This document shows positions 1 to 54,560 of a stretch of 54,560 nucleotides of DNA, piece by piece. Under the pieces are notes generated by a model. It did not search any database and was not told the DNA's origin. It saw only the letters and a list, made by a program, of their open reading frames with translations. The DNA comes from Octopus bimaculoides (taxonomy: Eukaryota): NCBI RefSeq assembly GCF_001194135.2, contig NC_068982.1, positions 181,381,346-181,435,905 on the forward strand. The letters run 5' to 3'. The translations under genes were made by a program, and so were the position numbers. Numbering within the stretch: position 1 is the stretch's first letter; each line of letters starts with the position of its first letter.

Positions 1-339
1 GACCGCATCTCGGGCAGGTCGGTCCGGTGGTTTTCGAACCGTGTCTGTAGATCTTCTCTCGAACTGGTAGTGCGTCTCGATAGCATTGCCAAGCCAGGGA
101 TCTCTGGAAATTATCCATAGGCCCCGGCCCGAACGTCGTCATGAAAAGGCGGGTTAGGAATTTCTCGTTGACACCCAGGTCTGCCCCGAGAGTGTCGTCA
201 GAGCTCCCCTCCACTAGTCCTCTATAGAACGCATTGGTCGTTTGGAAGCTGCACAAGTTTGATCCCGGACGGCAGAGCTGTTGTAGAGCTTGGTTACACT
301 CGCGGTGCCAATCGCCCAGTTTCGGTCTCTTCCTGATCC

Positions 340-340
<1 letters not shown>
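1..340 (-). mobile_element. L1/Tx1-clade LINE ORF2 C-terminal fragment (zf-RVT region), 5'-truncated, runs off the window edge
   Basis: A minus frame from 340 is open for 113 codons: WIRKRPKLGDWHRECNQ...FQRSLAWQCYRDALPVREKIYRHGSKTTGPTCPRCG. The 'AW..Y...LP....L......CPRC' pattern is the zinc-binding region after the RT in L1/Tx1 ORF2. GC content is far above the flank. It is missing from the ORF track because it has no start codon and no in-window stop. Confidence 0.8.
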
Positions 341-399
<59 letters not shown>

Positions 400-418
400 T
401 GATACATAGATAGATAGA
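341..418. repeat. (GATA)n microsatellite abutting the LINE fragment
   Basis: Direct reading of the sequence. Confidence 0.95.
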
Positions 419-670
419 TGCATATGCATGGTGTGCATGTAAGTGTGTATATATGTATGTATTATTCTTATACATGTAAGTTGTCGGCAATAACTTGGAA
501 GTTTCGGAAGACGCATTAGCTGACCGGAGCGGCAATGTCACTGTCAACATTATTCTTGTATAAAAATAATAAATGTGCACTCTACAAAATTATAGAGTAA
601 CAAATCAGATTAATGTAAAATCATTTTCATTACAACTGAAGATAAAAATGAAAAAAAAAAAAATGCATAT

Positions 671-812
671 AGTGGCTGTGTGATAAGTAGCTTGCTTATC
701 AACCACATGGTTCCGGTTTCAGTCCCACTGCATGGCACCTGGGACAGGTGTTTTCTATTATAGCCCCGGGCCGACCAAAGCCTTGTGAGTGAATTTGAAA
801 AAAGACTGTCGT
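671..812 (+). mobile_element. tRNA-derived SINE (family A) 5' head
   Basis: It has a box A-like TGGCTGTGTGATAAG and a box B-like GGTTTCAGTCCC, followed by 'ggccgaccaaagccttgtgagt'. The same sequence recurs inverted at about 14790-14935, 21445-21610 and 25105-25262. Confidence 0.8.
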
Positions 813-1808
813 ATGTATGTATATATATATATAGAGAGAGAATAATAATAAATGGAGCAAAACGCATATAATTAATAAGTTCTTTTAATTCCTACTTATG
901 TTTCAAAACTTATACGCACTTTACACCAAAGAAGTAAGAGAAGCTGGTATATACACATAATTTCATCGTCAGGGAACTATATTAAAAATGCAAGTCTGGC
1001 GCTGAATACTAAGGTTACGTACGAGTAATTGCACTATATAGCTAAGTTGAACGACCGTTAGAAACAAGAGCGTTAGTTTACAGGGTGCTGTTTAGGGAGA
1101 GATGCTATGAAAGAGTTTAAATTAAAAGAAGACATAATGAACCGGAGAAAAATCTTAAAGTTAATAATAATTGTAATAAAAATGTATAGTAATTAGAAGG
1201 AGAAAGGGAGAGAATCCAATGAATTCTTTATATAGGACTAATTATGTAAATAAACGTTTATAATGAAAGAAAATTAAAGAAGGATTGTAAATATAATTAA
1301 CCATTACTGTTGTATCATAATACGTTACGGTAAATAACCTAAATAAATGGCAATACAAGGTACAAAACTATAAAGTGATGAAATAATAAGAATAAACATG
1401 TTTACGATAGCAAAATCGATAGTATATACATAAATATATATAGGTATACTTAAAACTTTTCGGGGGTAAACTTGCTTTACCAACTAGAGAAGGACAGAAT
1501 GTGAACAACTAGCATTAGAGTTAGATATAATTGTTATTTTAGATAATATCATAATGCTATTAGTCTCATTGTTATTATTATTATAAATGTAAAAATAAAT
1601 TTATTATTATTACTATTATTGTTATTGTATAAACTTAAATAAAAATAAATACAAAGCGCGGTGATAGTTCATACCACATGTAAAGTGGCTGTCAAGTGAG
1701 TATGTTGGTTGGTGAAAAAAATAATAACAACTAAAATTAGTAAAAAAAGATGATCATTCCAGTATTGATCATTTCAAAGAGAAATTGTTATTCAATAAAT
1801 AATTCTCT

Positions 1809-1987
1809 TTGGAAAGGTCAATTCTGGCTACTTCAATACTATACGACAAGGGTAAAGGCTTTTGTCCTCTCTGTAAATTGGAGCTATTCCACATCTGTTC
1901 TCCAAGAATAATTTAGTGAACCAGATAACACAGAGAGCATACAGATGCCAGCATTAGAAGAAACTCACCTTCAGCTCGTTTCATTAA
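1809..1987 (+). mobile_element. Penelope-like element, C-terminal end of the GIY-YIG endonuclease (decayed)
   Basis: Translates as LERSILATSILYDKGKGFCPLCKLELFHIC then, after a frameshift, KNNLVNQITQRAYRCQH*KKLTFSSFH*. This fits the PLE C-terminal pattern W.IL....Y......C.LC..E..HI.....LLN.R.E....CRH. Confidence 0.65.
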
Positions 1988-1989
1988 TT

Positions 1990-2555
1990 TCATCTTTTTG
2001 ACTCGTTGATTTTTGGTGTTGTCACTTAAAGCATGCGGAACGTATCCTCCATACTTCGGAACCCTTCCCATCGTGTGAAGGTGTTTCCCTCTAGCAGTGT
2101 AAGAGCATTCCATATTCTCTGCCAGTTCCCTTGTCGTTTAACGAGAATTTTTGTGCAAAAATTGGTTTAATCGCTCCTCATCGAACTCAACAGGACGGCC
2201 AGAACGAGGTGCGTCTCTGTGAGTTCAAAATTTCCATTATTGAACTTGGCATACCAATCACGAACGGTTCTTTTAGCTATGATACCCTCTGAATACACAG
2301 TACAAATGTCGCGAGCAGCTTTTGCAGCCTTAGAACCTTGATCGAAAGCAAAAAGTAGGAGGTTTCGAAAACGATCGTTTTTCTTAACTGGACATTCCAC
2401 TTTAATGATCAGAAAATAAACTAAAATTAACTAGAAAAAAATAGATTCCAAAATGATTTTAAAATAGAATTCTCTGGCAAAATAGATTCCAAAATTTAAA
2501 AAGGCAATAAATTCCAAAGTTTAAAAAAACCGCGGGAACGTAGTTGGCAACACAA
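1990..2555 (-). mobile_element. mariner (Tc1/mariner DD34D) transposon 5' remnant: TIR plus frameshifted N-terminal HTH region
   Basis: ORF 2167-2400 gives RFRNLLLFAFDQGSKAAKAARDICTVYSEGIIAKRTVRDWYAKFNNGNFEL. It continues by frameshift as DAPRSGRPVEFDEERL...TTRELAENMECS...HLHTMGRVPKYGGYVPHALS (WVPHEL motif). The catalytic domain is absent. Confidence 0.9.
2526..2555 (-). repeat. mariner terminal inverted repeat (5' end) flanked by TA
   Basis: Minus strand reads TA|TTGTGTTGCCAACTACGTTCCCGCGGTTTT, which resembles mariner TIRs such as TTAGGTTGGTGCAAAAGTAATTGCGGTTTT. It lies about 130 bp upstream of the transposase start. Confidence 0.7.
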
Positions 2556-2572
2556 TATATATATATATACAA

Positions 2573-2871
2573 CTACAGCCTCGAGCTGACCAAAGGCTTC
2601 TGGGTGGATATAGTAGAAGGGAATTGAAAGAAAACTCTCGTATACATATGTGTGTACCTGTGTCCGTGTTTGTGTGTGTGCGCGTGTGTGTGTACCTGTG
2701 CGTGAGGGTGTCTTTGTGTCATGTTTGTTCCGTACCATCCCATGAGAGCGGTTCGGTGACGTGACCGATGGAATAAGAAATAAGTTCCGGGGGCGATATA
2801 TTGGACTAAAAAACTTTCAACACGATACTTCATTATGGCCGCAGTCTCGTGACTGAAGCAAGTAAATACTA
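2573..2871 (+). mobile_element. SINE family A, headless diverged copy
   Basis: 'agcctcgagctgaccaaaggc...', a central (TG)n, then 'agcggttcgg...accgatggaataag...atggccgcagtc...gactgaagcaag'. This is the reverse complement of the copy at 14487-14940. Confidence 0.65.
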
Positions 2872-3714
2872 NNNNNNNNNNNNNNNNNNNNNNNNNNNNN
2901 NNNNNNNNNNNNNNNNNNNNNNNNNNNNNNNNNNNNNNNNNNNNNNNNNNNNNNNNNNNNNNNNNNNNNNNNNNNNNNNNNNNNNNNNNNNNNNNNNNNN
3001 NNNNNNNNNNNNNNNNNNNNNNNNNNNNNNNNNNNNNNNNNNNNNNNNNNNNNNNNNNNNNNNNNNNNNNNNNNNNNNNNNNNNNNNNNNNNNNNNNNNN
3101 NNNNNNNNNNNNNNNNNNNNNNNNNNNNNNNNNNNNNNNNNNNNNNNNNNNNNNNNNNNNNNNNNNNNNNNNNNNNNNNNNNNNNNNNNNNNNNNNNNNN
3201 NNNNNNNNNNNNNNNNNNNNNNNNNNNNNNNNNNNNNNNNNNNNNNNNNNNNNNNNNNNNNNNNNNNNNNNNNNNNNNNNNNNNNNNNNNNNNNNNNNNN
3301 NNNNNNNNNNNNNNNNNNNNNNNNNNNNNNNNNNNNNNNNNNNNNNNNNNNNNNNNNNNNNNNNNNNNNNNNNNNNNNNNNNNNNNNNNNNNNNNNNNNN
3401 NNNNNNNNNNNNNNNNNNNNNNNNNNNNNNNNNNNNNNNNNNNNNNNNNNNNNNNNNNNNNNNNNNNNNNNNNNNNNNNNNNNNNNNNNNNNNNNNNNNN
3501 NNNNNNNNNNNNNNNNNNNNNNNNNNNNNNNNNNNNNNNNNNNNNNNNNNNNNNNNNNNNNNNNNNNNNNNNNNNNNNNNNNNNNNNNNNNNNNNNNNNN
3601 NNNNNNNNNNNNNNNNNNNNNNNNNNNNNNNNNNNNNNNNNNNNNNNNNNNNNNNNNNNNNNNNNNNNNNNNNNNNNNNNNNNNNNNNNNNNNNNNNNNN
3701 NNNNNNNNNNNNNN

Positions 3715-4335
3715 CACAAGGACGATTAAAACAACACATACATACTCAGAAAAATAGATATACGCACACTCTCACGTACACACACCTAACATCCCCACCG
3801 ACACAAACACACATACACACGCACTCACGCACACACACGAACAAACACATATACACATACACACACATGCGCACACACAACACTCTAACAAATATTAATC
3901 ACACACATACACACTCACACAAACGTGCACACACATACGCACGCCATCCTACCATAGATAAAACACACACATACTCATATACACATGCCACACACGCACG
4001 CACGCATACAGACATATACAGACACATACATATGAACCATCACACATATACGTTTGCTTACACACACACACATGCATACACACACACACACACACACACC
4101 ACAACAATATTTAAAACAACACACCCACTCAGACAGAGAGACACACACACACTCCCACACTCACACAAAACCCTCCCACGCACACACACAGATGCACACA
4201 TACATACACACACATACGCACACATACGTACACACCCTCACACATACGGTTGCTCTCACACACACACACCACAAGGACGATCAAAACAACACATACATAC
4301 TCAGACAAAGAGATATGCGCACACTCTCACGTACG
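3715..4335. repeat. degenerate (CA)n-derived satellite with a higher-order period of about 555 bp
   Basis: 'cacaaggacgat(t/c)aaaacaacacatacatactcaga...gcacactctcacgtac' occurs at 3715 and again at 4270. The contig is bounded by gaps on both sides. Confidence 0.7.
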
Positions 4336-4999
4336 NNNNNNNNNNNNNNNNNNNNNNNNNNNNNNNNNNNNNNNNNNNNNNNNNNNNNNNNNNNNNNNNN
4401 NNNNNNNNNNNNNNNNNNNNNNNNNNNNNNNNNNNNNNNNNNNNNNNNNNNNNNNNNNNNNNNNNNNNNNNNNNNNNNNNNNNNNNNNNNNNNNNNNNNN
4501 NNNNNNNNNNNNNNNNNNNNNNNNNNNNNNNNNNNNNNNNNNNNNNNNNNNNNNNNNNNNNNNNNNNNNNNNNNNNNNNNNNNNNNNNNNNNNNNNNNNN
4601 NNNNNNNNNNNNNNNNNNNNNNNNNNNNNNNNNNNNNNNNNNNNNNNNNNNNNNNNNNNNNNNNNNNNNNNNNNNNNNNNNNNNNNNNNNNNNNNNNNNN
4701 NNNNNNNNNNNNNNNNNNNNNNNNNNNNNNNNNNNNNNNNNNNNNNNNNNNNNNNNNNNNNNNNNNNNNNNNNNNNNNNNNNNNNNNNNNNNNNNNNNNN
4801 NNNNNNNNNNNNNNNNNNNNNNNNNNNNNNNNNNNNNNNNNNNNNNNNNNNNNNNNNNNNNNNNNNNNNNNNNNNNNNNNNNNNNNNNNNNNNNNNNNNN
4901 NNNNNNNNNNNNNNNNNNNNNNNNNNNNNNNNNNNNNNATATATATATACATACATACATAAATGCATACATACATACATACATACATGCATGCATACA

Positions 5000-5034
<35 letters not shown>

Positions 5035-5998
5035 TACTGAGTTGCACTTGTTCTGCAGATGATTTGTACTGAGTCTATGTGATAAGAGTTAAGCCGATAA
5101 GCTGTGAAAGAGCCATTTCATGGCAAACGGTGTCATTACATTCAGTTTAAATTAAAATTTTTTGTATGAAGTGTCAACATTTTCGTAATTTGACACCTCC
5201 TGAACTAAGTAACTTGAATAGCCATTGAATTTAACAGTTACGAGTGTTATCAAATTGCATTACTAAGATGTAGCTGGCGTGTACACACGCATATACATTA
5301 AAAATATTTAATGCATATATATATGTATATATATATATATATGNNNNNNNNNNATATATACACATACACACACAAATCAAAACTGAATTTGGATGTTGCA
5401 CATATATATTTTTCTCTCTGTATCACATCCTGTCGATAATCGTGGAGAATACACATGACAACTTTTTTGCATGAAATATATTCTCTTTAAAACATTACTA
5501 TGAAAACTGCTCTGAAGTCTAATCATTAAATATGCATACATTAGTTTGAAAAGTATGTTTAAACATATACTACGTTAGGAAGCTAATTTCAATATTCTCT
5601 ATCTATATTCACATGCTGCAGTAAACATTTTAAATATTAGAAAAGCCGTTTCATGTTTTTGGTGTTTATGAAAATATTTAAAATATATCTCTACTTTTTA
5701 GAATTTTTTTTACGTAATAAAGTATAAAATATTTTATAATTTACAATATTTGTAGATAAAATAGAGAATGATGTACTGTCTATCATTATTTTCTTCTGCT
5801 TATATGACAGAATCACAGGATCGAACAGACCATAAAAAGGTTCTTATACACCGCTGGTCACAATGTGTATACAAAACTGTCTTCATTGCGCTAGTCTTTT
5901 CCATCTTGACCTAAATTGCTTAACTAAATCGTTTTCCTCATCGTTGTGGATACATTCTAAGTGGCATTTTCCGATTTCTTGGATACAATTCGGCAAAT

Positions 5999-6047
5999 TC
6001 ACCGGTCCATGTGCTGTCTGTCCACAGGAATTGTTGCTTTCAGTAAT
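5999..6047 (-). CDS. candidate terminal coding exon of an unidentified minus-strand gene
   Basis: Strong acceptor ttatttttcatcctcttctgatcgcag|. In phase 2 it reads (R)LLKATIPVDRQHMDR*; the alternative phase-0 frame runs 54 aa to a stop at 5883. No homology recognised. Confidence 0.22.
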
Positions 6048-7141
6048 CTGCGATCAGAAGAGGATGAAAAATAAACTAACAACAGTTGCTAGTTATCTCG
6101 AAAATATACGTGAAATATTTTCTAGTCATCAACACTTAACTTCAATAATTGCCGAACGGGAACATCTGTTCCTTATTGCAGCAAAAAAAAAAAAATATCA
6201 CAGCGGTTGCAAGGAGTTTCTTTTGTAACAGAGTATTACGAATATAGCAGACAAATTAAATTTCCTTAATTAACAACTAGCATAGGAACTAAGAGAAATA
6301 ATTTAAAATATCATGATTTTATATACGCATGCGCTCTACGTTCCTATGACATCATTCAGAGCCCAGCCATGTTATTCCACATATATATCTAAGGAGTTTT
6401 TATTTTCAGAGAATTTCCACAGCACAATTCCCTATACGTTCGAATGTTCACGAATGTGCCTAGCATAATTATAAATATTTCAAACGACGTTCTTTCATGC
6501 GCCTTTTCAATATGTGCATAATTAACAAATGTAGCATTTATTTAAATATCAGAACGCTTGTTCTTATAAAACGACAAATTTTGTGTCCGTAGTTGATGGG
6601 GCGTGACAACATCATTCTTAGCGTAGTGATGTGTATTCACAAACAGTATCTATAATGAGAAAGATAGCGAGCTGGCTGAATCGTTACTGCACTGGACAAA
6701 ATACTTAACGTCATTTAGTCTGAATTTACATTCTGAGCTCAACATGGACATTTATGTTGTGGGGTCGACAAAATAAGTACCAGGTGAGCAATGGGGTCGA
6801 TGCAGCCGTCTTAATATAATAATGTTCATGTGTGCCTGTGTTACAGATTTATATAATCGAAGGAACATAGAATTTAAAGCCAAACGCAAAAAAAATTTCA
6901 CGCTGGTAGCTGAACAGAAAACATTGCAAAAATTATTAACCACTTTGAAATAGATCAATAATAATGTTAAATAATTTACGAATAATCTTCGCTAAATTAA
7001 ATTCTTAACAGTAAGGAAACATCGATTATTAGTAGAAAACTTGAAGGGTATGACTGTTTTGTGTAGTTTTCTGTATCGTTGGTCCTATGCAGTAGAGTAT
7101 TCACAGGCCTGAATTGATCATTAATAACTGGTGTTGATATG

Positions 7142-7172
<31 letters not shown>

Positions 7173-7509
7173 NNNNNNNNNNNNNNNNNNNNNNNNNNNN
7201 NNNNNNNNNNNNNNNNNNNNNNNNNNNNNNNNNNNNNNNNNNNNNNNNNNNNNNNNNNNNNNNNNNNNNNNNNNNNNNNNNNNNNNNNNNNNNNNNNNNN
7301 NNNNNNNNNNNNNNNNNNNNNNNNNNNNNNNNNNNNNNNNNNNNNNNNNNNNNNNNNNNNNNNNNNNNNNNNNNNNNNNNNNNNCGTCAAATTATTTTTT
7401 CCCGGGGTACCCGCGGATAGCGGTAAAAATCGATTTTCAACCTTACCTTTTACCAATTTTGAAGTTGGCTAACATGAGTTAAGTCTCTTCTTGATATAGC
7501 GAAGTGAAA

Positions 7510-7560
7510 AATGTGTATGTGTGAGGGTGTGTGTGTGTGCGTGTGTGTGTGTGCGTGTGT

Positions 7561-7595
<35 letters not shown>
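7510..7595. repeat. (TG)n microsatellite
   Basis: Direct reading of the sequence. Confidence 0.9.
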
Positions 7596-7596
<1 letters not shown>

Positions 7597-8270
7597 CGGA
7601 GAGAGACAAGTTGTGTTGATGTATGTGTGTGTATGTGAGGGAGAGAGAAATTGTGTGTTAATGTACATGTGGGAGGGAGAGAGAGTAAGTGAAAGCGTTC
7701 ACCAAAAATAAAAATGTAAAATGTTTTTTTTTCTCTTAAACATGAGATATATTCAAATTCAGGATGTTTTTGAAATACACTATATTTTATGAAGTAGTTG
7801 TATGCTGTCAACTTAATGTACAGTCCCTTTGAAGGAATAATACTAGTGTTGGTTAGACCCAGGAAGCTGCACCGCTTCCTGTCGGCCTTGACACATTTCC
7901 TATTTCCTTATGTTTACAAGGGGAAGACAAGCACCTCCACCCAGGTAAGCTTGCATCCAGAGACATGTTTCTGAATCATTGCTCGGCATCAATCTGGAGT
8001 AGCATGGCCTGGTAGACGAAGATGTCTGTCAAGCTCTTGTAAACATATAATAATTCTAGCAAAATACGTTCACAGATTTCAAATTTAGAAGGGAATAGTA
8101 CTGTCACATTAAGTTGACAGTATACAACTACTTCATCGTATCACTACTGCATAAATCTCTCTGAGAGGTTTATAAACGTATTATATCTAAACCATATTTT
8201 ATAATCAGACAATTAAAATATATTTACTTCAAATCATTTATTTATTTTAAATCGTTAATCCTTCTTCCCC

Positions 8271-8310
<40 letters not shown>

Positions 8311-8867
8311 TACTTTGGGCGCGAAAGAGTTTTGTTTTTATTTTACGCCGAAGATGAAAGTGTTTTGTTGAGAAATCATTTATTTAACAACAAAGAAACA
8401 AAGAGGTAGGTAACAATTTGTCAATGAGTTGCAAGAAATTTCTATACTTCATATTTAGTTGTAGAGATGTACGGAATAATGCATGTGTCTCATTATAGCA
8501 AATTTGAATTTATCTTCAAATTTGAATTTATCAATTCAAAATAGATTGTAAATATATACATAGCTAGATAGATATACAAAAGAACTCTTACCACTCCCGG
8601 TATCTCTCTCTCTCTCTCTTATCTCTCTCTCTGTGTCTCTCTCTCTCTCTCTGTACATATGTATACATATATTTATAATACATAAAGGATGAACTTCACT
8701 CTTGCTTGCTTTTTTGCAATGTTTCCCGTAAATCGGACAAGTGGTTCTTGAGATAGCGGTGGTTTTAGGGTACAGATACCCAAAAGGGTGCATATTGCGG
8801 AAATACTCCGAAAATAACTTAATCCTGAAAGGGAAGAAACTCTAACCTTTCGTTTAGACACCCTGAC

Positions 8868-8912
<45 letters not shown>

Positions 8913-9429
8913 CATGTATAAATATATAGCAGACAATTTGGAAAACTGACGGTACAGAAATATCACAATCGTTCAGTGACCTGCAATTAGTTAAATACAG
9001 AGTAAATAAATGTACTAAATAACTTGTGCAAAAAATTTTATCGGCTTTGTAATTATGCTCTTAACAGGAAATTACGGTTAAGCATTAAAAAATAAAACCA
9101 ATAACTATTAGACACCCTCATAATTGGGCACATTATTTAAGCAAATTAAGAAATATTTCGACGAAAATATTTTAGATATTTCGCATTCAGTACACCATAG
9201 ATTTATAAATATACTAGTAATTAGCAAAATTACAATGTTGAACAGAGAAAGCACCTCTCTAGACTGGATCCCATACGGGTGTTGACAGGGGAAGTTGGTG
9301 CTATTGCTTTCAACACGTGTCATGCGTAAGGATCGAGCCCCGCTGAAGATTTAAAACGATTGCAGTAAAAGTTTTCATGACATCCGTCACCATTTTGTTA
9401 ATCATCGTGAGCCCTATTTCGCACTTGAG

Positions 9430-10223
9430 AACGACCAGCTTCTATTTCCATAGTGTTAATTCTCTCCTGCATTACTTTGTATTGTCCATTTCTCTGCATT
9501 TTACATTCCTCATTTAGACTAAATGCTGCGTTTGCATTTTCCAGATGCTGGTCCGGAATACCTAAGATAATCTTGCTTGAACATCTTCATGACATTCAGT
9601 TTTTCCATGCCGCCTTCTATTTTGTTCTCGCCTGTTTTATTTTTCTTGGTGTCTATGTTTAACTTTCATTTTCTGCATCAGCGAATATTAATTTCTTAAA
9701 GGTAACTCCAGATCTATTTTCTGATAGCCTCTTTCAAGTGCTTCATATGGAATGCTATAAGACCTTGGTTCTTTATCGAAATGCGCAACACCCTTTAGTC
9801 TCTTATCTGATCGATGGCGGTATCTGCCAAGAGAAAGCGATATTGTTGCCTTCATTTAATGGCGCTACGACTGACATATATGGCTCGCTCATCCACCAAA
9901 ATATCGTCGACTTCATTTCTTCAAGAGACTGTTATCGATTTGAAATGTATGAGGTTTTTGTCATAGCTAATCATTATCATCTTTCATTTACCACCTAATC
10001 CCAATTTTCAAAGAGTTTCCCATTCTACCTCACTTTTCCCACTTCTGCATTGAAGTTTGAAATAACGAAGTTATATGCAGATTTAGGAGCTGACGCTCTT
10101 TCTATATTTTGAGAGAATTCTTCCGATTCATTGTCTTCGCTGTTAAATGTGGGAGCATAGATCTGCATAATTTTAAGCGTGACATTTTCTGAGATAGAGA
10201 TGTGAGGAGACTGAACGATAGAT

Positions 10224-10306
<83 letters not shown>

Positions 10307-10640
10307 CAGACAGAGAGACAGATAGACAGACAGACAAACAGACAGAGAAAGAAATAAAGAAGAAAGAAAGAAAGAAAGAGAAAGAAGGATGAAGGTTTAG
10401 TAAACTTAGCATTACGAAGACACAACATGATACGATTTCAACCCGATATTTGCTTAAGATGAAATAAGTAGTTCCGCTGATTGCTTTCGAACCCTCTGCA
10501 TTTCCTATTCTCACAAAAATCCGTCCATTTACATCACTTCAATATCTTCCCATATGCATTTTCCTTTAGTAGATGGGTCATAACGTGTTGTTTTTCTTCG
10601 CAATAGCATGTAGTTGATGGTGCATATGGCAAGATTTCCT
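9430..10640 (-). mobile_element. decayed RTE-clade LINE, AP-endonuclease region, interrupted by a compound microsatellite
   Basis: Minus fragments in the expected order: LAICTINYMLL (LxICTYNxRTL), IGNAEGSKAISGTTYFIL (GxGGVGF), TLKIMQIYAPTFNSEDNESEEFSQNIE...YNFVISNFNAEVGK (IQVYAPT...GDFNAKVG), and SDKRL (SDHRL). Many stops and frameshifts. Confidence 0.75.
10217..10388. repeat. compound (GATA)n(GA)n(GACA)n(GAAA)n microsatellite
   Basis: Direct reading; it lies inside the RTE remnant. Confidence 0.95.
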
Positions 10641-11821
10641 ATTAGACTTCCTTGTGAGATGCACATAACTAAGATCTTTAAAAGATTTTGATATTCGCAT
10701 TTCGCTCTGTAGATCAGCTCGATTAATCGGTACATGAAACGTCTCAACATTTTGCCTCGTTTTCTCGTCTATATGACGAATCTACAATATATAAAATATC
10801 GTAATACAATTCCTCCCTCCGTTATATATTGCAGGAGAGATGTGTGTATTTATATAAATGTATACACACACATACACACAGACAAACTTGACTATATATA
10901 TANNNNNNNNNNNNNNNNNNNNNNNNNNNNNNNNNNNNNNNNNNNNNNNNNNNNNNNNNNNNNNNNNNNNNNNNNNNNNNNNNNNNNNNNNNNNNNNNNN
11001 NNNNNNNNNNNNNNNNNNNNNNNNNNNNNNNNNNNNNNNNNNNNNNNNNNNNNNNNNNNNNNNNNNNNNNNNNNNNNNNNNNNNNNNNNNNNNNNNNNNN
11101 NNNNNNNNNNNNNNNNNNNNNNNNNNNNNNNNNNNNNNNNNNNNNNNNNNNNNNNNNNNNNNNNNNNNNNNNNNNNNNNNNNNNNNNNNNNNNNNNNNNN
11201 NNNNNNNNNNNNNNNNNNNNNNNNNNNNNNNNNNNNNNNNNNNNNNNNNNNNNNNNNNNNNNNNNNNNNNNNNNNNNNNNNNNNNNNNNNNNNNNNNNNN
11301 NNNNNNNNNNNNNNNNNNNNNNNNNNNNNNNNNNNNNNNNNNNNNNNNNNNNNNNNNNNNNNNNNNNNNNNNNNNNNNNNNNNNNNNNNNNNNNNNNNNN
11401 NNNNNNNNNNNNNNNNNNNNNNNNNNNNNNNNNNNNNNNNNNNNNNNNNNNNNNNNNNNNNNNNNNNNNNNNNNNNNNNNNNNNNNNNNNNNNNNNNNNN
11501 NNNNNNNNNNNNNNNNNNNNNNNNNNNNNNNNNNNNNNNNNNNNNNNNNNNNNNNNNNNNNNNNNNNNNNNNNNNNNNNNNNNNNNNNNNNNNNNNNNNN
11601 NNNNNNNNNNNNNNNNNNNNNNNNNNNNNNNNNNNNNNNNNNNNNNNNNNNNNNNNNNNNNNNNNNNNNNNNNNNNNNNNNNNNNNNNNNNNNNNNNNNN
11701 NNNNNNNNNNNNNNNNNNNNNNNNNNNNNNNNNNNNNNNNNNNNNNNNNNNNNNNNNNNNNNNNNNNNNNNNNNNNNNNNNNNNNNNNNNNNNNNNNNNN
11801 NNNNNNNNNNNNNNNNNNNNN

Positions 11822-11859
<38 letters not shown>

Positions 11860-12486
11860 TCATGCGCGCACACATAAATACATATATACATATATGCATA
11901 TATAATTATATATATACATATACATGCATGTGTGTGTGTGTGTCTGTGCATGCCTCATTATTTGTGCGTCTGTGGGCACATACATATTCTATATCATTCA
12001 ACATATTCTATATCATTCAATATATATATTATCACATTCATGTATAATAGGTTGTGTTTGCAAACGCAATTTATAATTGTATTTAGAGATATAACGATGA
12101 TATACTGGATGAATTGGAAAATTATTTTTATTGAAAAATCTCATTATGTGGTCTGAATATAAATATATCTTATTCATTTTTTTCATAATAATATATTGGC
12201 AGTCATATTATTATTCGAAGCGGGTATTTGAATTACATGCAGTATTCTTCACAATTGTTTAATAATCCGACCTCCCTAATCTTTAATTGGTGCCAAAATA
12301 CCTGACGGACATAAATCTAATTGGCGATCAATCCATTTCTATGAATATTTTGTTATTGAAATCCACAGCTTGAAGACCTCAATGAATATATTTTCACATA
12401 AACATGCGTATAACGACTTGAAGCGTGCACCTTATTCGCATTCTTGTACATATGCATAGATGGAGATGTGAATATACTTGCCTTAC

Positions 12487-12586
12487 CTTATATAAGATAA
12501 CACTTGATGCTGGACATATTCTAATTTGGTGTTTACGGACAAGGGAAATAATTGTAGCATATGTTCTACATGCAATTGATATGTAT
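12487..12586 (-). CDS. candidate internal exon (100 nt), minus-strand gene
   Basis: Acceptor gttttag| and consensus donor AAG|gtaagg. Open frame (D)TYQLHVEHMLQLFPLSVNTKLEYVQHQVLSYI(R), phase-compatible with the neighbouring candidates. Confidence 0.27.
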
Positions 12587-13077
12587 CTAAAACTATGAGC
12601 ACAAACGTATTGAGTCCTCGAAGTTAGCTATTCAAGATGATTTAAGAGTAGGTCTGAAATTTTCATTTCTCATTCGCATTGCAAATAATAAATTTGATAG
12701 AAAGATAGCGCTTGCTTCCGTGAAGACCTTTTAAATACTGATAATTCAACTATAATACAAGAAGATGCTTATTAATTAGTCTGAAATATTTTTTAGTTTT
12801 CCTATTAAAAAAACATTTATTAAAGTCTACACTGTTTATAAAAAAATATTAATAAGAAAGTTACTAAATATATTATATTAAAATGGGATTTTCATGTAGC
12901 TTTTATTATTTAAGATTTCATTTTTATGATCCAAACTCAGAACTAATTTCCCTTCACTGTGACATAGTCTTTTTACACTTCAGCATATATCAGGTGTTCG
13001 GCACACCCGATTTCGCTTACTCATAATTTTCTGAAAAATGATATTTTAAAATTAACTTTTCAACCAAAACATTTCAG

Positions 13078-13161
13078 ATGGTGTTTATGATATTTCAAAG
13101 ACTTCCAATTTGTTTCTTCATAAATGTCAAAACAATATGGTATATATTAATGAAATTTTCG
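13078..13161 (+). CDS. candidate internal exon (84 nt, phase 1-1), plus-strand gene
   Basis: catttcag| ... G|gtaaaa, open as (D)GVYDISKTSNLFLHKCQNNMVYINEIF. No homology recognised. Confidence 0.18.
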
Positions 13162-14451
13162 GTAAAATCTTTCATCTGGTGTTGATCATGAATGTATCTG
13201 GATTTAAAGTGAAAATGGGCGGGGAAATTTCATGCATTTCAGCCTTGTTACCCCATACGTATATTGCAATCATGTTAAAAAAATATCTTCTCAGGACTAT
13301 TCCATACTTTCCCGAAAATCACTGACAGAATTATTTGTACGAATGTGAGTATATTAATGAGTAATTAGTGAATAAAAACTTCATTCATTATTTCATAGCA
13401 GGATTAATCACCCTAGTTTTAAACTAATTCAAATATAACTAGTTTTTTTTTGTGTGTGTTTGCTTAATATTTTAGAATTACCAAGATTCACATTGGTCTT
13501 AAAAGTGTCTTTTTCAAACTAATTGTAATGTACGTCATCAAAACTTATAAGGAAGCAAAATCGTGATTCGTAAAATAACTGAACTCTTCTCCCATTTCTT
13601 TAGATTAAATTCCGATATAATAATCTACTTCATCTATGTGTTTGCAGAAAATTTCATTACACAATAACCACTTTTCTTTAAGTCATAAGAAAAGCAAAAA
13701 TACATGGGAATTATTCAAAACCTGTTTAACTCCCCTCCTATCACACGGAAACATTTACAGCAAATACCTATGTAATCGTAATCTACGCCATTTGACATGT
13801 TTATTTANNNNNNNNNNNNNNNNNNNNNNNNNNNNNNNNNNNNNNNNNNNNNNNNNNNNNNNNNNNNNNNNNNNNNNNNNNNNNNNNNNNNNNNNNNNNN
13901 NNNNNNNNNNNNNNNNNNNNNNNNNNNNNNNNNNNNNNNNNNNNNNNNNNNNNNNNNNNNNNNNNNNNNNNNNNNNNNNNNNNNNNNNNNNNNNNNNNNN
14001 NNNNNNNNNNNNNNNNNNNNNNNNNNNNNNNNNNTATATATATATATATATATATATTTGTGTAAGCATATGGACTAGACATAGAGGCATGTGGAATTTA
14101 CCTTTTTTCAGTACATTAATAAAAATGGAGAGTAGATTTAATCGATTTTGAGTCCCAACAGAATGTTCTACATTAGTTGAACAATCAAACATAAACAAGT
14201 AGATAATGTGTTGTTGAATATAGAGACTCTCCTGTTTATATCGGACTCATTATTTCAGTTATGAATGTGGTGACTGGAATTTTCTTCGAGGTATATCTTT
14301 TATTCATTTGGCATTCTCTAGGAGTCACAATTTCTTGTTTTAATTCTGATAGTATAGCTAGAGTGCTATACTATGACCGCTATATTACAAACTACTTATA
14401 TGTTATCTAGACAGAGACATAAAATTCAATAATAAATTTATATATACATAG

Positions 14452-14486
<35 letters not shown>

Positions 14487-14490
<4 letters not shown>

Positions 14491-14708
14491 CTTTAACTTG
14501 TTTCAGTCATTTGACTGCAGCCATGCTGGAGCACAGACATTAGTCGAGACAATCAACCCCAGTACTTATTCTTTCAAAGCCTAGTTCTTATTATATCGGT
14601 CTCTTTTGCCGAACCGCTGAGTTACGTTGACCTAAACACACCAAAAACAATTGTTAAGTGATGGTAGGGGACAAACATAGACATACAAATATATACGTAT
14701 ATATTTAT

Positions 14709-14775
<67 letters not shown>

Positions 14776-14940
14776 GACGCGTTTCTTTCAGTTTCCGTGT
14801 GCCAAATCCACTCACAGGTCTTTGGTCGGCCCGAGAATATAGGAAAGCATACATGCCCAAGTTTCAACGCGGTGAGACTGAACACGAAACTATGTGGTTG
14901 GTAAGGAAGCTACTTACCACACAGCCACTCCTTCGCCTAC
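14487..14940 (-). mobile_element. full-length tRNA-derived SINE family A with a central (CA)n(AT)n tract
   Basis: Minus strand starts ggcgaaggagtggctgtgtggtaagtagcttcc (box A), has a box B-like gtgttcagtctc, then the body, and a tail ending ...cagtcaaatgactgaaacaag. It resembles the tRNA-derived octopus SINEs (OK/OR type); the exact family is unverified. Confidence 0.85.
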
Positions 14941-15349
14941 ATGCATACATACATGCATACATACAAAAATACCCCGCTGATGCTGTTGAAATTCCCATGG
15001 AGGAGCCTTGGATGTAGGTTTGAAACCGACTATTTCTGTATTGGCAAGAAATCTTAAAATTAAACTGAATAATGACATACATTCAAACTTATATACATAC
15101 ATATAGATATAGATATCTATGTCTATGTATACATATGTATAGGTATATACATGTGCCTGTATATGTGAGTACGTGTGTATGCATACGCAAACAAATTTGG
15201 ATGAGTAAATTTATGCGTATATGTTCGTTTTTGTGTTTGTGTTGTGGCTGTGTATGATTTGGAGAGTATTTAGAAATGAAGTCATATCTAATTTTCCGAC
15301 ATTTTAATTTGGTAACTTAGATCAATTTATTATTAGAATATTTCCTTAC

Positions 15350-15393
15350 CAATCAGTTCCGAAGATGCATAGACATTCATTGTGACGGGAAGC
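15350..15393 (-). CDS. candidate internal exon (44 nt), minus-strand gene
   Basis: Weak acceptor aaacag| and donor TTG|gtaagg. Open frame (R)LPVTMNVYASSELI(D). Confidence 0.22.
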
Positions 15394-16075
15394 CTGTTTG
15401 TGTAATTAACTTATCATCAAGAAAATTTAATTTTTTTCCTATATTTATAACGTTCCATCAAACTCCAAACATCTGAGAAAATATAACGCATAATAATATG
15501 ATTTTAAAACTTAATATTTTATTCTAAGCGCGCATACTCATAAAATCGCTTTGATGAATATGATTCGATAAATATCTATTTATCAAAAACTATTTTATGA
15601 TAAAACTTTTGAAACAAAATAATTCCATAACATTGAAAATGAGGAAACCTTTATTGATTTTGTTCCATAGCCAAGTGAAAAGAGAATGAATAGATAACTA
15701 TCAACGTGAATGTAATGGGTTATTGTAGTTGATTCTGGAACACACTAAGATGCATAATGCTTTCTATTTAAAACATCTATTTACTTTTCATACAATATTT
15801 GTGCATAACATTACGAAAGCCTTGACGCTTTAATAGCATAAGACTATATACTTCGAGTATTCATTTTCTCTGATTTAAATGCTTTAACAGTGTATTTTTC
15901 TTTTACACCTCATTTTCGTTTATTACATTTAGAAATAATTCTTTGTTAAATCAGTATAATATATTACTGGTCGTGTCTTTCATTAACTGCATACGGCTAA
16001 AATTAAATTCGGTTAAATTTCATTGTAAAGATTGTCCGATACTGTGAAAAGTTCCAAGAAGGCAATAAATTTTAC

Positions 16076-16119
16076 CTTGAATTATCTTTTCTTTCGAAAG
16101 TAAGGTCATTAAATAATGT
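16076..16119 (-). CDS. candidate internal exon (44 nt), minus-strand gene
   Basis: aatttag| ... AAG|gtaaaa. Open frame TLFNDLTFERKDNS(R), phase-compatible with 15350-15393. Confidence 0.2.
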
Positions 16120-16242
16120 CTAAATTTATTATAGGTTTACAGTTAAATATATAACGATAAATAGCATACACCCAGCTAATTGCTGTGTGATTTGTATATC
16201 TTCATATCAAAAATAACTTTAAATATTTATCAACTTTTATAG

Positions 16243-16308
16243 CTAGGAAACTCGACGGAAGGACAGTCGAAACAATGGAAAACATTATATTTGAAGATGA
16301 CGTGGAAA
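16243..16308 (+). CDS. candidate internal exon (66 nt, phase 1-1), plus-strand gene
   Basis: Good acceptor tatcaacttttatag| and weaker donor AAA|gtaaag. Reads (A)RKLDGRTVETMENIIFEDDVE. Confidence 0.2.
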
Positions 16309-17416
16309 GTAAAGTTTTATATTAAGTTAATGGTAAATGTAATGTAAAATATAACCGTAAATGTTGGTAATAAAATGTAAAGCACGAAATCCAAGCTATA
16401 TATTTTCTAAAATAGCATTTATCCAACAAAAACATTAAGCAACAACAAAAAAGTATCGTATTTGCATAAGCATGTCTTATTTTATCTTATCTACCCTACT
16501 CAATCGCAAGTGATTATGATTCGTTAAAATAAGAAAGCTGGACACACACACACACACATATATACATATATATATGTATCCCTCTNNNNNNNNNNTCTGA
16601 AGTAGTAACCTCGGAAACATTTGATTTGAAAACCCAGGACGTTATCTTCAGTTAAGAAGTGTAAAATACCAAGCAGAGAACGGAAATGGATTTGTTGGTA
16701 TTACATTCCAGCTTGATTTTAGCTTGTCTTGCATATGTATTAATATATTTATGCATGTGTCTGTGTGAGTGTGTGTGTATGTGTGTGTGAGTGTGTGTCT
16801 GCGTTTGTGTATACATATATAAAGATATTAGAGGGATCACGCCGAACAGATATAGAAGCACTTATGCGTATAAATATACTAAACGAATTAAATATAGCAG
16901 CATGGATATGGAATATAAAATCTGTAAATATGTATACATGAGAAACGAGAGAAAACGTTTGTATATATATATATACGCATGTTGTATTTCATACTGAAGA
17001 TGTTATGTTTAATATATTCAATTATTTTATCCGCATTATTGCCTCCATATATGCGCAAGTTGATTCCTCTTGTAGCCATACTTTATCCCGCAGAATTGGT
17101 CCCAGTAAAGACATTGGAGTCTGAATTTGAATCATCTGAGCGTTACTACGTGTCTTCGATAGTGAGAATCTCTAGAAATATATATATACATATGCATGTA
17201 TATATATATATATATATATATNNNNNNNNNNATGGAATATACAATATATAATATAATATACAATATATAATATAATATACAATATATAATATAAAATAAA
17301 AATGGATGGTACTATGAAATAAAGTATTGAATGTCTTATTGAATATATGGAATATGTCTTATTGAATAGATGAAATATTGAGTGTTCAATATAAAGGATT
17401 AAATATATAAAGGCGA

Positions 17417-17514
17417 ATACGTATTTTCTATACCTTGTGGTATTTCATCATGGCCGGTATAAAGTCTGTCATACCGGCCATGATGAAATACCACAAGGTA
17501 TAGAAAATACGTAT
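17417..17514. repeat. perfect 44-bp inverted repeat with a 10-nt spacer
   Basis: 17417-17460 ATACGTATTTTCTATACCTTGTGGTATTTCATCATGGCCGGTAT is the exact reverse complement of 17471-17514. The spacer is AAAGTCTGTC. Confidence 0.97.
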
Positions 17515-18021
17515 GTGTTGTATACATTCTTTGTTGTATACATTCGCTTGCTTTCTTTCAAGATATTTAATGCGCTTAGCTTTGATTTTGGGGGCCAGCC
17601 AGATTTGAACAGATTCAAGTTTAACTTGCTGAAGTTGTAAGGATAATCTGGAAACTTGACTGAGATGAGAAGGCCACGAATGACACGTCCTTGTTTCCTC
17701 CTGTCCGTCTTTGTATCATCTATATGTCCGGATCGTTGATTGTCTTCTGTTATATAATTTAAATAATGAGAGTGATAAATTGAATATCAATTTAATTAAC
17801 ATAAATTTAAAACCGGTGGCCTAGGATATAGAAAAATTTTTGAATTCAGAAAAATTGTATTACATGCGTCGAAGAAGAGATGACAACTAAGTGGACATCC
17901 ATTATGATAGAAAGTGATCATCTACGATCTAACCACAAAGAAAAGAAAGATTTCTAGAAAATTCAGCAAACACCAGAACGTAAGCGAGTAAGACAAATGA
18001 AAATATACAGAATAAAGAATT

Positions 18022-18089
18022 AATCGTAGACCGGTTTCCCCATTAACTAATTTACTTATGTAAAACATCCCTGGCACGTCAGTATGACC
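18022..18089 (-). ncRNA. type I hammerhead ribozyme, degenerate copy
   Basis: GGUCAUA CUGACGU GCCA [29 nt] UGGG GAAAC CG GUC UACGAUU. It carries A9 to U, a G-G mismatch at the base of stem II and one A-C mismatch in stem I. Confidence 0.75.
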
Positions 18090-18547
18090 GTTATAATACA
18101 ATATAATTGCAGAACTATACACGAGTTGTCCTCATAAAATTAGACGTGTGTACAGTTCTACCGATTAGATTGGGGTTATTTTCAAATATCTTCACTCTGG
18201 CGCGCTAAGTACCGGAAACAATTCTGCAGAAGATAATTCGCTGCAGTAAATGTTGCCGGTTAGAGAACATAATTATTTAAAATTTAAATAATTAGGGCGA
18301 TAAATTGAATATCAATTTAATTAATATCAATTTAAAACCAGTGGCCTAGCATATAGAGAATTCTGAAAATTCAGAAAAATTGTATTAAATGCGTATAAGA
18401 AGGAATGACCACTCAGTGGACATCTATTATGCTAGTAATAGATCACCTACGATCTAACCACAAAGAAAAGAATGTTCTCTACAAAACTTCAGCAAACACC
18501 AGAAATTAAGCGGGTAAGGCAAATGAAAATATACGAAATAAAGAATT

Positions 18548-18615
18548 AATCGTAGACCGGTTTCGCCATTAACTAATGTACTTACATAAACCGACCCTGA
18601 CTCGTCAGTACGACC
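18548..18615 (-). ncRNA. type I hammerhead ribozyme, intact core
   Basis: GGUCGUA CUGACGA GUCA [29 nt] UGGC GAAAC CG GUC^UACGAUU. Stem I is 7 bp (GGUCGUA/UACGAUU) and stem II is GUCA/UGGC. The CUGANGA and GAAA core is invariant, the triplet is GUC, and stem III is the palindrome ACCGGU. Predicted cut between 18555 and 18554. Confidence 0.88.
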
Positions 18616-18879
18616 GGTGTAATACAATATAAGGTGCAGAACTATACACGAGTTGTCCTCATAAAATTAGACGTGTGTACAGTTCTACCGATTACACTGG
18701 GGTTATTTTCAAATGTTTTCAAATGTCTTTGTGGATTATCAGCTAGTAGAATCTGAATCGTACTTTGCCATCTTACCATCTGCAGACACTTTCCTTGTGT
18801 TTTTTGCACGATTTTTCATATTTATTCGTGTTTCTTGCACCTGATTTCCCTCAAAATCCACTTCTACATCCTCATGTCT

Positions 18880-18987
18880 TACACACACACACACACACAC
18901 CCACAAACACACACACACACACACACATACACACACACACACCCACACACACACACACACACACTCAAACACACACACACACACAAA
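18880..18987. repeat. (CA)n microsatellite
   Basis: Direct reading of the sequence. Confidence 0.95.
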
Positions 18988-19552
18988 TATATATCTTGCT
19001 AACTGACCGGAGATTTAAAGCAGTTACTAATTTAATACCAACTGCTATTGTAAATGTTTGATATAAACATTCACCCCATAATGGAAACCATGATTTCAGG
19101 CCTTCAACTATAAACACATCATATATTTGTGTATATGTATAGGTATATCTATGTGTGTACATTTGTTCATTTATTCATTAATTTAATTATATGCAAGAAC
19201 AATACGAACCACTACAGGAATACACCTTAGCTAACGCATCAAATATATGTGTATATGTATATATATATGCGTATATATATATANNNNNNNNNNNNNNNNN
19301 NNNNNNNNNNNNNNNNNNNNNNNNNNNNNNNNNNNNNNNNNNNNNNNNNNNNNNNNNNNNNNNNNNNNNNNNNNNNNNNNNNNNNNNNNNNNNNNNNNNN
19401 NNNNNNNNNNNNNNNNNNNNNNNNNNNNNNNNNNNNNNNNNNNNNNNNNNNNNNNNNNNNNNNNNNNNNNNNNNNNNNNNNNNNNNNNNNNNNNNNNNNN
19501 NNNNNATATATATATATATATATATGCTTGTATCTATATGTGTAGATAGATC

Positions 19553-19590
<38 letters not shown>

Positions 19591-20559
19591 GAGATTGATA
19601 GATGTACATCGGTCATTCATATATCTATATATACACAGAAATACACACATGCAATTCAGAACAACATGATAAATTTTAATTTCATTGAGATTACGCTGTG
19701 TTCTTTTGAGCAGTCTAGCGGTCACACAGTCTCTTTGATTGGTTTGAGCAGTGAATGGAAATGACAGAATCAAAAATCAGACACGAAAGAAAACACATTT
19801 AGCAAGCATATATTTTTTTTTGTTTTATATTTTTTTCCCATTTTCCGTAAAATAAAAATAACCCATTACCTTTCGCTATTAAGTGGATTAATCAATTAAG
19901 TATGATTAGCTAAATGAACACTAAAACCAGTAATATTTTAATGTTCCAATAAATATAAGGAGATTGTGAAGAACTCTAAAGACATGAATTCTATAATTGC
20001 CGATTATTTTCGTTGAAAATGTCCAGGATAATTCTAATCGCCACTTTATAGGAGACTAATCTTTTTCTGTTTAGTTTATTATTTTATTGTTTTCACTGAA
20101 ATATGCAAATAGAAGGCGCTGGCAATCATATCCTGCTACGAAATAATGTGCATTTCAGGGAAGTAATATCTGCTATTACAAAATTAATTATCAAACTTAT
20201 TAACGTCTGATAATTAATTAGCAGTTAATGCAAAATTAATAAAGGGCATCTTATTTTTCAACAATTACGTTCCAATATTAATTAGTTGAGAGCAAATTTG
20301 CGGGTAATATTCTATGCTGTCTTTCTGTTAGTTACTTTTTATTCCTTAACGTTTATGTGTTGAATTCGAAAGAGCCAGAACATTTCATCGGTGCAGAAAT
20401 GACATAATACGCAGCCGACAAGAAACAGATAATCAATTTTCTTATGTACGCAGCCGACAAGACACATAGATAATCACTTGCCTTGTGTACACAGAACGTA
20501 CATTTGTTTTTTGCTTCCAAATTGTGAAACATATTTTCAAATCATTTCTACTATAGCTA

Positions 20560-20757
20560 TAAGGCCTGGAATTTTAGGGAGGGTGCTTATTCGATTACAT
20601 CGATCTCAGTGCTTGATTAGTGCTTACTCTATTGACCTCGAAAGAACGTAAGGCAAATTAGACATCGGCAGAATTTGAAAACAGAATTCAAGGACGGAAG
20701 AAATGCTGCTAACCATTTCGCCCGGTGTGCCAACGATCCTGCCAGCTCACCGTCTTT
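20560..20757 (-). mobile_element. tRNA-derived SINE family B
   Basis: Minus head 'aagacggtgagctggcaggatcgttggcacaccgggcgaaatg...ttcaaattctgccgatg'. Homologous to 21055-21262, 32436-32612, 34770-34945 and 35028-35250. Confidence 0.75.
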
Positions 20758-21054
20758 ACTTGAAGATAAGTAATAACACTAAACGAATACCTCTCAATCT
20801 ATCAAAAATGGCAACCAATTCTAAAGTTTACTTACAGTCATAAAGTAGTTTAATGCACGCTCTAATTAAATGTGGTTATATATAATGCAATTATTACATG
20901 AGAAGCAGAAAAATAAATTATGTACTTTAACACTCTAGCATACGGCAGTTGTCAAGTGTAACCGTCAGATACAGGCTCAGTGTTCTACTAGTAGACTAAA
21001 GGCCTTCTGACAACAATTACTGTCAATATTTATTTCTTTATTATGCACAGAGGG

Positions 21055-21262
21055 CTAAACATAGAGGGGACAAACAAGGAGAGACGAAGAGATTGAGTTG
21101 ATTACATCACCCCAGTGCGTAACTAGTATTTGTTTAATCAAAACCGAGAGGATGAAGGGCAAAGTCGACCTCGGCGGAATTTCAACTCAGAACGTCACCG
21201 CAGACGAAATAGCGCTAAGCATTTTGCCCGGCGTGCTAACGATTCTGACAGTTCGCGGCCTT
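21055..21262 (-). mobile_element. tRNA-derived SINE family B
   Basis: 'ggatgaagggcaaagtcgacctcggcggaatttcaactcagaacgt...gcattttgcccggcgtgctaacgattctg' is shared with the other copies. Confidence 0.8.
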
Positions 21263-21444
21263 AATCACTGTCAATATTAGTGCAAAGTAATAGCTTTTCG
21301 ATTGTGAGAACATTCTATGCAGAAAATTTGGAAGCATCGAATGTGCTAGCTTTTTACAGACAAGAAAATAAATTTAGAATGCAATATTTCTGAGACGGAC
21401 ATGAGTAACGCAAAAGGAAAATGGACCAAACGCTCATATTTTAC

Positions 21445-21610
21445 AGGACAGGCGTTTTTCAGTTTCCGTCAAACAATTCCACTCTTAAGGCTTTGATCGG
21501 CCCCAATCTTTAGTAGAAGTCAACTGCCCAAGGTGCCACACAGTAAGACTGAACCCTGAACCATTGTGTTTTGGAAGAACTCATTGTACAACACACCGAA
21601 ACTGCGCATG
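21445..21610 (-). mobile_element. SINE family A head fragment
   Basis: 'tttcagtttccgtc...ggctttgatcggccc...tgcccaaggtgccacacagtaagactgaacc' is the reverse complement of 671-812. Confidence 0.7.
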
Positions 21611-21758
21611 GTTTAAAATAATGGAAAATGTGGAAAAAATTGCATAAAATATTCAAGCTGAAATAAGCAATACCGGATCCAAATCAGTTCAGTATGACTT
21701 ATTTTCCTATACTATAAAAGAAAGACGAAAACGAAAGAAACATTTTTAGATACAAAGC

Positions 21759-21842
<84 letters not shown>

Positions 21843-21844
<2 letters not shown>

Positions 21845-21944
21845 GTTGTATTTGGGGATGGTCATGTTGCCAGTTTAACCAATAAAAACACACATACTAT
21901 ATATTTGGCTAAACTGGCAACATGACCATCTCCAAATACAACAA
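21843..21944. mobile_element. short foldback/MITE-like element with near-perfect arms of about 42 bp
   Basis: Left arm ttgttgtatttggggatggtcatgttgccagtttaaccaata; right arm tatttggctaaactggcaacatgaccatctccaaatacaacaa. Two substitutions and one indel; flanked by (TG)n and (AT)n. Confidence 0.75.
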
Positions 21945-21986
21945 TATCTGTTTCAACACACGATTTCATATCAAGAATCTTGCAAG

Positions 21987-22028
<42 letters not shown>

Positions 22029-22313
22029 TAAAACTTTTTCTCTACAAAAGACTAGAAGTAGCATATGAAACCGTAATTTTCTTTCTCCCTTCCATCCTTC
22101 TCACATTTATTATATAATTGTATATTACTTATACAAATCAAACGCACCTTAAGCATATGTAAACCAATATATTTTCAGAGAGAACAGTGATTCAGTGTAA
22201 GTATATCTTTATTATTATATTTATTATTATTAATACATTTTTTTATGTAAACGCCTTGAATAAAATTATTCGCTATATATGTTAAAATATTAAACTGTTT
22301 TAATTATACAATT

Positions 22314-22331
<18 letters not shown>

Positions 22332-22347
<16 letters not shown>

Positions 22348-22541
22348 ATCATAAATATATAGGGATTGACAGTAACCTGCTTGTCCAACATACTGAGAAT
22401 TCAGAAATAGCAGTCAAAGAACTACTGATTTCAAAACTACAAATTATTACTCCAGATTGATAGCGATATTTTTGATACCCGGCAAAATTGTTAATTATTA
22501 ATGTTATTACTAATTGACGATTCTCTGCCCTGCATATCTAT
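22332..22541. repeat. interspersed repeat, copy 1 (ends shared with 40113-40258)
   Basis: Both loci share 'taaatatatagggattgacagtaacctgctt' and 'tacccggcaaaattgttaattattaat...tgacgat..ctgccctgcatatctat'. Confidence 0.75.
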
Positions 22542-22919
22542 NNNNNNNNNNNNNNNNNNNNNNNNNNNNNNNNNNNNNNNNNNNNNNNNNNNNNNNNNNN
22601 NNNNNNNNNNNNNNNNNNNNNNNNNNNNNNNNNNNNNNNNNNNNNNNNNNNNNNNNNNNNNNNNNNNNNNNNNNNNNNNNNNNNNNNNNNNNNNNNNNNN
22701 NNNNNNNNNNNNGCCAGCATCATTCAGCGTAATGTAAGTGATTCTGAAAACCGTTCCAAAAATAATAGCTCCTTCCTTCCCAATAGCAGGTGTATGATTG
22801 TAGCTGGTGTCTTTATAGCAATTACCAATGATAACTTCTATCACATTTAAAGATTATCTCTGCATCTCTGCATTGGTCCATTATTCCCTCTCACTTCTTT
22901 TCCACTTCCTTCTAATACT

Positions 22920-22981
22920 CTTTTCTTCTTTCTTTCTCCCACTTCTCTCTCTCTCCCTCTCTCTCTGTCCCCAATCTTCCT

Positions 22982-23031
<50 letters not shown>
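22920..23031. repeat. (TC)n polypyrimidine microsatellite
   Basis: Direct reading of the sequence. Confidence 0.9.
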
Positions 23032-23034
<3 letters not shown>

Positions 23035-24224
23035 TATCAGTCAATCACACTCACTCACATGATTTTCCATTGATCAATTACGGATTGCATTTCTGATTTT
23101 ATAAATGATTTATTTCAGCACATCCTTTAATATCAGAAACAGCGGTTCGTAAATTAAAGATATGACAATGCATTATGGAATCTGTTGATTTCTCTGCAGC
23201 TTCCGTCATTCTACGCCACAAGCAAGAATAAAATGAGCTGGTTTATTTCAAAGGAAATCATTGCAAGTATTGCTATCATGCAATATTTTGATTAATTACT
23301 AGCACCACACAAATCGGAAAATGTTGAGTTAGTTTTTAAAATGTTAGAAAGACTGTCGTTTGGTATAATCAATTTTCATGATATGTATCTCTGTTTTAGT
23401 TCCTTCTTACAGTTTTTTGCTATGTCTATGTAATTACTCGGTTAATTATACATATAACATACATAAGTTATTTTTATTTTGAGTTGTTTTACTTCTTGCG
23501 TGCATCTATACGATGTACGAAACTAAGGAAACGCAACTTAGCCGTCGATGTCTTTGTGTAAGTTAGAAATGTGTGTTAGTGCATTTTTGATATGATAGAT
23601 TAGAGTAACAACCAGGAAATATGTTTTTAGCGTTTACGAATTGCTTATGATTTAAATGCTTGTTTATATCATTCATATATGTAAGGGCTCTTAAATAAAA
23701 GCTATTTTTCATTGCGCTGAAGGATTATTAATAGGCATGCATATATCACAAGTCAAATACATGTTATATCCACAGAGCATTTCACATTAATTATTTTTTA
23801 ATGTGAAACTCAATCGGAAAAAAATAATATGGCGATGTGGCATGTAGTTTCAATCCATGAAAAATTAAGACATCATATGAGTGCGTGTGTTTGCGGATGC
23901 ATGTGTCTGTGTGCGAATGTATATCTGTAAAATAACCTATAATAGTTAATTGTGCGTATAAGTGTCTATTATAAGGTACGATCGACAATTATGCCCCGAA
24001 TAGAAGAAATGCCTAAATCTCCAACATTATAAGAAGTGATGCAGTATTCACAAAAACAATTGTTTGTTATAGACAATGTACAAGTCGAGCTAATAAAAGA
24101 TTAATATAGGAAAAATTGACAATGGTTTCAAAGCATTTAGGAAATAGTTACATTATTAATGTAATTAATAGTACATTATTAATGTAATTAATTAATATAG
24201 CAAGTGGATCAAGATAGTAATATT

Positions 24225-24362
24225 TCATACTAATACATAGGGTAGATGACCTGGTAGTTCATACTTTAATTCATACTAATACAAGGAGTAGATGACCTGG
24301 TAGTTCATACTTTAATTCATACTAATACAAGGAGTAGATGACCTGGTAGTTCATACTTTAAT
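24225..24362. repeat. 46-bp minisatellite x3
   Basis: tcatactaatacaaggagtagatgacctggtagttcatactttaat at 24225, 24271 and 24317; copies 2 and 3 are identical. Confidence 0.95.
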
Positions 24363-24555
24363 GCAACAACGAAACGATAGGAGGAGCTAAGTAGTCCTTC
24401 ATGACTGTTCTTCACAAACAGGTACGAATTTGTCAGGGGAGTTCATATTAGACATAACATATAAGAGAATGAAAAATATGGTTAATTCTTTACAGCTGCT
24501 TCTCGAATTAGAAATTTATTAAATATGCTTATCATATTCGAAGGAATACCATATC

Positions 24556-24768
24556 ATGTACTTGTTTCAGTCATTAAACAGCGGCCATGGTGGGGCACAG
24601 TCCTGATAATTTTTAGTCGAATGAATCGTGTCAAGTATTTCTTTTCTTAAGCGTGGTACTTATTGCATCGGTTTCTTTTGCCGAGCCGCTACGCTACGGA
24701 AAGGTATACGTCCAATACCGGTTAGGCTGCAGTGAAGGACAAACACAGATATAAAAACACGCGCAGAC

Positions 24769-24770
<2 letters not shown>
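24556..24770 (-). mobile_element. SINE family A body/tail
   Basis: 'tacttgtttcagtcatt...cggccatggtgggg...gtacttattgcatcggtttcttttgccgagccgcta' matches 14487-14690. Confidence 0.7.
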
Positions 24771-24822
<52 letters not shown>

Positions 24823-25104
24823 CCAATATAAGAGTATCAGAGCGAACCGTTGATGCAAATATGAACTGCCAGTCTAATGTCTAAAACCACAAATATTTCG
24901 TAAGTTTTCACTTAAAACGTTTGCTTAAACCGTCGTTGTAAGCAATCACATTTGTTACAGAAACAATTATGACTGATAATTAAAGATGTGTTGAAATATT
25001 TCTGTGCCGTAGTACTTGAGATACACATAGTATGAAATTGTCAGTAGCTCATAAAAATGTTAAAAATGTATAGTGTTCATTAAATATTATATATATACAC
25101 ATGC

Positions 25105-25262
25105 CAAGCTTTTTTCAGTCTCTGTCTACCAAAACTCTTCCCAAGAATTTGATCGGCCCCAGGCTATAACACAAGACACTTGCACAAGTTGCTATGCTGT
25201 GAGACTGAACTCCAAACTATGTAGTTGGGAAGCAGACTTCTTACAACACACTAACGCCTGCA
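25105..25262 (-). mobile_element. SINE family A head
   Basis: 'ttttcagtctctgtctaccaaa...tttgatcggccccaggctataac.caagacacttgc...gagactgaactcc' matches 14790-14935. Confidence 0.7.
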
Positions 25263-25329
25263 CCCAGATATAGAGACGTGTTTTTTAATGAAGTGAATTG
25301 GGTAGCAAACGTTATAAATTGACATTTTG

Positions 25330-26400
25330 ACATAGTCCTCGTGCGATTAATACATGTTTGGTGTTCTAGGAACGAGGGACTCAAACTGATTATGATGAGG
25401 ATGACAGAATTGTTTGACGAGGTAGGTGTGCATAGAAATGCTCTTTAAGTAGCTCACTATACTTTTGTAGTTGAGGTAAAAATTGAAAATGTAAGAGAAG
25501 TCTGTAAAGCAAGACTATTGCGAGATGCGTAAATTGAAGTGCTTAACAATGAGAAGAATGGTTTAAGCTCAGATGAAGTGTAACATACCTTTATAATAAA
25601 TATATTACTGTTCGATATGTGGAAGTGTTATCCCACTGTGGGCTTCGGAGTGTGAAAGAAATTATTTAGGGTCACAGTACGTTTTCTCTGGAGGAAGAAA
25701 AGGATTTAGTAAAGAGCGGAAGCAAGATTGCGGGGAGTGATGATCAATGATTTTAAAGACTAATACTTAGTTTCCTTGATGGACTTAATGACAAGCTCGC
25801 CAAAGTTAGATATTTGCTTTACTGCACGCAATATTTGTATCTTTAGGCTGTTGAGTGTAAAGCACATCTTGAGTTCGTGTTGGAGAGTGCTTCTATATAT
25901 CTGTTCTAGTAACAGAATTAACTAGATATTTTCTATTTAACGGAATATCAAGAGGGGAGGACATATGTTATCATTTGGATATGAAGGTAGTTTATAAGAA
26001 ATATCGATAAACGTTTTGAAGAGATAGCGATCGAGTCTAAGTACTGCGATCAGATCGGTCCCTAGTTCTGATAACCGACGATATAGAAGTCTACACTACC
26101 CAATTTAAGAGTAATGAATACTGCGATGAACAATAGGTTAATTTCAGAATTAATTACAACCACCACCTGCATTACATATGGGTATAAATTTGGAGAATAT
26201 TGTAAGTAACGAAGTGATTCGGTTTTATGCCCAAAGCGTGGGAAACCGTAGACCATGTTTCCAACGATGTATATAGGAATACATGTCTTGGGAGATAAAT
26301 GCAGAGAGATAAATTGCATGAGGGAAATAACAAATAGTGACGAATGCTGCTACGTGTTGTAAGCACTTTTAAGAGTGTTAGATGAGACATTGTCAGGGAA
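25330..26400 (-). mobile_element. heavily decayed retroelement, probably the N-terminal region of a Penelope-like ORF
   Basis: The minus strand is C/A-rich like the other PLE remnants. Fragments such as LQHELKMCFT..PKDTNIACSKANI loosely recall the PLE 'L.xGLxFxPTP...KxDI' region. Many stops. Confidence 0.3.
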
Positions 26401-27094
26401 GATGGTCAATTGTATTTGCGATTGGATTTTCAAACTTTGGCACATATATAAATGTGAAGTGCGAGTCTGTAGATAAATTAACGTGAAAATCATGTCCGGT
26501 TACAAAGTTTATTGGAATGTTCCTGAGGCCGCCATGAAGAAGCAATCAATAGTTCCAACAATAATTGCTCTTCTACATACATCATCAAATTGCCTTTAAA
26601 TCCGAATTGGGTCGTTCAGGATTTACTATGTAGTGTCATAAACGAAATTTATATGAGAACTATTATTAGAACTATATGTAATGAATAATATCCTAATACA
26701 TTTTTAGGCAGTTCATTGATTTCAATCCAAAGTGAGAATCTATGTTTGAACATTACAGTTGATCCTTCCACGATGATTTCAGTAGTGCAATTTGTATATA
26801 TTTAAATCACGAACATGATTAATTTACTAGTTGTTACTTAAAGAATTATATATATATACGCTCCACTACCATAAAAAATCTCAATCATATAATTTGGAGA
26901 AAACCAATTTTACAATAACCTTTAGTAATAGTATATTTTACAGAACCGCAACTGTAGGTTAGTCTGGATAATGACGTCACACGCTAAGAGCAGACTAATG
27001 ACATTATAATAACCACAGTCTAATAAGAAATAACTAATTTGACACAATATACTTCATGATTATGCAATGAAAATATATTCATTATAACGAGTAG

Positions 27095-27300
27095 AGGCCT
27101 ATTACCTACAGACATGTGATAGATATTTAGTCATCAAATACTAACATTATCTTCATTGACTATGTGTAACTATACTTTAAAATATGGTAGGCCTATTACC
27201 TACGGACATATAATAGATATGTATTCATCAAATACTAACATTATCTTCATTGACTATGTGTAACTATACTTAATGTGTAACTATACTTTAAAATATGGTA
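27095..27300. repeat. 94-bp tandem duplication with a nested 16-bp duplication
   Basis: 'aggcctattacctac...tgtgtaactatactttaaaatatggt' at 27095 and 27189; the second copy repeats 'atgtgtaactatact'. Confidence 0.9.
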
Positions 27301-27408
27301 AATATAAATTTTACTTTAGGGATTCTAGCCTGTGAATATCTTGACAACAATAAGAATTCTCAATGATTAACAAAATTAAATGAAATAAAAATTGCTGAAA
27401 CACCTTAG

Positions 27409-27537
27409 ATGAATACAAACAAATTAAGACAGATGATCTAGAGGTATCCCTTCTATCTCTTCGGAAAACAGCCAACCAAAACTTAGCAACTTTCCTCAGC
27501 TGTTCCCAACTCAGAGAACTGAGATCATATTTTTATG
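27409..27537 (+). CDS. candidate internal exon (129 nt, phase 1-1), plus-strand gene
   Basis: caccttag| ... ATG|gtaatt, with 43 open codons: (D)EYKQIKTDDLEVSLLSLRKTANQNLATFLSCSQLRELRSYFY. Locally GC-richer than the flank. Confidence 0.25.
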
Positions 27538-27937
27538 GTAATTGAAATTTTCAACAGCTCATTGAACATTCATAATACAAATACTCCTTTTAGGAAAACA
27601 TTTTTTCAGTAAATTCTTTCAGACATCAGCAGAACAATTGTTTTGTATGCAGACTATTGTGATTTTTATGCGCTTATTTGCATATGTAATATAATGTATT
27701 ACTATATTTAAATTGATGTGCTAGCGTCAAATAATTACCATGTAAACTAAAATTCGTCAAATCGAATCATTTAGAATTCAATAGAAATTCATTTCTAAAA
27801 ATATCGGAATCAAAATATTCTTAAGCTCATGCACTATCTTTTAAAATTCATTACTTAAATCAATTATATTTCAAACCAACAGTGTATTTTTAGTTCTCAT
27901 TGATTTATGAGTCTATGAGATACATCCGATTACATGC

Positions 27938-27939
<2 letters not shown>

Positions 27940-27997
<58 letters not shown>

Positions 27998-28003
27998 ATG
28001 TAT

Positions 28004-28050
<47 letters not shown>

Positions 28051-28080
28051 AGTGTGTGTGTGTGTGTGTGTGTGTGTATG
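27940..28080. repeat. compound (AT)n(GT)n(AC)n(AT)n(GT)n microsatellite
   Basis: Direct reading of the sequence. Confidence 0.95.
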
Positions 28081-30546
28081 TACGTGAGGTTGAACAAACT
28101 CATACATTGCATTTTTACTTGAAAATGGAACTGAAATTATATACAAATAAACTCTTATTGTGTGAAGGCAAAGTGCCACATTAATATTATGAAAATGGGG
28201 ATAACAAATATTCGAATTATTAGTGCATGTGTAATGAAGTTGTAGATCAATAAAAATAATAAAACAAACAGCTTAATAGTGATTTAAGATACTATATTCT
28301 GGAGATTTTAATAACAATTTGAAGAATGTATTCGACAGCGATTCTAGGATTGAAATTTAAAATCATAAACTAATATCTTTCTAAAATGAGATATTTCTAC
28401 ACAAAAGAAAAGAATACTCATTCCAGCTATGTTATAAATAAATTAGCGAAAATTTCTTGACACATAATAATTGAATATATTGAGGTATTTTCTCTCCCTC
28501 CCCCCGCCAAATAATATTCAATTAACAGAATCAATGTTCTAGATGCATTTTAATACAATCAACTTTTCAACTGATTGTAAAATGAGTATCTCTCTTTAAT
28601 AGAGTTTTTAATTATTTTCGGATTTAGCGTGTTTTCAATTTTCATGTGTCAATAATTGTTTTATAAATTTTCGTTCATTGAACGATAGTAGAACGGATAA
28701 CAAATGCCATGTCACGTTAATGATAATTCTTGCACCGATCTTTTACATGCGGTTTGGCTGATATTGTTAATGTTGTTCCAAACAAGGTCATTTACTGTCG
28801 ACAAGATTTACGATCAAATTTTGAGTATACGATACAGATTGTCGAAAATGATATTTCTCAATATATGTTTCTTGTGCTTTAGAAATTCAAAAAGGTATTA
28901 ACTGACAAATAAATTTAGAATACCAAAAGGCTGCACAGTGGCATGCGTATACTGCATATACACATATGTTCATAAATACAAAGTTGTGTTTGTATATATT
29001 TACACACACACACACACATAAGTATATGTATGCATGTAATAAAATCAAAAATATAAATGTACATGCAGAATATATAGCAGAATAATCAAGAAGATTGTGT
29101 GTGAGTTTATGTGTGTGTGAGTGTGTAAATGTGTGTTTGTGTGAACATGTGTGTTCGGCTGTTTATGCGTTTGTGTTGTGTAAAAAAATGCATAAATTGA
29201 GCAGAACAAGATCAACACAGTTTAATAACATAGTATTATTTCACGCTTGTAAGATGCCAAGGAGTTGGTGTTTCTAATGCTAGTCTTTCTTAAGAAAAGA
29301 AGTACAGGGATTGAAACGGAGAGGGAGAGATATACTGAATGCTAAAGATGAATATTATTAAAAGTGAATAGTGTGTTTATTGTCATGTTTTGCATAATTC
29401 CGTAATGCATATATTATATGTCCGAGAATCATCAGCATTTCGTAAAGAGATTCTCGTAAAGTCGGTCAAACTCTGTGTAGCAGATCACCTCGTCATATAC
29501 CATAGATCACCTTAGGGATCTTAAAAGTGGTACCATCCATCATCATAATTTGAATCTTCTGATGATTTTACTCTATGGTAATTACTTGTCGACGCAAAAC
29601 ATAAGTAATTTTCTGTACTACAAATAAAAATAAAATTTTAAAAAAAGTCAACCATTATCCCTTCAATATAAGCACGTTAATTAAAAAAATTTCGCTCCGA
29701 ACAGAGAGCGTAATTTTTAGAAAATTGGAATTGCTCACTAAATAGAGAACAATAATGTGACTAACATGTATGCTGCTCAAAACCATTATATTTGACAATC
29801 TGGAGAGACTCTCGTCTGCATTATTTTTTGTCTCATTACTCTGTCAAAAGCTGGATATTTCATACATGAAATGCCACATATTAGAAGGCCAGTTGAATAT
29901 GCTATTTACCAGATTCCACTCATATACTGCTGCGCTGACAATACATCTTGAATTAAAGCACAATGGTATTTTTTCACTTGGTTGTTTTTTAAAAATATAA
30001 TGCGATACACATCTCAAAAAAAAAAAAAACCTTTAAAATAAAATCTGGTTTATGTGGTAATTTAAGGGGCCATGTTAAAAATGCTATCTTATAGAAATAA
30101 GATAGCATTTTTATAGAAATTATTTTCTATTTTATAGAAAATTGGCTGCAATTGTGCAATAATTATAAGATGGTTACGCTCGAAATGTAGTGGATATATG
30201 AAATACGAAAAGTAAAAAATATGAAAATATCGTATTAGAATACGACCATTATAGATTTTAAATAGATGGACACGTTTGGAATTCTCTATTCAACGTAAGG
30301 AGACAAAATGCTACAGAAGCATTCAAACGGATGTGATTTTATTTTCTTGATTATGCAATTCTACTGCGAAAATATTATATCTGGTATTTTTATTTAGTAA
30401 TTTGTGAATTTGGATTTACCATGATATCGGGAAATCATATTTTAACTTAGTTTAGTTATATTAAGTAGTTCCTTAACTATTGTCTCCAGCCAGTTGTATC
30501 AAAATATATATAATGTAGACAACTGCGTAATGTTACTTAACATATA

Positions 30547-31320
30547 TACCGGGTGCGGTGAATGACCTGCGTCTAAATTACACAAAACTGAAAATAACAC
30601 TGACATCACATTTTAACAGATATACTCACCAAAATTACATAAAAATATCTTGAAATACTAATGAGTAAATTTGTTCACGAAAATCGTCACAGACTCCTGA
30701 CGACTTTGGAATCCCCTGCAGCTCTTATGAATGGTCTCCCTGGTTAAGTTGGTGAATGCTGCCATAATTATTGCTTTCTCTTCATCTTTGATGTTAAAGG
30801 AATTTTGTTGGTCTCTCGTTCAACTGCGCCCCCCAAAAATAATTAAGGGGTTTGCATTGTGGGAAGTTGGGTGCCCAGATATTAGGAATGATGTAGTCGC
30901 AGAAATTGTCTGACAGTCATGACTGGGTTCTCCTGCTTGTGCGGCATGGTGCAGAGTGTTGTTGTCTGATATAGGGTTTTCTGGCAACCACTATTGTGAC
31001 CCAGAGCAGCATTATCCTTCAAAGCACTTGGTGTAGGCTTTCTTGTTAGTGTGAGGCCGTATGGGAAAATGAACGGAGACATAACGTCGCTATCACTAGT
31101 CTTCCCTCCAAGCACCATGATGTTGCGTGTATGCTTTATTTTTATCACCCGCGGTACATGTCCTCAGATTGCACTGTCCTCATATTGAGACCCAAACACA
31201 CTGAAATGTTCATATTGGAGATTCCGGGGCGAATGCCATGCAGTACAACATGTTTCCAAATTTCTGGCAGACTGAACTGCGTCATGGTGCTGTTTTTCTT
31301 ACAGACAGTGCCCTACTGAC
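30547..31320 (-). mobile_element. Tc1/mariner DD37D (maT-like) transposon 3' remnant with TIR
   Basis: Minus fragments: KHTRNIMVLGGKTSDSDVMSPFIFPYGL; QHSAPCRTSRRTQS*LSDNFCDYIIPNIWAPNFPQCKPLNY (QQDxAPxH and WPPNSPDLNPLDY motifs); GAVERETNK; IMAAFTNLTRETIHKSCRGFQSR. The terminus TA|CCGGGTGCGGTG at 30547-30560 is CAGGGTG-type. Confidence 0.85.
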
Positions 31321-32435
31321 GCTACCATATTGTAAACCCGATAAAATAAATAAACAAAAACAATTCGCAATCAGCGAAATCAAAAATATAAAATAGCCAC
31401 AATTTACTCCCGCATCCTCTAGATATAGTTCTTAGTAACCCTCAAATACATAAATATTGCCTTATCAGCAATGGAATTAATGACGGTATTTTCGGAACAT
31501 TAACACAAAAATCCCTCTAGTATCTTATCTTAACTTATTTCTATCTCTCTCTCATTCTCTGTCTTTCTCTCTTTCCTTCTTCTTCTCTCTCACGTTCTCT
31601 CTCTCTCTCTTTCTCTCTTTCACTCCTCTTCATCGCATTGCTTAACCAGCTTCCGCTTCTCTATCAAATATTTATTCAGCCTCAGACACCATTCCACCTT
31701 TCCCACAACACCTTGATCACAGGCTCGGTGCTCCTAATGCAAGTCTGGATCTAAATTAGTGTTTGTTCTTTTCTCTTTCGTTTCAATTCCAAGTAATTAC
31801 GTATATTCTAAACTCATAAACAGGCTCTCAGTCAAGTTGTATTTTAATTAAATTAACTAAATGAAAAACCTCTAACTGTTTACTTATTATTCTTGTAAGT
31901 TTGATCTACGCCACCATTCTATCTAAACAAAGAAGTATGTTTTAATCTAAGTTCGAAACACGCCCGTAATTGACCGTGGTCTTCTTGATTCATCATTTTT
32001 CTTTTGCCTACATTGAAAGTGTTTCATTGTCTTGGAGATTTTATGGTAGGAGAACATACATCAGTGTCTATTTCTAATTCAGTAAGTGGCGAGGCATTTA
32101 GCTGAACACCTATTATAATTATATATATAGTTTTAGAATATTTTTTTAATAATTTACCTAATAGTTTTTGGGTAAAATTATTTCTAATATTACTCTATAT
32201 TATTATAAAAAAAACGAAGGGTAATCTTTTATATTTGTCTTTTTATATTCTTAGAATAACCCTCTTCTTTCAAAATTATGTTTTGTGCTAAAATCTGAAA
32301 TAATAGGTGAAGTTAATTTGTTGACAACAAACATAAATTCGCTTTGCATATTCTATGTAATATTTAATGTGAAGTACAATTTAATAATATTTTCTACTAT
32401 TTAATGTGAAATACAATTTAATAATTTTTTTCTGC

Positions 32436-32612
32436 TATAGGCACAGGGCTTGAAATTTTGTGGAAGGGGACTAGTGTTTCATTGGCACTTAATTTATCGA
32501 CTCCGGAGATATGAAGATCGACCTTTGCGGAATTTGACTCAGTACGTAGCGATAGTCGAAATACCACTAGACATTTTGTCCGGCGTGCTAATAATTCTGC
32601 AAGCTTCCTGCC
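32436..32612 (-). mobile_element. tRNA-derived SINE family B
   Basis: 'gatatgaagatcgacctttgcggaatttgactcag...acattttgtccggcgtgctaataattctgc' is a homologue of 21055-21262. Confidence 0.7.
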
Positions 32613-32629
32613 GTAACCCTTATCATCGA

Positions 32630-33050
32630 TAATAGCACCATCATACATATTATTACCACTACCACCACCACTACTACTTTCTCTGTCACTGTTAACAGTA
32701 TTTCCACTACCACTTCCACCAGTACAATCATCACTAGTACTTTTTGTTATTGCTATTTTTAAAACCGCCACCACGCCTTAGTGATTAGGTTGGGTCTGTG
32801 TTTACATGAATGTTACTTTTGTGGCTACTGCTATGATGGTGCCACTGTTATTTGTGTTACTAGAAAGAGATATAACAATGTTATTGGTCTTATCATTGTT
32901 CTCAATGATATTTCTGTTATCCATGTTTTCTTTTGTTGTTGAAGTCAGTGTAGTGGCGGTGGTTATTGCTGTTGCAGTGGTTATGTTTGCATTTTTTTCT
33001 TTTTGCCGTTGTTAATGTTGTTGGATTCTACATGTGTTATTCTGGTTGTT
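32630..33050. repeat. cryptic trinucleotide low-complexity region (CAC/TAC then TGT/TGG/TGC)
   Basis: Direct reading; it produces the spurious Val/Ser/Gly-rich ORFs in the track. Confidence 0.8.
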
Positions 33051-34769
33051 TCAGTTATATATATTTTCATTGAAGTTGGTGTTATAACTTCTAGTTTCTA
33101 TCTGATATTAGTGAATAGCTTTCCAAATTTAGATAGACAATGTTACTTATTTTCTAAAACGTTACGTATTTTGCAATTCATATCAAGAGAGTCGTTTAAC
33201 TTACATCCCGTTGTACAGTGTCATATTTTGTGATGGTGTTGTTCGACTGTTTGTTATGTTAAAGACGTTTTATAATCCAGGCCCGTGTACTTCCCAGAGT
33301 ACAGTCGAAGATAATAATTCTATCAATGTTATCGGGATATCTTTTTTTTAATTATGCTAAGCTATGACTATTGTTGTTTCTTTCACTTTAATTTGCTGTT
33401 AGATTCTGTATTATAGGCATAGGGTATGTATAAATATACTTGTTGAATGTCTTCCATAATCTTTGCTTTGTACAGTGGTGTGAAAATGTTTCCAATTTCT
33501 TACAGTATGTTCATTTATCTTTTCATTCTGGTGGATTTGTATATATTTCCTTACTGATATTTTGTAGTGTTGTGCGCTTTAATTTTCCAGATTCATACCA
33601 TGATGTTGAGTTTTATTACAGCGGAATTTATGGAATTCATATGTAGCTTAGTGCTTATGAATTCTTATGAAGCGATGTTGTTGAGTGCTTATTCTAATCT
33701 TGAAACACGATCATGATGTTTGGGTGAAGCTAAGAATATTTTGTATTTTATAATGGCTGACAAACAGGTCTAGAGCAGATCAGAGCACGATAGAACTCTG
33801 ATGCAACTAGCTGACTAACTAACCGAACAATTTATCAAGAAATCCATTAGTTAATAGATGAAATTGGTGGCGAACTGACGAAATGCAACAAAACAAGTGA
33901 TAGAGAACCAGTGCATATATTTATTATTGATATAATGATACTGCCAATATACAAACATTGTTCTGCTGCACTGCTGTGGAGGATTCCCATTACAAAAAAT
34001 AATTAGGGATCATTTACTTTAATATGCGCATGTGATGTGGTACACTATTTGGAAAAAAAAAACATGTAAAATTGTGTTTACAGTCTTTGTAAATAATTTT
34101 TCATCGTTGACAACATTATCGGTTGGTGCAATATTGCTCTATCGCAAGAATTTGTAACTGGAGTAGATATGAGGAATATTGGGAAAGCCATCAAGATTTA
34201 ATTGGAGATTTGATGATATCAATCCTGTAATCCAATTTAACTTGTGAAGGTAAATTGTAATGCTTGGAACCGGTTTATATTTCTTAACTTGGATCACCAA
34301 ATGTGACAATTTAATGGAGATTCTTGCATGTTTAGACCTTTGAAATGACAGGAAATATGTGACGATTGGACTAATTTTACTTAATCGAAAATTTTATTAC
34401 TTATTCTGGTATCACTAGCTAAACCTCAAAAGCCCGCACCCAGTGTGCGTGTGTATGTTTGTGTATGTGTGTATTGTGTGCTTGTGTATGTGTGTATGTG
34501 TGTATTTGTGTGTTTGTGTATCTACGCGTGCGTGAGAGAGAGACAGAAGTGAGAGAGAGAGAGAAAGTGTGTGCGTGTGTGTGTGTGTGTGTATGTGTGT
34601 GTAAGAGTGAGTTTTGCATGTGCGTTTATGTTGCGTATTTGGCTCTGTATTCATGCGCCTGAATTCATTCACAGAACCTTAGCTTAAGGTTTCTCACTGC
34701 AGCGAAGTAAAGCAACTATGATGTAGACTATATGAACAGGTTTCAGATAAAATCAGAGATAAATGTTGT

Positions 34770-34945
34770 CGGTGGGCGAGGCTAGTCAATTGCAACGGCC
34801 TTAGTGTTCAAATGGTACTTATTTTATCGACCCCGAACGGATGAAAGGCAAAGTCGACCTCCGCGCAATTTGGACTCAGAACCCCAAAGGTGAAAGAAAT
34901 GCCATGCCGCTACGCATGTTTCCCAGTGTGCTAACGATTCTTTCC
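34770..34945 (-). mobile_element. tRNA-derived SINE family B
   Basis: 'ggtacttattttatcgaccccgaacggatgaaaggcaaagtcgacctccgcgcaatttggactcagaac...gtgctaacgattct'. Confidence 0.85.
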
Positions 34946-35027
34946 ATTCAATTTTTCTCATCCTGTTCCTTCAGTTTTCTCCTTTACCCAATTCTACTTT
35001 CTTTCACTTTTTCCTCTTCCCTTCATT

Positions 35028-35250
35028 CTACGGCCTTGTGTAAGGTGGTGCACTGTGAGAATCGTTGGCACGCTGGACAAAATGATAAACGGTTCGTCCG
35101 TCTTTACGTTCTGAATTCAAATTCCACCGAGGTCACCTTTGTTTTTCATCTATTCGGAATCGGTAAAATAGGTATCATTCAAGTACTGCGGTCGAAGTAA
35201 TTGGCCTGTCACATACAGTTGAAAACAGATGGCCCTATGCCAAAATTAGA
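35028..35250 (+). mobile_element. tRNA-derived SINE family B, inverted relative to 34770-34945
   Basis: 'gaatcgttggcacgctggacaaaatg...ctttacgttctgaattcaaattccaccgaggtcacctttgtttttcatc'. Confidence 0.8.
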
Positions 35251-35702
35251 ATAGCAGTAATAGTAGTAGCAATAGTTGTTATTCTTATAGTATTATTCTC
35301 GACAGTGGCAGTAGCGGTAGTGGTAGAGTTCGTTGTTTTTGTAGCAATGATGTGGAGACAGTTTTAGCTGAAAAATCTTTATTATTGTCTTTGTCAATTT
35401 TGTAGTTGTTAATATCATTATAATTACTAGTATTGTTATTACATATATGTAAAAGTTTACTACTACCACCATGACTGCTACTTCTCTTTCGGATACTACT
35501 ACTGCATCTACCGGTAGCACTGCCGCTTCTGCCAACACCACTGTTACTACAACTACCATTCATAACCGACCAGAATGAGCACCCAATCAGAACGACTGAC
35601 CGTAGATAACAAAAACAAATCAACAGTATAGGAAATATCCCACCATGTATATAAATCGTGATATAAAAATGGAATCAGAAACAGCACATATTTGTCACTC
35701 AC

Positions 35703-36508
35703 CAGGGGATTTCTTCAGTTTAGCTCACAGATTTTAAAATTTATTTTTAATAAAACAGTTTGAAGCTTCGTATACTGATGTAGTTACTCACGCTGAATAC
35801 GGTTTACTTTCAACGATTTTGACACAATTTCGTATTTTAGAAGCTATTTAGTGTAAAATTGTAGTATTTGGATAATTTTAGCAAATCAACGACGGGTATT
35901 CAGCTGAGGCAACTAATGCTGTTTGCGATAATAATCGAAGAGCAACAACTTCCGGATCATATCTACTAAATGTCACCTCTCTGTTCTATTTTATTTTTGC
36001 TTACTGCCTGTGTTGCATATTACACGCTTTTCTTTTTCAGGGTTTTCGATCGCGTCTTTGTACATTTGGCAGTGTTGATTATTTTCATCAGTGTGATCAT
36101 TTCCATCAATCTGTTGTCGCTTATTTTTGTTTCTGGCCTATGTTGCATACTGCACGCTTTATTTCCTTTTCGATCGTCTCTTTGTACATTTACATTTTCC
36201 CCACTCGTACAAAGAGGCGATCGAAAAGAAAGTGTAATATGCAACACAGGCAGTAAACAAAAGTAAAATAGAACAGAGTGGTGGCATTTAGTAGAGATGA
36301 TCCGGAAGTTGTTGCTTTTCGATTACTATCGTACATAGTAGAAGGGTTTCTTCAGCTGAATTAACGGAATAACTTCTAAAGTACGAAATTTTGTCAAAAA
36401 TGATGAAAGTAAACCATGTTCAGCGTGAGAAATCACACCAGTATATGAAGTTTCAAACTGCTTAGTTGAAAAAAAAATTAATCTGTGAGCTAAACTGAAG
36501 AGATCCTG
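35703..36508. mobile_element. foldback / large MITE-like element of about 800 bp with long imperfect inverted arms
   Basis: 35713-35733 is the exact reverse complement of 36480-36500. 35935-36024 pairs with 36231-36322 at high identity, and pairing continues between these blocks. The interior has a tandem duplication 'tgttgcata..cacgcttt...ttcgatcg..tctttgtacattt'. Confidence 0.85.
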
Positions 36509-39500
36509 ACCAAGTCACAGCTTCGAGCGAAGACAATTTTGATATTGTATGAGAAAAGTTAACGCACTTTTATATTTCTGAACGACAAAATCGCGTCTTC
36601 CTCGCACCAAACATTTTTGATTCAACATACTATTTCAGACTAAGGAACATACCACGCAATTACATCCCGTAAATTAAAAATATATATTCAACCCTCAAAT
36701 CCCCACAGTTCCTTATATGATAACATTGGGTTACCACATAGAATGGAAATAATCCAAAACTATGATAATTTATGGCTACAACGTTACATTAAATGTTCTA
36801 GGGATTCACTTTTATTAAATGCAATTCTCCACGAAATATGGGTTTCATTATATGAGGTAAAATAGTACGCTTATTACCTCGGCAAATACAAATAGAATTA
36901 CCTCTGTTGTAACGTATGCTAACTTTTACGATATTTCGTTTTATAAGGGAGGCAGGAATCAAAATAAGGAGATTTACTTAATAAAATAAACAATTTAGAA
37001 GATAATAGCCACTGACTGAAAGCTTTGCTAATCTATGTTATAGAAACAAAAAAAAAATGTCAAATGGTGAGATTCTTAGAAATGACAAAATCTTTATTGA
37101 GATGTTATAATAAGAAAAAGGAAAACCTTTGCTGCAGCGCACCTAATTAGTACGCTATATTGTATTGGCTGGAAAACTCTTCCAATACAAATTCTCTCTC
37201 CGAAACGATCGTAAGGCTTCGTACTACTGATTTTCTATGGATTGCAATATTGGAGCGCTTGAAACCTAATATANNNNNNNNNNNNNNNNNNNNNNNNNNN
37301 NNNNNNNNNNNNNNNNNNNNNNNNNNNNNNNNNNNNNNNNNNNNNNNNNNNNNNNNNNNNNNNNNNNNNNNNNNNNNNNNNNNNNNNNNNNNNNNNNNNN
37401 NNNNNNNNNNNNNNNNNNNNNNNNNNNNNNNNNNNNNNNNNNNNNNNNNNNNNNNNNNNNNNNNNNNNNNNNNNNNNNNNNNNNNNNNNNNNNNNNNNNN
37501 NNNNNNNNNNNNNNNNNNNNNNNNNNNNNNNNNNNNNNNNNNNNNNNNNNNNNNNNNNNNNNNNNNNNNNNNNNNNNNNNNNNNNNNNNNNNNNNNNNNN
37601 NNNNNNNNNNNNNNNNNNNNNNNNNNNNNNNNNNNNNNNNNNNNNNNNNNNNNNNNNNNNNNNNNNNNNNNNNNNNNNNNNNNNNNNNNNNNNNNNNNNN
37701 NNNNNNNNNNNNNNNNNNNNNNNNNNNNNNNNNNNNNNNNNNNNNNNNNNNNNNNNNNNNNNNNNNNNNNNNNNNNNNNNNNNNNNNNNNNNNNNNNNNN
37801 NNNNNNNNNNNNNNNNNNNNNNNNNNNNNNNNNNNNNNNNNNNNNNNNNNNNNNNNNNNNNNNNNNNNNNNNNNNNNNNNNNNNNNNNNNNNNNNNNATA
37901 TATATATATATAGATAGAGAAAGAGAGAGAGAGTGATATGGTAAATGGAAGACGGAAGTATATAAGTAGTTGGAAGAGCGAACTGCCGGAGTAAACGACA
38001 GGCAGTGTCTAAACATAATCTAGTCTTGTCAACTGTTGTATTCTCCGAAATGTTAAGGGATGGTATATTCTTATAATCGCTGAAGTGTTTATAGCATAAT
38101 TTTAACATTTTGAGAGAAGTGTTAGGTGTAAGATAGTATGAAAAGACTAAATTTTTGTGTGAATAGAGGCAATGGATTATAATGCATAATCTACTCATAA
38201 TTCGTACAAAGGTTTGACTGTCGTAGCTGGAAATTAATTTACAAATTATAAAGCTAGGAATGCATCAGAGTCTGACAATATTTGAAAATATTTCAAAGAA
38301 AACTAAAGCGATAATAATAAGATCAATAACTTGAAAATAATCACCAGACTCCAAACAAATTTTCTTGGAGTGAACAAATCAATATCATCGATCGTAATAC
38401 TTGACAGGTAGTTATTTTATCGACTGCGGATAAATGAAATTTCAATCAATGCTGACGAAATTCAAAATCCCCAAAGCATTACAAAAATGTTTTTATTGGT
38501 TTTTATCTGTAGCAATTGCTTTATCCACGTCGTTTTGACACCGCTAAGATCAGCACAGTGAATCTACTACATGAATAAGTGAAATTATCAGTTACAATAA
38601 ATAAATCCAGAACACCATATGTCGCAAGTGAAGCAAGATCGAGTGAGTTACAATGGCCTGGGTGGGATCCGACGAAAGAAGGCATCTCCAAAACGCAGAT
38701 GCCACTTGAATAGCCTTAGAGAAGATAGAGTGAATTCAACACGTTTGAGAAATAGTTCGACGTTAATTTATTTTCTATATCAAAATATCTAACCGTATCC
38801 AAAGATAAGTATTGCGTTTAATACATTTCTCGTAATATATTTTAAATGCATTTCAAGCAAACGAGATTTTAATTAAAACTATTTCGTTAAGCATTTGCGA
38901 CGAAATTTCAATACATTAACATGAATCCCAATAGACATTACTTAACAGAAGTGGTAGTTGAATGGTTAGTTGTAAGGAATTGCTTTGGAACGTTTAATTT
39001 CACATACATCTGTAATTTAGATGTGTAAGATTAGCAAAAATTGTTTGGTATAAACAAAATAATTACATTATCTGCTTTTCTTTTATTGAACACAAAAGAT
39101 GATATTAATTATTCCATTGAGTTTAGCATAGTGCTATTATAAGTTCGTGATTATATAACCAATACACTAACCACTAGGCCATAAACATTATACTTAAGAG
39201 TCAACGTCTATATAAGTTTTTGTGGGTTTCACTATTCGCATCTGTATGTGCATGTAGTTTTTCATAGATGTATGTACTATATATAAATCACAGGTGTGTG
39301 CTATAGCTAACATGTAATCCAGCGCGATGTCTTAAATATACACTGAAGTAACATCGGTGAGAGTATTGCTAGAACTAAGCAGGACAATGAATGAAACCTG
39401 AATATGGGTGACCCTTTTCGAACAAAATATTTCAGATAATTGCAACATTGAGTTGTGGGTAGACCTCTATCTTTAGGCTGTGGTGAAGGCAGCGGAGTGA

Positions 39501-39800
39501 ATAAAATTTGATATGAGAAACAAATACGGTACTATTATTTTTAATGCTTACGAACAATAGCAATGCTCTATGAATCTCTGAAAGCATTATTGTTACTTTA
39601 TTAAGAATAGCTTAAATGGTATACATATATCGCTCATGTCACAACACGAGTTATGGAGTAATGCCTACAGAGGATTAAATCTTGATGGATTACACGATAA
39701 CAAGTATTTTTTGAAAACCTAATGAATACACTTAGAGGCAATGCGAAATATTCCTTGTCGAAGAGTGTATCAAATACTCTTTACAAACCTTAATATTTAT

Positions 39801-39801
39801 G

Positions 39802-39861
<60 letters not shown>

Positions 39862-39909
39862 CCTACCTATGTATGTATGTATGTATGTATGTAACTCTCT
39901 CTCTCTCTC
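39801..39909. repeat. compound (CTAT)n(ATGT)n(CT)n microsatellite
   Basis: Direct reading of the sequence. Confidence 0.95.
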
Positions 39910-40112
39910 NNNNNNNNNNNNNNNNNNNNNNNNNNNNNNNNNNNNNNNNNNNNNNNNNNNNNNNNNNNNNNNNNNNNNNNNNNNNNNNNNNNNNNNNNNN
40001 NNNNNNNNNNNNNNNNNNNNNNNNNNNNNNNNNNNNNNNNNNNNNNNNNNNNNNNNNNNNNNNNNNNNNNNNNNNNNNNNNNNNNNNNNNNNNNNNNNNN
40101 NNNNNNNNNNNN

Positions 40113-40258
40113 TAAATATATAGGGATTGACAGTAACCTGCTTCTCCATGATTATAAATGTTTTTTACCGAAAAGGTTTTTTCATACTGAGCTACCCGGC
40201 AAAATTGTTAATTATTAATTTTATTACTAATTGACGATCCCCTGCCCTGCATATCTAT
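40113..40258. repeat. interspersed repeat, copy 2 (shorter internal variant of 22332-22541)
   Basis: It shares both ends with 22332-22541 but has a different middle. Confidence 0.75.
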
Positions 40259-40304
40259 ATATATATATATATATATATATACATAGGGAGAATTCGCAAG
40301 AAAT

Positions 40305-40343
40305 CAATAGACGTTTCAAGCCTACGCTTTCCATAGAAAGGAA
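40305..40343 (-). ncRNA. decayed minimal hammerhead motif at the 3' end of a PLE
   Basis: Minus: TTCCTTT CTATGGA AAGC GTAG GCTT GAAA CG TC. Stem II is perfect (AAGC/GCTT) and GAAAC..GUC is intact, but the core CUGAUGA is corrupted and the 3' strand of stem I is lost. Confidence 0.45.
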
Positions 40344-40385
40344 CACAGAAAGAAACAAGGAGAGACAAAATATGTGTAGTGGTCA

Positions 40386-40465
40386 ACGATCTATCATGGC
40401 GATCTATCAGCGATCTATCAGCGATCTATCAGCGATCTATCAGCGATCTATCAGCGATCTATCAT
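40386..40465. repeat. 11-bp tandem repeat (cgatctatcag), about 6-7 copies
   Basis: Direct reading of the sequence. Confidence 0.95.
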
Positions 40466-40479
40466 ATATACATATATTG

Positions 40480-41100
40480 GTTTTGAGAGGTGATGGTGTC
40501 AATAAGGCCCAAAGGTATCAGGTAATTGTACTATTTGTAAGAGTGGTAGAGATTGCGGTTGTGCTCCGGGCAGTGTCAGTAGGATGTGTTGGGTTGTGGT
40601 TGTGGTCTAATGTAAGAGCATCTGTGCTGGAGTTATGTGTGTGTTAAGCGTCCGTATGACTAGAGTTGTAATTATGTGAGTTTTGATAGTAAAAAGGAAG
40701 TTGTTTTCTTATTAGAGGCTGCTACAATAGATTAGAAGTTGGGTTGGGAAGAATAGGATAGTTTCAGGTAGATCTCTTAAAGATAGAATAATATTTATGT
40801 TGCGGAGGGAAGTTAGAGTCTAGTATTTTAAAGAAGGATTTAGCTAAGTTCTTAACATTAAGTGAGAATGAGGGTGTGTACCACAGAATAGAGCATCGGC
40901 CGGTTTTTTAAGGGGTCTGGGAATAGTGCTATCTATGTTTTTAGATAAAGGAGTGCTAGCTATATTTTTGGAGAATAGAGGTGGGTGGCAAGGCCTGTTG
41001 TTGTTAGCTTCTTTAGTGGTTTTTGCTTTTGACCTAATGTTAAATGTATCTGAGTGGGGCTAGGTTGCCTAGGTGTAAGACCTATCAGGATCCTATTAAC
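40480..41100 (-). mobile_element. Penelope-like element remnant (RT-to-endonuclease linker)
   Basis: Minus: RCSILWYTPSFSLNVKNLAKSFFKILDSNFPPQHKYYSIFKRST then, after a frameshift, LKLSYSSQPN. This matches the PLE hallmark R.I.WFNPPYS.NV.TN.G..F..L....FP..H....IFN....K.SYSC.PN. Confidence 0.8.
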
Positions 41101-41804
41101 GAGTGTGTGTGATTGTCATTCAATTTTGTTTCAGTACATCAAAGAATGAATGAATTTGTTAGGACAATCGGAAACATTTGTGAGTCGAATTTTCTACATT
41201 AAATGAATAAGTAATGACCGCTATTTATACTTTGTCTTGTATATCACTCTGTGTAAAATACCAATGTAACAGGGAATACAACCAAGTAATACAATCTCAT
41301 TACTGAAGCTTTCTTTGTGTGTGTGCGCGTGTGTGTGTATGTGTATGNNNNNNNNNNNNNNNNNNNNNNNNNNNNNNNNNNNNNNNNNNNNNNNNNNNNN
41401 NNNNNNNNNNNNNNNNNNNNNNNNNNNNNNNNNNNNNNNNNNNNNNNNNNNNNNNNNNNNNNNNNNNNNNNNNNNNNNNNNNNNNNNNNNNNNNNNNNNN
41501 NNNNNNNNNNNNNNNNNNNNNNNNNNNNNNNNNNNNNNNNNNNNNNNNNNNNNNNNNNNNNNNNNNNNNNNNNNNNNNNNNNNNNNNNNNNNNNNNNNNN
41601 NNNNNNNNNNNNNNNNNNNNNNNNNNNNNNNNNNNNNNNNNNNNNNNNNNNNNNNNNNNNNNNNNNNNNNNNNNNNTATATATATATATATATTCTCTTA
41701 CTTGCATTAGTTATTTCAATGCAGCCATAATGGAGCACCAATACATATATAATACACACACATACATGTAATGTATATATATGCATATATGCATATATGT
41801 GCAA

Positions 41805-41846
<42 letters not shown>

Positions 41847-42409
41847 TTGTATGTATGTGTATATGTGCTTATAAGTTGTATACATGATAAAGGAATTACT
41901 CACACATTAGACGACGATGCTATTTGCTTCAACCACATTTGCAGACTGTATTGGTTTATTTATTGACAATTTTTTAGAAAACGAGGAAGTAAACAGTCTT
42001 GAACAATTAGTGTAAACGATGTTTAATGATGTTAAAACTATGGTTGCTTGTGTACACTACGTTTCTCACATTCTTCAATATCTTGGAGGTTACAGTGCGG
42101 AACAAGAACAGAGGCTCCTTCGAGGTGAAAGCGTGACGTTGGAATGTTATGAAGACAGAGAGAAGAGACACATAATGACATTCTACAACTGAATGTCCAG
42201 CAAAAGGCATGAATATCCAGCAAAACCTCAAAAAAGAAAAAATCATACAATGGAAGGAGTGAATGAGGTATTTTTAACATACTTAACTAGTCGAAGCTAC
42301 TGCTTTTCCTTCTAAAAAGATATCTAATTAGTTGCCATTAAATATTGTACGTATTTTTCATGAATGCTAGTCTTACTATGTGATACATACTTCTGAATTA
42401 TATATCTTG

Positions 42410-42545
42410 TATCTTTTATCTTTTAATTATTTCCGTCATTGGATTGCCACCGTGCTGGGGCACCGCCTTGAATATTTTAGTGTAATGAACTGACCCCAGT
42501 ATTTATTTTTAATCCTGGTACTTATTCTATTGGTCTCTTTGTCCG
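42410..42545 (-). mobile_element. SINE family A tail fragment
   Basis: 'ccgtcattggattgccaccgtgctggggcaccgcc...gaccccagtatttatt...ggtacttattctattggtctctttgtccgaa'. Confidence 0.65.
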
Positions 42546-44316
42546 AAAGCCTTCTGATGATTCATGATAAAAATAATTGTATAATTAATTCCAGCAATTA
42601 ATATGAAATTTATTTGATAACCTGATAGATAACTACAAATAGTATACTGTTATACATCGGAGAACGCAAAGCCTGAAAACACACAACTATAGATACTTCG
42701 ACTGTGCTCTAATTTATAGGTAGTATACCAGACCTGAGATCATATTCACCCTAGACTAACTTCTAAATTACTCCAACATTTTTGGCAACAAATATAATGA
42801 TGTTACGTGTTACTTCAATAGAAAAATCGCCTTTGTGTTTCGGACAGTAATACTTTGTCAATGGAAAAAGTAATCAATGATTCATAGAAGGAGCAGGGAT
42901 GATCAATAATAATTCAAGATAGGCGAAAATATTAAAACCAGTAGGGAATGATGTTTTATGGGAAGGAATTAAAGGGGCTGGTTTGTTGATTCACTGTAGA
43001 ATCGTCTAGAAGCAGAAATAAATTACGCACGTGTGTGTGAGCATATTTGTGTGTATCTGTGTGTATCTGAGTGCGCGTGTGTTTGTGAAGTGTATGTATG
43101 TGGAAGAAGTGCAAGAGTGAAAGTAACGCGACGTCTGATATTGGGGTATGGGTCGTTTGTGTGCGGACATGCATTCGTTAGATGGCTGGTATGAAAGGGT
43201 GTATATGTTGGTGGGGTCGGTTGCAAACGTGTCAGAACGAAGATATTGATGAAGCACATGCGATAGCAAGAACAATGCGGAAGGTGTTACTGATGTGAAT
43301 GCAAGAGTATAAACAATTATTTAAGATGTGAAAACATTTTTAATAAAAGGGTAATTTGAAAACTGAATTTCGAAAAACACAAAAATATGATACATATGGA
43401 TATATACATACACTCGTATACGAACACACATAGACGCGCACGTGCGAGTTTTCATGTGTGTTTATTTTTGTATCCTTGTGTTGTGTAACAAATAACAATG
43501 CACATTTTATTGCTTCCGGAATTTTGTGGAAAGCGGGAAAGATATTTAAGTCAGCTGGTGAACTCGACTCACTTATTGAAAGATGCAATGATATTATTTC
43601 TATAAGAGCCAGTTTAAGCCTACCATTGTAAAATCTTTACCGTAACTTTCATAAATCAATTGAAATTGATATATGAAATTTTAATACTATAATAATACTC
43701 TTCTGTTTTTCTCCTACACAACATATAAATGAGAAACGAAGGGATGATAGATGAATAAGGAAGGGGAAATGGCAAACAGGTAGTATGACGATAAATACCA
43801 AGCTAGTACATTGATGCAGTGACCAAAATTGCTGATTATATAACAAGTGTTCTCATTAAAAAAATGATATTCTGTGTTATTCTAGATTGCTATGACATGT
43901 TTGACATTTGATTTTAGCTTTTGATAAATCATATGCGGACAGATATGGAATTCTACGATGAAAAAAATCGTTAATAAAAGAATTAGTAAACTAAAAATTT
44001 GGCTTTGTACCTTATTCATATATAAAATACTACAATTAGCCGTAATTTTTGACGGCACAGGGCAAACTAGTTTATAGATAGTTTATAACACCTGATGTAA
44101 ACACACGACTTTAGCTTCAACTTGATTTATGCATGGAACAGTGCATATGGTTGCTTACATGTACGCAGAGCAATAACTATTATCCTCTGATCACTGATAG
44201 GCTTGCGGCAAATATATTTACTTTATCCGAATTCCAATAGATTAAATTTCAGGAAAAATCAATTACAACCAAGATCCTTATAGGTTTAATGCACATGAGG
44301 CCCAGTCACTAGGTCT

Positions 44317-44321
44317 ATGTA

Positions 44322-44360
<39 letters not shown>

Positions 44361-44402
44361 ATGTGTGTGTGTATGTTTGTGCGCGTGTGTGTTTGTGTGT
44401 GT
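44317..44402. repeat. (TG)n microsatellite
   Basis: Direct reading of the sequence. Confidence 0.95.
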
Positions 44403-44539
44403 ATGTGATTTGATATTTGTTTTTTTATTTAATTATTTCGGGAATTATTGAAAAAATAAATTCATTTCCAGTTGACAATTCGATGAAAATTAATTATAAA
44501 TAGCACAAAAAATTTTCTTCACAATTTCTTTTCGCAGAT

Positions 44540-44581
44540 TGCAATTCGCCAGGTTGCAATTCGCCAGGTTGCAATTCGCCA
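44540..44581. repeat. 15-bp tandem repeat (ttgcaattcgccagg), about 3 copies
   Basis: Direct reading of the sequence. Confidence 0.9.
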
Positions 44582-47247
44582 TTACAAATCACAACCATAT
44601 GTTAATCACTGCTAAAGATTTTGCCTTTACCTGCATATGATTTGGCAAAAGCTAAAATCAAATGTCAAAATTTACATGTCTTGGCAATCTAGAACAAGGC
44701 AGAATATCATTCTTTTTAATGAGATCACATGTTATATAATCGGAAACTTTGGTCACTGCATCAACGTACTAGCTTGGTATTTATCAATGTTGTTATGGTG
44801 GTTTGGAAGTAGCTGGGCCCTAGTGTGGCAGGCCTATGATGCACAACATTCTAACCTTGATAGTACGCATGTTGTTATCTCTTTACAAACCTTTACTTGC
44901 TGGGTGAGTTATGGCTGATATGTCTAGCATCTCGAATGACCTCTCCGAATATCTAGTGTTCGTTCTTGATTACATCAGCATAATTATTCTACTGATACAT
45001 AGAATAAGGTCTTTTTCCTCCGCTCTCATCTCCCACTTTCTCTCTCACTGTCCCTCCTCTTTATCTTAATATATTGCATTTGTACTTTCATTACTGCCCT
45101 TCACTCGGTCTGCATCATTGTTATCTATAATACCACATCCCCATTTACGAGTATCGCATGATATTTTCTAAATAATATGGTAACAACTTAATTCTTTTAT
45201 CTTTCTTTCATTGTCTTTCTCTTCACTCCTCTATTGGTCTACGTTCTTTCTGCATATCTCTATCTTTCTCTGTTGCTCTTAAAATTCTACGTTTCCTGTT
45301 TCGTCAGGTTACTTGTCACACATATTTAGTCACACATATTTAGTCACACAGATATAATGACACGCAAGTATAATCATAGATTACATGTCATTACATTACT
45401 CCAATTTAACTACATTTCATTATTTTTTTATATTATCTTTTTTTTATTATTCACATTTTGTTCTCGAGAGAACAAAATGTATATATATATATATATAGTA
45501 TATGTATCTATATATATATAGTTGCCCACACACATATTACTGAGCTTTTATTAATTTATATTATTGCATACATCTAATGAAATTATGAGTATCCTCTAAT
45601 CCTCTAATGTAATATAAATGACGATTGTTATACTGTTCTAATTGTAACTTAGAAAATCTGAAACAGAATGCCATTTATAACTTGAAGAGAACATAAAAGG
45701 CAAAATTTACCCAAATTGTTTACAATGTTATGCGTGAAAAGAGAAACATTGAAAGTAATATCGAAAATCTTCCACAAACAGTTAACATACCCAGACATAA
45801 TGCGCAAGTACAGCTAGTAGTTTTGTAAGAAAGCATCGCTTTTCATTGCAATTATAAAATGCATGCAAGCAAGATTAAGTATTCTCTAATGGCGCATGAT
45901 ATTTTATATTGAAACGCTTCAGTAGCAAGGTTAAACATTGCATATATGTGATTGCATCATGTTACACAAACACATACATTTCATTCACTTATTCCCTACT
46001 TCAGCTGTCAGTAATGACGAATGGTGTTTATATGTTTGGAGGAGATGTGATATTGCGCGGACATTTGGGATTCAGAATTAACGCATGGAAATCTAACTGC
46101 AAAATGGAATATCAGATACTTGTGTGCGTATGCATACATATAGATAGATAAAGAGACGCATAGACAAACAGGGAGACAGTACAAAAAGATAAACAGAGAG
46201 ATTGATAGATTTTTAAACAGATAGAAACACATGCAATATGGGGAGGGGGTGATACATTTCTGACGATTAGGTGATTCGTTTTCTCATTGGTGTGAATCAC
46301 TATATTGCTACAACATGATTAAATCTTACGAAACAAACAGATTTAAATGTCACCACACTTTAGCAGTAAGACATCGACACACAAACGCATGCGTACTTGC
46401 ACAACCACATACACGCCACACATACTCACGCACGCTCACAAACACATATATTTCCATGTTCTTATATTTGAAACAGTTCGTTTATATGTATGCATCAATG
46501 TATGTACAATTACGCACGTAATAACAAATGCGTAAATGTACCCTTTGTTTTTTCAAGTACAAAATCTACAGTTTGGAATTGTTTCACGGTATCACACACA
46601 CAAATACGCGTGCATAAAAACACAGGCCCTGTGTGTATAGTAAAAAGGATGAGTGTGCGTGCGCGCGTTTATATATATAGATATAGCGTATCCATAATTT
46701 AACTGAAAATTTGAAAAAGTTTGAAAAATTAAGGATAAATCAACATAGTTTATTGGAAAATATGGGCGACAAAGCACATTTCTATTACAAATATCTCGTC
46801 AATTCAATTTATCTTATATTTGATACATACAAAAAATTGTGGATGCTGTGAAGATAATTTAGGAACACATTTATGTATTTATGAAAAAATATCATAAACA
46901 GAACATTCAGCACATACCTTTGGTATTATGCACGTATAGCTTGGTTAGTTATCTGTTACGAGTGTTCATCATGCATATACTGTACATAAATATATATGTA
47001 TACACACACATTTATATAATATANNNNNNNNNNNNNNNNNNNNNNNNNNNNNNNNNNNNNNNNNNNNNNNNNNNNNNNNNNNNNTATATATGTATATCTA
47101 TACATACATACATATAAACATATACATATATATATGTGTGTGTAATGCAAAAAATATCCATATTTATTAAAAGAAGGAAAATGCACAGAGTTTACATAGT
47201 TTTAATATAATCTTTAATATATTTTATATGTAAAAGTGTATTGTGTT

Positions 47248-47280
47248 TGTCGACCGGTTTCGCTTTCGCTACGAATGACA
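47248..47280 (-). ncRNA. minimal hammerhead scaffold with a scrambled core, 3' of the PLE endonuclease remnant
   Basis: Minus: TGTC ATTCGTA GC GAAA GC GAAA CCGG TC GACA. Stem I is TGTC/GACA, stem II is 2 bp with a GAAA loop, and GAAACCGGUC is present. A 7-nt non-consensus segment sits where CUGANGA belongs. Confidence 0.4.
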
Positions 47281-47534
47281 TTGGAATTATTGTAATTTCA
47301 TGTTTTCTTAATATTTTACTCCATGTTGTGTACGCGAGTTTCTGAATGCGATGAATCTAAGTGGAGGTAATTGGTGATCGTTGTTATTCGGGACAGGGGA
47401 AGTAATTACTCACTTTTGGGAAGTGGTAAAATAATATACAAAAAATCAAAAGCTAAAGTAGTGAGATGAAATATTTACAGTGATCTGTATGTGAAAATGA
47501 ATTACAATATATATTCAGATCAAAACTGGTTATG

Positions 47535-48200
47535 CATTCATATTTAGGTGTGTTCTGTATTTTTCGATAAAATTTCTGTATTTGAACGTTCTTGTGCCGA
47601 AATTGTTTCTTTGCACTTGGAAAGTGTAAAGTTCGGTTGGATAATACCTGCGCATGTTTCTATGCATTCACTCAAAGAAGTCTGACTGTACTGTGGCAAA
47701 ATGATCTCTTCAATATGTAGCGTGGTTCTCCGTCTAAGTGCCACAATATTATAACAGATTAGATTCTTAGAGGCACCAGTAAAGTTCGTTTAAACTGTTA
47801 ACTACTTGCCTTGTTTGAATAGGATTTCCGAGCCTTCCTGCAAGTTGGGGCATGTTCCACAGTTTGGACGTCCATATTTTTAAGCATTGGTTTTATGTTT
47901 TTTTTGTAAAGCCTCGCATTCGTCAGAAGTCTTTTCTGCGAGTTGTGTTGCTCTTTGCATTTGAAGAATCTATGTTTTCAGAATAGCGTTCATTTTTGGA
48001 TCCCTAGTGACCATAGGTAAATTTTGTACAATAGTGTCGTAATAGAAAGAACTTTAAACTGATACCTGCAATCTACTTCTTTGAACTGCAATAGTGATAT
48101 GTAAGTCTTAACTCCTGCATTATGCTCAAGAGAAAGCTGCGTAACCGTGAAGCACCAAATAGCTAATTTGTTTCAAGATGATGTGCTGTTTCGGGAAATA
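47535..48200 (-). mobile_element. Penelope-like element remnant, GIY-YIG endonuclease region
   Basis: Minus: NLPMVTRDPKMNAILKT...KYGRPNCGTCPNLQEGSEILFKQGK*LTV*TNFTGASKNLICY (the Cys-rich C..C.TC and F.C.S.NLIY motifs), then LRRRTTLHIEEI..PQY...LSECIETC...ISAQERSNTEIL. Confidence 0.8.
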
Positions 48201-48364
48201 CATTTAGCATGAGGTTCTATGAAAAGACATTTTAAATCTCTGAACAGTTGGATAGAACTTCTGTGACATGATTCCGAAAAACGTTGAACATTTATTATGT
48301 AACCAACTGGAAAAAAAGCATTCCGCGGAAGAAAACTGAACTCGACGAGCGCGCACGTTTATGT

Positions 48365-48500
48365 ATATACACATGCACGCAGATACACACACAGACACAC
48401 ACACACACGCACACGCACACACACACATACACACACACACACATACACACACACGCACACATACAAACATATATATATATATATATATACATATATTATG
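48365..48500. repeat. (CA)n(AT)n microsatellite
   Basis: Direct reading of the sequence. Confidence 0.95.
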
Positions 48501-50194
48501 CATGTATATATGTTCACCGATAATAAATATATAAATACTCCGAGTGAAAATATAAAAAATTATTTATCATGTTGACAATATCTCAGTACCAGCGTGGTAG
48601 AGTGCTTTTCCCTATTCTGAACGCACTGATTATACTTTTTGTTTTATCGTTTGTAAATTAATGAGTTCCCACGTGCATGTATCAGATAGTTCCACCACAT
48701 GTGTTCAATATTATCGTTGTAAGATGTGAAGTTGGAATTCGATGCGTTGATACATTATATTTATTCAAATCTATTTCTTCAAATTAAGTTTGTAACGTTG
48801 ATCAATAGAAATATTTTATGTATATTACATTATTTAATACTTTTTACTCTGTTACAGAAAATCAATAAACATCATAATTATAGATGTCGTATCCGTGTAT
48901 GTAAGCTTCGATGTCTACAACAGTTATCGGGTGTTGTTTACCAGCGAGAGAACACAATCTGAGGTCAAAATGTAAAGATAACTAACAATGATTCTCTGAA
49001 CGTCGGACGACCTGTTTGATACTGAGGTTATATGTCGTTACATGTTACAGAGTGGATGACAATTTGGCTAATATTCCCTTTCATACATATTTTCGTATGA
49101 AATAAATATTTAACATCATCCTGTGAGTGTTTTCTTAGGTACACGTAAAGAGTTTCTATTTGGAACAAAACAACAACTAAAAGTGTATGCATTCCAAAAA
49201 AACTATTATACGAAATACACCGATCCATTACGTGTATTTGCTGAAGCTTTGTTTTAGTTAAATATGTTGAAAAGTCTATTGGTAACTTTGTGACGTCATG
49301 ATTTATAAATTTAATACACTTATTCCTGCCATGTCGTAAAATATCTTATTCGATTTGTATAGAAATCAAAATGAAACATACTTGACGTACGGTAAGCTAA
49401 TTTCTATGCTGATATTTAGATTGCGTTATGAGTTATAATTCTGCTATTGAATTCGAGACAGTTCTTCCTTCATTTTATTATATAATATTTATTCTGCTGT
49501 TACTAGAAACTTAAGATGAAATGCTTCAGTTCACGTTAATAAAAGTAGTTTAGATGTTGTTCCAATGCCACATTTTAAATTAGAAATAAACCATCACACA
49601 TTGACGCACACATGTGATCAACTGTAGCATAATGAAATACTAAGGCTAACATTTTCATTAGTCAGGAATAGAAATATTCAGTTATCTTAATACGTCGATT
49701 TCATGAAAGTAATCATCGAATTAATAACCTTATTTCAATAATTTTATATAATGCAGGAACAAGTAAAAAGAAATTGTATTTTTCTGCAGTTGTGAATTAT
49801 ATGAAAGTAAGAAACTTTAACAGATTACATGTATTTTGGTTTTGTTTTTTTCATATTGATTTCATGATCATACTCTTCTTGCAATGAACTATTTTTCCTT
49901 TGAACAAATATTTTGATATCTGGGAAAAATTATATATTTTGCAGATCGGCTTATCACCATCCGTTGTCTAGTTGCAGAGCTCCTCAATCGGAGTTCAGTT
50001 TGTTTGATGATTGCAAAGTAATTCTTTCCACAACGACTTCGTTCTATGAGTTTTAATTTTTAACACATTAATAATCAATCACAGAAAAGACTGCCTGCAA
50101 ACATTATGGGCAGTCTCTTATTTTCGGACTGTATTATTCCGAAAATTAGTATATATATATATATGTATATCTATACATACATACTTTGGTAATT

Positions 50195-50582
50195 CTTTGG
50201 TCACTGCATCAACGTACTAGCTTGGTATTTATCAATGTTGTTATGGTGGTTTGGAAGTAGTTGGGCCCTAGTGTGGCAGGCCTATGATGCACAACATTCT
50301 AACCTTGATAGTACGCATGTTGTTATCTCTTTACAAACCTTTACTTGCTGGGTGAGTTATGGCTGATATGTCTAGCATCTCGAATGACCTCTCCGAATAT
50401 CTAGTGTTCGCTCTTGATTACATCAGCATAATTATTCTACTGATACATAGAATAAGGTCTTTTTCCTCCGCTCTCATCTCCCACTTTCTCTCTCACTGTC
50501 CCTCCTCTTTATCTTAATATATTGCATTTGTACTTTCATTACTGCCCTTCACTCGGTCTGCATCATTGTTATCTATAATACC
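50195..50582 (+). repeat. 388-bp near-identical direct copy of 44747-45134
   Basis: Aligned by eye; two substitutions seen (agctggg/agttggg and cgttctt/cgctctt). Ends at the gap. Confidence 0.95.
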
Positions 50583-50853
50583 NNNNNNNNNNNNNNNNNN
50601 NNNNNNNNNNNNNNNNNNNNNNNNNNNNNNNNNNNNNNNNNNNNNNNNNNNNNNNNNNNNNNNNNNNNNNNNNNNNNNNNNNNNNNNNNNNNNNNNNNNN
50701 NNNNNNNNNNNNNNNNNNNNNNNNNNNNNNNNNNNNNNNNNNNNNNNNNNNNNNNNNNNNNNNNNNNNNNNNNNNNNNNNNNNNNNNNNNNNNNNNNNNN
50801 NNNNNNNNNNNNNNNNNNNNNNNNNNNNNNNNNNNNNNNNNNNNNNNNNNNNN

Positions 50854-50889
50854 AAGTAAAATTAGTCCAATCGTCACATATTTCCTGTC
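50854..50889 (-). repeat. 36-bp exact inverted copy of 34347-34382
   Basis: aagtaaaattagtccaatcgtcacatatttcctgtc is the reverse complement of gacaggaaatatgtgacgattggactaattttactt. Starts at the gap edge. Confidence 0.95.
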
Positions 50890-50894
50890 TAATC

Positions 50895-51201
50895 TTGTAG
50901 TTGTTAATATCATTATAATTACTAGTATTGTTATTACATATATGTAAAAGTTTACTACTACCACCATGACTGCTACTTCTCTTTCGGATACTACTACTGC
51001 ATCTACCGGTAGCACTGCCGCTTCTGCCAACACCACTGTTACTACAACTACCATTCATAACCGACCAGAATGAGCACCCAATCAGAACGACTGACCGTAG
51101 ATAAGAAAAACAAATCAACAGTATAGGAAATATCCCACCATGTATATAAATCGTGATATAAAAACGGAATCAGAAACAGCACATATTTGTCACTCACCAG
51201 G
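50895..51201 (+). repeat. 307-bp near-identical direct copy of 35400-35706
   Basis: Aligned by eye; two substitutions seen (gataac/gataag and aaaat/aaaac). Confidence 0.95.
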
Positions 51202-52799
51202 AACGGGCGTGCAATGTGATGTGAACTATCAAAAGTGTCTGCAAAATTTCTCTCATTAATCTATTCTATCAGGTGCTTTTCTTTACGTTGCTGATTTACA
51301 TCATCTTAACGTATGCACAATTTCCTTCTTATTTTGTGCCTATCAAGAGAATGAAGACCGGCCAATATATTATATCAGTTTGATATAGTTCGTGGCAAAG
51401 ATTTTAATGAAATAAATATAACGTCGAATAATTAAGAAAGCATTTAGTGCAATGTCTACCATACAAGGTATGAGATGGCTGCCAAAGAAATAGATAGGCC
51501 GAGATGATTAGAATAATGCTACAGACTTGGTAAGTTGTGAAGAAGCGAGTGTAAGTGCAATAAAAGAATACAAGAAATGACGGAGTAAGTGGTTTAGACA
51601 TACTGTGTAGAAATTAATGTGAAACGCTTCAAATTTCAGGTAGTCTGAGTGGATACATGGTGCATGCGTATTATATGAGCAATGACAGAAAAAATGAGCA
51701 GTGTTATACCTACATGTATTTCAATGAGGTCCAGAAATGCGAAATGAAATATAAACTATGAATGTATTGAAATATGAACTATAAAGTATCATCATAAGTC
51801 ACAGAGTAAATACACACTAAATTTATTAAGAGGTCGTAATGAAAATTACTGGACAATATTGTTGAGAGATACATTGTTCTATATGTACTTTTATTTCTTA
51901 GCCATAAGTAATATGAATTCATGTAATATGGAGACATTGATGAGCGTGAACAACGTCTTTTTAATTTGTTTATTATGGGTTTCTGAGTAGCAAGTAGGTT
52001 GTGATTAAAAATAGTCATGAAGATAAATGTTACATATCAAATCATGATTGCATTACCCAGTAAATCAAAAATATAGACGAATAGCGATTGGAAGATGTTG
52101 AATAAAATCTACAAATATAATTTTAATCTTCTCCCAAGTCAATTGGTTTTACTTGCATATTCTATTCATCATCATTACTAAACCATGCACTTACCAAATA
52201 GCTGTTGCTTCTTGAATAGCATGTAAGTTATTATCATGAGTTTTCTCTGCACCCACCTCAGTGATTGTAAATACCATTTTACTTTTACTGTAATTTATAT
52301 ACAGGCCGTATATTTAATGATTCACAGTTATTTCCACGAGAATTATCTTCAGGGACCCAACTTGCTTCTAATTGAACAAAAAGAAATTTTACTTATATAT
52401 TTCTTCATAAATTTTTAAGATTCTAAACAGGAATTTGTGATGAATATTTAGGAATGTAGGCTAAATCATCACGCAACATTGAAAAATATGTTAATGTGCG
52501 GAGAATCTATTTCAATATCTGCAGTTAGATAAAGATTATTATTATAATGATTATAATTTCACATTCAATTAAGTATATAATTTCTATACATATGGGATAT
52601 TGGTACTGGAATCTATTCCGCTACAATTAATCATTAATGAATATACTTAATACGTAGCCATTAAATTTCAATCTCCACTGAAGTAAAACTCTGGATTCTG
52701 TTGCTGAATCTTTTATTTCCTTGACGCATCATACCTTCAGTCCTTTATTTCTCATAAGCTATTGGCAAAGAAACATGATTTACTGTTAATTGTTTGCAG

Positions 52800-52827
52800 C
52801 TATGTATCCTTCGTTTCCTTTGTATCG
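52800..52827 (+). CDS. candidate short exon (28 nt), plus strand
   Basis: ttaattgtttgcag| ... TCG|gtaagt, both sites near consensus; another strong acceptor follows at about 53071. Frame undetermined. Confidence 0.18.
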
Positions 52828-54560
52828 GTAAGTATCGTTACCCGGAAACTGACCACTGACTTAATATTGACATACGAAAAATAACATTTTAGTTCTGTTT
52901 AAGTGTATGTCGAGTGCAAGAGTATAATTGTGATTTGATCATTGCTCTTTGTTGTTAGGCTTTACTCTGTCCGTGAGAAATTTCTATAGCTATCCGTTTC
53001 CAAGATGTAACTTCAATTGTTTATTCATGTGAACTAATTTTCTCATTCATTTCCTGACTACGTATTCCATAGAATCGTCGAAAACAGTACTGAGAAGAAG
53101 GCAAAATTACAAAGTACATAGGAAAAATAATGCACGGAATTAAAAGCAGAAAAGGTATTGAAAAAATCGACTGAAACCAATTGAAAAAGAAATTCATAGA
53201 AAATGAACCAGACAAATCAGAAGAACCTACGGAATGGTTGTAAGATACATTCCAGGTCCCAACACCGTTACAGGTGGTTCAACCCACGCGTACAAGTGGA
53301 AGAAAAAACACAAAGCTCATATAAATAGACGCCAAAAAGAAAAAAATATTAATTTGGAAAAAAAACGCTAAAATGAGAGGGGGTTTAATAAAGTAAACAA
53401 AAATGATTTGCTTTCCAAAGAAATAAACAAATTAAAAAGTGAAAATGGTACTCTGACTCCCACGCGAGAAAGCGGTATGGGGAGCCACTATAAGGTCAGT
53501 AGTAGTAGAGTCTTTGTGCGAGTTCTCAGTTGGAGTCAGTGCTAGTTACGTGTTATATACGAGTTCGAGTTACCGTCAAAGTAGACGTTTCAAGTCATTG
53601 TCTTGCTTACCTATCATGGATAGCACTATATACGAGTCAACGTTAATAAGACGCGGAATACCGTCACAGCATAATAGTGCCGACAATAATATTACAGTGC
53701 CGACAATAACATATAAATGGACGCGGATCCACATTATAATGTATATATATGTAGTAACAACCTGAAGTAAAGAAAATCTTCAAAGGGGTGTGTTAAACAT
53801 CGAATTCACTTGTGCGTGTGTTGGCTACCGTATAATATTGATATAATCTAATTATAAGGATAAATTAAATATAGAGATATCCAATTGACAATCCAATAAT
53901 TTATTTATATTATAATATTACATTAAATACTATGAATATAATATATAACATGATATTATATAACATAAATTATCATAAGACCCATTAAAAGGCCAACACA
54001 TTCGTTCGACTTATTTATCTTTTTCTGATATACATAATCACATTCCCATTATATATATAGTCACTTTAGTGTCTTGGCTTTCGAAAAAGACATCAGTGTG
54101 TGTTAAAGGACGGCTTGATTGTAAAAAAAAATTCAGAATACCTTTGTTATAGTAAAACTGATTAATCCTCGTTAGCTAGGTCTATCAAAGAAACTAAATT
54201 TAAAATATCCATTACATCAATGCCCGTATACTCGGCCAATAGCCCCAGCCATAAAGAGAAACATGATCACTGAAAAAGTTTTATATAAAATATGAATATT
54301 ATTACGATGCAATAAGATAATTTTCCAGCGGAATAAATCACCGTAAAGGGAGAGGCAAAGATGTGTGCGGGCGGCGAATATAAAAAAGTTTCCGTCTTAC
54401 CTCTAAGAGGAACAACAGAGAAATGGACAACCTACTACTCGAGTTTCGAACTTTTCAGAATAAGTTTGTTATCGTAAAAATGATTGGTCATCATCAATTA
54501 GGTCTACCAAAGAGATTGAATTTAAAATAGTCCCTACATATATATATGTATATATATATA

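What the first reader, a model, noticed from the sequence alone, without database searches (positions are those of the whole stretch)
17755..18714. Retrozyme-like tandem array: a 526-nt monomer delimited by two type I hammerhead ribozymes
Seen: about 1.8 head-to-tail copies of a non-coding unit, roughly 85% identical by eye. On the minus strand the array starts about 160 nt upstream of the first GUC site (18555), contains one complete cleavage-to-cleavage monomer (18554 to 18029, 526 nt), and ends 274 nt into the next. The unit is rich in hairpins and has no coding capacity. Established: non-LTR retrozymes of several animals are tandem genomic repeats with type I hammerheads whose transcripts self-cleave into monomers and circularise, and Penelope-like elements carry hammerheads with palindromic stem III in their pLTRs. 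Inference: this is the genomic footprint of a cephalopod circular-RNA retroelement, a partial multimer as expected from rolling reverse transcription, probably mobilised by PLE reverse transcriptase (PLE remnants are abundant here). The monomer is longer than the few-hundred-nt metazoan retrozymes I know of; whether this family is described I cannot verify.
Basis: partly seen in the sequence, partly recalled or inferred. Interest (0 to 1): 0.9.

Follow-up and report, generated by a model that had tools for sequence, protein, structure and literature searches.

The report
Decayed hammerhead-ribozyme tandem repeat (retrozyme relic)
This is a worn-out 1.84-copy tandem insertion of a 526-nt non-coding, hairpin-rich element that carries a self-cleaving hammerhead ribozyme motif, an ordinary member of a known class of animal mobile elements in which only one of the two ribozymes is still intact.

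Summary
The tandem repeat is real: + strand 17753-18721, period 525-527 nt, 1.84 units, 87% identity, non-coding, GC 33%. On the minus strand the upstream unit carries a complete type I hammerhead (core C3 at 18608, cleavage after C18555). It has helix I of 7 bp, helix II of 4 bp around a 29-nt insert, and helix III of one A:U pair over a palindromic CCGG loop, which is the dimer-dependent metazoan architecture. It is the only such motif in 54.5 kb (about 0.02 expected by chance) and matches Rfam Hammerhead_1 at 19.9 bits, below the 34-bit gathering score. The downstream "hammerhead" is dead: A9 is U, C11.1 is G, helix I is broken, and there is no Rfam match. So the 526-nt "monomer" is not bounded by two working ribozymes. 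The unit is unusually self-complementary (z about -6; window controls average +0.3). I found no reverse-transcriptase or GIY-YIG remnant, no second hammerhead and no other copy of the unit anywhere in the window. No relatives turned up in any searchable collection. Best reading: a fossil partial dimer of a non-LTR retrozyme, that is, a non-autonomous Penelope-like-element derivative. The kind is known and the monomer length lies within the published range. The cephalopod origin, family size and RNA circles could not be tested.

The parts
17753..18721 (-). Whole tandem array, 969 nt, 1.84 units of about 526-527 nt, with layout X-Y-X on the minus strand
   Evidence: the repeat finder spacing 525-527; alignments; blastn and nhmmer boundaries 18721 and 17751-17753
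18195..18721 (-). Unit A, a complete 527-nt unit (X 18278-18721 plus Y 18195-18277); the better-preserved copy
   Evidence: Alignment. The shared part folds to -107.6 kcal/mol against -83.4 for unit B
17753..18194 (-). Unit B, a partial unit (X only, 442 nt) that ends about 4 nt past the centre of a 12+1+12 palindrome that is complete in unit A
   Evidence: Alignment; sequence at the ends
18548..18615 (-). Intact type I hammerhead motif. Helix I is 18609-18615 paired with 18548-18554. The core CUGACGA is 18608-18602. Helix II is 18601-18598 paired with 18568-18565, enclosing a 29-nt insert. GAAA is 18564-18561. The palindromic helix III ACCGGU is 18561-18556. The predicted cleavage is after C17 = 18555
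   Evidence: Descriptor scans; shuffles; Rfam RF00163 at 19.9 bits, E 0.0079 in a 101-nt search; double-hammerhead energy -20.1 kcal/mol against -2.0 for the monomer fold
18022..18089 (-). Relic of the hammerhead in unit B: A9>U (18076), C11.1>G (18039), helix I G>A (18085). The substrate side GAAACCGGUC/UACGAUU is unchanged
   Evidence: Alignment; constraint analysis gives helix I 2 bp and helix II 0 bp; no Rfam hammerhead match at E<=10
18636..18688 (-). Long imperfect hairpin (14-bp stem) just upstream of the hammerhead. It lies in the best-conserved block of the unit (95% identity between units), and the unit B copy is at 18109-18161
   Evidence: the repeat finder family D6 at 95%; consensus fold
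18195..18294 (-). Palindrome TAATTATTTAAA-T-TTTAAATAATTA (18270-18294), which straddles the X/Y boundary, and the 48-nt hairpin CCGG...CCGG (18212-18259). This shows that the single-copy segment Y belongs to the element
   Evidence: Sequence; MFE structure

Best explanation
This is the fossil of one insertion of a non-autonomous, hammerhead-bearing tandem-repeat retroelement: a non-LTR retrozyme, which current literature regards as a derivative of the terminal repeats of Penelope-like elements. The steps below are inferred from published work on retrozymes, not shown here. Tandem copies of the roughly 526-nt unit are transcribed on the minus strand. Because helix III is only A:U plus the palindrome CCGG, two neighbouring hammerheads pair through ACCGGU into a double hammerhead and cut after GUC, releasing unit-length RNA with 5'-OH and 2',3'-cyclic phosphate ends. 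A host RtcB-type tRNA ligase circularises this RNA. The highly base-paired circle, or a multimer, is then copied for more than one round by a PLE reverse transcriptase and inserted by its GIY-YIG endonuclease, which gives non-integer multimers such as this 1.84-mer. What the sequence shows directly is the following: the tandem array, one complete hammerhead motif, the dimer-type helix III, the exceptional self-complementarity, and the absence of coding capacity. At this locus the element is dead. The two units differ by 12.6% with no compensatory changes, and the downstream hammerhead has lost A9, the G10.1-C11.1 pair and helix I. A transcript of this locus could therefore be cut at one site at most. 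Under the double-hammerhead model that site is after C18029, cut by the intact enzyme strand of unit A. No unit-length monomer or circle can arise from here.
For: The tandem repeat has a period of 525-527 nt and 87% identity. A single complete type I hammerhead occurs in 54.5 kb on both strands, with 0.017-0.02 expected per window from dinucleotide shuffles and 0 of 300 shuffles at the observed stem quality. In a targeted search Hammerhead_1 is the only Rfam family matched, across the full model and at the predicted position and strand. Helix I of 7 bp, helix II of 4 bp and helix III of 1 bp plus a palindromic tetraloop match the canonical metazoan type I architecture described in PMC4209133 and for axolotl HHR_Amex1 in PMC7229834. 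The double-hammerhead conformation evaluates to -20.1 kcal/mol, against -2.0 for the monomer hammerhead fold. The unit has z about -6 against window controls averaging +0.3, and the minus strand is 22 kcal/mol more stable than the plus strand. GC is 33%, and there is no ORF, no Pfam domain and no tRNA-like part. A copy number of 1.84 is below the minimum of 2.0 expected from a simple DNA tandem duplication (inference). The palindrome straddling the X/Y boundary shows that Y is part of the unit. Published unit lengths span 51-972 bp, and dimers are a common form (10.64898/2026.07.22.740005).
Against: There are only two copies, both in this array, and no family member could be retrieved anywhere, so covariation support for the ribozyme is nil. 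The Rfam score is below the gathering threshold, and scaled to the whole window its E-value would be about 4. The hit is absent from the window-wide and 1.7-kb searches. The minimum-free-energy fold of the motif is not the hammerhead, and its energy is not better than shuffles. Helix II closes an unusually large 29-nt insert, so catalytic competence is uncertain. Only 1 of 9 predicted Xenopus dimers cleaved in vitro in the 2026 preprint. The candidate target-site duplication is not significant (P = 0.09). No PLE coding remnant occurs within the window. The array ends do not coincide with the cleavage sites.
Confidence: 0.62

Rival explanations
1. A minisatellite born at the DNA level. A 5'-truncated Penelope-like element left its hammerhead-bearing terminal fragment here, and replication slippage or unequal crossing-over duplicated it locally. 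Under this reading no circular RNA or independent retrozyme family is involved.
For: Most genomic PLE-type hammerheads are solitary and belong to truncated PLEs (PMC4209133). The 2026 preprint explicitly proposes local amplification of PLE termini into tandem repeats. Here there is no significant target-site duplication, no other copy in the window, and the array ends are unrelated to the cleavage sites.
Against: A single DNA duplication gives at least 2.0 copies. The observed 1.84 needs an extra deletion of at least 85 nt that ends exactly inside a palindrome. No RT or EN remnant lies next to the array or anywhere in the window. The hammerhead lacks the marks of PLE minimal hammerheads (bulged nucleotide after A9, helix II of 6-8 bp, short helix I) and looks like the canonical tandem-repeat type.
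Confidence: 0.2
2. A chance hammerhead-like motif inside an unrelated hairpin-rich, AT-rich tandem duplication. Under this reading there is no ribozyme ancestry.
For: The Rfam score of 19.9 bits is below the 34-bit gathering score, and the hit is found only in a targeted 101-nt search. The thermodynamic fold does not favour the hammerhead. Helix II is weak with a 29-nt insert. There is no covariation evidence. The homologous motif in unit B does not conform. A gigabase genome would contain hundreds of chance matches to a loose descriptor at 0.02 per 54 kb.
Against: The expectation per window is 0.017-0.02 for loose descriptors and 0 of 300 shuffles at the observed quality. The motif sits in the 2% of the window that is a retrozyme-sized tandem repeat. 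Beyond the invariant core it also shares CUGAcGAGUC and CGAAAC with the Rfam consensus. It has the G10.1-C11.1 pair and the palindromic helix III that the literature lists as non-random hallmarks (PMC4209133).
Confidence: 0.12
3. The locus is a currently active retrozyme. Its transcript would self-cleave at both GUC sites and yield a 526-nt circular RNA.
For: The substrate side (GAAACCGGUC/UACGAUU) is identical in both units. Unit A keeps an intact enzyme strand.
Against: Unit B carries A9>U, loss of the G10.1-C11.1 pair and a broken helix I. Core positions other than N7 do not tolerate substitution (classical hammerhead mutagenesis, from my own knowledge). [quoted passage not shown] The 12.6% divergence without compensatory changes indicates neutral decay.
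Confidence: 0.05

Closest known systems
Non-LTR retrozymes of metazoans (Cervera & de la Pena 2020, PMC7229834; Li, Clavereau & Pollet 2026 preprint, 10.64898/2026.07.22.740005)
   Same: Both are head-to-tail repeats of a non-coding, low-GC, strongly self-paired unit carrying a type I hammerhead. The unit length of 526 nt lies within the reported 51-972 bp. Dimers and partial multimers are common in that class.
   Different: Only one of the two units keeps a complete hammerhead. Helix II encloses a 29-nt insert instead of a short loop 2. No family, RNA or circle could be demonstrated. The unit is longer than the 170-400 nt of the experimentally studied cases.
Amphibian satellite 2 / axolotl HHR_Amex1 hammerheads (dimer-dependent type I)
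   Same: Helix III is a single base pair capped by a palindromic tetraloop, which predicts activity only as a double hammerhead. The context is a tandem repeat.
   Different: There is no sequence similarity outside the core. The conserved loop 1-loop 2 contact nucleotides could not be recognised. The repeat unit is 526 nt rather than about 330-350 nt.
Minimal hammerheads in the pseudo-LTRs of Penelope-like elements (Cervera & de la Pena 2014, PMC4209133)
   Same: Both have a palindromic helix III region and a G10.1-C11.1 pair. Both are presumed to function as dimers and are associated with partial tandem insertions.
   Different: No RT/GIY-YIG ORF lies between or near the repeats. There is no bulged nucleotide between A9 and G10.1. 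Helix II is 4 bp rather than 6-8 bp, and helix I is 7 bp rather than 2-5 bp.
Rfam Hammerhead_1 (RF00163), including the 235 loci annotated in the giant squid genome (PMC6962438)
   Same: The match covers the full model, with CUGAcGAGUC...CGAAAC...GUC and an open helix I.
   Different: The score is 19.9 bits, below the 34-bit gathering score, because of the 31-nt insertion in helix II. Standard Rfam annotation would therefore miss it.

Membership tests
Hammerhead ribozyme, type I (Rfam RF00163) | Invariant core C3 U4 G5 A6 N7 G8 A9 ... G12 A13 A14 ... U16.1 H17 | tested here: met
   Unit A reads CUGACGA at 18608-18602, GAAA at 18564-18561 and UC at 18556-18555. Unit B fails this test (A9>U).
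Hammerhead ribozyme, type I (Rfam RF00163) | Three helices around the core, with helix I open and the G10.1-C11.1 pair present | tested here: met
   Helix I is 7 bp, helix II is 4 bp starting with G-C, and helix III is A:U plus CCGG.
Hammerhead ribozyme, type I (Rfam RF00163) | Score at or above the curated gathering threshold (34 bits) | tested here: not met
   The score is 19.9 bits in a 101-nt search. Nothing is reported at window scale.
Hammerhead ribozyme, type I (Rfam RF00163) | Helices supported by covariation among homologues | not testable with these tools
   Only two copies exist in the window, and no relatives are retrievable.
Hammerhead ribozyme, type I (Rfam RF00163) | Site-specific self-cleavage | not testable with these tools
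   This needs in vitro transcription.
Non-LTR retrozyme | Head-to-tail tandem repeats of a short, non-coding, low-GC unit | tested here: met
   There are 1.84 units of 526 nt, GC is 33%, and there are no ORFs or domains.
Non-LTR retrozyme | A complete type I hammerhead in each of at least two consecutive units (working definition of an active element, 2026 preprint) | tested here: not met
   Unit A is intact and unit B is mutated in the core and helices.
Non-LTR retrozyme | Multi-copy family dispersed in the genome | not testable with these tools
   There is no other copy in the window, and the source genome is not in any searchable collection.
Non-LTR retrozyme | Expression as unit-length linear and circular RNA | not testable with these tools
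   No transcriptome access.
Non-LTR retrozyme | Co-occurrence with autonomous PLEs in the same genome | tested here: inconclusive
   No RVT or GIY-YIG domain was found in stop-free segments of at least 50 aa across the 54.5-kb window.
PLE pseudo-LTR | Direct repeats flanking an RT plus GIY-YIG ORF | tested here: not met
   The repeats are contiguous with a 526-nt period, and no such ORF lies between them or elsewhere in the window.
PLE pseudo-LTR | Minimal hammerhead traits: extra nucleotide after A9, helix II of 6-8 bp, short helix I, and helix III absent or palindromic | tested here: not met
   Only the palindromic helix III is shared. There is no bulge, helix II is 4 bp and helix I is 7 bp (criteria from PMC4209133).

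The most novel reading that the evidence does not exclude
The locus is a relic of a still undescribed retrozyme family of this (reportedly cephalopod) genome. Its roughly 526-nt, highly structured circular RNA would carry a type I hammerhead with a large structured insertion in helix II, which standard Rfam annotation misses. Other genomic copies could still be active and expressed.
Probability: 0.3. Interest if true: 0.45.

Novelty: new member of a known kind. Interest (0 to 1): 0.3.

Why it matters
If the family exists genome-wide, it would add a mollusc lineage beyond mussels to the animals that make small ribozyme-processed circular RNAs. It would also show that hammerheads with a long helix II insertion escape the Rfam gathering threshold, so that hammerhead counts in such genomes are underestimates. 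The locus itself is a dead copy and has no evident function. Its main value is as a seed sequence for a genome-wide search.

Tried and rejected
1. I tried to recover related copies through translated pseudo-ORFs. The word-index search, the profile search of 1.84 billion representatives and three exact look-ups all found nothing.

2. I ran DNA pattern scans of the public collections. There were no hits in viral or prokaryotic contigs. The three metagenome hits were GC-rich microbial chance matches with unrelated flanks.

3. I tried to identify the organism from transposon remnants. The LINE-like piece had no homologue, and the mariner piece matched ant proteins only. The cephalopod claim remains unverified.

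4. I tested a candidate target-site duplication, TGTCTT(C)TGT. It is not significant (P = 0.09 against 20,000 random junction pairs).

5. I looked for structure conservation between the two units. There were no two-sided compensatory changes, and unit B breaks unit A's pairs at the neutral rate (21 observed, 23 expected). RNAalifold on two sequences is uninformative.

6. I considered a SINE-like or tRNA-derived origin. There is no tRNA-like sequence.

7. I looked for other ribozyme classes or an opposite-polarity hammerhead. None was found.

Full report
**Observation**

The + strand interval 17753-18721 contains a direct repeat with start-to-start spacing of 525-527 nt. blastn and nhmmer of the array against the whole window recover only the two units, with boundaries at 18721 and 17751-17753. 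The shared part aligns over 444 columns with 56 differences: 87.4% identity, 25 transitions, 29 transversions and 2 single-base gaps. On the minus strand the layout is X (18721-18278), Y (18277-18195), X (18194-17753), which is 1.84 units of about 526 nt. TRF did not report the repeat because its longest period is 500.

**Is Y part of the unit?**

A perfect 12+1+12 palindrome (18294-18270) straddles the X/Y boundary. Unit B stops about 4 nt past its centre. Y also holds a 48-nt CCGG...CCGG hairpin. Y is therefore element sequence rather than a spacer between two independent insertions.

**The hammerheads**

On the minus strand, unit A reads GGUCGUA-CUGACGA-GUCA[29 nt]UGGC-GAAA-CCGG-UC/UACGAUU. 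Every invariant core nucleotide is present. Its helices are:

| Helix | Description |
|---|---|
| I | 7 bp and open, which makes the motif type I |
| II | 4 bp, starting with G10.1-C11.1 |
| III | The A15.1:U16.1 pair over CCGG, so that ACCGGU is a 6-nt palindrome |

Two descriptor scans of both strands of the window, one for canonical and one for PLE-type minimal hammerheads, found only this site. Dinucleotide shuffles give 0.017 and 0.02 hits per window. None of 300 shuffles reaches the observed stem quality.

Rfam gives no hit at gathering thresholds, nor in the 1.7-kb or whole-window E-value searches. In a 101-nt search the only family reported is Hammerhead_1, matched over the full model at 18549-18614 on the minus strand, at 19.9 bits and E = 0.0079. 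The gathering score is 34 bits. The penalty comes from the 31-nt insertion in helix II. Scaled to the whole window that E-value would be about 4, so Rfam alone would not establish the motif. The descriptor statistics and the context carry the case.

The equivalent search on unit B finds no hammerhead. Unit B has three damaging changes:

- A9>U at 18076.
- C11.1>G at 18039.
- G>A at 18085, which leaves helix I with 2 bp.

Core positions other than N7 do not tolerate substitution (classical mutagenesis, from my own knowledge), so the downstream ribozyme is dead. The claim of a monomer "delimited by two hammerheads" is thus only half true.

**Folding of the motif**

The free-energy minimum of the 81-nt motif is not the hammerhead fold and is no better than shuffles (z = 0.1). 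The constrained monomer hammerhead is worth only -2.0 kcal/mol. A double hammerhead of two A-type motifs, with ACCGGU paired between them, evaluates to -20.1 kcal/mol. This matches the literature. Most metazoan type I hammerheads have helix I of 6 bp, helix II of 4 bp and helix III of 1-2 bp capped by a small palindromic loop. They are inefficient as monomers and active as dimers in tandem repeats (PMC4209133; axolotl HHR_Amex1 in PMC7229834).

In a double hammerhead the enzyme strand of one unit acts on the substrate strand of the other (Forster et al. 1988, from my own knowledge). For the genomic A-B pair, only the half-site made of enzyme A and substrate B is intact. At most one cut is therefore expected, and no unit-length RNA.

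**The unit as an RNA**

The cleavage-to-cleavage 526-mer folds to -142.7 kcal/mol. The z-scores and controls are:

| Sequence | Result |
|---|---|
| 526-mer, linear, minus strand | z = -6.2 (tool); z = -5.5 (own shuffles) |
| 526-mer, circular | z = -6.3 |
| Plus strand | -120.4 kcal/mol, z = -4.8 |
| 20 random 526-nt segments of the same window | mean z +0.29, sd 1.38, minimum -2.65 |

The element is thus exceptionally self-paired, as retrozyme and viroid-like RNAs are, with a modest preference for the hammerhead strand. GC is 33%, the same as the window. The longest ORFs are 57 and 66 aa, without Pfam hits or homologues. There is no tRNA-like part.

**Decay**

There are no two-sided compensatory changes between the units. 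Unit B's substitutions break unit A's predicted pairs at the neutral rate (21 observed, 23 expected). The shared part folds to -107.6 kcal/mol in A and -83.4 in B. The locus therefore looks like an old insertion drifting neutrally, with A the better-preserved copy. The intact hammerhead in A is compatible with chance survival.

**Surroundings**

I scanned all stop-free segments of at least 40 aa between about 14.0 and 22.5 kb, and of at least 50 aa across the rest of the window, against Pfam. The only hit was an HTH_48 domain of a Mos1-type mariner remnant at 2170-2430 on the minus strand. There was no reverse transcriptase and no GIY-YIG endonuclease. No other hammerhead of either type is present. 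The statement that PLE remnants are abundant here is therefore unsupported. The caveats are that 8.6% of the window is N and that very short remnants would be missed. A (GT)n tract lies 160 nt upstream, but it is not at the junction. The candidate target-site duplication is not significant (P = 0.09).

**Relatives**

None could be obtained. Pseudo-ORF protein searches, exact look-ups and DNA pattern scans of viral, metagenomic and prokaryotic collections returned either nothing or chance microbial matches. Copy number, phase variation, covariation and PLE adjacency across the genome remain untested. The organism could not be identified.

**Interpretation**

The best-supported reading is a fossil partial dimer of a non-LTR retrozyme, that is, a non-autonomous derivative of Penelope-like elements (confidence about 0.6). 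A copy number of 1.84 favours more-than-unit-length copying of a circular or multimeric RNA over a simple DNA duplication. A simple duplication yields at least 2.0 copies and would need an extra deletion to reach 1.84 (inference).

The main rival is local DNA-level amplification of a truncated PLE terminus, a route explicitly discussed in the 2026 preprint (about 0.2). A chance motif gets about 0.1. An active locus is very unlikely.

**Comparison and novelty**

Type I hammerheads in tandem repeats are well known in animals, including a mussel (PMC7229834). The giant squid genome has 235 Hammerhead_1 loci annotated (PMC6962438). Retrozyme consensus lengths of 51-972 bp are reported (10.64898/2026.07.22.740005), so 526 nt is not exceptional. 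The only unusual trait is the 29-nt insert in helix II, which puts the motif below Rfam's threshold. This is a new member of a known kind, represented here by a dead copy. Interest is modest.

Noticed in passing
window 17417-17514: A perfect 44-nt inverted repeat with a 10-nt spacer lies about 240 nt downstream of the array. It gives only sub-threshold matches to miRNA hairpin models (MIR8007 at 45 bits against a gathering score of 195; mir-2001 at 35.5 against 74). It could be a very young foldback or an assembly artefact.
   Followed up: partly
window 1916-2430 (minus strand): A Mos1-type mariner transposase remnant with a Pfam HTH_48 hit (E 9e-16). Its closest database proteins are from ants (Cataglyphis, Camponotus), as expected for a horizontally spread mariner.
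   Followed up: partly
window 35392-35706 vs 50886-51201; 44747-45134 vs 50195-50582: Two dispersed repeats are 98.7% and 99.5% identical and meet next to the N-run at 50583-50853. This is either a very recent mobile element mosaic or an assembly redundancy.
   Followed up: no
window 21126-21246 and 34815-34941 (also 6755-6991 minus strand): A recurrent short element whose translation contains ...GTYFIDPERMKGKVDL.... The copies are about 74% identical and it is probably a SINE-like dispersed repeat.
   Followed up: no
window 2-330 (minus strand): A stop-free segment ending ...LAWQCYRDALPVREKIYRHGSKTTGPTCPRCG resembles the C-terminal zinc-knuckle end of non-LTR (LINE) ORF2 proteins by eye. It has no Pfam hit and no database homologue.
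   Followed up: partly
window 18881-18985 and many other sites: The window is microsatellite-rich ((AC)n, (AT)n, (TAGA)n) and contains 15 N-runs totalling 4715 N, which is typical of a draft eukaryotic scaffold. These tracts produce many spurious sub-threshold Rfam miRNA matches.
   Followed up: no
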